From Planctomycetota bacterium (GTDB lineage Bacteria > Planctomycetota > SZUA-567 > H5-PLA8), in the NCBI GenBank assembly GCA_038227875.1, contig JBBRPR010000007.1, forward strand, positions 32,001-96,000: 64,000 nt of DNA, in the 5' to 3' direction. Below the pieces are notes generated by a model. The model saw only the letters and a program-made list of their open reading frames with translations, ran no database searches and was not told where the DNA came from. The translations under genes were made by a program, and so were the position numbers. Below, piece after piece: positions 1-64,000 of the stretch. How positions within the stretch are numbered: the stretch's first letter is position 1; every line of letters begins with the position of its first letter.

Positions 1-677
1 GGAGCGATGCGGCCAACCCCAAGAATCATACTTTGCCCGGTGGGAATGATCGCGTCAAACTCGTCGACGCGTGAATTGCCAAGATTGCTCAGGGAGATCG
101 ACGCGCGATGCGTCGAAAGTCGTTTGCGCAGGTCGCCATCCTGCTGCAACGCAATACGTTCGCGAGCGACGTCGACGATGCTCCGCGCCGCAGAATTGCC
201 GATGACGGGAATCATCAGCCCATCCTCCAGCCCAACGACCAACCCAACACTGGCGTTCGGCAACGCAAGCAGCGCATTGTTTTCCCAGATGGCGTTATTG
301 CGCGGGATTTCCTGCAGCGCCAACGCAATCGCGCGCACGAGAAAATCCGTGTACGTGATTTTCACGCCGTCGCGCTTTTCAATGTTCGCGACGATCTGCT
401 TGCGCGTGTCCACGAGCGCCGAGACATCAACTTCCGCGCGCAGATAGAAATGCGGAATGGTTACCGCGCTCTCCGTTGTCCGCTGCGCGATCGTTTGCCG
501 CATACTGGACGTGGTGCCGTTGGCAGCAGGAGCACGCCGGGAAAACGCGATCACGTCAGCTTCAACGACGCGACCGTTCGGACCGGAGCCCGTAACGCGG
601 GCACCTTCAAGGCCGAGTTGACGTAATGCACGGCGCGCGCGTGGAGTGGCGGCGAATCGAGTCGACAGGTCACGCAT
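1..677 (-). CDS. 2-oxoacid dehydrogenase E2 (dihydrolipoamide acyltransferase) lacking an N-terminal lipoyl domain; truncated at window start
   Basis: Not in the ORF track because it has no stop inside the window. Translated by hand from ATG at 677, which overlaps the end of the upstream gene: MRDLSTRFAATPRARRALRQLGLEGARVTGSGPNGRVVEADV (E3-binding domain), then MRQTIAQRTTES..IPHFYLRAEVDV..SLSNLG (E2 catalytic domain). Confidence 0.85.
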   Translation of the reverse strand, partial: MRDLSTRFAATPRARRALRQLGLEGARVTGSGPNGRVVEADVIAFSRRAPAANGTTSSMRQTIAQRTTESAVTIPHFYLRAEVDVSALVDTRKQIVANIEKRDGVKITYTDFLVRAIALALQEIPRNNAIWENNALLALPNASVGLVVGLEDGLMIPVIGNSAARSIVDVARERIALQQDGDLRKRLSTHRASISLSNLGNSRVDEFDAIIPTGQSMILGVGRIA

Positions 678-3084
678 GTTTTCCCTTCCGCACCGTGCCC
701 ACGTGTGCGCCAAGTTTCACCACCGCGCCTTCCTGCGCGAGAATTTCCATCAGCACTCCGCTGGCCGGCGCTTCGACCTGGACGACGGACTTCTCCGTCT
801 CGATTTCCAAAATCGCATCTCCACTTTTCACCGATTGCCCGACCGCCACGAGCCACTTCACGATCTTGGCCTCGGTAATCGTCAGATCGCCGTGGGGAAT
901 AGTGACCGCTTCGCAACCTTCAAGACTGGTCGCGGGTGCCGCGGGAGTTGCAGCCGCCGCTTTGGAAGATGGTTTCGATTCCGGCTGCGCGGGCGCCAAG
1001 GCACTGCGCACCCCAGCCTTCACGCGGCGTGCGATCGGCGCGCGACCGGCGAGAATCTCATGTGCGCCGTGGACGATCTTGTCCGTCGTTACGATCACCT
1101 CGCGTTCCAGAATGGCACTGAGCGGATGCGTGGACGCGGCCGTATGCAGGCGGCCGACGGGCGCATCAAGATCATCGAAGCAGTGCTCCATCACGACTGC
1201 AGCGATTTCGCCGCCGACACCGCACATGGCATGGCCTTCGTCAACGACGAGGATGCGGCCGGTCTTCTTGACGCTCGTCGCGATTGTTTCAACATCCAAC
1301 GGCACAATCGTACGCAGGTCGATCACTTCGCATGAAATGTTTTCTTTCGCCAGGGCTTCCGCCGCTTCAAGCGACCGATGGAGCAATAAACCACTGGAGA
1401 CTATTGTCAGGTCTGTCCCCGTGCGGGCAATCCGCGCGACGCCGAACGGCACGCAATGCTCTCCGACCGGAACTTCGCCCTTCATTCCGAAAAGCGATTT
1501 ATGTTCGAGAAAAATCACCGGGTCGTTGGCGCGCAACGCCGTCTTCATCAGCCCTTTTGCATCAGCGGGCGTCGACGGAACGGCGACGATCAGTCCCGGC
1601 ACCTGCGCCCAGATCGGATGGTACGTGCCGCTGTGATGCGGACCGGCGGTCTTGATTTCACCCGACCCGGCGAGCACGACCATCGGCACGCGCATCTGCC
1701 CGTTGCTCATGTAGCGCAGTTTCGACGCTTGATGAATGATCTGGCTGGCCGCCTCGAAGAGAAAATCAGCGAACATCAAATCCGCTACCGCACGGCAGCC
1801 GGTCGCCGCCGCGCCGATGGAGGCTCCAGTAAAACCCAGTTCGCTGATCGGCGTATCAATGACGCGGTGACCGCCAAACTCCGCCCACAAGCCTTTGGAT
1901 TGCGCGAAACTGCCGCCGCGCTCACCAATGCCTTCGCCGAAATAAATAATGTGCCCGTCTTTGCGCATTTCCTCCGCCACACCATCGCGGACAGCTTCCA
2001 GCCAGCCTTGTGTGACGGTCTTGGAGCCTGGTGCCGCCTCGCGGCAATTTTCGGGATTGATCGGCTCCGCGTAGACGTGGTCGCCAAACGTCTCAGCTTT
2101 TGGGTCCGGTGAGTTCTGCCCGAACTCCGAGGCTTCAGTGATAATCTTCTCGATTTTCGCGTCGATGGCATCGAACTCCGACTCTTCCGCCACGCCAAAA
2201 TCATTTACCAGACGCGAGCGGAACGACGCGATTGGGTCACGCAACTTCCACGTCTCCAGTTCTTCCTTCGAACGGTACGTGCCGCAGACCGGATCGCCTT
2301 CGTGATGTCCGACGGTGCGATATGTCCGCGATTCGATTAGCGTCGGCCCGTGTCCCGCGCGCGCGTGCTCGACGGCCTTCTTGGCTGCCGCCCAGACGGC
2401 GAGCACATCGTTGCCGTCGACGGCGATGGACGGAATGCCGTAGGCGGCGCCTTTGCTGGCGACGTCCGTGTTCTTCGTCGCCATCGCCAGCGGAGTGGCC
2501 GTGGCGTAGAGATTATTCTCGCAGACGAACACAATCGGCGCATTTTGAATCGTGGCGAGATTGACGGACTCGTGGAACGCGCCGTGATTCACCGCGCCAT
2601 CGCCGAAGAAAGCGACGCTGACGCCCTTGGTCTTGCGCACCGACGCGCTGATCGCCGCGCCGACCGCCGACGGAATGCCGCCGCCCACAATTCCATTCGT
2701 GCCGAACAAACCGCTCGCCTTGTCGTACAGATGCATGCTGCCGCCACGACCACCGCAGCAACCGGTGACCTTGCCGTTGATCTCGGCCATCAGCGCCTTG
2801 GGCGACGCGCCTTTCGCCAGCGCGTGTCCATGACCGCGGTGCGTACTGGTGACCCAGTCGTCGGAATTCAAATGCGCGCACACGCCGACGGCGGTCGCCT
2901 CTTCACCGATGTAGAGATGAAGAAATCCGGGGAGCTTACCGTTTCGGTTGAGCACCTGCGCTGTCAGTTCAAACCGGCGCAGCAGCACCATCTGTTCGTA
3001 GAGTTTCAGCAGCGCTTCTTTGGACTGCAGCAATTCCTGGGGGGCGTGTGCAGGGGGCACAGCCACGGGCGAACTCGTCGGCAT
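670..3084 (-). CDS. Fused 2-oxoacid/acetoin dehydrogenase E1 alpha + E1 beta + C-terminal lipoyl domain
   Basis: E1alpha motifs GFLHLYIGEEA, THRGHGH and TPP-binding GDGA..N; E1beta motif DTPISE; C-terminal lipoyl domain with ETEKS. SD GAGGAG precedes ATG at 3084 (the ORF track starts at TTG 3093). Confidence 0.92.
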   Translation of the reverse strand: MPTSSPVAVPPAHAPQELLQSKEALLKLYEQMVLLRRFELTAQVLNRNGKLPGFLHLYIGEEATAVGVCAHLNSDDWVTSTHRGHGHALAKGASPKALMAEINGKVTGCCGGRGGSMHLYDKASGLFGTNGIVGGGIPSAVGAAISASVRKTKGVSVAFFGDGAVNHGAFHESVNLATIQNAPIVFVCENNLYATATPLAMATKNTDVASKGAAYGIPSIAVDGNDVLAVWAAAKKAVEHARAGHGPTLIESRTYRTVGHHEGDPVCGTYRSKEELETWKLRDPIASFRSRLVNDFGVAEESEFDAIDAKIEKIITEASEFGQNSPDPKAETFGDHVYAEPINPENCREAAPGSKTVTQGWLEAVRDGVAEEMRKDGHIIYFGEGIGERGGSFAQSKGLWAEFGGHRVIDTPISELGFTGASIGAAATGCRAVADLMFADFLFEAASQIIHQASKLRYMSNGQMRVPMVVLAGSGEIKTAGPHHSGTYHPIWAQVPGLIVAVPSTPADAKGLMKTALRANDPVIFLEHKSLFGMKGEVPVGEHCVPFGVARIARTGTDLTIVSSGLLLHRSLEAAEALAKENISCEVIDLRTIVPLDVETIATSVKKTGRILVVDEGHAMCGVGGEIAAVVMEHCFDDLDAPVGRLHTAASTHPLSAILEREVIVTTDKIVHGAHEILAGRAPIARRVKAGVRSALAPAQPESKPSSKAAAATPAAPATSLEGCEAVTIPHGDLTITEAKIVKWLVAVGQSVKSGDAILEIETEKSVVQVEAPASGVLMEILAQEGAVVKLGAHVGTVRKGKHA

Positions 3085-3117
3085 CGGTCGCAATCTCCTC
3101 TGAAGTATAGTCGAATA

Positions 3118-4194
3118 TCAGCGACGCAACGCGTCGAGGTCGAGCTTCAATTCATCGCACAACTCGCGCAAACTCAACACCACGTCGGCCGGCAACACAA
3201 TCCCGTCGCGCAACGCGCGGTCGCGGGTGTCCCATTCACGTTCGCCGGGCATCAGGATGCGGTCTTTGGAAGTGCGCGTCGGCGACGCTTTGATGCGCGC
3301 GGCCATTGCTTCGGCGCGCGACTGGTACTGATCCATCGGCATCATTTTTTCGACATCGATCGCGATGAACGCCGCGCCATGTCCGGTAGGCGTCGCCACA
3401 TTGTCGATTTTCCAACGCAGCACATCGGCAAGCATCGAAGCGCCAGGCATCACGGCCGCGAGTGTCTCGACCACGATGGCCATGCCGTAGCCCTTGTATC
3501 CGGCCATCGGCGAAAGCGATCCGCCATTCACGAATGCAGCCGGGTCGCTGGATGGATTGCCGTCCATGTCGACGACCCAGTCCGGCGGAATCGGCTTACC
3601 GTTAATGTGTGCCGCAGAAACCTTGCCGCCGGCCACGGTGCTCAACGCCATGTCCAGCACGATCGGCTTGCGGGGGCTCATGGGAATCGCAAAGGCCAGT
3701 GGGTTGTTGCCGGTCACGCGGCCACGCGCACCGGGAGCGTTCATCGACGGCGCATCATTGGCCATGGCGACGCCGAACATATTCTGCTCGGCGGCCATCG
3801 TAGCGTAGTAACCGGCAGCACCAAAGTGGCACGTGTTGAACACGCCGACATAAGCGATGCCACACTGCCTGGCCTTGGCGATGGCAATCTCCATCGCGCG
3901 CACCGACGTGACCATCGCGACGGAATTCTGCCCGTCGACGCGCGCCCACGCCGGACCTTCAGCCACGATGGTCGGAACGCCGCGCGGATTCAACCCGCCC
4001 GCGATCAAGCGCTGAATGTAGCGGTGCAAACTGTTGACGCCGTGCGTGAAAACGCCCCACGTGTCGGTCGTCACCAGCACCTGCGCCGTCGTGCGCGCAT
4101 CGGCGGCGGAAAGCCCCGCCTTCTTCAGCGCATCCACGGTGAAGGCTTCGAGCGCTTCGGCACTGACGGTCAATTCGGATAATGTCGAGTTCAC
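3118..4194 (-). CDS. Ldh-2 family oxidoreductase (type 2 malate/L-lactate/ureidoglycolate dehydrogenase family)
   Basis: D..GVFTHG, HFGAAGYY, GNNPLAFAIP, LDMALS and GYKGYGMA motifs. Confidence 0.92.
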   Translation of the reverse strand: MNSTLSELTVSAEALEAFTVDALKKAGLSAADARTTAQVLVTTDTWGVFTHGVNSLHRYIQRLIAGGLNPRGVPTIVAEGPAWARVDGQNSVAMVTSVRAMEIAIAKARQCGIAYVGVFNTCHFGAAGYYATMAAEQNMFGVAMANDAPSMNAPGARGRVTGNNPLAFAIPMSPRKPIVLDMALSTVAGGKVSAAHINGKPIPPDWVVDMDGNPSSDPAAFVNGGSLSPMAGYKGYGMAIVVETLAAVMPGASMLADVLRWKIDNVATPTGHGAAFIAIDVEKMMPMDQYQSRAEAMAARIKASPTRTSKDRILMPGEREWDTRDRALRDGIVLPADVVLSLRELCDELKLDLDALRR

Positions 4195-4301
4195 GGCAAT
4201 CTCCTAAAATTTGCGGGGCAGTCCGTTAAAAAGTCGTTTCAGCCAAGAGTTCCGGGAAACGCCTGGCTGTTGAGGCGTTTCCCGGCGTAGCCCATGGGTT
4301 A

Positions 4302-5282
4302 TCAACGGACTGCCATCGCTTCGGGTCTAACACCATTGACGATGCTGATGAGCGGCTGGCCCTTGATGTGTCGGACAATGTGTGCCGCGACCCCTTCCCG
4401 CAGCAACCGCGACGCGGTGGGCGTCGCCGATGCATTGTGCGGCGTGAGAATAACGTTCGGCATCTGGCGAACAGGATGGTCGGCGGGAATCGGTTCTGGA
4501 TCGAAAACGTCGAGACCGGCACCCAGTAAATGTCCGCTCTTCAACGCGCTGACCAGGTCGTTGCTGTCCACCAGATCGCCACGCGCAACATTAACGAGCA
4601 ATGACCCACGTTTCATCTTTGCAAACGACGACGCATTCATGATTTTTCGCGTCGACGCCAGGCTTGGGCAGTGCAGCGAAATGATGTCGCTGTGCGTGAG
4701 CAGTTCGTCGAGCGTCGACGGAATATACCCTTGCGATTGAATCGCATCGGCAGGCACCCCTGGATCAAAAACGCGAATCGCACACTTGAAGCCCCTTAAC
4801 CGCGCGCAGACTTCCCGTCCGATGCGGCCGAAGCCCAGGACGCCGACAGTCTGCTCCTTCAACGCGCGGTAGCTGGTGAGCGGAACATCCACGCCTTTGT
4901 TTGCGTGCATCGCGACACTCGCCGGCTGGATCTGACGCGAAAGCGACAGCAGCAGAGCGAGCGTGTGGTCGGCGACCTCGTCGATGCAATAGTCCGGCAC
5001 ATTGCAGACGGGAATCCCCTTCTCTTTCGCGGCGGCGAGGTCAACGTTGTCGACGCCGATGCCGTAACGCGCGATCAGCTTCGCGTTTTTCATCGCGCCG
5101 ATGACGCTCGCGTCCACGCGCGCAAACTGCGTGATGACGAAATCCGCCTCGCGCGTGAGCTCGATCAACTCCGCGGCCGTCTTGCACTGCAGGCCAACGA
5201 CGCTGCAGCCCAGCGGCTTGAGCATCGCCTCTTCGACCTGGAGATCGGGAAACGTGTAATCCGTGACGACAACTGTTGGCAT
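4302..5282 (-). CDS. D-isomer-specific 2-hydroxyacid dehydrogenase (SerA/CtBP-like)
   Basis: RYGIGVDNVD, GFGRIG, VNVARG, LDVFDPEP and LTPHNA motifs; start at MPTVVVTD. Confidence 0.92.
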   Translation of the reverse strand: MPTVVVTDYTFPDLQVEEAMLKPLGCSVVGLQCKTAAELIELTREADFVITQFARVDASVIGAMKNAKLIARYGIGVDNVDLAAAKEKGIPVCNVPDYCIDEVADHTLALLLSLSRQIQPASVAMHANKGVDVPLTSYRALKEQTVGVLGFGRIGREVCARLRGFKCAIRVFDPGVPADAIQSQGYIPSTLDELLTHSDIISLHCPSLASTRKIMNASSFAKMKRGSLLVNVARGDLVDSNDLVSALKSGHLLGAGLDVFDPEPIPADHPVRQMPNVILTPHNASATPTASRLLREGVAAHIVRHIKGQPLISIVNGVRPEAMAVR

Positions 5283-5322
5283 GGGGGATTCCTTTGGGGG
5301 AAATCGGGAAACTTCAATACGT

Positions 5323-6102
5323 TTAGAATTCGCGCGCAAATCCGGCGGTCCAGCCGCCGTCCACCGTCAGGCAGACGCCAGTGATGTAGCTGCTTTCTGG
5401 CGCGGCCAGAAACAGCGCGGCATTGGCGATCTCTTCGACTTCACCCGGCCGCCCGAGCGGAATGTGGGCGATCATCGCCTTGGCCATTTCAGTGCCCTTC
5501 TGGTCTTCGCCGTAGAATAATTTGCGGGTGCCGTCGGTCAGAATCGATCCCGGCGCAATCGCGTTGACGAGGATGCCGAACCCGCCAAGCTCAATGGCCA
5601 TCGCCTTTGAAAAGTGGACGACCGCAGCCTTGGCGGACGCGAAGGCCGATTGATTGCGCAGAGGCACGGTGCCGACGATCGATGAAATGTTGATGATGCG
5701 ACCGGACTTCTGAGCTTTCATCACTTTCGCACAAGCTCTGCTGACGTAGAAAAGCCCATTCAGATCGATGTCGATGATGCGGTGCCACTCTTCCGTCGGA
5801 AATTCGTCGACCGTCGTGCGGACGCGCGTGTTGACGCCGGCGTTATTGACCACGATGTCGATCCTGCCGTAGGTCTTGACCAGTTCCTCAACGAGCTGGT
5901 TGACGCCGAGTTCCGACGTGACGTCCAGCCGGCGTCCGACGCAACCTGGGCATTCGGCGGCGGCCTCTTCGGCGTTCTTCTGGACGATGTCGGTGAAGAT
6001 CACCGTCGCACCGTTGTCAGCCAGGGCGCGCGCGATGGCACGGCCGATGTTCTGACCGGCGCCGGTGACCAACGCCACTTTCTTATTCAGATCAGTTTTC
6101 AT
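5323..6102 (-). CDS. Short-chain dehydrogenase/reductase (SDR)
   Basis: TGAGQNIG, NNAG, NISS and VDGG motifs. The catalytic YxxxK reads FASAK. Confidence 0.9.
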   Translation of the reverse strand: MKTDLNKKVALVTGAGQNIGRAIARALADNGATVIFTDIVQKNAEEAAAECPGCVGRRLDVTSELGVNQLVEELVKTYGRIDIVVNNAGVNTRVRTTVDEFPTEEWHRIIDIDLNGLFYVSRACAKVMKAQKSGRIINISSIVGTVPLRNQSAFASAKAAVVHFSKAMAIELGGFGILVNAIAPGSILTDGTRKLFYGEDQKGTEMAKAMIAHIPLGRPGEVEEIANAALFLAAPESSYITGVCLTVDGGWTAGFAREF

Positions 6103-6824
6103 GACGTGTGCCCTTCGGGCTTGGCGACCACCACGACGCGCTCAAGTCGGCGGGTGAGCAGGTCCATGTGGAATCGCATCGCTTGTTCGGCCTTGTCTGG
6201 ATTGTGTTCGCGGATCGCCTGCAGAATGTCGAAGTGCTGGTCGCCGGCGTACGGCACGTCTTGTTCAACCGGCCGCGTCTGAACCATTCCGGCGTAGATG
6301 AATTCCTGGATTACCTGCATCACGTTGGACATCAGCGCGTTGTCGGAAATCGAGACGATCTTTAAATGGAACGCGAGATCGTGCTGCATTGCTTTCACAT
6401 CATCGGTCTCGTTTTTAAATGTGTCGTAGAGTTTCTGAAGTTCGGCGAGATCTTCGTCGGTGGCATTGGCTGCAGCGGCGCGGACGCAATCGCATTCAAT
6501 CGCGCGCCGCAGCTCCGCAACCTTGGTCACATCGCGTGGCGAGAAAGCCATCGCGCTGCGCACCAGCTTTGTGGTGGTCGAAAGCGTTCCGCCGTCGCCG
6601 ACAAACGTGCCCAGTCCGCGGCGGACACTGAGTAAGCCGATCGACTCCAACCGCTTGATCGCTTCGCGCAGAACGTTGCGGCTGATCTGAAGCTGGCCAG
6701 CCAGCTCCGGTTCGCTGGGCAACCGTGCGCCGGGGAGCAGTTCCCCCTTCTCTACGATCTCGCGGATCCGCGCGGCAACCTCGTCAACGCGGGACTTTTG
6801 AGTGGCCAAAGGTCGAACTTGCAT
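6099..6824 (-). CDS. GntR/FadR family transcriptional regulator
   Basis: wHTH (RLPSEPELAGQLQISRNVLREAIKRL, RRGLGTFV) plus FCD domain; SD GGAG before ATG 6824. Confidence 0.92.
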   Translation of the reverse strand: MQVRPLATQKSRVDEVAARIREIVEKGELLPGARLPSEPELAGQLQISRNVLREAIKRLESIGLLSVRRGLGTFVGDGGTLSTTTKLVRSAMAFSPRDVTKVAELRRAIECDCVRAAAANATDEDLAELQKLYDTFKNETDDVKAMQHDLAFHLKIVSISDNALMSNVMQVIQEFIYAGMVQTRPVEQDVPYAGDQHFDILQAIREHNPDKAEQAMRFHMDLLTRRLERVVVVAKPEGHTS

Positions 6825-6840
6825 AGGCAGCGGCTCCACT

Positions 6841-6863
6841 TGTTGGACATCCAACATCCTACA
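6841..6863. promoter_or_regulatory. Probable GntR/FadR operator overlapping the operon promoter
   Basis: Palindrome TGTTGGA-CA-TCCAACA (6841-6856) with ACATCC(A/T)ACA tandem repeats just upstream of the regulator; minus-strand TTGCTT-N17-TAGGAT. Confidence 0.55.
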
Positions 6864-7044
6864 TTGTAAATTTACCATAAGCAAGCAAATTCCCGATGGT
6901 TTTGATCGTCAGTTGAGACGAGTCGCTCAAGAACGGCACCGGTCCCAAACTATCAAACACTTGACTTTATAGTCACTTACATGTATTGTTTTTCGAATTC
7001 CGTCTGTCGAAATATTATCCCGTTCGCCTTCTAGGAGGTACGAA

Positions 7045-7563
7045 ATGCGTCCTGTTCAAGTTGTTACGTGCATACTTCTGGCTTTTGGCGCGACCTTTGT
7101 CGTGCGCGCCGCGGAACCCGCGGACACTGAAAAGCCGAAGCACGTGGCCCCGGCCGACCGCTTCTGGCCGCGCGGTCCCGCCATTGCCGAATTGAAAAAG
7201 GACCTGGACCTCACCGACGACCAGCTCGCCAAGTCCAAGGCCGACGTCGATGCGGTGAAAAAAGCCTTCGATGCCAAGCCCGAAGTCATCGCCGCCGAAG
7301 AAGAATTGAAGAAGAACGAAGAAGCATACAAGGCTTCCGAGCAGAAGGTCCGCGCGCTCAAAGAAGGCAACATGTACCTCGACGAATTGAAGAAAGCGCT
7401 GCTGAACTCCCTGCCCGACGACAAGAAAGAAAAGGCGTTGCCGCTGCTGCACATCAAGGGCGCTCCCAAGGCCGAAAAGGGTGACAAGAAGGAAGCTCCG
7501 AAAGAAGCGCCCGCGAAGCCCGATGCCCCGAAAGAGAACGCCGGCGGAGAAATGAACAAGTAA
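7045..7563 (+). CDS. Hypothetical exported helical protein
   Basis: SD AGGAGG, signal peptide, Lys/Glu-rich helices, host-like codon usage. Confidence 0.75.
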   Translation: MRPVQVVTCILLAFGATFVVRAAEPADTEKPKHVAPADRFWPRGPAIAELKKDLDLTDDQLAKSKADVDAVKKAFDAKPEVIAAEEELKKNEEAYKASEQKVRALKEGNMYLDELKKALLNSLPDDKKEKALPLLHIKGAPKAEKGDKKEAPKEAPAKPDAPKENAGGEMNK

Positions 7564-7603
7564 CGCGGATCAAAACTCAAACCGGGAACTCATAAAGGAG
7601 AAC

Positions 7604-7632
7604 GAAAGACGCGGCGGCTTGCCGCGTCTTTC
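7604..7632 (+). terminator. Stem-loop, possible intrinsic terminator
   Basis: 12-bp stem GAAAGACGCGGC / GCCGCGTCTTTC after the stop at 7563. Confidence 0.5.
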
Positions 7633-7643
7633 CATTTCAAACC

Positions 7644-8381
7644 ATGACGCTAACCGAAGAAACCGTCGACCTGCCCACCGCCACCGGACCGATGCGGACG
7701 TCGATTTTCCGACCTGTGGCGCCGGGAAAGTACCCTGGCCTGCTTTTCTTCTCTGAGATCTTCCAGATCACCGCGCCCATCCGGCGCATGGCCGCGATGC
7801 TCGCCGGCAACGGTTTCGTCGTCGCGGTTCCCGAGATTTTCCACGAGATGGAAACGCCCGGCGCGGTGCTGGGCTACGACACCGCCGGCGCCGACCGCGG
7901 CAACAAGGACAAGATTACCAAGACCATCGCATCGTATGACGACGATGCGCGTGCCGTGATCAAGCACCTGCAAACCGCTCCGTACTGTTCCGGCAAGATC
8001 GGAAGTTTCGGCGTCTGCATCGGCGGCCATCTCTCATTCCGCGCCTCGATGAACCCCGAGATCCTTGCCGGAGCGTGCTTTTACGCGACGGACATCCACA
8101 AGCGCAGCCTCGGCGCCGGAATGAACGACAATTCGCTCGACCGCATCCCCGAACTCAAATGCGAGATGCTGATGGTCTGGGGCCGCCAGGATCCGCACAT
8201 CCCCACCGAAGGCCGCGCCTTGATCTACCAGAAGATGACGGAAGCCAATGTCAGCTTTACCTGGCACGAATTCAACGCCGCTCACGCCTTCATGCGCGAC
8301 GAAGGCCCCCGCTACGACCCGGAAATCGAGCTGACCTGCTGGCACCTGTTGCTGTCGCTGTTCAAGCGCAAGTTGATTTGA
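7644..8381 (+). CDS. Dienelactone hydrolase family protein
   Basis: SEIFQ, GVCIGG nucleophile elbow, QDPHIP and HAFMRDEG motifs. Confidence 0.92.
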   Translation: MTLTEETVDLPTATGPMRTSIFRPVAPGKYPGLLFFSEIFQITAPIRRMAAMLAGNGFVVAVPEIFHEMETPGAVLGYDTAGADRGNKDKITKTIASYDDDARAVIKHLQTAPYCSGKIGSFGVCIGGHLSFRASMNPEILAGACFYATDIHKRSLGAGMNDNSLDRIPELKCEMLMVWGRQDPHIPTEGRALIYQKMTEANVSFTWHEFNAAHAFMRDEGPRYDPEIELTCWHLLLSLFKRKLI

Positions 8382-8397
8382 GTTTGGCCACGTTTTT

Positions 8398-8561
8398 TAA
8401 TCTCACGCAAAGCCGCAAAGACGCAAAGAACAGCAAAGAACGACGGGATTCGGGATTCGGGATTAGGGATTCTGGATTCCCCGTTGTCTTCGAATGCGAA
8501 TCCCGATTCCCGAATCCCGCGTCCCGCCGTTCGTAGTTCATTGCGGCTTTGCGTGAGATTA
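8398..8561. repeat. Nested inverted-repeat element with GGGATTC heptamer repeats
   Basis: Perfect 21-bp IR TAATCTCACGCAAAGCCGCAA (8398-8418 / 8541-8561) enclosing inverted (GGGATTC)n / (GAATCCC)n arms; lies between convergent genes. Confidence 0.8.
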
Positions 8562-8990
8562 GAACCCAAAGTTGCGCGAGCGTTCCTTCTTAATCTTGCT
8601 GTGCGCCTTTTTCTCGTCGATGCGACGTTGCACGCTGCCGCGCGAGGGTTTGCTTTTTTTGCGGATCTTCGGGTCGCGGTAGATGCTCATCACGAGCATC
8701 GAGAGGCGCTCCACGCACGCGCGGCGGTTGGCTTCCTGCGTGCGCGCGGTGTCGGACGCGATCAGCAAGTCGCCGTCGGCGGTGATCTTATTGGCCGCGG
8801 CGCGGCTGAGTCGCTGACGGGCGCCATCGCTCAGGCCGAGAATCTCCTCCGGCCGGATGCGCAACTCCGCCTTGGTGTTGACCTTGTTGACATTCTGGCC
8901 GCCGGGCCCGCCGGAGCGCGCGTAATGGTAGCGCAACGCGGTGCGGGCGAGCGTAATGCCGGGGGCCAGGGAGATCGTCGCGCTTTCCAT
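8559..8990 (-). CDS. arfB: Alternative ribosome rescue peptidyl-tRNA hydrolase ArfB
   Basis: RSGGPGGQNVNKVNTK (GGQ motif), RTQEANR and a basic C-terminal tail. Confidence 0.93.
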   Translation of the reverse strand: MESATISLAPGITLARTALRYHYARSGGPGGQNVNKVNTKAELRIRPEEILGLSDGARQRLSRAAANKITADGDLLIASDTARTQEANRRACVERLSMLVMSIYRDPKIRKKSKPSRGSVQRRIDEKKAHSKIKKERSRNFGF

Positions 8991-9063
8991 GGAGAGTAGT
9001 ATACCACACGCGCGCTTCCGATTCGACAAGCGTGGCCAAACTGCTATGCTCCCGGCATCCAAA

Positions 9064-9091
9064 AATTGTGGTGCAGGCGTCCCGCCTGCAA
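9064..9091 (+). repeat. REP-like palindromic repeat
   Basis: AATTGTGGTGCAGGCGTCCCGCCTGCAA, identical to the copies at 10266 and 59798 and to the reverse copy at 59747. Confidence 0.85.
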
Positions 9092-9138
9092 ATTTCCGCG
9101 CCGCTGAAGTAACGATTTAAAATAAAAAAGGGGACGCC

Positions 9139-10215
9139 ATGAGCCTGCTCGCCTCACCCACCGTTGAACTTTCACCGGACAAGATGCTTGAAAAATACAT
9201 CCTCGCCACGGCCTCGCGGCACGAGCCGATCCCTGTCGATTCCGACGACGGCAAGCGCCTCTACCGCGCGCTGGCCCTGCACATCTGGAACCAGCATCAG
9301 CGCCCCGTCATCGCCAGCGATATCCGCGACCTGTGGGAGAAGATTGATTCGATTAAGCGTGGCGGCGCCGTCGGTTACGGACTCACAGGCATCCACTTCT
9401 GGGCCGCCGACTTCGCCAACGCGCTGGCCAGCGACACTCTGGCGCTCGACGCGTCGGCGCAGGACCGCCTCTCGGCGTGGCTCAACGACTGGCCCAACAT
9501 CTGCATTCTCGGCCACACCGGCCGCGGCAAGTCCTCGACGATCAACCGCCTCTTCGGCCTTCGCATGGCCGAGATCGGCCATCACCGCTCGACAACGCAA
9601 ACCGTCTCCGATTACCGTCTAATCACGGGCAGTTTCCTCGGCAAGCCCACCGGCGTGGTCCTGTGGGACGTTCCCGGCTACGGCGACGACCGCATGCCGT
9701 TCGAACGCTCGGTGAAACTATACCGGCGCATGGCGCGCAAATGCGACGTCGTTGTCTTCATGCTCGACAACGACCGCAGCGCGCAGCTCGACTTGAAGAT
9801 GTTCAAGAAACTCAACAAGCGCGTACCGTCGCTGCAGAAGAAGCTCGTCGTCGCCGTCAATAAGGCCGACCTATTCCATCCGTTCAACTGGGACGAGAAA
9901 GCCGGGACCCCCAGCGTCGCAATGCAGGAGAACATCAGCCAGCGCGTGGCCGTGGTCGCCGACTCCCTGGAACTGCGCCACAGCGACCGCATCGTCGCGA
10001 TCTCCGCATTGCGCAACTGGAACATCTTCTCGCTGCTGAGCGCCATGGTCGACGCCGCCGGCGAGACGAAGGGCGCGAGTCTGCTGAAAGCCGCGCATCC
10101 CGACGACACCGGCACGGAAGACAGCAGCGGCAAGAGCTCTGGCGACGCCGAAGGCCGGCAGCACGGCATCAACCGTTCGCTGCGCCGCCATTTCCGCGCG
10201 ATGATCGAGCGTTAA
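9139..10215 (+). CDS. GTPase (YeeP/MMR_HSR1-like) with an uncharacterised N-terminal domain
   Basis: G1 GHTGRGKS, G3 DVPG, G4 NKAD, G5 ISAL. Confidence 0.85.
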   Translation: MSLLASPTVELSPDKMLEKYILATASRHEPIPVDSDDGKRLYRALALHIWNQHQRPVIASDIRDLWEKIDSIKRGGAVGYGLTGIHFWAADFANALASDTLALDASAQDRLSAWLNDWPNICILGHTGRGKSSTINRLFGLRMAEIGHHRSTTQTVSDYRLITGSFLGKPTGVVLWDVPGYGDDRMPFERSVKLYRRMARKCDVVVFMLDNDRSAQLDLKMFKKLNKRVPSLQKKLVVAVNKADLFHPFNWDEKAGTPSVAMQENISQRVAVVADSLELRHSDRIVAISALRNWNIFSLLSAMVDAAGETKGASLLKAAHPDDTGTEDSSGKSSGDAEGRQHGINRSLRRHFRAMIER

Positions 10216-10221
10216 AGACCA

Positions 10222-10293
10222 GCAGGCAGGACGCCTGCTCCAAAATTTTGCATCAGCGCGTCATGAATTGTGGTGCAGGCGTCCCGCCTGCAA
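10222..10293. repeat. Inverted REP doublet (REPIN-like)
   Basis: Degenerate reverse copy at 10222-10247 and exact forward copy at 10266-10293, between convergent genes. Confidence 0.8.
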
Positions 10294-10296
10294 TAC

Positions 10297-11604
10297 TTAC
10301 TTGCTAGCCACCACCGCGCCCGCCGGGCGGTTGTCCATCACGGGCGCCGAGGCGCTCTGCTCCAGCGCCATCTTCGGTAGCCGCCATGCAACCCACAGCG
10401 CCATCAGAAACAATCCCGCGCCGGCAGCCGTAAATGTCGGCCAGAAAACCGGCATGAACTTTCCATTCGCGATCGGAATCCGAAACGCCGCGCCCAACTG
10501 AGCGCCGGCCTGCACTCCCAGCGACTGTCCCAGAAAAAAGAAGAACGCGAAAAGCGATACCGCCGTGCCCCGCGCTTTTGGCGCCAGTTCCGTGGCCTTT
10601 GTCTGCAGCGTGCTGTGCAGCGAATTGAAGCCGAAGCCCAGCATCATCGCGCCAGGGATGATCGGCCACCAAACCTGCATCTTTCCCAGCAGCGCCGCGA
10701 TAGCGAACCCGCCCAGCAGCAACGTCCCACCCATCAGTGCCAACTGCCACTGCTTCAGATTTCTCACAATACGCTTGGCGGTGAAACTGTAGATCAGGCC
10801 GCCCAGCCCATAGCAACTCAGCAGCATGCCCGCCTGCAACAGGCTCAGCGGGAACAAATTCTGCAGCGAACTGCTGATGTAGACGAAGCCGCCAAAGAGA
10901 AAAAAACCTTCCAGAAAAATGGCCGGATAGACAATGCGCGAATTGGGATTGGCCAGCACGTTCATGTACGCCTGGATCGGCGGCGTGCGCGGCTTGTTCG
11001 GATCGTGAACCGGTTTCGGTTCGCTGCGAGCGCCATTCCAATAGGCCACCACGACGATCATCGAGAGTCCACCGAGCACGATAAAGACGTTGCGCCAGCC
11101 GATGTACTCGCCGCAACCACCGCCCAGCGGCCCGCTCAACACGCTGCCGAGCATCAATGCGCTCATGAATTGTCCGAGCATCGCCTGGCGCTTGTCCGGC
11201 GCGAACTTGTCGCCGATGTAGGCAATCGAAAGCGGAATGATCGAAGCGGCGAACACGCCCGTGATGAAGCGCAGTGCAATCAGAAGGTACAACCCGGCCA
11301 TGTGCTGCGGCACGAATGCGCAGGCCAGCGTACCGAACGCGAAACAGGTGAAGCCCAGCGCCATCACGTGAACTTTGCCGATGCGATCGCCCAGCGGACC
11401 GTAGATCAACTGGCCGAGGCTGTACGGCAGCGCATACGCCGAAACCACATACGCAGCGGTCCCAATAGTAACGCCGAATTCGTCTTTGATCGTATTGAGG
11501 AGCGGATCGACAACGCGGGCGTCGGAGGCCACCATGAAGGCCGCAGCGCCGAGCATCAACAGCGACATGCGTTTGCCGGAAGATTGATCGGACGGGTTAT
11601 CCAC
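10297..11604 (-). CDS. MFS transporter (DHA1-like)
   Basis: About 12 hydrophobic segments; GPLGDRIGK motif A, LRFITG and GWRNVF. Confidence 0.92.
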   Translation of the reverse strand: MDNPSDQSSGKRMSLLMLGAAAFMVASDARVVDPLLNTIKDEFGVTIGTAAYVVSAYALPYSLGQLIYGPLGDRIGKVHVMALGFTCFAFGTLACAFVPQHMAGLYLLIALRFITGVFAASIIPLSIAYIGDKFAPDKRQAMLGQFMSALMLGSVLSGPLGGGCGEYIGWRNVFIVLGGLSMIVVVAYWNGARSEPKPVHDPNKPRTPPIQAYMNVLANPNSRIVYPAIFLEGFFLFGGFVYISSSLQNLFPLSLLQAGMLLSCYGLGGLIYSFTAKRIVRNLKQWQLALMGGTLLLGGFAIAALLGKMQVWWPIIPGAMMLGFGFNSLHSTLQTKATELAPKARGTAVSLFAFFFFLGQSLGVQAGAQLGAAFRIPIANGKFMPVFWPTFTAAGAGLFLMALWVAWRLPKMALEQSASAPVMDNRPAGAVVASK

Positions 11605-11703
11605 GCAGTTCTCCGGAAGAGGACTGCACCATAAATATACTACGCGTACGTATTTTCCAGCAAAATCACGTCGGTACTTTTTGTCGTCTGCGGACGGTCA
11701 GAT

Positions 11704-11729
11704 ACCATATGGACTACAGTCCATATGGT
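11704..11729. promoter_or_regulatory. Perfect inverted repeat upstream of the MFS gene, possible operator
   Basis: ACCATATGGACT-AC-AGTCCATATGGT. Confidence 0.45.
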
Positions 11730-11742
11730 TAAAAGCCACCAG

Positions 11743-14700
11743 TCAATTCGTCTTACCGTTTTCCGGATCTGGCTTTTCAGTCGGCGGCGGATCGTCGGAC
11801 GGGCCGTGCGCGGCCAAGCGCAGCAACTGCGACGCAACGCCCGTCACCCACGAATGATCGCGGCTGGCTTTCTGGATTGCGCTGTTCCAGTTCGCCTGAG
11901 CATCAGCGGTCCGCTGGTCGGCAAAGGCGCGGATGCCGCTAAGCAGTTCCCACTCGGCGGCACTAAACAGGCGCGGCCCGGGCAGTGCCTTCAACTTGTC
12001 GCCCAATTCCGCGGGATTCAGTAGCGTCGGCGCGGAGAGCAACTTGGCGGCGAGCTTCACTTCGTCCGGCGTCTTGTCGCGTGAGATCAATCCCGAGAGC
12101 GCGTTGTAGCCCGTGCCCGTGCGCGCGATCTGCAGTGCGCAGAGCCGCACGGAAACCTTGCCGAACAGTTCCGGGTTCAAATCGGCCGTGGCCGAAAGCC
12201 CCTGGTATTTCTCATGCGCCTTGTCCATTTGCCCCAGCGCCATCAGCATGTCGCCGTATTCCAGAGCCCAGGCTCTGTCAGAGTCGTCGTTGGCGGCTTT
12301 CAGCGTCTGCGTCACGCTGTCGGAAATCGCGGCCAGGAATCGATCTCTCTTGTCGGCACTGACATTCTCCAGCGCAGCGAGCACACCGGGCGTCAACGCG
12401 GTGCCCGCGTTGCCAAACTCGCCGCGCGCACGCTGGTAGAAGTTGATCGCGTCTTCGTAGCGCCGCGCGGCCAGCATGTCGTGCATGGCTTCGTCGGCCA
12501 TCTTCACCAACCCCGGCGACGGGTACACGTGATAGACTTCGATCAACGCCTGATAGTTGGGATCGCCACTGGCCGTCGTCATGCGCCGCCGGCCCAGCGC
12601 CTCGGCGCTCTGCTGGATCTCCGGATTATCCTGCGCAATGAATTTGCCGGCGTGGTTAAGCAGATCCAGCGCGGTGGATTGCGATTCCGGATCGTTGGCG
12701 GCGGCCAGCACGCCCACGGCCTCGGCAAACGCGGACGCCAGGCGCGTTTCGGTCGGTGACTTGGCGCGCAAAACATTATGCAGCTTGACCAGATCAGTGA
12801 AGCGTCCGCCTTTGATCAGCAATCGCGCGATCTTGTCGATCGAGTTGCCGATCTGCCCCAGCGCTTCGTCGTCTTGCGGCAGATACGCGACCATGACCGG
12901 CAGCAGCGAATCGGTGAACGCATTGAAATTCTCCCGGCCGGCGAGCATGCCGGAGTGCTTCTCAATCTGAGCGCAGACCTTCGCCAGCAATTGACGCGAC
13001 TGCCCGGCCGCGCGCGCAGGCGCTACGATGTGCTTGAGCAGCCGCGTGGCATCGACCATCTTCCCCTTCTCCACCGCGCGGTCGATGCCGTCGACGAACG
13101 ATTGGAACATGTATGCCGACGGGTACGCGGTGTGCAACGCGACCAGATCGTCGAAGCGGCCGCCGAAGCTCAACAACAGTCCCAGTTCGTTGGCCACCTT
13201 GCCGATGTGTTCAGAACCGGCGGTGATGCCCAGTTTCTGGAACAAGGCCAGAGCCGTTTCGAGTGGCAGGTCCGGATCCTCGTCGGCAGAGTGGTGCACG
13301 GCGGCGACGAGCACCGAATCGAGATTCCAGGCCAGCGGTTCGCCGATGGTGCGGTCGGGCCAGCCAACTTTCAATTCGCTCTGCACGCCCTTCCAATCGC
13401 GCGTCTTGGCCAGGCGCAGGATGCGGCGCAAATGGAGTTCGGTCGCCAGGGACACGGCTTCGCGTTCGGCGTTGTCCACTTCCTGCAGAAAACGATCCGC
13501 GCTGCCGGGTTCCTGGTGATCGTACTTGGCGCGGTCGCGGGTCAGTTCCTGGCGGCGCTGCTTGATCTGATCGCGGAACGTGTCCAACTCCCGTAACGCT
13601 TCTTGAAACATGTCGGGCTTTTCGAGCCACCACGAATTGATGTGGGTAATCTGGTTGATCAACCCCAGGGACAGATACGCCTGTGCGCTTTTGAAATGGT
13701 CGTCGCGCGTCGCCAGATCCTGCAGCCCCTTTTCCGCGGCCTGGTATTCGCCTTCGCGGAACTTCATGAAGCCCAGCTCTTCTTCCGGAACGTCGCGATG
13801 TCGGACGTCGACGGACTGAATCTCAATCGGCGGCACCAGCGACGGCGTGCGGAACACCAACCGCGTGTCCTTGAAGACCCAGTTGCTCAGATCGATGTCG
13901 TCGATCGCAATCGAGACGGAACGCGAGCCGCGATCGGGCATCAGCTGAAAGCTGAGCTTCGTGCCTTCGCGGTGGATGTTGAGCGTGTATTTTCCTTCGT
14001 CGAGTTCCGGGGCCTGTTTCTCAGCCTTCACTTCCAGTTCGATCATTCCGGGATCGCCGCTGGTCGTGCGCGCGTTCAGGTTTTTCGGCCCGATGATGCG
14101 CACCGTGCTGGGATTCGTGCGGTATTCGAAGAGGAACGGAATTCCTGCATACGGCTTCAACACGCTTTCGATGCCCACGCGCACGCCGGCTTCCGCAATC
14201 GCTTCGGGAATTTTGAAATGGATATCGGCATCCACGTCGCCGAAGCAATCTTCGCGAATCGACATCGCGTCTTTGCGCGGAAGGTGAATCGTCTTGCCGT
14301 CGACAAAATCCCAACCGTCGACTTCACTGCCGATGAAGCCGGTGGTGTTCTGGCACTTGTTGCCCGTCAGCTTGACGTGATCGCGCTGTTCGTCGTTCAA
14401 TTGCGCATCGTCGCGCAACGGGAACCACCAGTCCGGCCGCCAACGGGGCTTCTTGTTGATCTGTTCGTTGAAGCGCGCCTGCTTCAGCTCGATCTCTTCC
14501 TGCTTGGATTTCTGCACGCGCAGGTACGAAAACCCCAGCGCAAAGAGTACCACGAAAATCGCCGCGATCAGGGCGCTCTGCCGCCGCACGAACCGCGCGC
14601 CGAGGCGCACGAAGCCCGCCGGCTTGGCGCGGATCGCTTCTCCGGAGCGGAAACGCCGCAGGTCGTCGCGCAGGTCCGCCGCCGACGCGTAGCGCAGCCG

Positions 14701-15870
14701 CGGGTCCTTCTCCAGGCATTTCAAGACGATGGTCTGAATGTCGCGATGGATCTTGGGATTAAGCTGCCGCGGCGGCCGCACCGGCTCGCTGATCACCGCG
14801 ACGACGACTTCCAGCAGTGAGCGTCCCGCAAACGGAGTTTTGCCGGTCAGCATTTCATACAGCACCGCGCCGATGGCGTAGACGTCAGATCTCGCGTCGA
14901 TGCGGTCGATTTCACCGCGCGCCTGCTCCGGAGGCATGTATGCCGGCGTGCCAAGCGTCGTGCCGGACATTGTGTACTTGGTGTCGAGATCGACCTGCTT
15001 GGCCAGGCCGAAGTCAGTAATGTGTGGCTGATTCTGGGTGTCGAGCAGAATGTTGGACGGCTTGATGTCGCGATGAATCACGCCGGCCGTGTGTGCAGAG
15101 TGAAACGCATCGGCCAGCGATTCGGCGATCGCCAGCGCCTGTGAAATCGAGATCTTTTCTTCCGTGATCAGCGTCGAAAGCGCATGGCCTTCTACAAATT
15201 CCATCGCGAAATAATGATGTCCATCATGCGTGCCGATGTCGTAGATCGGCACGATGTTCGGATGTTTCAAGCGCGCCACCGCTTTGGCTTCGCGGTGGAA
15301 GCGGGCTACCGCTTCAGCCGATGCGTGCTGCCCGGCGAGCAGGACCTTCAACGCGACGACGCGGTCGAGACCCTGCTGGCGCGCTTTGTAAACGACGCCG
15401 AAGCTGCCACGGCTGATTTCTTCAATGATGTCGTAGCTGTTGACGCGGCGGCGCTGCGAATGTGCATCGCCGGGCGGCGCAAAGGAACCGGAGACAGAGG
15501 ATTCACCGCGAGCCCCGGAAACTCCCCCGGAACCGGTCACCAATGAATCAGAATGCTGCGAACCGGAATCGCCCTTGATCGACAAGGGTGGCGTCGGCGA
15601 AGTGATCGCGGCCAACGGATCGCTGGAGATGGGTTGATCGATCGCCGCTTCCACGATCGGGCTGCCGCCGACATTCAACAACGGGCGCAGAATCGTCGTG
15701 CGGTGCGTGGAACCCGTGGTGCTGGAGCTGAGCTTCTCGATGCAGGCGTTGCAGACTGGGCGCTCGCTGAGCAGCGTGTCTTGATCGGTATGTGACGATG
15801 CCTGGACCGCAGGGTCCGGCAAGGGCAGCAATTGCCCGCACACCGAACATCGCAACACCGTCACAGCCAA
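11743..15870 (-). CDS. Hanks-type Ser/Thr protein kinase with N-terminal Zn-ribbon, TM helix and long TPR-like C-terminus
   Basis: CSVC..CNAC; SRGSFGVVY, VALK, HRDIKPSN, DFG, GTPAYMPPEQ and DVYAIG; a TM segment then about 900 aa. Confidence 0.93.
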   Translation of the reverse strand: MAVTVLRCSVCGQLLPLPDPAVQASSHTDQDTLLSERPVCNACIEKLSSSTTGSTHRTTILRPLLNVGGSPIVEAAIDQPISSDPLAAITSPTPPLSIKGDSGSQHSDSLVTGSGGVSGARGESSVSGSFAPPGDAHSQRRRVNSYDIIEEISRGSFGVVYKARQQGLDRVVALKVLLAGQHASAEAVARFHREAKAVARLKHPNIVPIYDIGTHDGHHYFAMEFVEGHALSTLITEEKISISQALAIAESLADAFHSAHTAGVIHRDIKPSNILLDTQNQPHITDFGLAKQVDLDTKYTMSGTTLGTPAYMPPEQARGEIDRIDARSDVYAIGAVLYEMLTGKTPFAGRSLLEVVVAVISEPVRPPRQLNPKIHRDIQTIVLKCLEKDPRLRYASAADLRDDLRRFRSGEAIRAKPAGFVRLGARFVRRQSALIAAIFVVLFALGFSYLRVQKSKQEEIELKQARFNEQINKKPRWRPDWWFPLRDDAQLNDEQRDHVKLTGNKCQNTTGFIGSEVDGWDFVDGKTIHLPRKDAMSIREDCFGDVDADIHFKIPEAIAEAGVRVGIESVLKPYAGIPFLFEYRTNPSTVRIIGPKNLNARTTSGDPGMIELEVKAEKQAPELDEGKYTLNIHREGTKLSFQLMPDRGSRSVSIAIDDIDLSNWVFKDTRLVFRTPSLVPPIEIQSVDVRHRDVPEEELGFMKFREGEYQAAEKGLQDLATRDDHFKSAQAYLSLGLINQITHINSWWLEKPDMFQEALRELDTFRDQIKQRRQELTRDRAKYDHQEPGSADRFLQEVDNAEREAVSLATELHLRRILRLAKTRDWKGVQSELKVGWPDRTIGEPLAWNLDSVLVAAVHHSADEDPDLPLETALALFQKLGITAGSEHIGKVANELGLLLSFGGRFDDLVALHTAYPSAYMFQSFVDGIDRAVEKGKMVDATRLLKHIVAPARAAGQSRQLLAKVCAQIEKHSGMLAGRENFNAFTDSLLPVMVAYLPQDDEALGQIGNSIDKIARLLIKGGRFTDLVKLHNVLRAKSPTETRLASAFAEAVGVLAAANDPESQSTALDLLNHAGKFIAQDNPEIQQSAEALGRRRMTTASGDPNYQALIEVYHVYPSPGLVKMADEAMHDMLAARRYEDAINFYQRARGEFGNAGTALTPGVLAALENVSADKRDRFLAAISDSVTQTLKAANDDSDRAWALEYGDMLMALGQMDKAHEKYQGLSATADLNPELFGKVSVRLCALQIARTGTGYNALSGLISRDKTPDEVKLAAKLLSAPTLLNPAELGDKLKALPGPRLFSAAEWELLSGIRAFADQRTADAQANWNSAIQKASRDHSWVTGVASQLLRLAAHGPSDDPPPTEKPDPENGKTN

Positions 15871-16129
15871 AATACCGCTCCTGCTTTCAGTCGTGTGTCG
15901 TACCTAACTACCGCACTTCGTCCAGACGGATTCCCCGGCCATTATAGTGCATCTAAGGATAGGCGTTCTTTGGATTTATTACAATAACCTACCCCGTAAA
16001 GTAGCACCCGAAAATGCACCTGTTCCACCTCTATAGACAACTCAAAATGTGTAGTGTCCACAGAAAGACGCTAAAATTGTGCGTTCCCTGTAAACGATCG
16101 GTAATATTTTTGAGGAAGTTGAAACGTGT

Positions 16130-16363
16130 TTACTGGCCGTCATTACCGATAGCTTCAACCGGACATTCTTCCAGCGCCTGCTGGCAGAGCGTCTTCTCGT
16201 CGTCAGTGACGGGCTGTTTGGAGACAAACGAATACCCGCCCTGCGCATTGCGTGAGAAAAAATCCGGCGCCGTCTGGCGGCACAGATCGCAATCGATGCA
16301 CTGCGTATCCGTGTAGAAGGATCCGGCGACATTGTCTTTATATTTGTCAGCGGCGCTGGCCAT
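16130..16363 (-). CDS. Ferredoxin
   Basis: CIDCDLC...CPVEAI. Confidence 0.93.
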   Translation of the reverse strand: MASAADKYKDNVAGSFYTDTQCIDCDLCRQTAPDFFSRNAQGGYSFVSKQPVTDDEKTLCQQALEECPVEAIGNDGQ

Positions 16364-16936
16364 TTACTTTTTCCTGTTCTTCTTGGCCTGCGCCAATTCG
16401 TAATCCTCTTCCAATTCGCCCAGTGACCGGCGCAACATCGCGCGCGAAGCCATGCCCAGCTTATTGATGAAGAGTATCCCGTTAAGGTGGTCATTCTCGT
16501 GCTGGCAGACGCGCGCCATCAGATCCGCCGCGTCAAATTCGATCTGGTCGCCCTTCAGATTTGTTGCCGCGACATGCAGCGACGCAAAGCGTTTCACTTT
16601 CGCGCGAATACCGGGAATCGAAAGGCAGCCTTCTTCTTCCGTCAGCGTGCCTTCCAGCTTCGAAAGCACCGGGTTAATCAACGCCATGCATCCGGATTTG
16701 TCTTTCGATATGTCGACCAGGAAAATGCGCAACCCCACGCCCACCTGCGGAGCGGCCAGGCCGATGCCCTCCGCGGCGTACATCGTTACCTTCATCCGCT
16801 CGATCAAATCGGCCAGCACCCAGCCGCCGGCCTTGCCTTCCTTGAGCTCATCCGGTTTGATGGCGCGCGCCGTCTTGCCCAAAAAAGGATCGGGATACAG
16901 GACGATTTCAAGCGGTTCTGCGGTGGTGGTAGACAT
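16364..16936 (-). CDS. def: Peptide deformylase
   Basis: GIGLAAPQVG, EGCLS and QHENDHLNG motifs. Confidence 0.96.
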   Translation of the reverse strand: MSTTTAEPLEIVLYPDPFLGKTARAIKPDELKEGKAGGWVLADLIERMKVTMYAAEGIGLAAPQVGVGLRIFLVDISKDKSGCMALINPVLSKLEGTLTEEEGCLSIPGIRAKVKRFASLHVAATNLKGDQIEFDAADLMARVCQHENDHLNGILFINKLGMASRAMLRRSLGELEEDYELAQAKKNRKK

Positions 16937-16974
16937 GTGTGTGAATCTCGTTAACAGCTCATCGAAGCTTCAGA

Positions 16975-17442
16975 TTAACGCGAGATGTCCTCCAACGTCA
17001 ACCCCAACCGCGTCTCTTCTTTCGGCGAACTTAAGATTACACTGGTGCGCGTCGAGACCACACCATCCAGAGGCCGGAGATCGCCGGAGATCAGCGACTC
17101 CAGCGAGGTCGTAGACCGAGTCCTCACTTTCAACAGGTAGTCCATCTCGCCGGTAACGTGGTAACACTCCAGCACGTCTTCCAATTCCGAAATGCGCTGT
17201 AAAAAAGCCTTGGCGTGAATGGGTTTATCCAGCGACACCGCGATAAATGCCGTGATCGGCCGGTTGACCTTGTTGGGATCCAGCAAACCCACGTAGCGGC
17301 GGATGATGCCCGACGACTCAAGCTTCTTGACTCGCTCACCGACAGAAGGCGCCGACAAACCCACGAGCTTTGCGATCTCCGAATGACTCGTTCGGCCATC
17401 TTTTTGTAGGATGTCCAGAATCTTCAAGTCGATAGCATCCAA
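16975..17442 (-). CDS. Lrp/AsnC family transcriptional regulator
   Basis: LDAIDLKILDILQKDGR HTH and ECYHVTGEMDYLLKV; TTG start after GAGGTG. Confidence 0.93.
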   Translation of the reverse strand: MDAIDLKILDILQKDGRTSHSEIAKLVGLSAPSVGERVKKLESSGIIRRYVGLLDPNKVNRPITAFIAVSLDKPIHAKAFLQRISELEDVLECYHVTGEMDYLLKVRTRSTTSLESLISGDLRPLDGVVSTRTSVILSSPKEETRLGLTLEDISR

Positions 17443-17698
17443 AGTGCACCTCGCGGACAAAAAGTAGAGCCAGTGTTTACATTAAACCTGTAGCCAAACG
17501 CTACCCGAATCCGCAGTTTTTAAGGCATGGTCCGTTGAATTTCAACCTACGATTTTAAGCCGAGACGAAATATGCCGCTTTCCGCCTTCCGAGTCGCAAG
17601 TCTTGTTTTCAGACTTTACCTAAAAATTGTTGGTGAAAACGCCGCCGCTGCGGATTTCTTCTTCAAATCTTGCGACGCACTTGTATCCTCTTGACCCC

Positions 17699-18733
17699 AT
17701 GACAAAAGCCGAATACGGACAGCCTATTTTTTTAAAGCCAGTGCTGATGGAGAAAGTCTGGGGCGGCAATCGCATCGCGTCGTTCGGACCGGGTAAGCGT
17801 GCCGAACCGGGAAAGATCATCGGTGAAAGCTGGGAGCTGGTCGACCGCCCGGAAGCGCAAAGCGTCGTGGTGGGTGGTCCGTGGAATGGCAAAACGCTCC
17901 GGACGCTGATGGAGGAAGACGCGATTCTCGTGTTGGGCGCCGAATTCGCCGCTGCCAAGCCCGCGCGCTTTCCGTTGCTGTGCAAGTACGTCGACGCCGG
18001 TTCCGCGCTCTCGGTTCAGGTTCATCCCGACGACATCGGCGCCAAAGCGTTCAACGACCGTGGCAAAAGTGAATGCTGGATCGTTGTCCATGCAGAACCA
18101 GATTCGAAGATCATCCGCGGCCTGCGTCCCGGCACCACTCGCGCGGCATACGAACAAGCCGTCGCGAAGGAGTGCGTGGAAGACGTGCTCTGTTCGTTTA
18201 CGCCGAAAGTGGGCGATGTTCTCGCTCTTCCGCCTGGGATGGTGCACGCAATCGGCGCCGGCATCATGGTCGCTGAGATTCAGCAGAATTCCGACCTGAC
18301 GTTGCGTATCTACGATTACAATCGCGTGGGCCTGGATGGCAAACCGCGCCCGCTGCATGTCAAAGAGGCGCTGGAAGCAGTCCGTTTCGGCGAACCGGGA
18401 TGCGAATTTACCGGGGACATGCGCGCAAACACGGTTACGCCGTTGGCCGAACTCAAGGCCGGGCCGTTGCTCACGCAAAAAATGTTTCAGGGGAAGTACT
18501 TTGATCTAACCCGCTTCATATTGGCCGCCGGCACGTCGTTCGAACTACAGGCCAACCCCGACGCGCCACGGATTATGATGTGCGTGGCGGGCCACGGAAA
18601 GCTCGCCGGCCGCACGCTGGATGAAGGACAGACGGTGCTCGTACCTGCCTGCGCGCCGCCACTTCTGGTCGAGTCTTCTCCACAAGCGGAGTTAGTGCTG
18701 CTGTACAGCACGCCAACTCTGGCGGCGTGTTAA
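17699..18733 (+). CDS. Type I mannose-6-phosphate isomerase
   Basis: KVWGG, IGESWE, FPLLCK, LSVQVHPDD, GKSECW and EIQQNSDLTLRIYDYNR motifs. Confidence 0.92.
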   Translation: MTKAEYGQPIFLKPVLMEKVWGGNRIASFGPGKRAEPGKIIGESWELVDRPEAQSVVVGGPWNGKTLRTLMEEDAILVLGAEFAAAKPARFPLLCKYVDAGSALSVQVHPDDIGAKAFNDRGKSECWIVVHAEPDSKIIRGLRPGTTRAAYEQAVAKECVEDVLCSFTPKVGDVLALPPGMVHAIGAGIMVAEIQQNSDLTLRIYDYNRVGLDGKPRPLHVKEALEAVRFGEPGCEFTGDMRANTVTPLAELKAGPLLTQKMFQGKYFDLTRFILAAGTSFELQANPDAPRIMMCVAGHGKLAGRTLDEGQTVLVPACAPPLLVESSPQAELVLLYSTPTLAAC

Positions 18734-18737
18734 TGCA

Positions 18738-19073
18738 TTACTTGTGATCGTCGTTGTCGTCGACGTGATTACGCTCGTCTCGCTTTCTAAGGGAACTTTC
18801 CGCTTTCTCCCACTGTTCCTTGGAGAGGATGGCCTGAACCCTATCCTTAATTTTGCCGTATTCCGCGCGGGTCTTAGGCATCGGCAAATCGAACAGGTCG
18901 TTAAGTTTGGCCTTCTGCTCTGCGCTCAAATTCAACTCCTCGCCGTGATTAATAATCTCGCGGATCCATTTAAATTTTTGCGGTGCAGCATTCTCTTCCG
19001 CACGTGTGCTGTATTGAACGGAAATTATGCAAGCAACCGCGATGGCGCAAATCCGGACGAATCGACAGATCAT
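18738..19073 (-). CDS. Hypothetical exported protein
   Basis: Signal peptide; LNLSAEQKAKL and ILSKEQWEK resemble LTXXQ (Spy/CpxP-like) repeats. Confidence 0.6.
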   Translation of the reverse strand: MICRFVRICAIAVACIISVQYSTRAEENAAPQKFKWIREIINHGEELNLSAEQKAKLNDLFDLPMPKTRAEYGKIKDRVQAILSKEQWEKAESSLRKRDERNHVDDNDDHK

Positions 19074-19216
19074 GCTCAAGCCTCCACTAAAAAGAGTCGC
19101 AAATTCAAACAGGACATGCAAAAATCAGGGCGCGCCAAGGGTGAATGGCACAATTCGTTCCAAAGGGTGCGATAATCTAACGTGCCACAAGTGAGTGATA
19201 GAAATTCTCAAGACAG

Positions 19217-19339
19217 TGACATTATTTGACAGTACTACTGACAACTTCCCGACGTGCGTGAATCGAGATTTTAAAACATATTGATTTTAAAGGATTTAAA
19301 AATACGAAAAGATATCTAAGACGTGGAATTGTGTTTGCT
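19217..19339 (+). promoter_or_regulatory. Sigma54-type promoter with IHF-like site and upstream TGACA repeats
   Basis: TGGAATTGTGTTTGCT at 19324-19339 (GG-N10-GC); AT-rich tract with an IHF-like site at 19274-19286; TGACA at 19217, 19227 and 19239. Confidence 0.55.
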
Positions 19340-19438
19340 TATCCTAACTTTGTCAAAGCGCAGAAGACTCAGACTCGCGGTTGAGTGTGGGAGCGGTTCC
19401 CACCTCTGGGTTAGGCGACTGATAAGGAGAAAGACACC

Positions 19439-19999
19439 ATGAGGAGTAAGGGCTTCACACTGATTGAGCTGATGATCGTAGTCGCGATCATCGCCATTAT
19501 CGCGGCAATCGCCATCCCCAGCTTGCTGAGATCGCGAATGGCCGCCAACGAAACAGCTGCCGCCGCCGCCTGCAAGGCGTTCGCGGAAGCGCAGGAAATC
19601 TACCATCGCACGGACTATACCAAGTCCGCGGTGCTTCAGTATTCGCAGCATCTGTCGGGCGTGAACAGCTTGCTCGGCGTCAGCGGCGAACTCGCCCTGA
19701 TCGACAAGACGTTCGCCACCGCCGAAGGTCCGGCCACGTCGGCCACGCCGAAGGCTGGTTACGTCTTCACCGTCATGACCTCCCAGGCTGCCGCCGCCAC
19801 GGGTGGTGCCCGCAACTACGTCGTGAATTCGTTCATGACGCTGGGCTACGCAGTCAATGCCGTCCCGGGTGCGTGGGATAGCACGGGCCGCGATCAGTTC
19901 ATCATCAACAACAACGGTACGATCTTCCAGCAGGACACGGGCAACTCCACCCTGTTGACCCTGTTCAACCCGGACACGAACTGGGTTCCGACTCAGTGA
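19439..19999 (+). CDS. Type IV pilin-like protein (prepilin N-methylation site; DUF2950-like C-terminus)
   Basis: MRSKG/FTLIELMIVVAIIAIIAAIAIP; KAGYVF, AVPGAWDSTGRDQFIINNNGTIFQQD; strongly biased codon usage. Confidence 0.92.
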   Translation: MRSKGFTLIELMIVVAIIAIIAAIAIPSLLRSRMAANETAAAAACKAFAEAQEIYHRTDYTKSAVLQYSQHLSGVNSLLGVSGELALIDKTFATAEGPATSATPKAGYVFTVMTSQAAAATGGARNYVVNSFMTLGYAVNAVPGAWDSTGRDQFIINNNGTIFQQDTGNSTLLTLFNPDTNWVPTQ

Positions 20000-20021
20000 G
20001 ATCCGCTCGTACTGCGCTTTG

Positions 20022-20055
20022 AAAAGGACGGCCCTTCGGGGCCGTTCTTTTTTTT
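20022..20055 (+). terminator. Rho-independent terminator
   Basis: GGACGGCCC-TTCG-GGGCCGTTC followed by a T run. Confidence 0.9.
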
Positions 20056-20165
20056 ATGAATGAATAACTTATCTTCCCGCCTCTGCTTGACGCCGCGCCC
20101 ACTCCTCCTACGGTTCTGAACTATCATGACCGCTGGTTCCCAATTCCCTGGAGGAAGTTCAAGAC

Positions 20166-21512
20166 ATGGCCGGTATCTTCAAATCCTATGACGTCCGAGG
20201 CACCGTTCCCGCGCAACTCACCACCGGCGATGCGTACAAAATCGGCAAGGCCACCGCTGCATACTTGAAAGCAAAAACACTGGCCGTGGCCCGTGACGCC
20301 CGCATTCAGTCTCCGGCGATGGCTCATGCGCTGATGGCCGGCATCAATGCCGCCGGATGCGATTGCATCGATCTGGGCATGAATCCCACCCCCATGACCT
20401 ATTACGCCACAGGCGTGCTCGGCAAGCAGATTCAAGGCGCCATTCAGGTTACCGCGTCGCACAATCCCTCTCAATACAGCGGCTTCAAATTCACCCGCGG
20501 CGGCGCGCTGCCCATGAGCTACGATTCGGGCATCGGCGAGATTGAAACGCTCTTCAAGTCCGACCTGCCGGACCTCGCCAGAAAGCCGGGCAAGACGACC
20601 GTCAAGAACATGCGTGCCGGCTATGTCAAGCTCTGCAAGCAGTACGCGAATTTCAAGCGCCCGCTCAAAGTCGCCATCGACACAGGCAACGGCATTATGG
20701 GCGATATTCTTCCGGAGCTCTTGAAAGGCCTGCCGCTCAAGGTCACCCCGCTCTTCTTCAAACCCGACGGCACGTTCCCCAACCACGAAGCCAATCCGCT
20801 CAAGCTTGAAAACCTCGTCGACCTGCAGAAAGCAGTGCTCGCCAAGAAATGCGAAATCGGAGCCGCGTTCGACGGCGACGGCGACCGCGTGGCCTTCGTC
20901 GACGAAACCGGAGCAGCCGTGCCCGGCGACATCGCCGGCGCGCTGATGGCGCAGGTGCTGCTCTCGATTCCCGAAAACAAAGGTGCGACCGTCTACTATG
21001 ACGTTCGCGCCACCAAGGCCCTGCCGGAAGCAATCCGGGCCGCCGGCGGCATTGCGTTGGAATCCCGCGTCGGCCACAGCCACATCAAGAAAAACATTCG
21101 AGAGAAAAAGGCGATCATGGCCGCGGAACTCAGCGGACACTATTACTTCCGCGACTTCTTTTACTCCGATTCGGGCGAGTCGGCATTCTTCCTCGTCTTG
21201 AGCCTGCTCAGCCAGCAGGCCACACCGATGAGCGAGTTGGTAAAGCCGCTCATGCGCTATCACCACACGGGCGAAATCAACTTCGAAGTCCACGACGCCG
21301 CCAAAGCCATCGCTGCCGTCGAAGCGAAGTACGGCGCTCAGGCGAAGATCAGCCGCATCGATGGTGTCTCCCTCGACTTCGGTTCGTGGTGGTTCAACCT
21401 ACGCATGAGCAACACCGAGCCGGTCGTGCGCTTGAACCTGGAAAGTTTGACGTCGAAAGATGAGATGGAAGCGAAGAAAGCGGAAGTCTCTCAGCTCATT
21501 ACCAGCGCGTAA
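20166..21512 (+). CDS. Phosphomannomutase/phosphoglucomutase
   Basis: FKSYDVRG, TASHNP, FDGDGDR, ELSGHYYF and RMSNTEP motifs. Confidence 0.95.
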   Translation: MAGIFKSYDVRGTVPAQLTTGDAYKIGKATAAYLKAKTLAVARDARIQSPAMAHALMAGINAAGCDCIDLGMNPTPMTYYATGVLGKQIQGAIQVTASHNPSQYSGFKFTRGGALPMSYDSGIGEIETLFKSDLPDLARKPGKTTVKNMRAGYVKLCKQYANFKRPLKVAIDTGNGIMGDILPELLKGLPLKVTPLFFKPDGTFPNHEANPLKLENLVDLQKAVLAKKCEIGAAFDGDGDRVAFVDETGAAVPGDIAGALMAQVLLSIPENKGATVYYDVRATKALPEAIRAAGGIALESRVGHSHIKKNIREKKAIMAAELSGHYYFRDFFYSDSGESAFFLVLSLLSQQATPMSELVKPLMRYHHTGEINFEVHDAAKAIAAVEAKYGAQAKISRIDGVSLDFGSWWFNLRMSNTEPVVRLNLESLTSKDEMEAKKAEVSQLITSA

Positions 21513-21576
21513 TGAGGGTGGAGCATGCATGGATGACCCCAGGGACAGCTGCCCCTGAGGGTGAAATTCGAGCTCG

Positions 21577-22719
21577 TTACTTGCCGAAGACGTCGCGAAT
21601 CGCATTGACGTACGCATCGCCGGTCACCGTGTCCGGCAACAGGTAACTGCCTTCGGTCCATTCGTTCCACGCGTTGATCGTCAGAATGCGCTGCTTCACG
21701 TCCGGGCCTTCGAGGAACGATTTGGCTTTCTGCAGCGCCGTTTTAAATGCCTCCGGCGTGTTGCCATCGAGCATCGCCATCCACGGGTAGCCGCGATTTT
21801 CAAACGTGTCGCTCTGAATGGTGCGCGGCGACGAATCCCAACCCATCGACACGTTTGGATGGTACGGCACCGGGAACAGTTTCAAATTCTCGCCCCAGAC
21901 CTGCGCGTTGCGTTCGAAGGCTTTCTGGTAGCTGCTCTTCGGGAAGCCGACGCTGTGCGCATCGAAATGATGTACCCAGCAGTAGCTCCCGACGCTGGTG
22001 ATGTCGAGCAGTTCGATCACCTGAGCCGGATTGGAGAGTTTCACTTCGCTGGGCAGCACCTGCACGCCCCACGTAATGCCATTGAGATGGATGTCGAAGC
22101 CCTTCTTCGCCGCGCGCGCCCGGAATCCGTCAATGGCCTTGCGCGCCGCGTCAACGCCCCCGATCCCGGCGATGAACGTACCCATCTCGTAAATCGAAAA
22201 GTAGACCGCGTTGTCGATGCGCCAGTAGTTCGACCGTGGGAAGTATTCGTTGATCGCGTGGTCGGTCAGCCGTTCAAACGCCACAGCCGAAACGCGCCCC
22301 GGAGCCATCAGCTCAGGCTTGTTGGTGAACTTGGAGGGATGAATGTTGAGCCAATCGTGATTGGCCCACATCAGCGCGAACTTCATGCGCGTGTTGTTCT
22401 TCGCTTTCAGGAAACCACTTTCTAGTCCGTGCTCGAGAAACGGGCCGTCTTCGTACCAGTACCAGTCGTAGATGAAACAATCGAGCGCATGGTCGGCCGC
22501 ATAATCGATCTCGCGCGCCGTCCATTCAGGATTTGCCTCGTCGAAGTAACCCCACGCCGGAACAATCGGCTGACGATGCCCCGGAAAGCGCGGCCGCGCG
22601 GCTTTGACCAGATCCCATTCGGTCCAGCCTTTGCCGTGCCACTTGTCGTTGCGCGGATCGGGATGGTATTGCGGAAAGTAGTACGCTGCGACCGTGAAAT
22701 CCCGACTCATCCCGCTCAT
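21577..22719 (-). CDS. Glycoside hydrolase family 99-like / WbsX family protein
   Basis: AYYFPQYH, GWTEW, FALMWANH, MGWDSSPR and INAWNEWTEGSYL motifs. Confidence 0.88.
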   Translation of the reverse strand: MSGMSRDFTVAAYYFPQYHPDPRNDKWHGKGWTEWDLVKAARPRFPGHRQPIVPAWGYFDEANPEWTAREIDYAADHALDCFIYDWYWYEDGPFLEHGLESGFLKAKNNTRMKFALMWANHDWLNIHPSKFTNKPELMAPGRVSAVAFERLTDHAINEYFPRSNYWRIDNAVYFSIYEMGTFIAGIGGVDAARKAIDGFRARAAKKGFDIHLNGITWGVQVLPSEVKLSNPAQVIELLDITSVGSYCWVHHFDAHSVGFPKSSYQKAFERNAQVWGENLKLFPVPYHPNVSMGWDSSPRTIQSDTFENRGYPWMAMLDGNTPEAFKTALQKAKSFLEGPDVKQRILTINAWNEWTEGSYLLPDTVTGDAYVNAIRDVFGK

Positions 22720-22737
22720 CCCCCGCCCACCTTTGTC

Positions 22738-24552
22738 TCAGTTACCTGGCTTCTTTGCTCCAATGAGCTTGTCTGCGATTCCACGTATTGCATCCGGTCT
22801 GGTAATCGGCAACGAACATCGGAGGTTGGCGCAAACAAACGCCACTACGTCTTTCCGGTCCGGATATTCAATGCCACCAGGATTGGGCAGCGGCCCTTCC
22901 GATCGGTCATACCATTCCACTCGCCGGTACGGCGCACCATAGCTGAGCGCCGACTTGAACATCGCTTTCGCCACCTCGTCGCTCTTGGAGCCGACGACGA
23001 CTAGGTGTACCGGTTCGTTCTTCTTCGACAACTCGTAATCGGCCATCAAAACCGCTGCGGCCGGAAGCCGATTGGCAATCTCGGGCGCCGTCAGAAACTT
23101 AAACGCTCGGTCTGACAATTCGCGGTACTCTTTCTTGCCTGTGTAATAGAAGAGCAGATTTCCAAAGCGCGCCGCGTCGACGTTCTCCTCGCGCAGTGGC
23201 CGCTGCGGAGCCAGCAAGCCGTTGGCCGGCGGCACTACCGTCGCCAGGCCCGCTTCGCTGCCTGAAAATGTTTTCGCGATGTACCCGGCGGTCTCCTCCG
23301 CATGCGCCAGCCACGCGCGGTCGCCGCTCACCGCATACAAGCTCAAGAACGCCTGAGCCATCGCCAGCGAATCGCTGAGGTACGGGCCGCTCACGTCTTT
23401 CTCGTCGTGCCGGAATCCGCCGCCGGGAAGCGCGCGGTTGGCCTGGACCCACTTCGCCGCCTTGATCGCGCGCTCCAAATACTGCGCATCGCCGGTCGCC
23501 GAATATAACTGGCACACCGCCGCAATCGCCCAGCCGTTGTCGCGGGAGTACACATGCCTGTCGATGCGCGGCATGCCCACTTTCCGGCGGCCCGCATCGT
23601 CCAGCTTGAAGTACTCCGCACTGTGCTCGCCCTGCACCACGTCCGCATCCTGGCTCACGTAAAACGCGCCATCGGGGCTGCTCAGAAACGTGTTGAGGTA
23701 CTTGTAAATATCCTGCGCCGCTTTCAGGTACGCCGGGTCGCCGTACTTCTGAAATCCCAGCGCAAACAGCCGCAGATTCGGAGCTTCGTGCTGCATGATC
23801 TTTTCGAAGTGCGGCTCGTCCCACCTGCCACCGGTTGAGTACTGATACACGCCGCCCCAGACCGGATCGATCAGCGCCAATTGCGCCGTCAGATTGCCCT
23901 TCGCCATCGCGTCCGATTCCGCATCGCCCTTCAGCATGCAGTATTCGACGCTGTCCCATTGCAGATACTTGTGCGAAAAGCCCCAGCCCTGATTGACCTT
24001 GTCGTAGCGACTCAGATGATCGGCTTCGAGCTGCTTTCGCAATTCTTCCGGCAGCGCTCCGGAGTTCTGAAATCGCAGCTCCGGCGCAGCCTGAACGGAC
24101 GGCCCCGGCGACGGATCGTCGATGATCGCTTGAAGAATGCTGGCCATCGGCTTGGGCGGAATGTACGCCGAACGGATGATGATCTCTTTGCCGTCCTCAC
24201 CGAACACCACTGTCGCGGGCCAGCCGTAATCTTCGTAGCGATTGGACAGATCGGGCCGCGAGTCCTGATCGACGCGCACCGCGATGTAGCGCGACTTCAT
24301 CAGGCGGATCACGTCGGGATCCTTGTACGTCACTTCCGCCATCACGTGGCACCAGTGACACCACACCGCTTCCAGGTCGAGCAAAACGAATTTGTGTTCC
24401 TTTTTTGCGCGCGCGAAAATGTCATCCGACCACTTTTCCCAGACGATGCCATCCTTGTCGGGGGCAGCCTCTTCGCCGGCTTTCAATTCAGAAATGGAAG
24501 TGAATGAAAACATCAGTCCGCATACCAACAGCAATGGCCACAAACCACGCAT
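22738..24552 (-). CDS. Exported thioredoxin-domain protein (DUF255/YyaL-like)
   Basis: Signal peptide; WCHWCHVM, GWPAT, PHFEK and GAFYVSQDAD motifs. Confidence 0.9.
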   Translation of the reverse strand: MRGLWPLLLVCGLMFSFTSISELKAGEEAAPDKDGIVWEKWSDDIFARAKKEHKFVLLDLEAVWCHWCHVMAEVTYKDPDVIRLMKSRYIAVRVDQDSRPDLSNRYEDYGWPATVVFGEDGKEIIIRSAYIPPKPMASILQAIIDDPSPGPSVQAAPELRFQNSGALPEELRKQLEADHLSRYDKVNQGWGFSHKYLQWDSVEYCMLKGDAESDAMAKGNLTAQLALIDPVWGGVYQYSTGGRWDEPHFEKIMQHEAPNLRLFALGFQKYGDPAYLKAAQDIYKYLNTFLSSPDGAFYVSQDADVVQGEHSAEYFKLDDAGRRKVGMPRIDRHVYSRDNGWAIAAVCQLYSATGDAQYLERAIKAAKWVQANRALPGGGFRHDEKDVSGPYLSDSLAMAQAFLSLYAVSGDRAWLAHAEETAGYIAKTFSGSEAGLATVVPPANGLLAPQRPLREENVDAARFGNLLFYYTGKKEYRELSDRAFKFLTAPEIANRLPAAAVLMADYELSKKNEPVHLVVVGSKSDEVAKAMFKSALSYGAPYRRVEWYDRSEGPLPNPGGIEYPDRKDVVAFVCANLRCSLPITRPDAIRGIADKLIGAKKPGN

Positions 24553-24690
24553 GCTTCAGCCTCCAGAAATAACCGCGCGAAAGCGTTCATAGTGCACCAG
24601 CGCACAGACGCCAGTGAAGCGCAGTTAAAGGATGGATGTAGTGGACGGTGGAAAATGTTTCTTAAATATGGTTGAGCAACGACGCTCGAT

Positions 24691-25464
24691 TCATTTCTCC
24701 ATATCTGCTTGCAAGCGCAGCATGCTACCCTGAGTTACAGTAATGAACCCGCGGCGAGGCCGATCGATATCGAGGATCACCGTCAGCACCACCGCGATCA
24801 AGAATGCGAAGATCGCCGTCGACCCGGCCCGGCGTTTCCCCGTGAGCCCCGCGCCATAGGCAATGAAACCGAGAGCCGCGATTGAATTGATAAACAACAG
24901 GTAAATTACAATCTCGGGTACGTGATTCTCCAGCGCCACCCGGTGCGTTTCGCTCACGTCAATCATCGCGTTCACGGCCTGGACAAACAGACTCCCAGAA
25001 ATCGGAGTCGGACTTTGTACGGACGCGGCGGCAGTCGCCTTCCAAATCTGGCTCTGCGTGCGTGATACCGCGGCGAACGCGGCATCCAGGCGCTCCTGGT
25101 CCGCACCGGCTTCGGCACACGCCAGGCGCTGCGCTACGTACACCTTGAGCAGGTCCGACAATTCCTTCTGCTGGGGATTGGGCAGGAGCTGCACGCGCAG
25201 ATAGACCGTGCCGATCGCGTTCGCCTCATCCACGACCAGCGATTTGCGAGTGTCAAAGCGCGTCACGGCCATGGAGAACGTAAAGCCAAACAAAAGCGCA
25301 AGCAACCCGAGCAGGGCTGCTTGCAGCGCGTTGATATGGCCAATTAACGTACTGTCGTTGTGTTCGCGGTGACGAAAGCCGAGTCGAAAGGTAAGTTCAA
25401 TGACGATCAGGAAAGCGGCATACGCCAGAACCAGAATCAGAAATTCGTTGGTAGCCCAGAGCAT
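24691..25464 (-). CDS. DUF4239-like membrane protein
   Basis: LLGLLALLFGFTFSMA..R, EANAIGT.YLR and ILDIDRPRRGFI motifs. Confidence 0.85.
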   Translation of the reverse strand: MLWATNEFLILVLAYAAFLIVIELTFRLGFRHREHNDSTLIGHINALQAALLGLLALLFGFTFSMAVTRFDTRKSLVVDEANAIGTVYLRVQLLPNPQQKELSDLLKVYVAQRLACAEAGADQERLDAAFAAVSRTQSQIWKATAAASVQSPTPISGSLFVQAVNAMIDVSETHRVALENHVPEIVIYLLFINSIAALGFIAYGAGLTGKRRAGSTAIFAFLIAVVLTVILDIDRPRRGFITVTQGSMLRLQADMEK

Positions 25465-25574
25465 CTCAGCACCAGTACTTCCTCGAGAAACGCCCGCAAC
25501 GGCACATCGGCGTTTTTCCCGGCAGACCAGCGTTCAGGCACACAACCGAATCAAGTCCGATGCAACGTTCAACT

Positions 25575-26528
25575 TCAGGCTTTGGGATGGGCCGTCAGGT
25601 AAATATCCTTCAACCGCGACGGCGTGAGATGCGTGTAAACCTGCGTCGTCGAGAGACTGGCGTGGCCGAGCAACTCTTGAACACTGCGCAGATCGGCGCC
25701 GCGCTCCAGCAGATGCGTGGCATAACTGTGGCGGAGCGTGTGCGGCGTAGCGCCCGGGGGCAGGCCGGCTTCAGCCAACCTCTTCACCAGGATGCGACGC
25801 ACGCTACGAACGTCCAACCGCGTGCCAAATCGATTTACAAAAATCGGCGAGGTCGGAATGGCTTCCGACGCGGGCAAATCCGTCCGGCCATTGGCCGCTT
25901 CCAACCGGCGCAACAACCAGCCGTGCAATGCCTGCATGGCGCAGTTTCCAACTGGAAGCATTCGTTCCTTCTTGCCCTTGCCGCGAACCTTGAGGAGCCC
26001 GCGCTCCTGATCCACGTCTTCCATGTTCGCGCCAACCAGTTCCGACACGCGAACACCTGCGCCATAGAGCAATTCGAGAATGCAGCGGTCGCGTATATCG
26101 AGCCAGTGAGCCCCACTGACCGATTCAACCAGCGTGCGCACTTCCGATTCCGAAAGACATTTCGGCAGCGTGCGCGGCATCTTGGGATTGTGGATGCCTT
26201 CCAGCGGTGAATTTTCAACCAGCTTGCGCTTCACCATGAATTTGTAAAAGCTGCGCAGCCCCGACAGGCGACGACCCAGCGTCCGCTTGCTCGTACCCTT
26301 GGAATTCTGGTCGGCGAGAAAGGCGCGGAGGCGGTTGCGTTCGACGTTCTGCGGAAAGCTGATGATGTCGCCGCGTTCTTCAAGGAAGTTGACGAACGCA
26401 GAGAGGTCTTCCGAATACGCTTTAATCGTATGCGGTGAGCAGCCACGTTCGTTGGTGAGGTAGGTGAGGAAGAGATCCACAAACTTCTCGGACCCGTTTC
26501 CCCCCCGGGACGGTTCGCGTTCGATCAT
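25575..26528 (-). CDS. xerC: Tyrosine recombinase XerC
   Basis: SPHTIKAY, LYGAGVRVSEL, GKGKKER, HTLRHSYATHLLERGADLRSVQELLGHASLSTTQVY. Confidence 0.88.
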   Translation of the reverse strand: MIEREPSRGGNGSEKFVDLFLTYLTNERGCSPHTIKAYSEDLSAFVNFLEERGDIISFPQNVERNRLRAFLADQNSKGTSKRTLGRRLSGLRSFYKFMVKRKLVENSPLEGIHNPKMPRTLPKCLSESEVRTLVESVSGAHWLDIRDRCILELLYGAGVRVSELVGANMEDVDQERGLLKVRGKGKKERMLPVGNCAMQALHGWLLRRLEAANGRTDLPASEAIPTSPIFVNRFGTRLDVRSVRRILVKRLAEAGLPPGATPHTLRHSYATHLLERGADLRSVQELLGHASLSTTQVYTHLTPSRLKDIYLTAHPKA

Positions 26529-26595
26529 GTAGAATCAATCGGCGCGATCTCTGAGCAGCTTGATCGAAATCCGTATAACGGCACTTCAAAAGTAT

Positions 26596-26712
26596 AAATT
26601 CAAAATTCAAAAACGCACGCGTTGGGGATGTGATTCAAACAAAAAGACGCACCAACGTGTGTCAGGAGCAAGCGGCGCGCGTTTTGAATTTTCACTTTTG
26701 AATATTGAAATT
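26596..26712. repeat. AT-rich heptamer inverted-repeat element
   Basis: AAATTCAAAATTCAAAAACGCACGC arm paired with GCGCGCGTTTTGAATTTTCACTTTTGAATATTGAAATT. Confidence 0.55.
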
Positions 26713-26715
26713 CGT

Positions 26716-26991
26716 TCAGCGCATACCGCGAAGAATCGCCGCAGCCGTGATCTTGTCTTTGACGTGAACCTTCTCCGTCGAGATCGGCGACGATCCGGTC
26801 ATCTGCGGATGCTTGGCCGCCGCCTGGCCGGAATACTCCAGCTGCGCCTCGCCCTTCGAAATGGCTTCAATCAAATTCCAGTGCTTATGTTCATCGCCCG
26901 CGGACACATGCATCTCATGCGCCTGCATCGTGACCCGTACGCCCATCAAGAACGCACTGAACATCGCGTTTTCCGCTTCGTCTCTCGTCAT
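26716..26991 (-). CDS. Hypothetical protein
   Basis: 91-aa ORF with AGGAG upstream; no recognised motif. Confidence 0.6.
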   Translation of the reverse strand: MTRDEAENAMFSAFLMGVRVTMQAHEMHVSAGDEHKHWNLIEAISKGEAQLEYSGQAAAKHPQMTGSSPISTEKVHVKDKITAAAILRGMR

Positions 26992-27206
26992 TTCTCAAAA
27001 TCTCCTGCTGATACTTCTAAGCGAAAACGCGGACGGAGCAAACCCACATCGACGACGGATCCATGCTTAAATGCGTACACGCATATTTAGCGGTGATGCG
27101 AAATTGGGAAAACTTTTATCATTCTTTGCGCGTGACACCGGAATAGCCACACCGTTCGATGGCACTACACGCTATGGGACCGGGCAGGTTGCGAGGATCG
27201 GAAACC

Positions 27207-27554
27207 ATGAAGATCATTATTGTCGACCGGCACGCCAGCAGCGCCGAACTGCTGCGCGTGACACTCAGCAGCCGCGGTTATCCAACTATTGTCGTCGAGG
27301 ACGCGAAGGACGGACTGGCCGCAGTGCGAGCGCACTGGCCCGATGTGGTGATCTTGGACCATGATGTGCCTGGCTTCCCGGCAGGACAATTCATCAAAAC
27401 AACGCGCACGATTGTTCCGGATGTGGACATCCTGCTGCTGTCGGAATCTCCGAATATCGCCGATATCGCGCAGGGATTATCCGTACGCTATGTCTCGAAA
27501 CCCTGTCACCCCACGCACGTACTCGGGCTGTTGCCGGCCGTGGCGAAGCATTGA
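27207..27554 (+). CDS. Single-domain response regulator
   Basis: MKIIIVD, PDVVILD phosphoacceptor, and SKP. Confidence 0.85.
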   Translation: MKIIIVDRHASSAELLRVTLSSRGYPTIVVEDAKDGLAAVRAHWPDVVILDHDVPGFPAGQFIKTTRTIVPDVDILLLSESPNIADIAQGLSVRYVSKPCHPTHVLGLLPAVAKH

Positions 27555-27566
27555 TTCTGCCGCGGA

Positions 27567-28217
27567 TCACACTTTGATTTGCGCCAGCGAGCCAATCAGG
27601 AGCGCCGTGACCTGGTAGAAATTCGTATGCGCACGCCTCAACAACGCATCGCCGATCGGCGGCACCCAGACCGACAAATGGGCTCGCGTGAAGGATACGC
27701 AGCGGTGCCGTTTGATCGAAAGGTCTTCCGCTGAAACCGCATTAGCCAGATCCGACCAGAGTTGCGACGCGATCCCCAGCGCAGCGGAGACATGATCGCA
27801 GGGAGAACCCATCCGGTACGCGCAGTACCAGTCGCCAAACGGACAGGGCTTGCCCGACTCCAGCGTACACGCTTCTTGATTGAGCTGGTCTGGATCGCAA
27901 TGCTTTGAAGCCCAGGGTTGAATGTTCACTTGGCTCATGGGGTTCAGGAGTTCATGATATTCGCGCCAGACCGCTCGGTAATACTCTTCGTCATTCTGCG
28001 CGCGTTCCAGTTCCCGCGAGAGCAGCAGACCCACTTGCGCGGTGGGCACTTTGCTGTCGGGCAGCACAGACAGTCCGTCGTTTAATTCCTTCAGCAGAGT
28101 TGCCGTTGGCGACTGACTCAGTAGTTCCGCAGCGATTCCAAACAGCATGGCGTGCATGGCATGTACCGAGGAAACTTCCAGAGTTTGAGAAAGCTGCAGT
28201 CCGTGCTGGGTTTTCAT
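27567..28217 (-). CDS. Hypothetical protein with a Cys/His-rich cluster
   Basis: 216-aa ORF, SD GGAGG; HC..C..CP..YC..PCDH. Confidence 0.55.
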   Translation of the reverse strand: MKTQHGLQLSQTLEVSSVHAMHAMLFGIAAELLSQSPTATLLKELNDGLSVLPDSKVPTAQVGLLLSRELERAQNDEEYYRAVWREYHELLNPMSQVNIQPWASKHCDPDQLNQEACTLESGKPCPFGDWYCAYRMGSPCDHVSAALGIASQLWSDLANAVSAEDLSIKRHRCVSFTRAHLSVWVPPIGDALLRRAHTNFYQVTALLIGSLAQIKV

Positions 28218-28501
28218 GGCTCGATGCCTCCGCTAGTTGCGAAATGCAGCGCAGTCGATGTGCCATTCCAACAATGCCGCAAGATCCTGCAACGAATTGT
28301 TTATTCGGCAGTTGCAAGATTATCTAAAATTCGGATCTGGGCCGATCTGAGAAACCATTCCGATTCATGCAAAACAATTTCAAATGCGAATTAATGCAGG
28401 TATGACCGCGCGAACACGCGAGACGCGACTTGATGAAAGACAGTCTGCTTGCATAATGTCGATTACGAAGATTACATTCCGACGTCAGCCCTGCAACATC
28501 C

Positions 28502-28541
28502 GCCATCTTAGCTCAGCGGTAGAGCAACGGTTTTGTAAACC
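28502..28541 (+). repeat. Left att site: 40-bp copy of the 5' half of tRNA-Thr(TGT)
   Basis: GCCATCTTAGCTCAGCGGTAGAGCAACGGTTTTGTAAACC is identical to 41500-41539. It continues ACCGTAGG and then diverges, with no T-arm or acceptor 3' strand. Confidence 0.95.
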
Positions 28542-28632
28542 ACCGTAGGCACTTTATGTATACTTTCAAAGTCTTACTTCATAGGTAAACGGCGTTCAAC
28601 GCTTTCAATAACTTTACTCCGACTTTCGCAAA

Positions 28633-28654
28633 ACCACCTCACAACCGCCTCACA
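28633..28654 (+). repeat. Putative integrase arm-type sites (left)
   Basis: ACCACCTCACA-ACCGCCTCACA, matching the tandem ACCGCCTCACA copies at 41432 and 41444. Confidence 0.7.
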
Positions 28655-28765
28655 CGATTACCTACGGTTTTCGCAGCGGGAATACGTGCCCGGCGTCCGT
28701 GCTTCCAGGCGGCCGGTGCGCCTGTAGGACTTGCCGGGCGCGTCGGCTGTGATAAAACTCGAACC

Positions 28766-28990
28766 ATGAGCCAACAAGGGACACTTATCGAATTTCTGAG
28801 AGCACAAGGACTGAGCGAGTTGCACGCGAAGGTGATGAGGGTGCGGTTCTACGAATGGATGAGTAAAAGCGGGAGGATGCCAGATTCAGTCGGCAGCGCT
28901 CTGCGCGCGCATACATACGCCTTCAAGAATCTTGAGGGACCGTGGGCGGAGTACCAGGCCATGAGGGCAGCGCGCGGCCGCAAGCCATAG
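28766..28990 (+). CDS. Hypothetical protein (element)
   Basis: 74-aa ATG ORF convergent with the late genes. Confidence 0.5.
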   Translation: MSQQGTLIEFLRAQGLSELHAKVMRVRFYEWMSKSGRMPDSVGSALRAHTYAFKNLEGPWAEYQAMRAARGRKP

Positions 28991-29027
28991 TTTTACTGCG
29001 CCACTCCTCACCGCCCCTACTGCTGGT

Positions 29028-29606
29028 TCACGCCACCGCAAACGTACAGCCTGTCCCTGGCGTGTTATCCCAGTCCACGAGATGGTTGTCTACGCCGACG
29101 TTGGACGACGCTTGCGCCAACGCGATGTCATTGTCCATCTCGGCATATACGCTGAATGTCTGGCCTGCGCTGGCGACGACTTGGCCGGTGTCGTATAGAA
29201 CCGTCCCGGTCGCCGGCGTGATGGCACTGGCGAAAGCGGTGCCGCCTGTCACATGCGCGAAGTCGAGCGCAGGCGTGGGAGTCAGCCAGTAAAGAGAGTA
29301 GGCCGACGGCGTGCCGCCAAACGCGCTAGTGTTCACCTGAAACCATATCTCTTTGCCCACATCCCCGGAGCCGGCCGTGAAACTCCAGATGCTGCGGTCT
29401 AGCTTGATGGTCGCGCTGTTGTGCTCCCAGCCCATCTTCAACGGCGTGGTGTATGTGCCGTCAGATGCGAAGTTCCAGCCACCAGAATAGGTGTAGTTGC
29501 GAAGTACACCCTGAAAGCTCGTTGTGATTGGGACTGGAACAGGGGTGATCGGCGAGCGCGCATACGTTCGCGGTCCCCAAAATGCCATCGCGTAGCCGCC
29601 AGCCAT
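29028..29606 (-). CDS. Hypothetical beta-rich protein, possibly virion-associated
   Basis: 192 aa rich in T/G/S/aromatic residues; last gene of the packaging operon, coupled to the upstream gene by TGATG. Confidence 0.65.
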   Translation of the reverse strand: MAGGYAMAFWGPRTYARSPITPVPVPITTSFQGVLRNYTYSGGWNFASDGTYTTPLKMGWEHNSATIKLDRSIWSFTAGSGDVGKEIWFQVNTSAFGGTPSAYSLYWLTPTPALDFAHVTGGTAFASAITPATGTVLYDTGQVVASAGQTFSVYAEMDNDIALAQASSNVGVDNHLVDWDNTPGTGCTFAVA

Positions 29607-29800
29607 CAGTTTAGTTCCGCCCGTAGATTTATCGCGTCGATTCTCTCGTTAATGGTGTCGATATTCTTCTGCTCAAGTGGCGAGACTGGACGCCCTTCGT
29701 TTCGCGCAGCATCGCGCATGGCCGCAATACACATCTGCATGAGTCGCAGTGCTTGGGCACGAGGGAGATCTTCAGTCTTGAAAGTTTTCGGGCCAGCCAT
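29606..29800 (-). CDS. Hypothetical protein (element)
   Basis: 64-aa ORF in a tightly packed operon, GGAG upstream. Confidence 0.6.
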   Translation of the reverse strand: MAGPKTFKTEDLPRAQALRLMQMCIAAMRDAARNEGRPVSPLEQKNIDTINERIDAINLRAELN

Positions 29801-29802
29801 TT

Positions 29803-29952
29803 TTATTTACTCCATCGCCATCTGCGCGTTGCCGTCGTTCGACACTTCGGACAATCCGTCTTTTCAAGGTCGCGGCGGGCCTTCGCTGCGTCGCCAAATG
29901 TCGTGTGCTGCGCGGAATGTCCGCAACGGTGTTTAGCTACGATGCGTGCCAT
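29803..29952 (-). CDS. Small zinc-ribbon-like protein
   Basis: MARIVAKHRCGH...DCPKC; starts immediately after the TerL stop. Confidence 0.55.
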   Translation of the reverse strand: MARIVAKHRCGHSAQHTTFGDAAKARRDLEKTDCPKCRTTATRRWRWSK

Positions 29953-29953
29953 A

Positions 29954-31234
29954 TTAGTACCAGCTCCGTGCTGGCCGATCGGTGGGCACACTTACCCAGC
30001 CTTCCTTACGTGCGAATGCTGCCATCGAGAGCGCCGACACAAGATTGTCCGGCTCTCCGTGGTAGCGCCAGATTCCGCCCTTGTACTCACATTTGTAGTT
30101 CCGCATTTCTTCGAGCAGATTGGTCAAGCATTCCGGCACGCTGATTTCCTGCCGTTCGATGATCAGCGCCAGGGCTTCGACAATGGCGGTTTTATTCTGC
30201 CACACTTGATAGATAAGCCGGTGTTTCGGGCACGCTGCTTTGTAGAGCTTCAAATACTCGTCGCCCTTGCCCTTTGCCGGCGCGCCGCCGCCGGTCGCGT
30301 CGAGTACGACCAGCGCATCGCCCCATTGCCGCGCCAGCGTGCCTACGCGTTTAGCCTGTACCGCGTGCTCCATGCCGAGCGGAAATATCTCGGTGTACTC
30401 AATCACGCCGGTTTCGATGTTGAGCACGACCACGGCAGACGGGTCGCGCGTCTTGCCTATGTCACAGCCGATGACGAAACAACCGGGGCGGGCTTCCAGC
30501 GCCTCACCGCGGATAATCCGGTCGATCTGCGAGCCGGGGAAACAGGTATCGGGCGCGTCGCCTTTGAGCGTTCCCTCCCATTCGAGTTCAAATCTCCATT
30601 TTACGGTTTGAGATTTTGCGATCTCTAATTCCAGCTTGCCGCGCTCCGTCATGAACGCCGGGCCCATGCGCGAGGGGATGAGCCAGCTTTTGTAGCGCGG
30701 CGCGCCGAAGTCCACGGGGTTCGATTCCGTGCCGGGTTCCGCCTGCCCCGGCGCGAAGTAGCCTTTTGCGTACCATGAACCGGGGCGCATCTGGCCGAGC
30801 ATTAATATACGTCCCTGCGTCGCGCCGATGACGGGGCGGATCACGCTTTCATAGTCGTCTTGGGACACGTCTTGAATTTCGTCGATGATCACCAGATGAC
30901 AGCCCTTTGAGCGAATATTTTTAGCGCGTTCAAGTGAGCGGAATTCGGCTTTGGATCCATTTTTGAAGAATATGCGCGTGGGTCGCGTGAGCGTTTTTTC
31001 AACGTGCTGCTCGATGCCTTCAACCTTCCAGAATGCTTCAAGTATTTCTGTCTCTTGGCTGCTCGTCGGCGTGGCAATCAAAGTCTTACCCCCACGCCGG
31101 CGATGCAAGCTTTGAACAATGATTTCATCAGCGGCAACATAGCTCTTACCCAGCTTGCGCCCACCTGCGAGCAAACGGAATCGCGCCGGGCTGAAAATGA
31201 TTTCTTCCTGCCAATCGCTAAGACATAATTCCAC
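29954..31234 (-). CDS. Phage terminase large subunit (Terminase_6-like)
   Basis: LSDWQ Q-motif, Walker A GGRKLGKS, Walker B LVIIDE, RNase H-like GCDIGKTRDPSA, VLDATG and PDNLVSAL. Confidence 0.9.
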   Translation of the reverse strand: MELCLSDWQEEIIFSPARFRLLAGGRKLGKSYVAADEIIVQSLHRRRGGKTLIATPTSSQETEILEAFWKVEGIEQHVEKTLTRPTRIFFKNGSKAEFRSLERAKNIRSKGCHLVIIDEIQDVSQDDYESVIRPVIGATQGRILMLGQMRPGSWYAKGYFAPGQAEPGTESNPVDFGAPRYKSWLIPSRMGPAFMTERGKLELEIAKSQTVKWRFELEWEGTLKGDAPDTCFPGSQIDRIIRGEALEARPGCFVIGCDIGKTRDPSAVVVLNIETGVIEYTEIFPLGMEHAVQAKRVGTLARQWGDALVVLDATGGGAPAKGKGDEYLKLYKAACPKHRLIYQVWQNKTAIVEALALIIERQEISVPECLTNLLEEMRNYKCEYKGGIWRYHGEPDNLVSALSMAAFARKEGWVSVPTDRPARSWY

Positions 31235-31237
31235 ATG

Positions 31238-31561
31238 CTAGGTTCCAAGTAGTTGAGCCGTGCCCGGCCGCACAATTTTCAGTTCAGCAATGGCGGGCTT
31301 TTCGTCGACTACTTCCGGCGTGTCGGACTGCCCCAGCTCATTCTTCCCGAGCCATATCAACAGCGCCGGGTTGCCCTTTTTCGCTGACTCCCATTGCAGC
31401 TCGAGCAGCGCGATACGACGCAGCGCCCGAGCCTTCTTGACGATTTCAGGGAATCCCCGGCGGATTGTCGTCTCGTCAACGCCCAGCGCGTCGGCAATCA
31501 TCACGTTGGAAGCGCCGGCGGTTGCCATGCGTTCGACTTCGGCGGGGTCAAGGTTCTTCAT
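31238..31561 (-). CDS. Probable terminase small subunit (HTH)
   Basis: HTH SNVMIADALGVDETTIRR, then QWESAKKGNPALLIWLGKNELGQSD, typical of the gene that precedes TerL. Confidence 0.75.
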   Translation of the reverse strand: MKNLDPAEVERMATAGASNVMIADALGVDETTIRRGFPEIVKKARALRRIALLELQWESAKKGNPALLIWLGKNELGQSDTPEVVDEKPAIAELKIVRPGTAQLLGT

Positions 31562-31654
31562 GTTGCAGCGCTCCAGATTTGCGCCGCCCGCGCGCCGCCC
31601 TAAGATGACAGCGCGCAGACGGTTCGGACCCCGCACACATGCGGTGCCCTATCT

Positions 31655-31942
31655 TTAAGCCTTGCGAGGACCACAGAAGGCTTGCATCCGGGCATAGAGC
31701 GCCGCGTCGCTGGCGTTGATTGGAACGGCGGTCGGCACGTCCAGATTTTTGCCACCGGGCGCCGTCGGGGAGTCCATGCCGCTGGGTTCTGCCGATGGCG
31801 TGACGATCCTGCCGCCGCCGGGCGGGATCGGTGTCGGAGCGCTGCCTGCTGAAGACTTGCGAACTTCAGCGAACACTGCCGCCATCATTGCCGGAAAGGG
31901 TGCTGGCGGCTGCCGGGATGCTTCCGTTGCTGACTGGTACAT
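31655..31942 (-). CDS. Hypothetical Pro-rich protein
   Basis: Strong SD GGAGGAG before ATG 31942; overlaps the 3' end of the portal ORF. Confidence 0.6.
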   Translation of the reverse strand: MYQSATEASRQPPAPFPAMMAAVFAEVRKSSAGSAPTPIPPGGGRIVTPSAEPSGMDSPTAPGGKNLDVPTAVPINASDAALYARMQAFCGPRKA

Positions 31943-33389
31943 TTGGGACTCCTCCGTTTGTGGTTACCGTTGCCGTCGCGGTCAATTGCCGCTCAAGGGT
32001 CTTGCGTTCGGTCTCCGTCATGCGGGGTAGGTACGCATTGCAGAGTTTCCGAATTGCCGCCGTGCGCGCGATGGCGGGCACGGGCAGCGCCAGGAATTCG
32101 GCACACTCGCCCAGCGCCTGACCTACGTTTTCGCTGTCGGGATCGTTCAAGCCGCACAGACGCGGATCTAGCTGTTGCTCGCCACGGGCGGCCGCCAGCA
32201 TGTTGATAGCGCGTTCGATTCCATCGCTGGCGGGCATAGAGAACAGGCTTAACAGAATTTCTTTCGGTGCCTGATCGAGCGCCTTGGCTTTCGCCGACTG
32301 CACAGGATTTTGAATCAGCGAAGCGGAGTGCTGCGCGAGATTAGACACGATTTTGTCGAAATTTCCGCGGAGGTCATCGCATGCGACCTTCAGCGCCGTG
32401 AACAGGTCGCCGGATGGCGTTGCAAATTTAAAGTCTCCGCCAATTCCCGGTGTCAAAACGGAAAGCTCATTGAGCATCAGTTGAGCGATGTCGGTTTTTT
32501 CCGTTAGCAAAATCGGCAAGCCAAGCGCCGACGTTTCCAGCGTGAACGCGCGCGCCGATTCTAGATTGAACAATCCGCGAGCCGTGGGAAGTAATCGGTC
32601 GGCAAGGGAGAAGTTCGCGGTACACGCAACCACGGGGCACACGCCGAAAATATTGGGCTTCACGACCAGCGACGCGACGGCATCTTTGGGCCATTCAGCC
32701 GAAAGAAATACGCTCGTGGGCTGCGGCCGCATCGCGGTGTAAGAATAAATCGAATCGGCGCAATAGTACGTCCATGTGTGCCGCTCAAGGCAAAGAGCAG
32801 AAACCGGCGACGGGTACTCCAGGTCGATTGTGTGCGCGCGGATCCAGTCCAACCGCCCGTTGGTTTCCTGCCAGCGGTCCACGGTTTCGCCGGGGATGTT
32901 AACGAAATTTCCGTCGAGTCGCCCGCGTCCCTTTGCGGCTGCCAGGGTTTCGCCGGGGAAGCCGTCAAGGGCGGGCATTTCCACGAGCAGATAAGCGCGC
33001 CGGAATTTCAACAGGTCTAGAATAATATTCTGGATAACTACGGTGCAATCGTTGCCGCGTCCGTCGCAGTCAGTATTAAGCGCCGTCCAGAATGCTGCGC
33101 GGTCGTCGCTGGCGTCGCTCACATCGAAGCAAGGTTCATCGCCGACGATTTCCGCCGCGATTGCATCCAGCTGCGGTCCAAGATAATTGTTGTAGATCGT
33201 CGACAACAGCCGGGAGCGTTGATAACCGGCGTTACTGTCGGAACTGCGCGGCTTCAAGTACAGGTGCTTCCTCGCGTCCATGCGAGCGCCACCGGCATAA
33301 AAATCGCCAATCTCAGTCAATAGCGCGGGGTCATAATCGGGATGCGTCGGCATCAGCATTTTGACCGGAACGGCTTGCGGAAAGTTCAT
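31866..33389 (-). CDS. Phage portal protein (DUF4055-like)
   Basis: 507 aa. The N-terminus HPDYD...YAGG..M.....YL.P...S...Y...RL...IYNNY resembles DUF4055-type portals, as does SAKAKALD. Confidence 0.75.
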   Translation of the reverse strand: MNFPQAVPVKMLMPTHPDYDPALLTEIGDFYAGGARMDARKHLYLKPRSSDSNAGYQRSRLLSTIYNNYLGPQLDAIAAEIVGDEPCFDVSDASDDRAAFWTALNTDCDGRGNDCTVVIQNIILDLLKFRRAYLLVEMPALDGFPGETLAAAKGRGRLDGNFVNIPGETVDRWQETNGRLDWIRAHTIDLEYPSPVSALCLERHTWTYYCADSIYSYTAMRPQPTSVFLSAEWPKDAVASLVVKPNIFGVCPVVACTANFSLADRLLPTARGLFNLESARAFTLETSALGLPILLTEKTDIAQLMLNELSVLTPGIGGDFKFATPSGDLFTALKVACDDLRGNFDKIVSNLAQHSASLIQNPVQSAKAKALDQAPKEILLSLFSMPASDGIERAINMLAAARGEQQLDPRLCGLNDPDSENVGQALGECAEFLALPVPAIARTAAIRKLCNAYLPRMTETERKTLERQLTATATVTTNGGVPNVPVSNGSIPAAASTLSGNDGGSVR

Positions 33390-33925
33390 TGTGCGACAGC
33401 CTCAACGGGTTCGGCCTGCGGTTCCAGAATGTCTTTGAAGTCGGCGAAGATGTCGGTGGCCACGGTCATGATTTCGCCTGCGGACTGCGTTTCCATGAGC
33501 CGCGAGCCGGTCATGACGATGGTATTCAAGCGCAGTTCGGGACCAGCCTGCAGCGCGTTAAGTTCAGCGGTCGCATCCACGATTTTAAGCTGCATCTCTT
33601 TTCGCATCCCCTCGAGCCTGCCGCCGATGGTCTTGGACGCGGTGTTGAGACGCGCGGCCAGTTTGTTTCGGAATTCAATAGCGGCAGCGGTGACCAGTGT
33701 CCGGACGTGTGGCAGCGTGGCGTCAATTTCTGCGAGCCGCTGACGGTCCGCGTCTGACTTTTTATCGCGCTTCGGCGGATCGTCGCCGGCCATGAGCGCC
33801 ACCGCGCGTTCCTTGGCTGCGGCATCGTCGCGCAGCACCAGGTCTGTGCGCAGCGTTTCGGCTTCCGCCTCCATCATGCGGAGTCGATTGCATTTCACCG
33901 TGAGTTCGTCGAATAGTTCACGCAT
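33386..33925 (-). CDS. Hypothetical coiled-coil protein
   Basis: 179 aa, helical; ATGA overlap with the portal gene. Confidence 0.65.
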   Translation of the reverse strand: MRELFDELTVKCNRLRMMEAEAETLRTDLVLRDDAAAKERAVALMAGDDPPKRDKKSDADRQRLAEIDATLPHVRTLVTAAAIEFRNKLAARLNTASKTIGGRLEGMRKEMQLKIVDATAELNALQAGPELRLNTIVMTGSRLMETQSAGEIMTVATDIFADFKDILEPQAEPVEAVAQ

Positions 33926-34391
33926 TCTTGAAAGCCTCCGCGACGGCTTTGTCGAGTTCCTGCATCAGCTTGGCATGGTTCGCGGTCGTCGCGACGGCCC
34001 GCGCTGCCAAGCAATCGTCGGCGTCCTGCTTCCGGCATACGGCTTCTTCCGCAATCGTGGCGATGCGCCAGCGTCCGTCCACGGCTGCCTCCACGTGGGT
34101 GAGATTGCCCGGCGTCGCATATGCGCGATCGGTGTCCGGGTGACCCACGGTGCCGCCGGGGATGCGCGGCCAGACGTGGTGCCGCGGCTTAGTGCGGAAA
34201 ATGAGGCAGAATTCCAGCGGGTCGCGTTTGCCTGCCGCGACGTTGCGGTCGAAAATCGTGCGGACGATTCCGAAGAGAACTTTGTTGTATGCGGGCAGAC
34301 TTTGCGGCGTGAGCACGTTGCCGGCCGCGTCGCGCATGTTTTCGATGCCTGGCTTGAATGGATCGAAAATCAAATATCCTTGTGCGGGCAT
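33918..34391 (-). CDS. Hypothetical protein (element)
   Basis: ATG 34391 after GGAGG; overlaps the next gene. Confidence 0.65.
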   Translation of the reverse strand: MPAQGYLIFDPFKPGIENMRDAAGNVLTPQSLPAYNKVLFGIVRTIFDRNVAAGKRDPLEFCLIFRTKPRHHVWPRIPGGTVGHPDTDRAYATPGNLTHVEAAVDGRWRIATIAEEAVCRKQDADDCLAARAVATTANHAKLMQELDKAVAEAFKNA

Positions 34392-34392
34392 T

Positions 34393-34575
34393 CTACTTTC
34401 CTCCAGTGGGGTTAGGCAGCGCGTTCGCGCCCAGGTACTCGTCAAACGGAATCAAAACTGCAACAGGGCGTCCGTTTTTGAGAATTATGATTTTGCCACC
34501 GTTTTCACAATGCTGAACGTGTGAGCAAAGTCTTCGTCGTGCTTCGCGTAAACTGTCTTCTCTCAAAAGCGCCAT
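34393..34575 (-). CDS. Phd/YefM-type antitoxin-like DNA-binding protein
   Basis: SLREARRRLCSHVQHCENGGKIIILKNGRPVAVLIPFDEY; SD GGGAGG. Confidence 0.75.
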   Translation of the reverse strand: MALLREDSLREARRRLCSHVQHCENGGKIIILKNGRPVAVLIPFDEYLGANALPNPTGGK

Positions 34576-34873
34576 CGTCTATCCCTCCCTAAATAATGCG
34601 TGTACACACTTCGCTTTCTCAACTCTTTTTTAGGAAATTCGGCGTTTATTTCTGAAATGACTGAAATATCGCTACAAACGGACGCCATTGAGTTCGAATC
34701 GCTGAATGGCACTAATTCACGTTTCGGGCTTTTGAACGCTGCCACGTGCGACGGGTGAAGGCTTTTGGGTCCTAAAACGTAGCCGGTGCGCAATTGCGGG
34801 ACATTCGGACCCTCTTTTGTTTAAGGGGGCACGCACGATGCGCCCTCGCCGGCCGGGGCTGGAAAAGGGCTTA

Positions 34874-35173
34874 TCACTCCGCGACACCAGCCAGGTCCCG
34901 TAGCTGCGGTTCGTTCGCCGTCGTCCTCACTGCCTTGCGCGGCGTCACGATCACCAGCTTCGTCAAGTCCACGCTCAGCGGTGCCGTGCCGACGCGGACC
35001 AGTTGCATCCAGCCAGCGCAGCGTTCAGCCTCACGTGTCGCCTCCGCCTGCGTTGCGTAGGACTGCGATAGCACCTCGATTGAATCGTCTTGCTTGAGTA
35101 TCATCACCGCCCAGCGGATAGCCTCGCCGATGCGTGGTGTGGCGGTGTTGTCTTCCAGTGTCTTCGTGAGCAT
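34874..35173 (-). CDS. Hypothetical protein (element)
   Basis: 99 aa, strong SD AGGAGGAAGG. Confidence 0.65.
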   Translation of the reverse strand: MLTKTLEDNTATPRIGEAIRWAVMILKQDDSIEVLSQSYATQAEATREAERCAGWMQLVRVGTAPLSVDLTKLVIVTPRKAVRTTANEPQLRDLAGVAE

Positions 35174-35205
35174 TGCGCCTTCCTCCTTGACCCTCGACAG
35201 ACACC

Positions 35206-35385
35206 GTCACGGCTTGCCTTATAAGCCGTGTGTGTGTCTAGTCTCCGAGCCCGTGACAGTCTCCCGTGACAGTCATCACGGTCTCAACTAACTGCTTTCC
35301 AGTAGCGGATTAACGGATTTGTGCCCTTCCGTGACAGTGTCTCGCTTTTGATGTCCGGCCGTGACAGTGTCGCCATCACGGTCTC
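35206..35385. repeat. Iteron-like repeat cluster, putative element replication origin
   Basis: CCGTGACAGT at 35251, 35264, 35329 and 35359; CATCACGGTCTC at 35274 and 35374; inverted GTCACGG at 35206. Confidence 0.7.
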
Positions 35386-36774
35386 TCGGACGGCGTTTTC
35401 GCCTCGTTTTGTGACTGCCCTAACCTTCGCTACAATCTCGTTGCGCGTCATGGGATGCGTCATTACGGCGCGAACGTCGTCCTCTGAAATTGGTAGCTTT
35501 GCGTTCGGATTGTTCGGCTTTTTCAGCGCTTCCGGATTAAGCGAGCTATCAATATCGAACACCGGATAGTTCCAGCGTAGGACCGTCGGCGGGATCGGCG
35601 GGAAGTCGCGGACAATGCATTCCAGCGCAACACAGTCTTCTTCCTCGTGCTCGGTCAACGTGATGATGCAATCGCCGTCACGCCCGATAACGCCGGACCC
35701 TGACGAGCGGTCTAGAGCCTTTTTCCCGGCTGCATTGCCCTTGGCAAAATGATGCGCGACGAGATATGCAGCGCCGGCCGATTCCGCGATGGATTCCAGG
35801 CGGTTGAGTAGGTCACCCATTTCGGACGCGTCGTTTTCACTGCGGCCATTGGTCAATTTATAGAGCGGATCGAAAATCAGTAACGCGTAGTCGCCGGATT
35901 TGAGCCGCTGATACAACTCCCGCTCTAGCTGCTCAATCGTAATTTTCTTACCACGCAGGTGCCAGACTGTAAACATGCCCGGGGCGAGCGTGATTCCGCG
36001 GTGATGGCAAATGTCCTGCAGTCGTTTTTGGAACGAATACCGACTGAGTTCAAGATTGATATAGAGCACTTTCCCGCGCGCTGTTTTCCTGTCCATCCAC
36101 GGCGCGCCGTCGCAAATACTCACGCCCACGTCCATCTGAAAGAAAGTCTTCTTGCCCTTCGAATCAGCCGACATTGTTACCTTTGAGCCTTTAAAACACA
36201 TACCTTCGATCAGTTCATCCGGACGCACGGCGACGGCTGTCTGCAGGTCCGCGCCGTCCTCGAAGTCTGGAAGTGGACCAATTGGTCCACTTTCTCCCAT
36301 ATCGTCGACTTCAACCTCGCCGGGATTGTCAGGTGTACGGTCCCGTACACCTGCCGATTCCTTCGGCCCTCGATACTTCACGCCCGAACCTAGTTGAATC
36401 GTCGCGCCGGCGGCCTTCGCGCGCTTAACCAGGGTGCCGATGCCCAGCTCGCCATTCTGCTTGAACGACTTCCACTTCGCCGCGCATTCACCTTCCTTGT
36501 ATTTCGAACTGGAACTGCTCCAAGATTCCCAAAGCGACAATCCGTCGGCGCCGGGCATCTTCGTCTTAATTATCATCCCGGTTTCGTACCAAGTTTCGTA
36601 ACTATCAGCGTGGGTGCGCAGCGCGTTCAAGCATTGCTCGATAACACGCGTGTCGTCCGAGGCATTTACACAACGTTGTGTAACCTTCGGCGCCGGCTGT
36701 TCAACTGTTGCGCGCGCAACAGTTGATTCATCCACCAGCGGTGGGATGCCGTTCATAATCTCTAATTCGTCCAT
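35284..36774 (-). CDS. PriCT-2 domain + AAA_25 (RepA-like) helicase
   Basis: SYETWYETGM..WESWSSSSSKY..ECAAKWKSF (PriCT-2); P-loop variant ADSKGKKT, VLYINLE, LLIFDPLY, ENDASEM, VAHHFAKG and SGSG; SD AGGAG before ATG 36774. Confidence 0.85.
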   Translation of the reverse strand: MDELEIMNGIPPLVDESTVARATVEQPAPKVTQRCVNASDDTRVIEQCLNALRTHADSYETWYETGMIIKTKMPGADGLSLWESWSSSSSKYKEGECAAKWKSFKQNGELGIGTLVKRAKAAGATIQLGSGVKYRGPKESAGVRDRTPDNPGEVEVDDMGESGPIGPLPDFEDGADLQTAVAVRPDELIEGMCFKGSKVTMSADSKGKKTFFQMDVGVSICDGAPWMDRKTARGKVLYINLELSRYSFQKRLQDICHHRGITLAPGMFTVWHLRGKKITIEQLERELYQRLKSGDYALLIFDPLYKLTNGRSENDASEMGDLLNRLESIAESAGAAYLVAHHFAKGNAAGKKALDRSSGSGVIGRDGDCIITLTEHEEEDCVALECIVRDFPPIPPTVLRWNYPVFDIDSSLNPEALKKPNNPNAKLPISEDDVRAVMTHPMTRNEIVAKVRAVTKRGENAVRETVMATLSRPDIKSETLSRKGTNPLIRYWKAVS

Positions 36775-37313
36775 TCTGTGCGCTCCTGAATATGGCAATA
36801 AACTTCCTGCGGGTCGGATTTGCGATGAATGAAGCCGGGTATGCGCATCACGCGGGGTAAGTCTTTGATTGCGACGTCGGTGCCGTAGAACCGAGCAAGG
36901 CGCTCTTGGCATTCGGTGAACTTGGCGAGCGGACATTGCGTCAACCAATACGCATGCCAGCGCGGAAGTTCTCCCGGTGCTGTATCGCGCCACGTGACGA
37001 CGTTCGGGCATTTGTGCCAAGTCTTCGGCCATTCAACGCCATCGGCATCTACGAATAGCGCGCGCACGCCGGTGATGTTCTCTCGCTTCCTGCCGCGTCC
37101 GTCGGTCTGATTGACGGTGAAGAATATCCCCGCGCCCGCGTTATTCAGCCGGGTGAGTTCGCCGGCCACGTTGCGGAATTTGCCATTGAGCACGCGCACT
37201 AACTCGCGCCGCCCTTTGCCTGCGTCGTCGAAAGTCTGGAATGTGTGATCGGTGCCGAAACAGTCGAGGAAGGTTTCAGCCACGTGCAGGTCAATCGTGG
37301 GGGCGAGAATCAT
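36762..37313 (-). CDS. RepB-like archaeo-eukaryotic primase domain protein
   Basis: FQTFDD, GAGIFFTVN, RALFVDADG, WHAYW and KDLPRVMRIPGFIHRK motifs. Confidence 0.85.
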   Translation of the reverse strand: MILAPTIDLHVAETFLDCFGTDHTFQTFDDAGKGRRELVRVLNGKFRNVAGELTRLNNAGAGIFFTVNQTDGRGRKRENITGVRALFVDADGVEWPKTWHKCPNVVTWRDTAPGELPRWHAYWLTQCPLAKFTECQERLARFYGTDVAIKDLPRVMRIPGFIHRKSDPQEVYCHIQERTEWTN

Positions 37314-37627
37314 GCCGCACCCCGATTCTGAAGCAGAGCGGCCACAGCCTGCCTGTATTGCGATTCCGGCACACCCAGCGCGCGCGCCAGACTATTCAGC
37401 GTCTCCGGCTTCGGTCGCTTGAGCTTCCCGCCCTCCAGCCGCCCGATAGTCACGTGGCTGATGCCGGAACGCGCGGCCAGGGCGGCGACGTCGATACCCT
37501 TCGCGACACGCAGCGCGCGCGGGTCGGGTTGCGTCGTGAGCGCTCCGAGCTGGCGTAGCTTAGCTTCGATGCGCAGGTCGATTAGGCGTTCTAGATTGCC
37601 GAGTACGTCGGGAAGGTCGGCGCTCAT
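37310..37627 (-). CDS. XRE-family HTH regulator
   Basis: LRVAKGIDVAALAARSGISHVTIGRLEGGKLKRPKPETLNSLARALGV. Confidence 0.88.
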   Translation of the reverse strand: MSADLPDVLGNLERLIDLRIEAKLRQLGALTTQPDPRALRVAKGIDVAALAARSGISHVTIGRLEGGKLKRPKPETLNSLARALGVPESQYRQAVAALLQNRGAA

Positions 37628-37806
37628 TTCTGCACCGCCTTACCCAACCGCACGCAAAGATCAGCGACAGCAGCGGCATCCCAAAGGAATGCCGCGCCGC
37701 ATTTGGTGTAGGGTGTTTTCGAGGCTTTTAGGATGACACAGGTTTGATATAGCGGCAGCTCTAAAACCTTTGCCGCTTCTCTTGTGGTTAATCGTATCGT
37801 TCCCAT
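37624..37806 (-). CDS. Small HTH protein, excisionase-like
   Basis: LTTREAAKVLELP..KTPYTKCGAAFLW (HTH_17/Xis-like); ATGA-coupled to the XRE gene. Confidence 0.6.
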   Translation of the reverse strand: MGTIRLTTREAAKVLELPLYQTCVILKASKTPYTKCGAAFLWDAAAVADLCVRLGKAVQK

Positions 37807-37851
37807 TTCAAATGCCCTCAAAAGTCTGAGAGCATTGTTTAATCGCCGTTT

Positions 37852-38223
37852 TTATTTACACAGTGGGCGCTTTAGTTTCCGAGACGGTTTCCGTTTAGTT
37901 TCCACGTGTCGCCGCCGCCGATTTAGCTTAATGCCAAGCGTGGATTCGACTTCTGCAATAGCCCTTGAAATGGTTTTTCGCGCCATGCCTAATTCTTTTT
38001 CAATGATGTCATATTTTGGTACCTCGTCCTTTGGTTTCAAACACAAATACTCATGCATCTTTTTCGCGGCTGGCGAGAGCTTTGAAATATTGCCGCGCAG
38101 TTGATGAAATTCAATTGCTAGTTCCTCGCACATATCCGCAAGGCCGACTACCCCTTTTCGAAGATCGTCGCTTCGTAAAATTGCGTCTCGGTAGGCACGA
38201 ATGCTTTCTACAAATTTATACAT
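37852..38223 (-). CDS. HTH-containing hypothetical protein
   Basis: PKYDIIEKELGMARKTISRAIAEVE and a basic C-terminus. Confidence 0.65.
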   Translation of the reverse strand: MYKFVESIRAYRDAILRSDDLRKGVVGLADMCEELAIEFHQLRGNISKLSPAAKKMHEYLCLKPKDEVPKYDIIEKELGMARKTISRAIAEVESTLGIKLNRRRRHVETKRKPSRKLKRPLCK

Positions 38224-38253
38224 TGCGCTTGCTCCGCGCTGCTCGTGAATAAA

Positions 38254-38307
38254 GCCGGGGGCAGACTGGCGAGCATACCAGTCAGGGAGCTACCCTTTGC
38301 CCCCGGC
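38254..38307. ncRNA. Putative structured RNA (three-way junction)
   Basis: Outer stem GCCGGGGGCA/TGCCCCCGGC enclosing the hairpins GACTGG/CCAGTC and AGGG/CCCT; intergenic. Confidence 0.45.
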
Positions 38308-38317
38308 GTGCTGCATT

Positions 38318-38773
38318 CTACGCTGTCGCCTGCAGATACTCCAACGCGTCGTCCTCAAGGCAGCTTTCACCGTGCTGCCGGGCAAATTCAACTACGTCCG
38401 AAAACAATCGGTAGACCTCTGACAAATTCTTTCCGGGCGTGTTCTCTACTAAAAATTCCGCCAGTTCATGGCACGCGAAATCGTACTCGCTGTTTTTATT
38501 CAGCGGTCCGCCGCACTCACGATAGATTCGAATTGCTCGACGCATGGTATTAACAAAAGACTTTCGCCGGCCGCCTTTGTTACCGTAAACGGCGTGATGA
38601 AACGTCGCACATGCGTATTGCCAGCTTGCCCGGCCGTAGAGCTGCTCAGCGACCACGAGCGCGACTTCAACCGCGGATTGTCCACCGTCCATCGGTGAGC
38701 CGATTGGAATTCCCCATAGCATATCGAGCAGGTCTTCGCCGACGTCGTGGAGTGTTGCCTGTGCGCGTTTCAT
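38318..38773 (-). CDS. Hypothetical helical protein (element cargo)
   Basis: 151 aa, ATGA-coupled to the upstream ORF. Confidence 0.6.
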   Translation of the reverse strand: MKRAQATLHDVGEDLLDMLWGIPIGSPMDGGQSAVEVALVVAEQLYGRASWQYACATFHHAVYGNKGGRRKSFVNTMRRAIRIYRECGGPLNKNSEYDFACHELAEFLVENTPGKNLSEVYRLFSDVVEFARQHGESCLEDDALEYLQATA

Positions 38774-39276
38774 AGTTCCACCGCCTTCCGGCCGGCGAGC
38801 ATTTCCGCCAACTCCTCCGTGGGACTGCCTTCCGATTCGTGCTTATTCTTGTCGCGGGCGTGATACTTCACGGCTTCGCTGAAATGTCTTGCGGTCAGGG
38901 CGTACAGATGATTGTCGCGGAGTCGGCGCGCCAGCCAGAAATTGAAATGCCACAGATTCCGAATCTTGCCCGGGTATCGGTGTGCGTATTCGATGGCGAC
39001 TTCGTAAAATTCAATTCCGCTGCCATAGCCCCGCGCCATTAAACTGTGACCGAGATCCGTGAGCACCACACACTGCCTTTCGTCGTCGGCATTTCTCAGC
39101 TGAAGGTATGAGAAAACCTTCAGACTGTATTCATGGATCGGCGCGAAGCTTGTGCTGCTGCCGCTTGAGCTGGCCCACACGGACCAGCCTACCATCGAGG
39201 CGAAGTGCCTGTCGTTCAAGAAATCGTCAACGGTGAGGTCTTCTACTTCGCGAAAGGTGAGTGGTATTTTCAACAT
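38770..39276 (-). CDS. Hypothetical helical protein (element cargo)
   Basis: Start MLKIPL overlaps the upstream stop. Confidence 0.6.
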   Translation of the reverse strand: MLKIPLTFREVEDLTVDDFLNDRHFASMVGWSVWASSSGSSTSFAPIHEYSLKVFSYLQLRNADDERQCVVLTDLGHSLMARGYGSGIEFYEVAIEYAHRYPGKIRNLWHFNFWLARRLRDNHLYALTARHFSEAVKYHARDKNKHESEGSPTEELAEMLAGRKAVEL

Positions 39277-39848
39277 TCCACCACCCCCTGCGCTGCAAGG
39301 CATTTTTCTCGAATGCAGCTCGTGCCAGTTTTGCAAACATGGTCATCGCCAAGATTGTATTTTTCCTGAAAAACTTCAATGCGCTTCAGCATCTCCAGCC
39401 CGAGTTCTGGGCGGCCCGTGTCCGCGTAAATTTCCGCCAATTCACAGCACGCCCACCCATACACAGTCTCGCGCGCGTATGATCCAAAAAAAACATGCTT
39501 ATCGTAGATGGCGATGGCTGATAGGAGCATCTTTTCATCTTTGGATTCACCTACCGAACAGCAGTGATAAAGCGAATCTGCCGCCTGAAGACTCTCGGGA
39601 CCGAATACGTGGCGCGATAATGCCAATGTGAATGTGTCCACGGCGTGCACGACCGCGTCACTATAGCCGCGGCCGTGAAATACCTCGCGCAGTCCGTGGG
39701 CGAACGTGTCATAGCCCAGTAGTGAGCCCATATTGAACAGGGCTTTCAGGATTTCGTCTTCCGAGGAGGAGCAGACGAGCGCTTCGTTGACGGGCCGGCG
39801 TTTGGCGGGATTGTGTTTTTTTAACAATAGACCACTTGAAGATTTCAT
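39270..39848 (-). CDS. Hypothetical TPR-like protein (element cargo)
   Basis: RHVFGPESLQAADSLY and ELAEIYADTGRPELGLEML resemble TPR helices; start uncertain (39848 or 39896). Confidence 0.6.
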   Translation of the reverse strand: MKSSSGLLLKKHNPAKRRPVNEALVCSSSEDEILKALFNMGSLLGYDTFAHGLREVFHGRGYSDAVVHAVDTFTLALSRHVFGPESLQAADSLYHCCSVGESKDEKMLLSAIAIYDKHVFFGSYARETVYGWACCELAEIYADTGRPELGLEMLKRIEVFQEKYNLGDDHVCKTGTSCIREKCLAAQGVVEC

Positions 39849-39930
39849 CGTGGAAATCCTTTCCGAGACCGTTACCCTTGCCGATACAGATAGCAAGGAT
39901 TTGGCCTACTCACTTTAGGTTGGGTCCCCA

Positions 39931-39972
39931 GCGAGGCGTGAGAGTATCAGCTCTTGCGCCTCGCGCTTTTTT
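39931..39972 (+). terminator. Intrinsic terminator-like hairpin, antisense to the cargo operon
   Basis: 14-bp stem GCGAGGCGTGAGAG/CTCTTGCGCCTCGC (its G-U pairs form only on +) followed by GCTTTTTT. Confidence 0.55.
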
Positions 39973-40028
39973 AGGCGGGTTTAGTCCCGCTCACTTCCGC
40001 GACGCGCCTCCACGCGTCGAAAATCCAA

Positions 40029-40046
40029 TGTCCACAATTGTGGACA
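40029..40046. promoter_or_regulatory. Perfect 18-bp palindrome, putative operator
   Basis: TGTCCACAATTGTGGACA between the divergent integrase and cargo operon. Confidence 0.55.
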
Positions 40047-40294
40047 AATCAAAGCTTCGATTCCGCATCTTCCACACGCTTCCGAATTACCTCTGAACGC
40101 GTGAGATTCCACGCCTTGCCGATCCGGGCTAGAGACTTCACCGTCGCCTTCGGGCATCGGAAGATGATGTTTTGACTCGCGTCTATGGTTTTCGGCCTGC
40201 CCATTTTTGCCATGACTGAGAACCTTAACCGTTTTTTTCTTGCTGTCTACAATAATCGTATATACTGAAGTAGATTTATCGGAGATTCCTGCCC

Positions 40295-41477
40295 ATGGCT
40301 AAACGTGACCCCAATAAATTCGAAGTGAAGGGCAACCCGTCAATCTTCGTTACCATCGCGCGCCACTCCCGCGACGGCGACCACGCGAAGGATGCGTGCT
40401 GGCACTTCGTCTTCTGGCACGACGGTAAGCGCAAGCGGGGTTCCACGGGCAAGACCGAGCACGCCGACGCGGTTGAAGTCGCGCGCAAGGAAGCCGAAAA
40501 AGTGATGAATGCCGCCGTCAATCCTTCGGGCGGTCTCGATCTCGGCGCCACGGTGGCGCAGTACCTTGAAGCGCGCTGGCCGAAAGACCGGAAGCCGGAC
40601 GTGCGGAAGGGCAATCGCAGCTACCAGGATGCCAAGAGCCGCTTGGAGCTATTCGTCGAGTACACCGGGAAGGATGCGCGCCTGTCTTCGCTGGACTTGG
40701 AAGGCGCAAAAGGACTGTTCCGAAAGTTCCTGAAGAAACGGAAGGCCGACGGCATGAGCGCCCGGACGGTGTTGAATGACAAGCTGATTCTCAGCCGGTT
40801 CTGCTCCGAACTACTGGAAGCCGATCCCGCCGTGGTTTACTGGCCAGCGAACCCGCTGAGTTTCGTAAAGTCAGACAAGCCCGACGCGCCGGACGCCGTA
40901 CCCTTGACGGAAGAAGACGTGCAAGCGGTATTGAGCAAGGGAAAGACGTCCGCCGCGTGGCCCCTGATCGTGCTATGCTTGGGCATGGGCTTTGCGGCCG
41001 CGGGAAGCCACGCGTGTGCAGTGGAAGCACGTGAGCTTCAAGGACAATGCCGTTACCGTCTTCGGGAAGAAGCGCGGCCGGACGCCGCAAATGTCCACGT
41101 GGCTGGCCGCCCAGCTCCAAGCGATCAAAACCGCCTCACCGGACGCCTCACAGCCGGACTTCCTCTTCCCCCACAACAGCTTCACCGCCTTCGACTTCTT
41201 CGCAGAGGTACGAAAAGCCGCATTCGGCGACGATGGCGAGCATGTAACGCTGCAATCCCTTCGCCGGACGGCCTGCAGGAAGGCGGCGCCCACAATGACC
41301 GTGCACGCCTATGCCGCGTATTTCGGCCACGGGCTTGCAGTTGCCCAGAAGCACTATCTGGGGTATGGTCTCGACGGGTTGGGCGGGAAGGTTAACGTAA
41401 GTGCTTTGGACTATACCGCCGCGCCCAGCGCACCGCCTCACAAACCGCCTCACAGCGCGGAGGCGAAAAGCGCTTAA
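40295..41477 (+). pseudogene. Tyrosine integrase with a 1-nt frameshift at ~40991
   Basis: N-terminal arm-binding region (WHFVFWHDGKRKRGSTG). Removing one T from GGC-TTTG-CGG restores LGMG-LRPRE followed by FGKK, QSLRRT, FGH and KHY in ORF 40992..41477. Confidence 0.85.
41432..41454 (+). repeat. Putative integrase arm-type sites (right)
   Basis: ACCGCCTCACA-A-ACCGCCTCACA; a degenerate pair also at 41130-41152. Confidence 0.7.
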
Positions 41478-41499
41478 ACCTTATGCAGTAACAAGTTTA

Positions 41500-41571
41500 G
41501 CCATCTTAGCTCAGCGGTAGAGCAACGGTTTTGTAAACCGTAGGTCCTGGGTTCAATCCCCAGAGATGGCT
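41500..41571 (+). tRNA. tRNA-Thr (TGT)
   Basis: Acceptor GCCATCT/AGATGGC, D-arm GCTC/GAGC, anticodon stem ACGGT-TT-TGT-AA-ACCGT, T-arm CTGGG-TTCAATC-CCCAG; CCA not encoded. Confidence 0.97.
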
Positions 41572-41814
41572 TTTCAGAACGACCGACCTTCCTCTCCATC
41601 TTTTTGATTCAGGAGAATTCAGAACCGGGTTCGGCAACCGCACGTCGTTGTATTTAACGACATAAATGACAAATTAGCTTGGAAGGTCTTTCGAATTTAT
41701 ACCTATAAGATTATCCATATTATGATGTTATGAAAATTACTCGCGATCATTTAATTTAGACTTGTCACTTAAATTACATCTCTAACGGTGTTTATTATGA
41801 GCAGGAGATCCTTC

Positions 41815-44481
41815 ATGAAAATCCAGTCCTTGATTGTTGTACTGGCGAGTAACTGCGCGCTGCTTTGTGCCGGTGAACCCGCGCCGGGCATTCCGACTCC
41901 GGTTGCATTCAAGGATGCGCCCGTCAACACGTGGGCTAAGGTGACCGAGTGCAAGACTGGCACTCGTTCGCAACCGCTCTTTGTCTACGTTCCGGGACTC
42001 AAGAAGTTCGTGATGGCCAGCGGGATTCAGTCCTACGGCGGAGTTCCACCGCGCCACTACGACACCGAGGAATTTGATCTCGCCACCGCTTCATGGATCA
42101 ACGCCTATCCGCCTGCCGTGGCCTCCGGTCGACCCGTGTCCGGTCCGGTCGGCGAGGATTACTCCAAGGCTCGTGAGAAGATGGGCAACAGTGGCCCCGA
42201 ACTCTTTTACAAAGATGGCGAACTGCTTCGCCCCGGCTGCGGCGGGCAATGGCAGACGACCAAGCTGAACTACGAATTCGCTTATGTGCCAGACAACGGC
42301 AAAGTCTACGCCTACCTCTACGACAAGACGATTTGTTACGACCCCGTTTCACGCCTGTGGCAGGATACCGGTGCAAAGCCGCGCCCCAGTTGCCGCATTT
42401 GGGGTTCGATGTGCTACGACCCGCTAAATAAGGAGATCCTCCACTCTGGCGGCGATGGCGGCAGCGCCACCATCGGCACGTTCGTATACAGCCTCGAGAA
42501 AAATGAGTGGCGAAAGCTCGAATTCGGTTCGGCCAGGCTCAAAGAGCTCTCGGCAAAAGCCAAAGATTTACGCTGGCAGGCCAAGGCACTGCTGGGCGCC
42601 TGCGCCAACCGTTTTGCTGTGAGCGAGACAGCGGCCGAAGCGAAGGCAGACCTCGCGGCTAAGGCAAATGAGCTCGCCACCGCCGCCGGAAATCTGGCCA
42701 GCGAGGTCAAGAGCGCAACGCTGGCCGATCACGAGAAGACCGCCGGCCAGGTCGCCGCGCGCCGCTTGGTCGCGGCCGCCGAGGCGCTCATGGCCGCCAC
42801 TCCTTCCCTTTCTGGCAAGATCGCCGCGCCCAACGTAGCCGCCATCCGCGCCGTGCGGGTCAGCGTCGAACAGAGTGTGGACGCACTGGCCGCCGAGCCG
42901 CCGGGCCGCGCGCGCTCGCAGAGCGCCTACGATCCGGTCCACAAGAAGATCGTGCTCTTCGGCGGCGACGGGCTCGACAGAGTGCTCGCCGACACGTGGG
43001 TCTACGACTGTGCGACGCGCAGTTGGGAGCAGAAATTCCCGGAGAAGTGCCCCGCCCCGCGCGCCGGACATATCTTCGCATGGCTGCCAAAGGCCAGCCG
43101 TTTCGTCTTGGCAGGTGGCTACAGCCGCGACTGGCTGGAACAGGAGGTCTGGACCTACGATCTCGCTGCCGATGCGTGGAAGCTCCTGCTGCACGTGCCA
43201 CTGGTTGATGAAGACTGGGGCCGACAGAAGTTCAGCCACGACTGTCCGCGCATAACCGCGCGCACCAACATGGTGGGCGCCGTCGACGAGAACGATGTTT
43301 TAATCTGCCCCGACCCGCAGGGCGGCGGTCTGGTCACGTGGGGCTGCAAGATCGACGCGATAAAAATCGATGAAGCCGGCACCGCCGCGCGAGCCTCAAC
43401 CTCCGGAGCCTACACCTTCAACCGCATCGACCCGGCCGTGTGGGAGAAGGCCGCCAAACCCGAACCGGAGAAGACTCGCCAGCTCCTCACCGATTTGCCC
43501 GCCAACCAGTGGACCGCGCTCAAATTTCCGCTGTACGCCCCGGGTGCCACCAACCGCTGGGGCACCACCGCCTACGATGTCGACAGACATCAGTTGCTCT
43601 TCTGGGGCGGCGGCCATGCCACCAGCCAGGAAGACGACGTCTCCCACTTCAGCGTGCTGGGCGGTTTCTGGACCGTCGGCTACCATCCCGACGATCCCAT
43701 CGAGATCATCTACGCATCAGTTCCGACGCCTTTGAGTTTCAACGACCGCGTCCATGTACCCATGCATGCCTACAAGGCCTACGATTACGACCCGACCCTG
43801 GGCAAGATGTTGTACTTCGACCGGGTCTACAACCCGGCGGTGCGCGAGTGGGAGCCGACACCGGTTCCAGGCCTCGAGCAGCACCCCGGTTCTCTCAGTT
43901 GCTTCCTGGCCCCCACGCCCCATGGCATGGTGGCCTACTCCGAGCAGGGCCTCTACGGATTCGATGCCAAAGCCGGGCGCTGGCAGAAGCTGCCCTGGAA
44001 TGGTCCGCCGTTTGGCGGCATCTATTGCGACGGCCATGCCCTGCGCTACGACTCCAAGCGCGACTGCCTGTGGCTGGCCAACGACAAGGTTATCTTCCGC
44101 TACGACATGGCCTCCGGAAAAGCCGAGAAGGTGGAATTCAAGAAGCCCAAGGCGCTGGGACAATTCATTTTCTATAGCGAAGAGGTCTATCTGCCGGACG
44201 CCGATCTCATCCTGCTGATGAATCTCTTCGCCAAACCCGACGGCAAGCTCAGCAACGTCGTTTGGGATCCCACCAATGCAAAGTTCTACTGGGCCGACTT
44301 GACGTTCATGGAGAATGACAAGCCGGTGGAATTCAAGGGCGCACCGTTCAGTTGGTCGGACGCCTTGCGCTACGATCCGGAGCTGAAGCTGATCTTGCTC
44401 AACAACTCCAGTGCGCAAAAGGTCTGGGCCCTGAAGTTCGACCGCAAGGCCGCAAATCTTCAGGAAATTCACGACGAGTAG
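41815..44481 (+). CDS. Large exported kelch-type beta-propeller protein
   Basis: Signal peptide; repeated YDP..K.IVLFGG..DTWVYD..W motifs; Ala-rich helical insert; SD AGGAG before ATG 41815. Confidence 0.85.
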   Translation: MKIQSLIVVLASNCALLCAGEPAPGIPTPVAFKDAPVNTWAKVTECKTGTRSQPLFVYVPGLKKFVMASGIQSYGGVPPRHYDTEEFDLATASWINAYPPAVASGRPVSGPVGEDYSKAREKMGNSGPELFYKDGELLRPGCGGQWQTTKLNYEFAYVPDNGKVYAYLYDKTICYDPVSRLWQDTGAKPRPSCRIWGSMCYDPLNKEILHSGGDGGSATIGTFVYSLEKNEWRKLEFGSARLKELSAKAKDLRWQAKALLGACANRFAVSETAAEAKADLAAKANELATAAGNLASEVKSATLADHEKTAGQVAARRLVAAAEALMAATPSLSGKIAAPNVAAIRAVRVSVEQSVDALAAEPPGRARSQSAYDPVHKKIVLFGGDGLDRVLADTWVYDCATRSWEQKFPEKCPAPRAGHIFAWLPKASRFVLAGGYSRDWLEQEVWTYDLAADAWKLLLHVPLVDEDWGRQKFSHDCPRITARTNMVGAVDENDVLICPDPQGGGLVTWGCKIDAIKIDEAGTAARASTSGAYTFNRIDPAVWEKAAKPEPEKTRQLLTDLPANQWTALKFPLYAPGATNRWGTTAYDVDRHQLLFWGGGHATSQEDDVSHFSVLGGFWTVGYHPDDPIEIIYASVPTPLSFNDRVHVPMHAYKAYDYDPTLGKMLYFDRVYNPAVREWEPTPVPGLEQHPGSLSCFLAPTPHGMVAYSEQGLYGFDAKAGRWQKLPWNGPPFGGIYCDGHALRYDSKRDCLWLANDKVIFRYDMASGKAEKVEFKKPKALGQFIFYSEEVYLPDADLILLMNLFAKPDGKLSNVVWDPTNAKFYWADLTFMENDKPVEFKGAPFSWSDALRYDPELKLILLNNSSAQKVWALKFDRKAANLQEIHDE

Positions 44482-44577
44482 CCACAGGGGGCAAGCACAC
44501 CGGGGAGGGAGGAGCCGGACCAGAGGTATTGTGGCACGGCACTTCCCTCCTCCTGCCTTTCGTTCTAGAATCAGTTC

Positions 44578-46599
44578 ATGAGTTCCGAATCCGTCCGGCT
44601 GACACGCTCTGCTTCTGAATCGCATCCTTCTCAATCCCGTGTGGAAGAACCGGAGGGCGATTCGCCCACGACATTAATGCTGCTCACCGCCTGCTGTGCG
44701 GTCAGCGGTGTCGCGGCGTGGATGATGCACACGCGGTCGGACACGGCCGAACGCGCGCTCTATATTTTCGCATACCTCACGGGCGGGTGGGCGCCGGTCA
44801 AGGCGGTGGTTCGAAATCTGCTCGCACGCAAACTCGACGTTAACCTGCTCATGGTTCTGGCGGCCATCGGCGCGGCGATCACGAATGAATGGGGCGAAGG
44901 CACGGCGCTGCTGTTTTTGTTTTCGCTTTCCGGCGCGCTCGAGAAAATCACGCTCGAACGCACGGCACGCTCGATCGAAGCCTTGATCGAATTGCGCCCG
45001 GACACGGCGCTGGTCATCCGCGACGGCGCGGAAAAGCGCGTACCGATTGAGGAGATCAAAGCCGGCGAGCGCGTGCGCGTCATGCCTGCCGAACGGCTGG
45101 CGATTGACGGCGTCATTCTGGAAGGCCAGACAACCATCGATGAATCCACGATCACCGGCGAATCGATTCCGGTCGAAAAAGGCGTCGGCGCGGAGGTCTT
45201 CGCCGGCACGCTCAACCAGCGCGGCAGCATCGTCGTCGATGTCCAGCACACTGCCAACGAAACCATGCTCGCCAAGATCGTCCGGACCGTCCGCGGCGCG
45301 CAGGACGAGAAAGCCGATTCCGAACGGTTCATCCAGCGCTGGCAGAAGCCCTACGTCATCTGCGTGCTCGCCGGTTCGGTCGCGGTGATGCTCTTTCACG
45401 TGCTTTTTCCGAAGAACGCCGCAGAAGGCGGAGTCGCCGTGTTCACCGCGGCGTTCAAGCAGGCGATGGTGCTGCTCGTCGGCGCATCGCCGTGCGCGGT
45501 GGTCATCGCGGTGCCGGCGGCCACACTGGCGGGCATCACGCGCGCGGCAAAAAGCGGCGTGCTGTTCAAGGGCGGCGCGTTCCTGGAACGGCTCGCGGAC
45601 GCCAAGGTCATTGTCTTCGACAAGACCGGTACCCTCACGGAAGGCAAGCCGGTCGTCGACGCGCTGTGGGGCGGAAACGACGCGCCGATCTCGGTGCTGG
45701 CGACAGGCAAGGAACTCGATGCGGCCGGCAAGCGCATTCTGGAACTCGCGGCGGCCGTGGAACAGCGCAGTGAACACCCTCTCGCGCGAGCTGTCGTGGA
45801 CGCGGCCAAGGCGCGAAAGCTTGTGATTCCCGACGTCCGCGAATTCGAGAGCCACACGGGACTGGGCGCACACGCTGAAATTGGAGAGATGTGGATCGGC
45901 GTGGGCAAGATGGAATTGTTCCAGGCGCACCAGATCAAGCTGCCGCCGGAGCTGCTCAAACGCAGCGACGAAGAACGCGCGGCCGGGCAGACGGTGCTCA
46001 TCGTGGGCACAAATCAGAATGAGTTCGGCATTCTCTGTGTCGCCGACCAGGCGCGCGAAGAGGCCAAGTCCGTGATCGAACGCCTGAGAAAACTAGGCGT
46101 CGAACACATCGCGGTCCTCACCGGCGACCACAAAGCTGTCGGCGATGCCGTGGCGAAAGTGGTGGGCGCCGATCAGGTCCGCGCCAATCTGTTACCGCAG
46201 GAAAAGGTGACCGAAATCGCCCGCCTGCGCCGCAAGTACGGCGCGATCGTGATGGTCGGCGACGGCGTCAACGACGCCCCCGCGCTGGCCGTGGCGGATG
46301 TGGGCATCGCGATGGGCGGAGCGGGCACCGACGTCGCGCTCGACACCGCCGACGTGGTGCTGATGAAGGACGACTTATCCGGCGTGGTGACAGCGATGTG
46401 GCTCAGTCAGGCCACGCATAAGGCCATCGCGCGCGGCCTGACTTTCGCCTTCACGATCATCGGAATTCTGATCATCGGCGCGATGCTGAACGTGCTTCCG
46501 CTTTGGCTGGCCGTGCTTTGCCACGAAGGCAGCACGGTACTCACGATCTTGAGCGGGCTGTACATCCTCGTCGAGCATCCGCCAAAAGAGGCGCTCTAG
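44578..46599 (+). CDS. Heavy-metal P1B-type ATPase (P1B-4 signature)
   Basis: TGES, SPC, DKTGTLT, SEHP, GDGVNDAP and HEGST; no N-terminal CxxC domain. Confidence 0.93.
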   Translation: MSSESVRLTRSASESHPSQSRVEEPEGDSPTTLMLLTACCAVSGVAAWMMHTRSDTAERALYIFAYLTGGWAPVKAVVRNLLARKLDVNLLMVLAAIGAAITNEWGEGTALLFLFSLSGALEKITLERTARSIEALIELRPDTALVIRDGAEKRVPIEEIKAGERVRVMPAERLAIDGVILEGQTTIDESTITGESIPVEKGVGAEVFAGTLNQRGSIVVDVQHTANETMLAKIVRTVRGAQDEKADSERFIQRWQKPYVICVLAGSVAVMLFHVLFPKNAAEGGVAVFTAAFKQAMVLLVGASPCAVVIAVPAATLAGITRAAKSGVLFKGGAFLERLADAKVIVFDKTGTLTEGKPVVDALWGGNDAPISVLATGKELDAAGKRILELAAAVEQRSEHPLARAVVDAAKARKLVIPDVREFESHTGLGAHAEIGEMWIGVGKMELFQAHQIKLPPELLKRSDEERAAGQTVLIVGTNQNEFGILCVADQAREEAKSVIERLRKLGVEHIAVLTGDHKAVGDAVAKVVGADQVRANLLPQEKVTEIARLRRKYGAIVMVGDGVNDAPALAVADVGIAMGGAGTDVALDTADVVLMKDDLSGVVTAMWLSQATHKAIARGLTFAFTIIGILIIGAMLNVLPLWLAVLCHEGSTVLTILSGLYILVEHPPKEAL

Positions 46600-46653
46600 C
46601 TCTCACTTACGCATCGAACTTGCGTCACGCGTTCTCGACATTCGACATTCCCA

Positions 46654-47220
46654 TCATTCCTTCTCGCTCTGCCCCCGGAAATGGCTGTCCTTGTTTCCGA
46701 AGAGCGCATTGAATGTGGTGAGGCTTCCGTAGCAGCGCGTGATGTATCCTTCCATCTCGATTTTTTCTTCCGGCGTCAGCACGGTGTGCGCGTTGATTTT
46801 CTGCTCCAGGACGCGCAGCTTGTCGCGGATTCCAATGATCTTCTTGAAGAACATTTCGATCGGAATTTCGTGCGGGCGCGTGTCTTCCTTGCCAGGCATG
46901 ATCTTGACCGTGCCGCCGACCCAACGTTTGCCGAGTTCCAGATCGACATCAAGAAACCCGTGATCGCCGAGAACTTCCTGGACGGCCTGCTTGATGCGGT
47001 CGAACTCCGGATCGCTCGAGAGCTGCTCGGGCTTCAGCAATTCGAATGTGAATGCGACGCGTTTCACTTCGCCGCCCTTGAACATCACGACGTAGGAATC
47101 GCCTTCGTACGTGACTACGCGGCCGCTCCCAAAATGCGGGTGGCTTACGACGGAGCCGACGCCAAACTTCGGCTTGTGCGACGGCGCGGCGGACGAAGAC
47201 ATGGGAACAAAATCGGACAT
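46654..47220 (-). CDS. Conserved hypothetical protein
   Basis: SH3-like GSVVSHPHFGSGRV N-terminus; FFKKII..RDKLRVLEQKIN..YITRCYGSLTTFN; SD GGAGG. Confidence 0.8.
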   Translation of the reverse strand: MSDFVPMSSSAAPSHKPKFGVGSVVSHPHFGSGRVVTYEGDSYVVMFKGGEVKRVAFTFELLKPEQLSSDPEFDRIKQAVQEVLGDHGFLDVDLELGKRWVGGTVKIMPGKEDTRPHEIPIEMFFKKIIGIRDKLRVLEQKINAHTVLTPEEKIEMEGYITRCYGSLTTFNALFGNKDSHFRGQSEKE

Positions 47221-47259
47221 CGGTCATCCCTCCTTCGTGAGCGGCTTTGAGCTGACCCT

Positions 47260-47314
47260 GGTACAAATTTGTGCCGAGGTCATGAAGACCATATGGCAAA
47301 TTTGCCATGTGGTC
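47260..47314. promoter_or_regulatory. Two near-perfect palindromes sharing a CAAATTTG core
   Basis: GGTACAAATTTGTGCC (47260-47275) and GACCATATGGCAAATTTGCCATGTGGTC (47287-47314). Confidence 0.45.
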
Positions 47315-47344
47315 AAAATTCAGCAGGGGCAGGACCCATTGGTC

Positions 47345-48892
47345 CTACGCTGAATCGCCGAGCAATGATTCAACTTTCTTCATCAGCCCTGGAATGTCGT
47401 GCACCTCGGCCTCACCGTGAATCGGAAGTCCGGCTTCCGTCATCGCTTTGCTCGTGATCGGGCCGATCGACAGGCACTTCAACCGTGGCGAGGCGAGCGC
47501 GGCCTTCAAGCGCTCCGGGCCGAGGATCGACGCGAAATTCCGCGCCGTCGATGCCGACGTAAACGTCACCGCATCCACGTCGTGACGCTCGAGCGCGGCG
47601 AGCGCATCTTCCTGGCCCGCGGTCTCGAGCACCGTGCGGTAGGCGGCGATCTCGGTGACCTCCCCGCCCTCTTTGCGCAGCTCGGCGGGAAGATCGCTAC
47701 GGGCGATGTCGGCGCGCGGCAGCAGGAAGCGCTTGCCGCTGATCTGCCCCTGCTGCTTCAGCGTGGAGGCGATCGACTCGGCGACGAACTCCGGCGGAAT
47801 CAGGTCGGCGCGGATCCCCTTCTCAAGTAGTCGATCCGCGCTGGCGTCGCCGACGACCGCGACTTTCGCTCTAACCGCGCGCGCGTCGAGATTGCGACGT
47901 CCGAGTTCTTTGAAGATGGCATCGACACCGTTGACGCTGGTCAGCACTACCCAATCGAATTTTCCGGCGACGAGCGTGTCGACGGCGGCCTGCAGCTCCG
48001 GCGTGCGCGAAAATTCGATGCGGATGGCCGGGAATTCGTACACGGAGGCGCCGCGCGTCCGCAATCCGTCGGCGAGGTCGCTGGCCTGAGCTCGCGCGCG
48101 CGTGACGACGATGCGCTTGCCGTGAAGCGGCCGGGTTTCGAAAAAGTTTAGCTTGTCGCGGAGTGAAATCACGTCGCCGATGACCGTGAGCGCCGGCGCC
48201 TGGATTTTCATCTCGCGTGCGACACGCTCGATGGTTTCCAGCGTCCCGGTCGCGGTGCGCTGGCGCGGCGTCGTGCCCCACTCGATCACCGCGGCGGGCG
48301 TCTGCGGCGAGCGGTGCTTCGACAACTCGCCGGCAATCCGCCCAAGATTTTTGACGCCCATATAAAAGCAGAGCGTCCCGATCTTGGCCAGAGAGGCCCA
48401 GTCGAGCATGGTTTCCGGCTTGGTCGGATCTTCGTGGCCGGTGACAAAGGCGACAGCGCTGGCATGTTCGCGGTGCGTGACAGGAATTCCGGCGTACGCG
48501 GGCGCGGCAATTCCAGCGGTTACGCCGGGAATAATTTCGACCCGGACGCCGCGCTCGATCAGGAACAGCGCCTCCTCGGCGCCACGCCCAAAGAGGTAGG
48601 GATCGCCGCCCTTGAAGCGCAGGACGCTTCGACCACTTTGCGCTTTTTCAGCCAGAAGCTTATTGATGTCCGGCTGTTCCACAGCGTGCTGCGCGCCGCG
48701 CTTGCCGACGTAAATCTTTTCGGCGCCGGGGTTCGCGAGTGCAAAAATTTCCGGCGAGACCAATGCGTCATAAACGATGCAGTCGCACCATTCGAGCAGC
48801 TCGCGCGCACGCACGGTCAGTAACTTGGGGTCACCTGGACCCGAGCCGGCAAGGTAAACCGTGCCGGGGAGGACGTCGCTTCGCTTATTCAT
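47345..48892 (-). CDS. cobA: Uroporphyrinogen-III C-methyltransferase / uroporphyrinogen-III synthase fusion (CobA-HemD)
   Basis: GSGPGDPKLLT, KGGDPYLFGRG and IPGVTA; HemD part VVTRARAQA, LTSVNGV, FTSASTA and SIGPIT. Confidence 0.93.
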   Translation of the reverse strand: MNKRSDVLPGTVYLAGSGPGDPKLLTVRARELLEWCDCIVYDALVSPEIFALANPGAEKIYVGKRGAQHAVEQPDINKLLAEKAQSGRSVLRFKGGDPYLFGRGAEEALFLIERGVRVEIIPGVTAGIAAPAYAGIPVTHREHASAVAFVTGHEDPTKPETMLDWASLAKIGTLCFYMGVKNLGRIAGELSKHRSPQTPAAVIEWGTTPRQRTATGTLETIERVAREMKIQAPALTVIGDVISLRDKLNFFETRPLHGKRIVVTRARAQASDLADGLRTRGASVYEFPAIRIEFSRTPELQAAVDTLVAGKFDWVVLTSVNGVDAIFKELGRRNLDARAVRAKVAVVGDASADRLLEKGIRADLIPPEFVAESIASTLKQQGQISGKRFLLPRADIARSDLPAELRKEGGEVTEIAAYRTVLETAGQEDALAALERHDVDAVTFTSASTARNFASILGPERLKAALASPRLKCLSIGPITSKAMTEAGLPIHGEAEVHDIPGLMKKVESLLGDSA

Positions 48893-49037
48893 GGACCCGC
48901 GAGATTACAGCGAATAAAAAAAACTTCCTGTTCAATATTTTTCTGACGTTCTCTTTCTTTGCATTCTTTCCACAAATCCTGCATGATAAGCGCCTGTCGG
49001 TTTTCCCCATCTTAGAGTGTCTGGCAGGAGGCGCGTT

Positions 49038-50494
<1,457 letters not shown>

Positions 50495-50495
<1 letters not shown>

Positions 50496-51577
50496 TGACC
50501 AAGAAATCGCTGACCTACAAGGACGCCGGTGTGGACATCCATGCCGGAGACGCGATCGCCGAGAACATCGGGCGGATGGCCAAGAGCACCTACGGGCCTG
50601 AAGTCCTCGGCGGCATCGGTGGATTTGCCGGCATGTTTTCGATGGGCGGTGAAGTCAACCTGCTGCGCGGTTCGTACCGCGATCCGGTGCTGGTCGCCTG
50701 CACCGACGGCGTAGGCACGAAACTCAAAATCGCCTTCATGGCCAACAAGCACGACACCGTCGGCATCGATCTGGTGGCGATGTCGGTCAACGACTTGATT
50801 GTGCAGGGCGCCGAGCCGCTCTTCTTTCTCGACTACATCGGCATCGAAAAGAAAGACCCCGGCGTCTGCGAGCAGTTGATGAAGGGCGTCGTCGAAGGCT
50901 GCAAACAATCCAAGTGCGCGCTGCTGGGCGGCGAGACCGCGTCGCTGCCGGCGATGTACGCGAAGGGCGAATACGACCTCGCCGGTTTTTGCGTCGGCGT
51001 GGTGGAACGCGCGAAGATCATCGACGGCAAAAAAGTCTCGGCCGGCGATGTGGTCATCGGCATCCATTCGTCGGGACTGCATTCCAACGGCTACAGCCTC
51101 GTCCGCAAAGCGCTGCTGGAAACCGCTGGCATGTCGCTCGACCAGCACGTCCCGGAACTCGGCTGCACGCTCGTCGAAGAACTGCTAAAGCCTACGCACA
51201 TTTACGCCACGGCCGTCCACGCCGTGCTGCATCATTACCGCGTCAAAGAAAACGTCCACGCGATGGCGAACATCACTGGTTCGGGCCTGCCCGGAAACAT
51301 TCCCCGCACGGTCCCCAACGGCATGATCGTGCGCATCAAAAAAGGCTCGTGGAAAGTTCCGGCGATTTTCGAACTCATCCAGAAGGCCGGCAACGTCAAA
51401 GAAGCCGAGATGTTCGACACCTTCAACATGGGCATCGGCCTGACGCTGATCTGCAACGAATTCAACGCGAAAGTGATCCAGGGCATTTTCCAGGACAACG
51501 GCTACGGCAGCGACGTGATCGGCACCGTGGAAGCTGGACCGAACCCGGAAGCGGAAGCGATTGTCCGGCTGGACTAG
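50495..51577 (+). CDS. purM: Phosphoribosylformylglycinamidine cyclo-ligase
   Basis: TYKDAGVDI, TDGVGTK, GGETA, SSGLHSNGYS and TFNMGIG; TAATG coupling to purF. Confidence 0.96.
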
Positions 51578-51655
51578 CGTTCTCTAGTCTCGCGCTAAGG
51601 CGCAAAGAACGGCGGGGTTCGGGAATCCCGCTCGTAGTCTGGTCTTGGCGAGTGA

Positions 51656-51865
51656 CTACCCGCCCGGCTTATGGTGCGTCCACTCCAGCCGGCATTCGCC
51701 ACATTTCAGCGCGCCGTAGATCTGGTAGTACGACGTGTAGCCCGTCGACGTATCGGACTTGGTCTGCGTGTAGACGTCGTGAATGTGTGCGTGGTCCTTG
51801 CACAGTCCCCGGCCGCACGCGCGGCACGTGCCTTTCGCTTCCTTCTCGCAAAACCAGCAGGTCAT
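51656..51865 (-). CDS. Small zinc-finger protein
   Basis: CWFC..C..CGRGLC..H and a C-terminal CGEC. Confidence 0.75.
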   Translation of the reverse strand: MTCWFCEKEAKGTCRACGRGLCKDHAHIHDVYTQTKSDTSTGYTSYYQIYGALKCGECRLEWTHHKPGG

Positions 51866-51921
51866 GAGCTCTACCCTCGTCCCCGCGCCCTGATGAAATC
51901 CTACGAACTCCCCATTGCACG

Positions 51922-52761
51922 TCAAAAGGCCTTCTCAATCTCCAGCTTGTCGCCCGACGGATTTTTCATGCGCACGGCCAGCGCGGTCGGATCGTGATTC
52001 AGCAGCACCAGCGTGTTGTTGGCCACGCATTCGGCGAAGAGTTTGCGCTTCATCTCCAGTGTCTCGATCGGGAAGAGATCGTAGGCCATGATCCAAGGCA
52101 AATGGCGGTGCGCGGTGGTCGGCATCATTTCACCGATGAACATCGCCTTCTGCCCGCCCGATTCGATCCGCACGCCAACGTGGCCGGCGGTATGGCCGCC
52201 GGTGCGAAAAAGCGAGATTCCCGGCACCACTTCCAGCGTGTCCTCGAAGGTTTCAAAACCGCAGTCGGCTTCGATCGGCGCGATGTTGTTGAGAAAATAC
52301 GTGCCGCGCTGAATCTCGTTCGGCCGCCGCGCGACTTCCAGTTCGCGGCGCTCGACGATATGTCGCGCGTTGACGAAAACCGGCTCGGCAACGCCGCGCG
52401 AATTGAGTTGCGTGTTCCAGCCGGCGTGATCGAGATGCAGATGCGAATGGATCAGGATGGTGACATCTTCGGGCTTCACGCCCTGCGCCGCGAGTTCTTC
52501 GAGCAGGCGCGGACGTGGATCGATGTCGTAGATGTCGCGCTGCTTCTCGTTCCACTTTCGCCCCAGCCCGCAGTCGATCAGGATGACTTCCTTGCCTGCC
52601 CGAATCAGCGGGCAGTTGCAGGCCAGGAGCATGCGGTTGCGCGCGTCCGCCTCGCGTTCGCGTGTCCAGAGCGGCTTGGGCACGATGCCAAACATCGCGC
52701 CGCCGTCCAGGCGGAACGTGCCGTCGGTGAGGAGTTGGATTTCGAAGTCGCCGAGTTGCAT
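51922..52761 (-). CDS. MBL-fold metallo-hydrolase (YtnP-like)
   Basis: LDGGAMFGIVPK, SHLHLDHAG and GGHTAGH motifs. Confidence 0.93.
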   Translation of the reverse strand: MQLGDFEIQLLTDGTFRLDGGAMFGIVPKPLWTREREADARNRMLLACNCPLIRAGKEVILIDCGLGRKWNEKQRDIYDIDPRPRLLEELAAQGVKPEDVTILIHSHLHLDHAGWNTQLNSRGVAEPVFVNARHIVERRELEVARRPNEIQRGTYFLNNIAPIEADCGFETFEDTLEVVPGISLFRTGGHTAGHVGVRIESGGQKAMFIGEMMPTTAHRHLPWIMAYDLFPIETLEMKRKLFAECVANNTLVLLNHDPTALAVRMKNPSGDKLEIEKAF

Positions 52762-52813
52762 GGGGGAATTATGGGGGAAGGCTCAGGAATTTTCCACGCA
52801 CCAATTGTTGCGA

Positions 52814-52971
52814 ACAGATGGGATCGGGGATCGGACATCAGGCATCGGTCGTTCGGGAAACAAATCCGCGTGAATAGTTCGTCTTCCACAACCCATCTTC
52901 AGAAGGGGCCATTTGTCCGATAGGCATTCCAATCGACCGATGCCAGATGCCCGACCCCCGATCCCATCTGT
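52814..52971. repeat. 38-bp imperfect inverted repeat with heptamer-like periodicity
   Basis: ACAGATGGGATCGGGGATCGGACATCAGGCATCGGTCG (52814-52851) versus the reverse complement at 52934-52971, 3 mismatches. Confidence 0.8.
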
Positions 52972-52982
52972 ACGGCAGTTCC

Positions 52983-53759
52983 TCACCACGTCCCGAAAAG
53001 CGTCCGCGCATTCTCCGTGGTGATCCGCCGGATCGCCTCCGTCGTCGTGCCTCGAACCTCGGCCAGCGTGGTGACGATGGCGGTCATGAAGGACGGTTCG
53101 TTGCGGCGCTGGTTGCGGAAACCTTGCGGCGAGAGGAACGGGCAATCTGTTTCGAGCAGCAGTCTGTTCTCCGGCATCACGGCGATGGCTTCGCGAATCG
53201 CCGTTGACTTGGGAAAGGTGACGATGCCGCCGAGGCCGAAGTAGAGATCCAGTTCCATCGCACATTTGGCGTGATCCACCGACGCGGTGAAACAGTGCCA
53301 GACGCCGCGCAGTGGCCGCTTGAGGCGATCGCGTTCCAGCGCGAGCATCCCCAGCATTTCGTTCTCCGCATTGCGGCAGTGGAGAATAAAAGGCAGATTT
53401 TCATCCGCGGCGACGGTCAAGTGAGTGAGAAACGATTCGACCTGTTTCTCGCGCGGCGCGGTCTCGCGGTAAAAATCGAGGCCCGTTTCGCCGATGGCGA
53501 CCACGCGTTTGTTCTTCACCGTCTTGCGCAGTTCGTCGCCCATCGCCGTGTTGTACGCCTGGGCATGATTGGGATGCACACCCACCGCTACCCGCAACGA
53601 CGGATACATCTCCGCAATATCGAGCGTGCGGTACCAGTCTTCCGGCTCGGTGGCCACGGAGATAAAGGCGACAACTCCGGCGTCTGTTGCTCGCTGGATC
53701 ACCGCGGCGCGGTCGCCGTTGTAGTCGGGGAAGCTGAGGTGGCAGTGCGTGTCAATCAT
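52983..53759 (-). CDS. tatD: TatD family hydrolase
   Basis: IDTHCHL, GVHP, IGETGLD, HCR, HCF and LETDCPFL motifs. Confidence 0.93.
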   Translation of the reverse strand: MIDTHCHLSFPDYNGDRAAVIQRATDAGVVAFISVATEPEDWYRTLDIAEMYPSLRVAVGVHPNHAQAYNTAMGDELRKTVKNKRVVAIGETGLDFYRETAPREKQVESFLTHLTVAADENLPFILHCRNAENEMLGMLALERDRLKRPLRGVWHCFTASVDHAKCAMELDLYFGLGGIVTFPKSTAIREAIAVMPENRLLLETDCPFLSPQGFRNQRRNEPSFMTAIVTTLAEVRGTTTEAIRRITTENARTLFGTW

Positions 53760-53766
53760 GTGAGGC

Positions 53767-54744
53767 TCATGCGCTCTTCGTTTTTGAACTCTTTTGTTTC
53801 TGAAAACTGAACACGGTTTTCAGTTTCGGAATTCCTGTCGTCGCACCGATGGCCTGAACGCATTGCGCACTGACGGCATTTCCCAGCCGCGCGGCGTCCT
53901 GCGGCGCTTCGCCACGCAGCAGACCGGCAAGCAATCCGGCCATGAAACAATCGCCGGCGCCGCAGGTGTCGACGCACTTCACTTTATAGCACGGGATTTC
54001 AAAATAGCCTGCATCGGAGAGCACCGCGCAGCCCTTGTCGCCGAGTTTCACGCCGGCAATCTTGACGCCGAACTTGCGCAGCGCGTTGCAAATCTTGCGC
54101 GGGTCGGTCTCGCCGGTGATCGCCGTTGCTTCGACTTCCGACGGAAAGAGCACGTCCAGATACGGGTAACTGGGCTCCAGCAGCGCGCGCCATTCCTTCG
54201 GCGTGAAGCGGTCGTTGATCGCCGTGTCGGCGGCCGTCTTTGCGCCTGCTTTCTTCGCGGCCTTCAGGACCTGCGCCAGATCCTTGCCATGCAGTCCCGG
54301 CAGCAACGCCAGTCCGCCGACGCAGACCCACTTCGCGCCCGTGAACAACGATGTGTCGATGTCCTTCGGCCCGAACGTGGCGTTGGCGGCCATGGTGTGC
54401 AGGATGCGGCGGTTGCCGTGCTTGGGCACCATCACAAAGGAGAACGATGTCGCATCGGCACGCGACCGGCGCAGGCCGCGGATGTCGACGCCATGTGCGG
54501 ACAGCTCACGCGCCACGTAATCGCCGAGTCCATCGGTGCCGATCTTGGCGACGAGGCCCACGTTCAGGCCGAGTTTGGCCAGCGCCAGCGATGTATTGTT
54601 GGCGCAGCCGCCGAGATGCATCTCGACGCGGTCGAACAACGCCAGTGCACCCTCATCGGGAATGCTGTCGACGTACACGCCCACGGCATCGACGACCACG
54701 TTGCCCAGACAGACAATGTCCAATCGCTTTGCGGCTTTGCCCAC
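53767..54744 (-). CDS. PfkB family carbohydrate kinase
   Basis: GGCANN, KIGTDGLG, KLGDKG and DTCGAGDCF motifs. Confidence 0.93.
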   Translation of the reverse strand: MGKAAKRLDIVCLGNVVVDAVGVYVDSIPDEGALALFDRVEMHLGGCANNTSLALAKLGLNVGLVAKIGTDGLGDYVARELSAHGVDIRGLRRSRADATSFSFVMVPKHGNRRILHTMAANATFGPKDIDTSLFTGAKWVCVGGLALLPGLHGKDLAQVLKAAKKAGAKTAADTAINDRFTPKEWRALLEPSYPYLDVLFPSEVEATAITGETDPRKICNALRKFGVKIAGVKLGDKGCAVLSDAGYFEIPCYKVKCVDTCGAGDCFMAGLLAGLLRGEAPQDAARLGNAVSAQCVQAIGATTGIPKLKTVFSFQKQKSSKTKSA

Positions 54745-54774
54745 GATTCGTTACGCCTCCCGAAATGGTCCGAT

Positions 54775-55137
54775 TCAAAACGCGCCTGCAAGAATTCCAG
54801 ATTCCGTAATCACACCTTTACTAGCCAGAATCCAAACCACGTCGAAACGGCAGTCTGGAGGAACTTTGGATTTCAAATGCTTCATCAAAAACCATTCCGC
54901 CGCGCGTCGGACTTTATTCTGCTTGGACGGCGTCACAGTTTCCGCCGGCGAGCCGTGGCTGATGCTTGAACGCGCCCGGACTTCCGTAAAGACCAGCGTC
55001 TTGCCGTGCCACGTCACTAGATCCAATTCACCGATGGGGCAGACGAAATTCCGCGCGACCAGTGTGTCGCCCCGTTTCTTGAGCAACCCCCAGGCATGTT
55101 CTTCGCCCGCCGGGCCAAGTTTTTTGAGATCGCCCAT
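54775..55137 (-). CDS. yraN: YraN family protein
   Basis: G..GE..A, RNF..GELDLV, FTEVRAR and CRFDVV motifs. Confidence 0.92.
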   Translation of the reverse strand: MGDLKKLGPAGEEHAWGLLKKRGDTLVARNFVCPIGELDLVTWHGKTLVFTEVRARSSISHGSPAETVTPSKQNKVRRAAEWFLMKHLKSKVPPDCRFDVVWILASKGVITESGILAGAF

Positions 55138-55234
55138 CGGCTTACGCGTCTCTATTTAAGATTTGCCCCGTGGCACATGCTTGTATGGCGGTTATAGTTC
55201 AAGTCGCGGGGGTTTCCACGTCAGGGGTGCGGTG

Positions 55235-56518
55235 ATGAACGGATCGGCCAAACGACGTCTAGTTCTTGCCTTACAAGCCACGCTGCTGCTGGCGTTTGTC
55301 GCCGGCGCTCATGCCGAAGACGGTGCCTCGCGCGCAGCGAAAGCCGGCGCGCTGGCGACGGTCAACGGGCAGCGCGTGCTCCATATATATGGCGGCGACA
55401 TCAAAGAGCGCGGCTTCGCGCATGGTTATCTGCTCGCCGAACAGATCCGCGACGATTTCGATGCCGCGATGAAGAGCCTGCCGTACTTCAGCGGCCAAAA
55501 ATTCGAAACCATGCTCGTCCCGTTCGCGCAATCGCGCTTTGAATGGGACGCTGACAGCACCGCGGAACTCGATGGCATCTACGAAGGCATGCTGGCTCGA
55601 TTGGGCGATGCGGGAATGAAGTCGGCGGTGCTGGAGCGGCCGTACAACCGCAAGGATATCGCGGCCATCAACGTGATCGCCGATTACTTTGGCCCGGCGT
55701 GTTCGGGTTTCGCTGTCTGGAATTCGCGGACCGAAGGCGGCGCCGTGGTGCACGGCCGCAACTTGGATTTCCCGATCGGCCGCAAGCCGGTCTCCGATCA
55801 GGTTCTGTTCGTGACCGACGCGTTGCCCAAACGCGACGCCGCTCCCGCGCGGATGCAGTGGATCTGCCTGGGTTGGCCGGGCTTGATCGTGCAGTTTTCC
55901 GGCATGAACAGCGCCGGTCTCGTCGCGTGCATCCATGACGGCTACAACATCAATCACGGTGACAAGGGCAGCGGCTATGTCGCGCGCGGTTTGATGCTGC
56001 GGCGCATTCTGGAAAGCGTCGATCCTGCCGCATCCGAGCCCGCCGAAGCCGCCTCGAAAATCGTGGCGCAGAAGCCGACCGCCTGCGGCAACCTCTTTCA
56101 CCTCTCCTGGCCGTCCGCCGATGCGAAAAAATTCGGCGTTACGCCCAGCGCCGTGCTGGAGTTCGATCCCGCCGACCAGACGCCGAAAATCCGCCGCATG
56201 GACGCCTCCGATGCGCTGGTGGTGACCAATCATTTCCGCGTGCTCTGCACCCCCGTGGAATGCAAGCGCTACGACAACATCACCGATGGCCTGGAACTGT
56301 TGAAGAAGGCGAGCCGCAAAATCGGCCAGGGCGAAGCGCAGAAGCTGCTGATGGCCGCCGAACAACCCGTGGCCGCGCACTCCGTCTATTTCTACCCCGA
56401 CACCATGGAATTCCGCATCGCGCTGACCAAAGAGAACGTCATGTCGCCGCACGTGCCTCCAACGGCGTTCACGTTCAAAGCCCTGTTTGAACAGCCGACC
56501 GAACATGCATCGAAGTAG
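55235..56518 (+). CDS. Exported C45 family (Ntn-hydrolase) peptidase/acyltransferase
   Basis: Signal peptide; GFAHGYLL, autoprocessing A-CSGF, HGRNLDF, GMNSAGL and TNHF. Confidence 0.88.
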   Translation: MNGSAKRRLVLALQATLLLAFVAGAHAEDGASRAAKAGALATVNGQRVLHIYGGDIKERGFAHGYLLAEQIRDDFDAAMKSLPYFSGQKFETMLVPFAQSRFEWDADSTAELDGIYEGMLARLGDAGMKSAVLERPYNRKDIAAINVIADYFGPACSGFAVWNSRTEGGAVVHGRNLDFPIGRKPVSDQVLFVTDALPKRDAAPARMQWICLGWPGLIVQFSGMNSAGLVACIHDGYNINHGDKGSGYVARGLMLRRILESVDPAASEPAEAASKIVAQKPTACGNLFHLSWPSADAKKFGVTPSAVLEFDPADQTPKIRRMDASDALVVTNHFRVLCTPVECKRYDNITDGLELLKKASRKIGQGEAQKLLMAAEQPVAAHSVYFYPDTMEFRIALTKENVMSPHVPPTAFTFKALFEQPTEHASK

Positions 56519-56527
56519 CGCGTTTCC

Positions 56528-57550
56528 CTAAGTGGGGTCCCCCACCCACCGTTTCACACTTCCAGGTGCGAGAATTCGGGCGGCGTTGGTGAAGACGGCG
56601 TCGGGAAAACCGCGGGCGCGTTTGATGCTCACGTCGCGTTCCAGAAAGCTCCAGATCTTCGCCAGCGCGCGGACGCGACTCCAGCCCAGGACGAGCAGAT
56701 TCTCGTAGGCGCCCGGCGGCACGGGATAATCCGAGCCGTGGATCAGCTTCTCGACCACGCCTTCTTCGCGCAAGATGCGCGCGATCCAGCGTGTGCGGCC
56801 GGGCGTGCAGAAGGCCGAGGTGTCGCCCCAACAGTTGGGATACTTCCGAGCCAGCGCGCAGAAGTCGGGCATCCAATGTCCGTCGAAAATGCCGCTCTTG
56901 GTGCCGCAGTGCGCCATGATCACGACCACGCCGCGCTCGAGCGCCGGGATCATCATCTTCGGGTCGCCGAGCTCCGGGCGGATCACGCTGACCGTGTGTT
57001 CACCGCCGGTGTGGACAATCAGCGGCACGTTCTTCTTCACCAACAGATCGTAGAGCGGAAAGCAGCGCTTATCCTGCGGGTCCATACCCTGAGAATTGGG
57101 CAGCCACTTCAGCGCCGCGGCACCGCGCTCGATCCACTTGGCGACTTCGTCCAGCGCGTCTTTGCGATACGGATGGACGCTGGCCGCCGGGAGAAACTTG
57201 CCCTTCGCATTCTCACAGCACTGAAATGCGTACTCGTTGGGCACGTAAAGTTCCTGCCCGCGCTCCATAACGTCGCCAGATTCGGTGTAGATCCGTTCGT
57301 GCGCAAAGACGAGGGCGGCGTGGAGCGCTCCGTGATCTCGCGCCTCGCCAACATCGCGTTCGAGACGCTCGAGGTACGCCTGATCGAGCCGCTGCTGGCG
57401 GTGGGCATCGTAGATGCCGAGTTTCCAGCGCATCAGCTTGTAGAGCAGCGTCTCGAACTTCCGCGCGTCGATGAAACAGCCCGTGCCGCCGTGGCCCAAG
57501 CCCGCGAGATGGGTGTGCGCATCGATAATGGGGAGCACGGGGTCGGGCAT
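56528..57550 (-). CDS. Amidohydrolase family protein
   Basis: IDAHTH, ASVHPYR, KWLP, HTGGE, AHCG and GSDYP motifs. Confidence 0.92.
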   Translation of the reverse strand: MPDPVLPIIDAHTHLAGLGHGGTGCFIDARKFETLLYKLMRWKLGIYDAHRQQRLDQAYLERLERDVGEARDHGALHAALVFAHERIYTESGDVMERGQELYVPNEYAFQCCENAKGKFLPAASVHPYRKDALDEVAKWIERGAAALKWLPNSQGMDPQDKRCFPLYDLLVKKNVPLIVHTGGEHTVSVIRPELGDPKMMIPALERGVVVIMAHCGTKSGIFDGHWMPDFCALARKYPNCWGDTSAFCTPGRTRWIARILREEGVVEKLIHGSDYPVPPGAYENLLVLGWSRVRALAKIWSFLERDVSIKRARGFPDAVFTNAARILAPGSVKRWVGDPT

Positions 57551-57559
57551 CAGGACGAA

Positions 57560-58090
57560 CTACTTCGACCCGAAATTGGTCAATTGCATCGTCACCGCGC
57601 CGCGGTCGGAGGTGCCTTCCATTTTCACCATGCCGCCCAGGCCGATACCTTTGGCCATCCAGACTTTTCCGTCGATCGGCGTGCCGGCCTTACTTGTGCC
57701 TTTGTAATGCATCCAGTGCGCGTCGTAGTCCTTACCGTTGACGGTGACTTTTTCGTCGCCTTCATCCACCTTCTCTACTTTCGCGTCGGGATCATTGACG
57801 CCGGGGTTGTAGGGTTTGTCGAGCGGAATGGTGATTTCGCGGCCGGGGACAGCGTGGCCCATGACGGAGATATCGGTCTTCACCGTGATGCTCTTCTCGT
57901 CCTTCGCGGTGACGGTGCGCTTCTGCGTCATCTCGACGTCGTGGCCTTTGGCACTGCCTTTCATGGAGTACTCAGCCCAGTCGCCGACCTTTGCGTCTTT
58001 CAGGCCGTTCGGCACGGCGTCTTCAGCACGGACGGCATTCAGCGACACAAGACACAGGACCAGCGCTGCAACCACGGTAGTCGATTTCAT
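57560..58090 (-). CDS. Hypothetical exported beta-rich protein
   Basis: Signal peptide; KVGDWAEY, EKVTVNGKDYDA and GGMVK. Confidence 0.8.
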   Translation of the reverse strand: MKSTTVVAALVLCLVSLNAVRAEDAVPNGLKDAKVGDWAEYSMKGSAKGHDVEMTQKRTVTAKDEKSITVKTDISVMGHAVPGREITIPLDKPYNPGVNDPDAKVEKVDEGDEKVTVNGKDYDAHWMHYKGTSKAGTPIDGKVWMAKGIGLGGMVKMEGTSDRGAVTMQLTNFGSK

Positions 58091-58170
58091 CGGAGTTCCT
58101 TTAGAGAGTCGGATTTTTAATGAGGTGCGGAATTATACGCGCCAGAGGACCGCGAACAAAGGTAGAAGCG

Positions 58171-58857
58171 CTACTTCGCCGGCTCCGGAGACGTGTCTGA
58201 ATCCAACCTGGGCGTCGGCGGCGCGGCGGCGCGTGCTTTCTCGCGAATCGCGTTGCGTTCGGAGCGGATCTTCACGGCGGCATAGATGGTTCCGGCGATG
58301 CCGCCGAGATAGATCCCGATCGTCACGCCCCAGATCGCCAGAAAGCGCTGCAGCTTCTCCGGCTCCTTGGAAATCAACGGCGCCAGCTTCGATCCGAAAC
58401 GCAGCGGATCGAAGAGCACTGAGATGATCGCCGTGAACGGCGAACAGAGGACACCAAAAACGATCGGCACGAACGCGAGCACAAACAACCGCTTCCACGG
58501 CAGCGGTGCGAGGCCGGGTTTCGGATTGTTCGCGGCGACTAGCGCGCCGCCGCAGACCACGCCGATGGGAAAACCGATCTGCAAGGACTTGATCGCGACG
58601 GCCATGCGGAACGTTTCGTCTTCGGGGGCGTCCTGCATGTAGTAGAAAAACTCGTGTGAGATCGATCCGGTGATGGCGTTGGCGATCAGCAGGTAGACCA
58701 TCCCGATTCCGCCGATGGCCAGGATGAATAGGTATTCCTTCCAGCGCCGCGACTGCGAGCCGTTCTTACGCCAATCGTAATGGACCATGATCAGCATAAA
58801 GAAGATCAGCCACGCGATGCGCCAGGAGTAAGAGAGATCGAGAATGCGGTCTATCAT
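58171..58857 (-). CDS. Hypothetical membrane protein
   Basis: About 5 hydrophobic segments. Confidence 0.8.
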   Translation of the reverse strand: MIDRILDLSYSWRIAWLIFFMLIMVHYDWRKNGSQSRRWKEYLFILAIGGIGMVYLLIANAITGSISHEFFYYMQDAPEDETFRMAVAIKSLQIGFPIGVVCGGALVAANNPKPGLAPLPWKRLFVLAFVPIVFGVLCSPFTAIISVLFDPLRFGSKLAPLISKEPEKLQRFLAIWGVTIGIYLGGIAGTIYAAVKIRSERNAIREKARAAAPPTPRLDSDTSPEPAK

Positions 58858-58886
58858 GCCAACCCTTCACAGGTACGAACGAATGG

Positions 58887-59699
58887 TCAGCCCTTCTCGA
58901 GGAATTTCTGGATCGCCGGCAGCGGGCGTTCGTCGAAAATGTATTCTGGCGTGCCTTGCGCCGCGACGAATCCGCCGTCCATGAAGACCGTGCGGTCGGC
59001 GATGTCGCGGGCGAAGTCCATGTCGTGAGTGACCAGCATCATGGTCATGCCTTCGGCAGCCAGATCGCGGATGACCTTGAAGACTTCCTTGGTCAACACG
59101 GGGTCGAGCGCCGAGGTAGCTTCGTCGAAGAGCATCACGTCGGGGCTCATCGCCAGAGCTCGCGCGATCGCGACGCGCTGCTGCTGGCCGCCGGAGAGCG
59201 TGCCGGGATCGCAGGGATGCTTCTCCCACAATCCGACCTTGCGCTGCATTTTCTCGGCGATGGCGTGGCACTCGTCGCTCGGTTTTTTCAGCACATACCG
59301 CGGACCGCTCATGACGTTCTGAATCACACTGAGATGCGGAAAGAGATTGAAGCGCTGAAAGACCATGCCGACATGCTGCCGCAGAAACTGTGCCTGGGCC
59401 TGCTCGGCACTGGTGGCGTGATGGCCTTCGGGCTTGCCGCTGCTGACGATTTCGCCGTTCAGCAGCACGCGGCCTTCCTGGTACTGTTCGAGCAGATTGA
59501 GGCAGCGGAGAAACGTCGATTTGCCGCAACCGTTGGGGCCGAGAATCGTGACGACTTCGGCGCGCTTGACGGCCAGATCAATGCCTTTCAGCACGTGCTT
59601 GGGGCCGAAGCTTTTCTTGATGCCTTGAGCTTCAAGAATGATGCCGTTTCCGGAACCGGAAACGGCTGCTGCGGGAGCGTTCTGCGTGGCCATGTTCAT
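58887..59699 (-). CDS. Polar amino acid ABC transporter ATP-binding protein (GlnQ-like)
   Basis: GPNGCGKST, VFQRFNLFPH, LSGGQQQR, FDEATSALDP and VTHDM motifs. Confidence 0.93.
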   Translation of the reverse strand: MNMATQNAPAAAVSGSGNGIILEAQGIKKSFGPKHVLKGIDLAVKRAEVVTILGPNGCGKSTFLRCLNLLEQYQEGRVLLNGEIVSSGKPEGHHATSAEQAQAQFLRQHVGMVFQRFNLFPHLSVIQNVMSGPRYVLKKPSDECHAIAEKMQRKVGLWEKHPCDPGTLSGGQQQRVAIARALAMSPDVMLFDEATSALDPVLTKEVFKVIRDLAAEGMTMMLVTHDMDFARDIADRTVFMDGGFVAAQGTPEYIFDERPLPAIQKFLEKG

Positions 59700-59746
59700 A
59701 TGTGTGATGAGAGTTTAGCAGGCGGACGCATTTGCGTGCAAGGAAT

Positions 59747-59825
59747 TTGCAGGCGGGACGCCTGCACCACAATTTGCGCCTGCGGCGCTGCTGCATGAAT
59801 TGTGGTGCAGGCGTCCCGCCTGCAA
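59747..59825. repeat. Inverted REP doublet (REPIN-like)
   Basis: Reverse copy 59747-59774 and forward copy 59798-59825 of the same 28-mer seen at 9064 and 10266. Confidence 0.85.
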
Positions 59826-59829
59826 AACG

Positions 59830-59867
59830 GTGGAACCCTTAGTAGCCATGGCTACTAAGGGTTCCAC
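59830..59867. repeat. Perfect 38-bp spacerless palindrome
   Basis: GTGGAACCCTTAGTAGCCA|TGGCTACTAAGGGTTCCAC. Confidence 0.9.
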
Positions 59868-59965
59868 ACCTAGCACAGTGTGGTAATCCGATGCACCTTG
59901 ACAGGTCTCACCTAATCGGGGACATTTGAGAGGTTCATTCTACGCGTAAACCAACTGGAGTTGCG

Positions 59966-61087
59966 ATGGCCGACAAGCCCGTGCTGCTCGTGGTTCAGCA
60001 AGTCACCAGCTGCGCGCTGCTGCGGCCGGGTGATCGTTGGATGTTCGTGGGCAAAGAGGTCTCCAAACCCGGCGGCGGGAAATTCTGCGGGCCGGGGTTG
60101 TGCTCGGTCTATTCGAAATTGCAGGACATCATCAAAAATTCCGTCGACGGCAAGTTGCCCGACGACTATCTGCTCTGCGACGCACCCGGCTGCGACGCGG
60201 CCTTTCGCATGGAGTTCAGCGAGTCGGCGCCTGATCCCACGGGGGCTCAGCCCGTTCCCGCCGATGGCATCCGTGCGGCAAGCACCACCCGGCGGCTCGA
60301 CCGCCCCCTGTCCTCCGCAACGACAATCGCGAAAAAGGCCGGACCGTTTCTCTCGCGCCTTCCCAAAGAACTGGCGGCGGAGCTGGTCACGTCCTGCAAA
60401 GCGATTCGCTACGAAGATCAGCAAGTCATTCTGATGCAAGGCATCGCCGGCGAGCACCTTTATATTGTCGCGGAAGGCAAGGTCGACGTCGTCCGCTACT
60501 CCAACGAACGCGAAGAGACGATCCTGGTGACGCTGCATTCCGGCGACTGCTTCGGCGAAATGTCGATCCTGACGGGCGAACTGACCTCCGCGGAAGTGCG
60601 CTCGAACGGCAATTCGACGGTCTTCACGCTCCACCGCGACAAGCTCGAAACACTGCTGATGAAGCGGCCGGCGCTCTCGCGGGAATTTTCGAAACTTCTT
60701 GCCGATCGCCTGAAAGCAACCAACGTCTCGCTCGAAAGCGAACTCAGCCGCGGCATCCTCGGCAAGCTTTCGATGATTTCGCTGGTCGACCTGGTTCAGA
60801 CGCTCCACCAGAGCCGCCGGACGGGGACGCTGATTCTGAATTACTCCGGCGAACGCGCGACCATCGGCTTCACCAATGGAGCAATGATGACGGCGACCGC
60901 CGGCGACGTGCTGGGCGAGGAGGCGTTTTTCCGCATCGTCTGCTGGCCGGACGGCGATTTCTGTTTCGAACAGAAGGAGCCGTCGCCGTCGGATCCAGGG
61001 CAGGTGCACACGGATATGATGGGTTTAATGATGGAAGGCATGCGACGTTTGGACGAAATGAAAACGCGGCCGGGGATGATGCGGTAA
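59966..61087 (+). CDS. Cys-rich N-terminal domain + cyclic-nucleotide-binding domain + DUF4388 (PatA-N-like)
   Basis: cNMP: QGIAGEHLYIVAEGKV, GDCFGEMSIL, SAEVR. DUF4388: GKLSMISLVDLVQTL..RRTGTL, GEEAF..W.DGDF.F, LMMEGMRRLDE. Confidence 0.88.
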   Translation: MADKPVLLVVQQVTSCALLRPGDRWMFVGKEVSKPGGGKFCGPGLCSVYSKLQDIIKNSVDGKLPDDYLLCDAPGCDAAFRMEFSESAPDPTGAQPVPADGIRAASTTRRLDRPLSSATTIAKKAGPFLSRLPKELAAELVTSCKAIRYEDQQVILMQGIAGEHLYIVAEGKVDVVRYSNEREETILVTLHSGDCFGEMSILTGELTSAEVRSNGNSTVFTLHRDKLETLLMKRPALSREFSKLLADRLKATNVSLESELSRGILGKLSMISLVDLVQTLHQSRRTGTLILNYSGERATIGFTNGAMMTATAGDVLGEEAFFRIVCWPDGDFCFEQKEPSPSDPGQVHTDMMGLMMEGMRRLDEMKTRPGMMR

Positions 61088-61195
61088 ATTCTACAAGAGC
61101 GGTGAAACAGACGCCCATTTTGTGCGTCATTCACAGTGACTGTTGACCGGATCGGAAGTTGAAGTTTACAGACACCTTTCACGGAGAGTCCGGCC

Positions 61196-63097
61196 ATTCA
61201 GAATTCATCGTTCACCGATAAGTGTACGCGGAAGTTTCTGGACGAGCACTACGACGTCTGCGCGGTCCATACCTTTAACAAGCGGCAGGGAGTCTTCTAC
61301 GTCCTCTGCATCTTCGCGCTGCTGTTGTGCTTCATCCGCGACTACAAATTCACGTACACGGTGCTGACGTTCGTGCTCTGCGGCATGTACGGAACGGTGA
61401 TCTTCGCGCGGCTGTTCTCTGTCTTGCTGGGTCTGCTGCGCTCGAGCGAGCACCGCGTCTCCTCCACCGAAACGCACGCGGTTCCTGATGCCGATCTGCC
61501 GGTCTACACGGTGCTGGTTCCGATGTACAAGGAGCCGGAAGTCGCACAGAAAATCGCGCGGACGGTGACGTCGCTCGATTATCCGCTCGATAAGCTCGAC
61601 GTAAAACTGCTGCTGGAAGAAGACGACGCTCCGACCCGGGCGAAGATCGACGAAGTCATCGATACGCTGCCGCGCTGCGTGGAAGTGGTGATCGCGCCCA
61701 AAGTGCCGAAGACCGAACCACGCACGAAGCCCCGCGCCTGCAATTGGGGCTTGGAACGTGCGCGCGGCGAACTACTGGTTGTCTATGATGCCGAAGACCA
61801 GCCCGAACCCGATCAACTCCGCAAGGCCGCCGCGGTCTTCCGGCAACTGACGGCGCAGGGCAAAGCGCACGTGATCTGCCTGCAGGCGAAGCTCAATTAT
61901 TTCAACGCGCGCCAGAATTATCTGACGCGCTTCTTCACGCTTGAATACACGAATTGGTTCGATCTGTTTCTGCCCGGTCTGCATGCGATCCGCACGCCGA
62001 TTCCATTGGGCGGAACCTCGAATCACTTCCGCACGGCTCCGCTGAAAGCGCTGGGCGGTTGGGATCCGTTCAACGTGACGGAAGACTGCGACCTTGGCAT
62101 GCGCATGGCCCGCAAAGGCTTCGCCACCGAAGTGCTCGATTCCACGACGTGGGAAGAAGCCAACAGCCAGTTCATGAACTGGATCAAGCAGCGCAGCCGT
62201 TGGATCAAGGGGTATTTCCAGACGCATCTGGTCCACACCCGCGAAGCGTGGGTACCGATGGCGATCATGGCGTTTGTGTTTGCAATTCTCTGCAAGATCT
62301 GCGCTCAGAATCTGGCCGATGGCGTCCCGGAATCGATCGCCGGGATCGTCAAGTTCATCACGATTCTTTGTGGTGCCGGCGCGGCGACCGCGGGCGTTTG
62401 CGCGCTGTACACGCTGGCGCGGCGCGTGCGCGACATGGCCGGACGCGGTTCCAAGGAAGGGCATCTCGGACCGTGGCAGGCGTTGAGTTTCCGCTTCACC
62501 GTCGGCGGTCTATCCGTGATGCTGTTACTGAATCTGTTCTTCTGGGTGCTGACGGTGCTCTACCTGTTCCACGTCCCGATCTCCAACCACCTCCCGCACT
62601 TCATCGCCGACATCAAAGTCGAGAACACCCGCTTTGCCGACGCGCTCCACGACTGGCAACTGTACTACACGAACGTGATCGACGAACGCTACGCCGGATC
62701 GACGCTGTGGAACACGTTCACCGATCTGGTCAGCCGCAAAGACGCGACGTGGAAGGAAGCGAGCGAACGCATCGCCAACATCGACGCGTGGTCGCTGACC
62801 TCGCAGCTCATCTATCCCGTGGCGATCATGCTCTTCATCGCCAACGGCGTATTCGTGCTGTTGGGATTGCTCTCGTGCCAGAAGCGCGGCTTGTGGGACC
62901 TGCTGCCGTTCGCGCTGATCGTCCCGATCTACTGGGTTTTCATCTCGATGGCCGCGTGGAAGGGCTTCTACCAATTGTTCACGAACCCGTGGTACTGGGA
63001 GAAGACTGTGCACGGGCTCGACACGTCGGCGAAACCGCCGCCGCCGCCGGTTCAGCCTCCGCCACCGCCGCCGTTGGAGACGGCGACGCCGATTTGA
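61196..63097 (+). CDS. Membrane glycosyltransferase family 2 (processive type); start uncertain (ATT 61196, CTG 61238 or TTG 61325)
   Basis: VLVPMYKE, TKPRACN, YDAED, GGTSNHF, VTEDCDLG, QRSRW and WEKTVHG. The frame is open from 61163. Confidence 0.88.
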   Translation: MQNSSFTDKCTRKFLDEHYDVCAVHTFNKRQGVFYVLCIFALLLCFIRDYKFTYTVLTFVLCGMYGTVIFARLFSVLLGLLRSSEHRVSSTETHAVPDADLPVYTVLVPMYKEPEVAQKIARTVTSLDYPLDKLDVKLLLEEDDAPTRAKIDEVIDTLPRCVEVVIAPKVPKTEPRTKPRACNWGLERARGELLVVYDAEDQPEPDQLRKAAAVFRQLTAQGKAHVICLQAKLNYFNARQNYLTRFFTLEYTNWFDLFLPGLHAIRTPIPLGGTSNHFRTAPLKALGGWDPFNVTEDCDLGMRMARKGFATEVLDSTTWEEANSQFMNWIKQRSRWIKGYFQTHLVHTREAWVPMAIMAFVFAILCKICAQNLADGVPESIAGIVKFITILCGAGAATAGVCALYTLARRVRDMAGRGSKEGHLGPWQALSFRFTVGGLSVMLLLNLFFWVLTVLYLFHVPISNHLPHFIADIKVENTRFADALHDWQLYYTNVIDERYAGSTLWNTFTDLVSRKDATWKEASERIANIDAWSLTSQLIYPVAIMLFIANGVFVLLGLLSCQKRGLWDLLPFALIVPIYWVFISMAAWKGFYQLFTNPWYWEKTVHGLDTSAKPPPPPVQPPPPPPLETATPI

Positions 63098-63112
63098 CGC
63101 GGTGCTAGCGCT

Positions 63113-64000
63113 TCACCGCCGCGCCATCCACGCCTTCTTCACCGCGTCTTCAGGAACGTCGGTGACGATGCGCGACTTGCCGATCTTGTCGGCGAGGATG
63201 AAGCGTAGTTTCCCCGCGGCGGCCTTTTTGTCTTTGAACATCGCCGCGTAGAGCGTGTTCGTGTCGGGGTCGCCGGGCTGCAGCTTCGTCGGGAGGTTGG
63301 CCTTCTCGATCAGCGCGATCACGCGGTCGCGGTCGGCGCGCGTCAGGAGTTGCTGCTCGACGGAAAGCTCGCAGGCCATCGCCATGCCGATCGCCACGGC
63401 CTCGCCGTGCAGGTAGCCCTGGTAATTCGTCGCGGATTCCACGGCGTGACCGAAGGTGTGTCCGAAGTTCAGCAACGCGCGCGGACCACTGCCGGTTTCG
63501 CGTTCGTCGGCGGCGACGATCCGCGCCTTGATCGCGGCGGAACGTTCGATCACGTGAGCCAGCGCTTCGCCGTCCTTCGCTAGAAGCTTCTCGATGTTCT
63601 GCTCGATGAACGCAAAGAGTTCCGCATCGTCGATCACGCCGTACTTGATCACTTCAGCCAGGCCGGATTTCAATTCGCGGTCGGGAAGCGTGGCGAGCGT
63701 TTCCGGATCGATCAAGACAGTGCGCGGCTGCAGGAACGCGCCGATGGCGTTCTTGGCTTTCGGATGATCGACGCCGGTCTTTCCACCGATGGAAGCATCG
63801 ACCATTGCCAACAGCGTGGTCGGAACCTGAACGAACTGGATGCCGCGGTAAAACGTCGCCGCGACGAAACCGGTGAGATCGCCGATCGCGCCGCCGCCGA
63901 GCGCAATCAAGCAACTGTCGCGATCGAGGCCGGCTTCCAGGCAAACGTCGTAAAGACTTTTCGCGACGTCCAGCGTTTTCACGCCTTCGCCGGGGGGCAA
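63113..64000 (-). CDS. aroB: 3-dehydroquinate synthase (5'-truncated at window end)
   Basis: GGGAIGDLTGF, PTTLLAMVDASIGGKTG, LNFGHTFGHA, HGEAV and DKK motifs. Confidence 0.96.
   Translation of the reverse strand: MPPGEGVKTLDVAKSLYDVCLEAGLDRDSCLIALGGGAIGDLTGFVAATFYRGIQFVQVPTTLLAMVDASIGGKTGVDHPKAKNAIGAFLQPRTVLIDPETLATLPDRELKSGLAEVIKYGVIDDAELFAFIEQNIEKLLAKDGEALAHVIERSAAIKARIVAADERETGSGPRALLNFGHTFGHAVESATNYQGYLHGEAVAIGMAMACELSVEQQLLTRADRDRVIALIEKANLPTKLQPGDPDTNTLYAAMFKDKKAAAGKLRFILADKIGKSRIVTDVPEDAVKKAWMARR

Follow-up and report, generated by a model that had tools for sequence, protein, structure and literature searches.

A 13-kb PICI-like island with its own portal and terminase genes and no recognisable coat gene

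Within the window (the whole 64,000-nt stretch of DNA that was analysed), a 13-kb island in the genome of a sediment bacterium has a threonine tRNA gene as its insertion target. Its ends carry direct repeats that are 100% identical over 40 nt (28502–28541 and 41500–41539) and lie 12,998 bp apart, start to start. The right copy (attR) is bases 2–41 of a tRNA-Thr(UGU) gene (41499–41572, plus strand; ARAGORN; Rfam tRNA, 72.1 bits), and the repeat therefore corresponds to the tRNA 5' half up to the anticodon loop. At the left end, the copy (attL) scores as a sub-threshold pseudo-tRNA (Rfam tRNA match at 28502–28594, 26.4 bits versus a gathering score of 29). Judged from sequence, the island was inserted into the tRNA-Thr 5' half by site-specific recombination. 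Its gene order runs from an integrase through divergent regulators and a primase-helicase module with an iteron origin to a late operon, so that in size and layout the island reads as PICI-like. These repeats, and the dense, coupled ORFs with primase, helicase, iterons, Phd-like gene, portal, TerS and TerL, had been described in an earlier reading made without database searches (hereafter, the sequence-only reading), and the anatomy proved to be as described; what our analysis adds is a split integrase, a helical protein-portal-X-TerS block shared with a relative, and a sibling island.

The integrase gene lies at one end of the island (40295–41477, plus strand), and the other genes are divergent from it. 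It encodes a tyrosine integrase, as the sequence-only reading held, but is split by a single frameshift near 40985–40995: the N-terminal part is in frame 0 (phrog_1 at 5.3e-11), and the C-terminal part is read in the next frame, beginning at about 40992 (phrog_1, 3e-5; PF00589 at 22 bits, below cut-off). A contig from run X1, a second assembly that may derive from the same sample, spans the frameshift site and shows no indel difference. The divergent 54-aa ORF (40049–40213, minus strand), formerly read as 'Xis', matches an RHH/CopG-like repressor instead (phrog_876 transcriptional repressor, 2.7e-7).

The genes that follow are on the minus strand except where the plus strand is given. Three ORFs of 151, 188 and 208 aa that adjoin the integrase end (38318–39896) had no Pfam, PHROGs, NCBIfam or PADLOC hits and are putative accessory cargo. 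They are followed by a 123-aa protein with a weak wHTH (37852–38223; HTH_1, 1.9e-4, below cut-off), just upstream of which an 87-nt box (38223–38309) is 80% identical to C58:489–580 in a 94-column alignment. Upstream of the primase module lies a 65-aa ORF (37624–37821) that shares 44% identity over 57 aa with its positional counterpart in the island of genome G406, and next to it an XRE-family HTH regulator of 105 aa (37310–37627; HTH_31, 3.4e-12; HTH_3, 1.1e-10). The replication module comprises a 183-aa primase with a RepB_primase-type N-terminal domain (36762–37313; PF16793, 26.2 bits, above cut-off; phrog_10514, 5.9e-15) and a replicative helicase with PriCT_2 and AAA_25 domains (35284–37032, likely starting at M87, 36774; AAA_25, 1.8e-28; PriCT_2, 1e-18; phrog_2597, 8.6e-67). 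An iteron cluster at the 3' end of the helicase gene (35199–35371; CCGTGACAGT, four direct plus inverted copies) is the probable replication origin. Two small ORFs (76 aa, 34563–34793; 99 aa, 34874–35173) gave no significant hits. Beside them are a 60-aa Phd/YefM-family antitoxin (34393–34575; PF02604, 1.8e-9; TIGR01552, 6.9e-6; both above cut-off) and a 175-aa ORF (33918–34445), likely 157 aa from M19 (34391), a start that by sequence arithmetic lies one base past the Phd stop. The latter ORF had no family, PDB or Atlas hit and no homologue beyond itself, and its placement makes it a possible toxin partner of the antitoxin.

The head and packaging set consists of a portal, a TerS-like protein and TerL, all full length and apparently intact. 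The 507-aa portal (31866–33389) matches phrog_145 at 7.5e-18 over residues 16–405, matches by tblastn (E 3e-23) an annotated phage portal that adjoins TerL in MW202476.1, and belongs to a family of 629 representatives whose profile matches three solved portal proteins (best 1.1e-8); Pfam gave no hit. These results bear out the assignment of this ORF in the sequence-only reading. TerL (426 aa, 29954–31234) was likewise identified by three independent routes, namely Pfam (Terminase_6N 30.3, Terminase_6C 30.4 and Terminase_3 28.4 bits, all above cut-off), phrog_2 (2.6e-25) and solved TerL nuclease domains (8e-9), and its translation shows GRKLGKS and VIIDE motifs. A 291-aa ORF antisense to TerL (29753–30628, plus strand), for which no match emerged, is probably a shadow ORF. 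The 132-aa TerS-like ORF (31238–31636), which likely starts at M26 (31561), ends 3 nt before TerL and has weak HTH hits. Over 72 aa it shares 68% identity with the post-portal ORF of the relative G237, and it shares 44% with the ORF that immediately precedes TerL in G401, so that its earlier naming as TerS stands by position, HTH and conservation, but not by family, as it matched no TerS family.

The remaining late-operon ORFs are small. A Pro-rich ORF of 95 aa that overlaps the portal 3' end (31655–31942) had no hits, has a flat GC content by codon position (0.64/0.64/0.67) and is absent as a conserved ORF in G237; it is doubtful as a real gene. The 179-aa ORF preceding the portal (33386–33925), whose stop shares 4 nt with the portal start, is 25% identical (E 1e-12) to a 167-aa ORF at the same position in G237, and its AlphaFold model (pLDDT 86) is an elongated helical hairpin (helices 2–45, 55–145 and 149–167) with no match at E <= 0.001 in a fold search; the protein may have a scaffold-like or portal-associated role. 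Past TerL, two small ORFs (64 aa, 29606–29800; 62 aa, 29803–29991) gave no significant family hits, and the last gene of the operon, a 192-aa ORF (29028–29606), had no Pfam, PHROG, NCBIfam, PADLOC or PDB hit. It has one full-length, collinear homologue (188 aa, 60% identical) and is therefore no gene fragment.

Could these genes serve defence rather than transfer? Portal and terminase would then be decoys that poison phage head assembly or packaging, the Phd-like module and cargo would cause abortive infection, and spread would be secondary. We consider this very improbable: a Phd-family antitoxin does adjoin a coupled ORF, three cargo genes lie near the integrase, and known satellites are described as interfering with helper assembly, but a PADLOC scan of the island found no family naming a defence system (two weak CasR rows fall on the 123-aa wHTH ORF), and an intact TerL with a replication origin exceeds what decoys need.

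To what extent the island encodes a virion was assessed with all 68 ORFs of at least 65 aa on both strands of 28401–41600. None of the 68 matched a capsid family in PHROGs, head and packaging matches were limited to TerL and portal, and the single tail row was weak (E = 0.023, on the 99-aa ORF), in agreement with the earlier claim that capsid and tail genes are not recognisable. ORF family scans of the island also found no recognisable protease, connector or lysis protein. Portal and TerL accompany HK97-fold coats, for which some 250 aa is about the minimum. Among the unassigned ORFs of the minus strand, the longest have 208, 192, 188, 179 and 175 aa, within the ceiling of about 210 aa given in the sequence-only reading. 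The 179-aa ORF is modelled as a helical hairpin and not as a coat, but no confident fold was obtained for the 192-, 157-, 99-, 95-, 64- and 62-aa ORFs. A complete minimal virus, in which one or more unrecognised ORFs (e.g., the beta-rich 192-aa protein) form the shell of a tiny tail-less or short-tailed temperate phage with a helper-free head, is unlikely. No function could be assigned to six to eight ORFs of the late operon, and the 192-aa ORF is predicted to be all-beta, is kept in a relative and has a phage-rich hypothetical cluster as its nearest in the Atlas (lead 0.86). However, every candidate ORF falls short of the HK97-fold coat size, the 179-aa protein is purely helical, lysis and convincing tail matches are absent from the scans, and the model of the 192-aa protein (strands only, pLDDT 40.9) is too poor to read.

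Comparisons with other genomes place the packaging genes in two kinds of context. In G237, the block of helical protein, portal, X and TerS recurs with a portal 39% identical to that of the island, and no coat-sized ORF occurs in the 1.6 kb upstream of the block or between portal and TerS. More distant, conventional phage head modules from the same bacterial order (G404:C47, G404:C30, G401:C589 and C717) also carry a phrog_145 portal, a phrog_2 TerL and a related TerS-like protein (the 44% match in G401), but these are arranged as TerS-TerL-portal-scaffold-coat (phrog_283) at only 25–34% protein identity, with tail-fibre genes in addition in G404:C47. Portal, scaffold and phrog_283 coat gene follow one another in all three distant modules with readable order (G404:C47, G404:C30 and G401:C589), which suggests that the island module descends from coat-bearing modules; such same-order modules are the likely evolutionary source of its packaging genes. 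Full-length portals 62–63% identical to that of the island are present in two other metagenomes (relatives P0002, P0003 and P0153 are 62–63% and 43% identical), and no relatives of the island family were found in IMG/VR, metagenome contig scans or GTDB contig scans. The family is rare, and these searches yielded no recurrence of the island as an independent unit of 12–15 kb.

The same genome holds a sibling island on contig C35, with a primase 77–78% identical to that of the island. Near the att-distal end, the two share a terminal ORF and a non-coding box: the 74-aa ORF at the island end (28766–28990, plus strand, opposite to the main operon; no family hit) has a counterpart at the same position in the sibling (55% amino-acid identity) and another on C93 (41%), and the box (28681–28733), which has a short internal hairpin, is 92% identical over 53 nt to C35:9800–9852. 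The box may be an att arm site or a packaging site, both of which are guesses. The recognised head genes of the sibling, which is cut by the contig end, are TerS, an S49 prohead protease and an HK97 capsid (phrog_10 type), with no recognised portal or TerL. This second partial head set is an argument that incomplete head modules are customary in the island family.

Loss from a fuller ancestor would also produce such sets. The island could, as the sequence-only reading allowed, be what is left in decay of a small prophage or capsid-forming island from which coat, protease, connector and tail were deleted and the integrase was lost, leaving the packaging genes as uneroded relics. The frameshifted integrase, the conventional modules around the distant portal, TerS and TerL relatives, and the absence of the island from the viral contig collections searched are in keeping with this, as is the sibling, whose protease and coat without recognised portal or TerL would fit two deletions from that ancestor. 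Decay is the main rival reading, but we regard it as somewhat unlikely. The att repeats are perfect, and the integrase is the sole visibly broken gene among ORFs that are otherwise tightly coupled and full length; the coat-less portal-before-TerS order is common to the island and G237 at 39% identity and is therefore old and no recent accident; the portals at 62–63% identity are still full length; and the terminal 192-aa ORF retains its collinear homologue.

The two islands might instead complement each other, with portal, TerS and TerL from one and TerS, protease and HK97 coat from the other making a full head and packaging set that needs only phage tails; they would aid one another or be mobilised jointly. 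Both are in one assembled genome, their recognised head genes are complementary, and they share the primase (78% identical), the terminal ORF and the box. Such a partnership is nonetheless distinctly unlikely. Four modules with phrog_145 portals (G404:C47, G404:C30, G000:C58 and G401:C589) have a phrog_283 or phrog_247 coat and never the phrog_10 type of C35, the two TerS proteins have no similarity at E <= 1e-3, and the sibling is truncated. In addition, the genome was obtained by binning and its contamination is estimated at 4%, and residence of both islands in the same cell is therefore uncertain.

Known satellites resemble the island in part. Classical PICIs/SaPIs share its size, its end-placed integrase with divergent regulators, its primase-helicase and an iteron origin just past the helicase, and have a TerS-like gene able to redirect packaging, as the one here could. 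However, they use the portal and TerL of the helper where the island encodes its own, and no cpm-, ppi- or rpp-like genes were recognised in the island; in a published detection model (de Sousa et al. 2023), a portal of the cf-PICI type counts as forbidden in a PICI. The cf-PICIs are likewise small integrative elements with integrase, regulator, primase-replicase and their own portal, TerS and TerL (Alqurainy et al., 10.1101/2022.09.08.507074; de Sousa et al. 2023), described as having no tail or holin genes, so that the rest would come from a helper. They are defined by capsid, head-tail adaptor and connector genes, with at least 9 of 11 core components required (de Sousa et al. 2023), and none of these three genes was detected in the island, which also differs in that its portal precedes TerS and TerL and its host comes from another, poorly sampled phylum. 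P4, an integrative satellite of 11–13 kb at a tRNA that has no coat gene and uses the coat protein of its helper (PMC7762592), is similar in integration, size and coat-gene absence; it has no portal or terminase and relies on helper packaging machinery and the external scaffold Sid, whereas the island has its own portal and terminase, and its PHROG scans found no Sid, Psu or Delta homologues. The marine minimalist VEIMEs/PICMIs have, as described, no major capsid gene, a tyrosine integrase, a primase-helicase and sometimes TerS, and are said to rely on helper TerL and to be packaged as concatemers; the VEIME main text makes no mention of a portal, which the island carries.

We tentatively favour reading the island as a phage satellite of PICI-like build that has a portal-terminase packaging channel of its own. 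Coat, tail and lysis would come from a helper, and the island may have been immobilised recently. Growth of a helper phage in the cell would lead to derepression of the island, its excision and its replication from the iterons. Its portal would seed procapsids of helper coat protein, perhaps with the 179-aa helical protein as a scaffold-like factor or size determinant. Island TerS would select island DNA and island TerL would dock on its own portal, such that shells seeded on that portal would receive only the 13-kb island DNA; tails and lysis supplied by the helper would then finish the particles. The sequence-only reading had likewise proposed that a helper shell is hijacked; the block order in G237 and the sibling with its partial head set speak for this, but the frameshifted integrase, the capsid-bearing relatives and the resident prophages speak against it, as head proteins of the two prophages examined (C58 and C92) have no significant similarity to the island portal or TerL. 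Portal and coat usually co-evolve since the portal nucleates the shell (10.1101/2025.02.15.638363), and it therefore takes special pleading to have a portal function with a coat that is not its own. Our searches identified no helper phage and found no evidence of mobilisation of the island or its use of a helper capsid. The present copy is probably locked in place because its integrase is frameshifted, and this locking is probably recent because all else in the island looks intact. At 13.0 kb, the island falls inside the satellite size range of 8–18 kb given in the VEIME paper.

The window corresponds to G000:C7:32001–96000. The island (28502–41539, 13 kb) lies in a binned genome (G000) of 9.3 Mb, estimated at 88% completeness and 4% contamination, and is bounded by an exact direct repeat of 40 nt (28502–28541 and 41500–41539), the two copies of which are 12,998 bp apart from start to start, as had been read from the sequence alone. 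The right copy corresponds to bases 2–41 of a tRNA-Thr(UGU) gene (41499–41572, + strand) and the left copy is recognized as a pseudo-tRNA with a score below threshold, showing that the unit was inserted in the 5′ half of the tRNA and brought a replacement 5′ half with it. The GC content of the island (0.53–0.60) is slightly lower than that of the right flank (0.63) and near the left-flank value. Read data were available as Logan contigs from two runs of one study, with one depth figure per contig. The contigs of one run (X1, possibly the source sample) span the island and break at both att repeats; the excised circle was sought among them, and none was closed or contained an attL–attR junction, a result to which rare excised forms would be invisible. 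Isolated 5′-half tRNA-Thr fragments resembling the att core (91–98% identical) were found at five further places in the family (G407:C9:2044–2083; G404:C38:11535–11572; G404:C106:41570–41612; G408:C234:3768–3804; G000:C68:6569–6607), with a full tRNA 21.3 kb downstream of the fragment on G404:C106, which suggests that the same site is used by other elements. No homologues of island proteins were present beside these fragments in the stretches fetched.

The integrase gene is on the + strand, pointing toward the tRNA, and all remaining genes are on the opposite strand except a 74-aa ORF just inside attL. The opposite-strand series begins with a 54-aa RHH repressor, followed by three cargo ORFs of unknown function (208, 188, and 151 aa), a 123-aa protein with a weak wHTH, a 65-aa ORF, an XRE HTH protein, a primase of the RepB_primase type, and a helicase (PriCT_2 and AAA_25). 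The helicase gene has an iteron cluster at its 3′ end, consisting of four direct and additional inverted copies of CCGTGACAGT. After the iterons come two ORFs (99 and 76 aa) and a Phd-family antitoxin, to which an orphan ORF of 157 aa is coupled. Next is a 179-aa ORF that overlaps the portal start with its stop codon, then the portal itself (507 aa), a doubtful Pro-rich ORF (95 aa), and a TerS-like HTH protein whose gene stops 3 nt short of TerL (426 aa). Two small ORFs (62 and 64 aa) and a beta-rich ORF of 192 aa complete the series. The 157-aa ORF had no usable Atlas match, and NCBIfam and PADLOC scans returned nothing further than Phd; a defence island in which the packaging proteins act as decoys is the least probable of the explanations considered here. 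Beyond the tRNA, the Rfam scan yielded only one sub-threshold SymR-like hairpin (39897–39967; 32.7 bits vs. a gathering score of 61). Within this stretch, at 39931–39964, a GC-rich hairpin of 15 bp followed by a T-run separates the cargo genes from the repressor/integrase end.

The integrase gene recognized in the sequence-only reading is present, but split by a frameshift that had been missed: the N-terminal part occupies one frame up to ~40990 and the catalytic C-terminal part the next frame from 40992. A contig of the second assembly (X1), which possibly derives from the same sample, covers this site without any indel difference, therefore the break is probably real. The island is probably immobile now.

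The portal and TerL assignments were both confirmed. The 507-aa protein matches phrog_145 (7.5e-18) over nearly its full length, albeit with no Pfam match, as well as annotated phage-genome portals that adjoin TerL (E = 3e-23); its relatives comprise 629 representatives at E ≤ 1e-3, and a profile built from 31 of them matches three solved portal proteins. TerL passed three Pfam cut-offs, matched phrog_2 at 2.6e-25 and solved TerL nuclease domains, and its translation contains the motifs GRKLGKS (P-loop) and VIIDE (acidic), which we take to be Walker A and Walker B, respectively. The TerS is better described as putative, given that its assignment is positional, together with an N-terminal HTH and conservation (68% identity to an ORF that follows the portal in G237, a genome of the same family, and 44% to an ORF immediately upstream of TerL in G401, another genome of the same bacterial order).

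A PHROGs scan of all 68 ORFs of ≥65 aa on both strands of 28401–41600 recovered TerL and the portal as the only head or packaging families, in agreement with the earlier view that no capsid or tail is recognizable: none of the 68 ORFs matched a capsid family (nor did any in Pfam), no match to tail or lysis families reached E ≤ 0.01, and the lone tail row was a 99-aa ORF at E = 0.023. Six-frame searches of the entire genome, using PF05065 and phrog_283, found nothing inside the island. Head–tail adaptor and connector families were also without a match (Pfam, PHROGs, and NCBIfam), these proteins being small and often unrecognizable by sequence, and several ORFs of 60–100 aa have no assignment. 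Sequence scans could miss a very divergent coat, yet the largest main-strand ORFs lacking an assignment are 208, 192, 188, 179, and 175 aa long, and roughly 250 aa is the minimum for an HK97-fold coat; by that rule, the island has no room for one, as had been argued. A 291-aa ORF antisense to TerL had no match. Structure prediction settled one of the two late ORFs modeled: the 179-aa protein is a long helical hairpin predicted with confidence (pLDDT 86) and thus not a coat protein, whereas the AlphaFold model of the 192-aa ORF contains strands only and is unusable (pLDDT 40.9). Fold searches of BFVD and PDB at E ≤ 0.001 were negative for the helical protein, and its hhalign comparison with the proteins in the scaffold position of G401 and G404 (a further genome of that order) gave probabilities of ≤4%. 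In view of these ORF sizes, a complete minimal virus with an unrecognized coat is improbable.

Based on its tRNA att site, divergent integrase, regulators, primase–helicase with iterons, late packaging operon, and 13-kb length, the island has the architecture of a PICI-type satellite, and the size and layout first proposed for it hold. Like classical PICIs, it contains an integrase (here frameshifted), regulators, a primase-replicase with an origin, and a specific att site within a size range of ~8–18 kb, but it carries a portal and TerL, which classical PICIs lack. It shares its own portal, TerS (if the TerS-like protein is counted), and TerL with cf-PICIs, and like both cf-PICIs and PICIs has no tail or holin genes, whereas the major capsid gene of cf-PICIs has no recognizable counterpart among its ORFs; their adaptor and connector, again, had no family match here, where such small ORFs are hard to recognize. 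The cf-PICI is defined by a capsid gene with adaptor and connector genes, and the published PICI model (de Sousa et al. 2023) forbids the cf-PICI portal as a component. The gene set is therefore outside both published classes. No PHROG match to the Sid/Psu/Delta proteins or alpha-type primase of P4-like satellites was found among the ORFs scanned, and the coat, tail, and lysis genes that a complete temperate tailed phage holds in its att-bounded unit are absent from these 13.0 kb. In the literature searched, we found no satellite described as combining portal, TerS, and TerL without a capsid, with the caveat that such an element might be among the incomplete cf-PICI types that de Sousa et al. 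(2023) list in their supplementary tables.

The reading we favor, at a little short of an even chance, is a satellite that supplies portal and terminase itself and relies on a helper for coat, tail, and lysis. In that case, the 179-aa helical protein, whose gene is coupled to the portal gene, may work as a scaffold or size factor associated with the portal, and we infer every step from derepression through particle release. To our knowledge, known satellites follow one of two patterns, in which the whole head and motor are borrowed or the whole head is self-built. PICIs, P4, PLEs, VEIMEs, and PICMIs take the entire head and packaging motor from the helper, and cf-PICIs and Streptomyces satellites build the entire head themselves. 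If true, possession of portal and terminase only would be a third strategy (own door and motor, stolen walls), a simple route to reserving shells for satellite DNA, and a test of how exact the fit between portal and coat protein has to be.

Relatives of the packaging block bear on the main rival, a decaying remnant, which we consider rather unlikely. Only two proteins are >50% identical to the portal (62–63%, metagenomic, full length), and the closest portal relatives (P0002, P0003, P0004/P0153, P0005, and P0008) are on contigs of 10–42 kb (P0002, 42 kb; P0003, 29 kb; P0153, 21 kb). Scans of IMG/VR, metagenome, and GTDB contigs gave no confirmed relative, so its recurrence as an independent unit was not borne out there. 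Among 401 genomes sampled from the phylum, a clear portal relative occurs in one other, G237 (39% identity), on a contig of 4950 bp with the order 167-aa helical protein, portal, two unrelated ORFs, and TerS; the helical protein is 25% identical to the 179-aa ORF (E = 1e-12). Distant relatives (25–34% identical) in G404 and G401 are in ordinary phage head modules with the order TerS–TerL–portal–scaffold–coat (phrog_283), accompanied by tail-fibre genes on G404:C47, implying that the packaging genes derive from ordinary phages of this host group. It had been asked whether homologous modules are confined to capsid-bearing prophages: those of G404 and G401 have a coat, and the G237 block has no coat-sized ORF on its short contig. 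The coat-less, portal-first order is thus of sufficient age to persist at 39% identity. Descent from coat-bearing modules and the broken integrase favor a remnant, but the att sites are perfect, the other ORFs are intact and coupled, and the coat-less gene order is conserved. If it is a remnant, the island would be a record of island decay and a warning against inferring lifestyle from gene content alone. Just upstream of the helical protein–portal pair, G237 encodes a 225-aa protein (G237:C226:3349–4026) whose N terminus resembles a signal peptide and which contains repeated beta motifs; it has no similarity to any island ORF.

Full head modules occur in at least two prophage-like regions of the same genome: C58:11551–17939 (TerL phrog_2, portal phrog_145, and coat phrog_247) and C92:1–17000 (TerL phrog_38, portal phrog_12, a 602-aa coat, adaptor, tape measure, and fibres). 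Neither portal nor TerL of these regions is significantly similar to those of the island. For the favored satellite, both would be candidate helpers, even though their head proteins are unrelated to its own.

A sibling island is located at C35:1 to ~10,055, cut by the contig start and ending in a tRNA-Gln 3′ fragment. Compared to the island, its primase is 77–78% identical, its helicase 30%, and its copy of the terminal 74-aa ORF 55%, and a non-coding box of 53 nt (28681–28733) is 92% identical. It encodes a Holliday-junction resolvase (C35:3343–3927), a TerS of another family (phrog_83; C35:5592–5954), an S49 prohead protease (C35:6735–7706), and an HK97 coat (C35:7719–8831); portal and TerL were not recognized on it. 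The tRNA-Gln(CUG) gene matching its end fragment is on C58 (5285–5355, − strand) and is followed downstream by an intact integrase of 455 aa and by two ORFs, one toxin-like and one HTH; a box at C58:489–580 is 80% identical to 38223–38309. Both contig ends are repeats, which recur on C104, C116, C126, and C135. We infer that the assembler may have divided a single island of ~15 kb into C58:1–5284 and C35.

With its complementary gene set, the sibling makes the question testable inside one genome. That the two islands form a complementing pair has a slim chance, because phrog_145 portals were accompanied by phrog_283 or phrog_247 coats in all four modules read, and never by the phrog_10 type that C35 encodes. 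A broader version has a slimmer chance: a modular family of small islands that splits the phage head toolkit, with near-identical replication backbones and a shared terminal box, in which the island would supply the packaging channel (portal, TerS, and TerL) and the sibling the shell part (TerS, prohead protease, and HK97 coat), together forming a two-part capsid-forming satellite that needs only phage tails. The gene set is unusual and the sibling adds intrigue, against which stands the broken integrase of this copy.

Primase relatives in G408 and G406, two other genomes, are in small integrase–primase islands without head genes, which indicates that the replication backbone is common to islands with varied cargo. 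The G408 island (G408:C182:4257–13578, 9.3 kb) is flanked by 45-bp repeats of tRNA-Arg(CCU) and encodes an integrase and a fused primase–helicase, the primase part of which is 52% identical to the island primase. In the empty-site comparison, it adjoins the only orthologue found beside another island, that of the right-flank gene of the window; the left flank showed no synteny. At G000:C30:15550–24250, an integrase 36% identical to that of C58 is ~7 kb from a TerS 36% identical to that of C35, and this region is possibly another such island.
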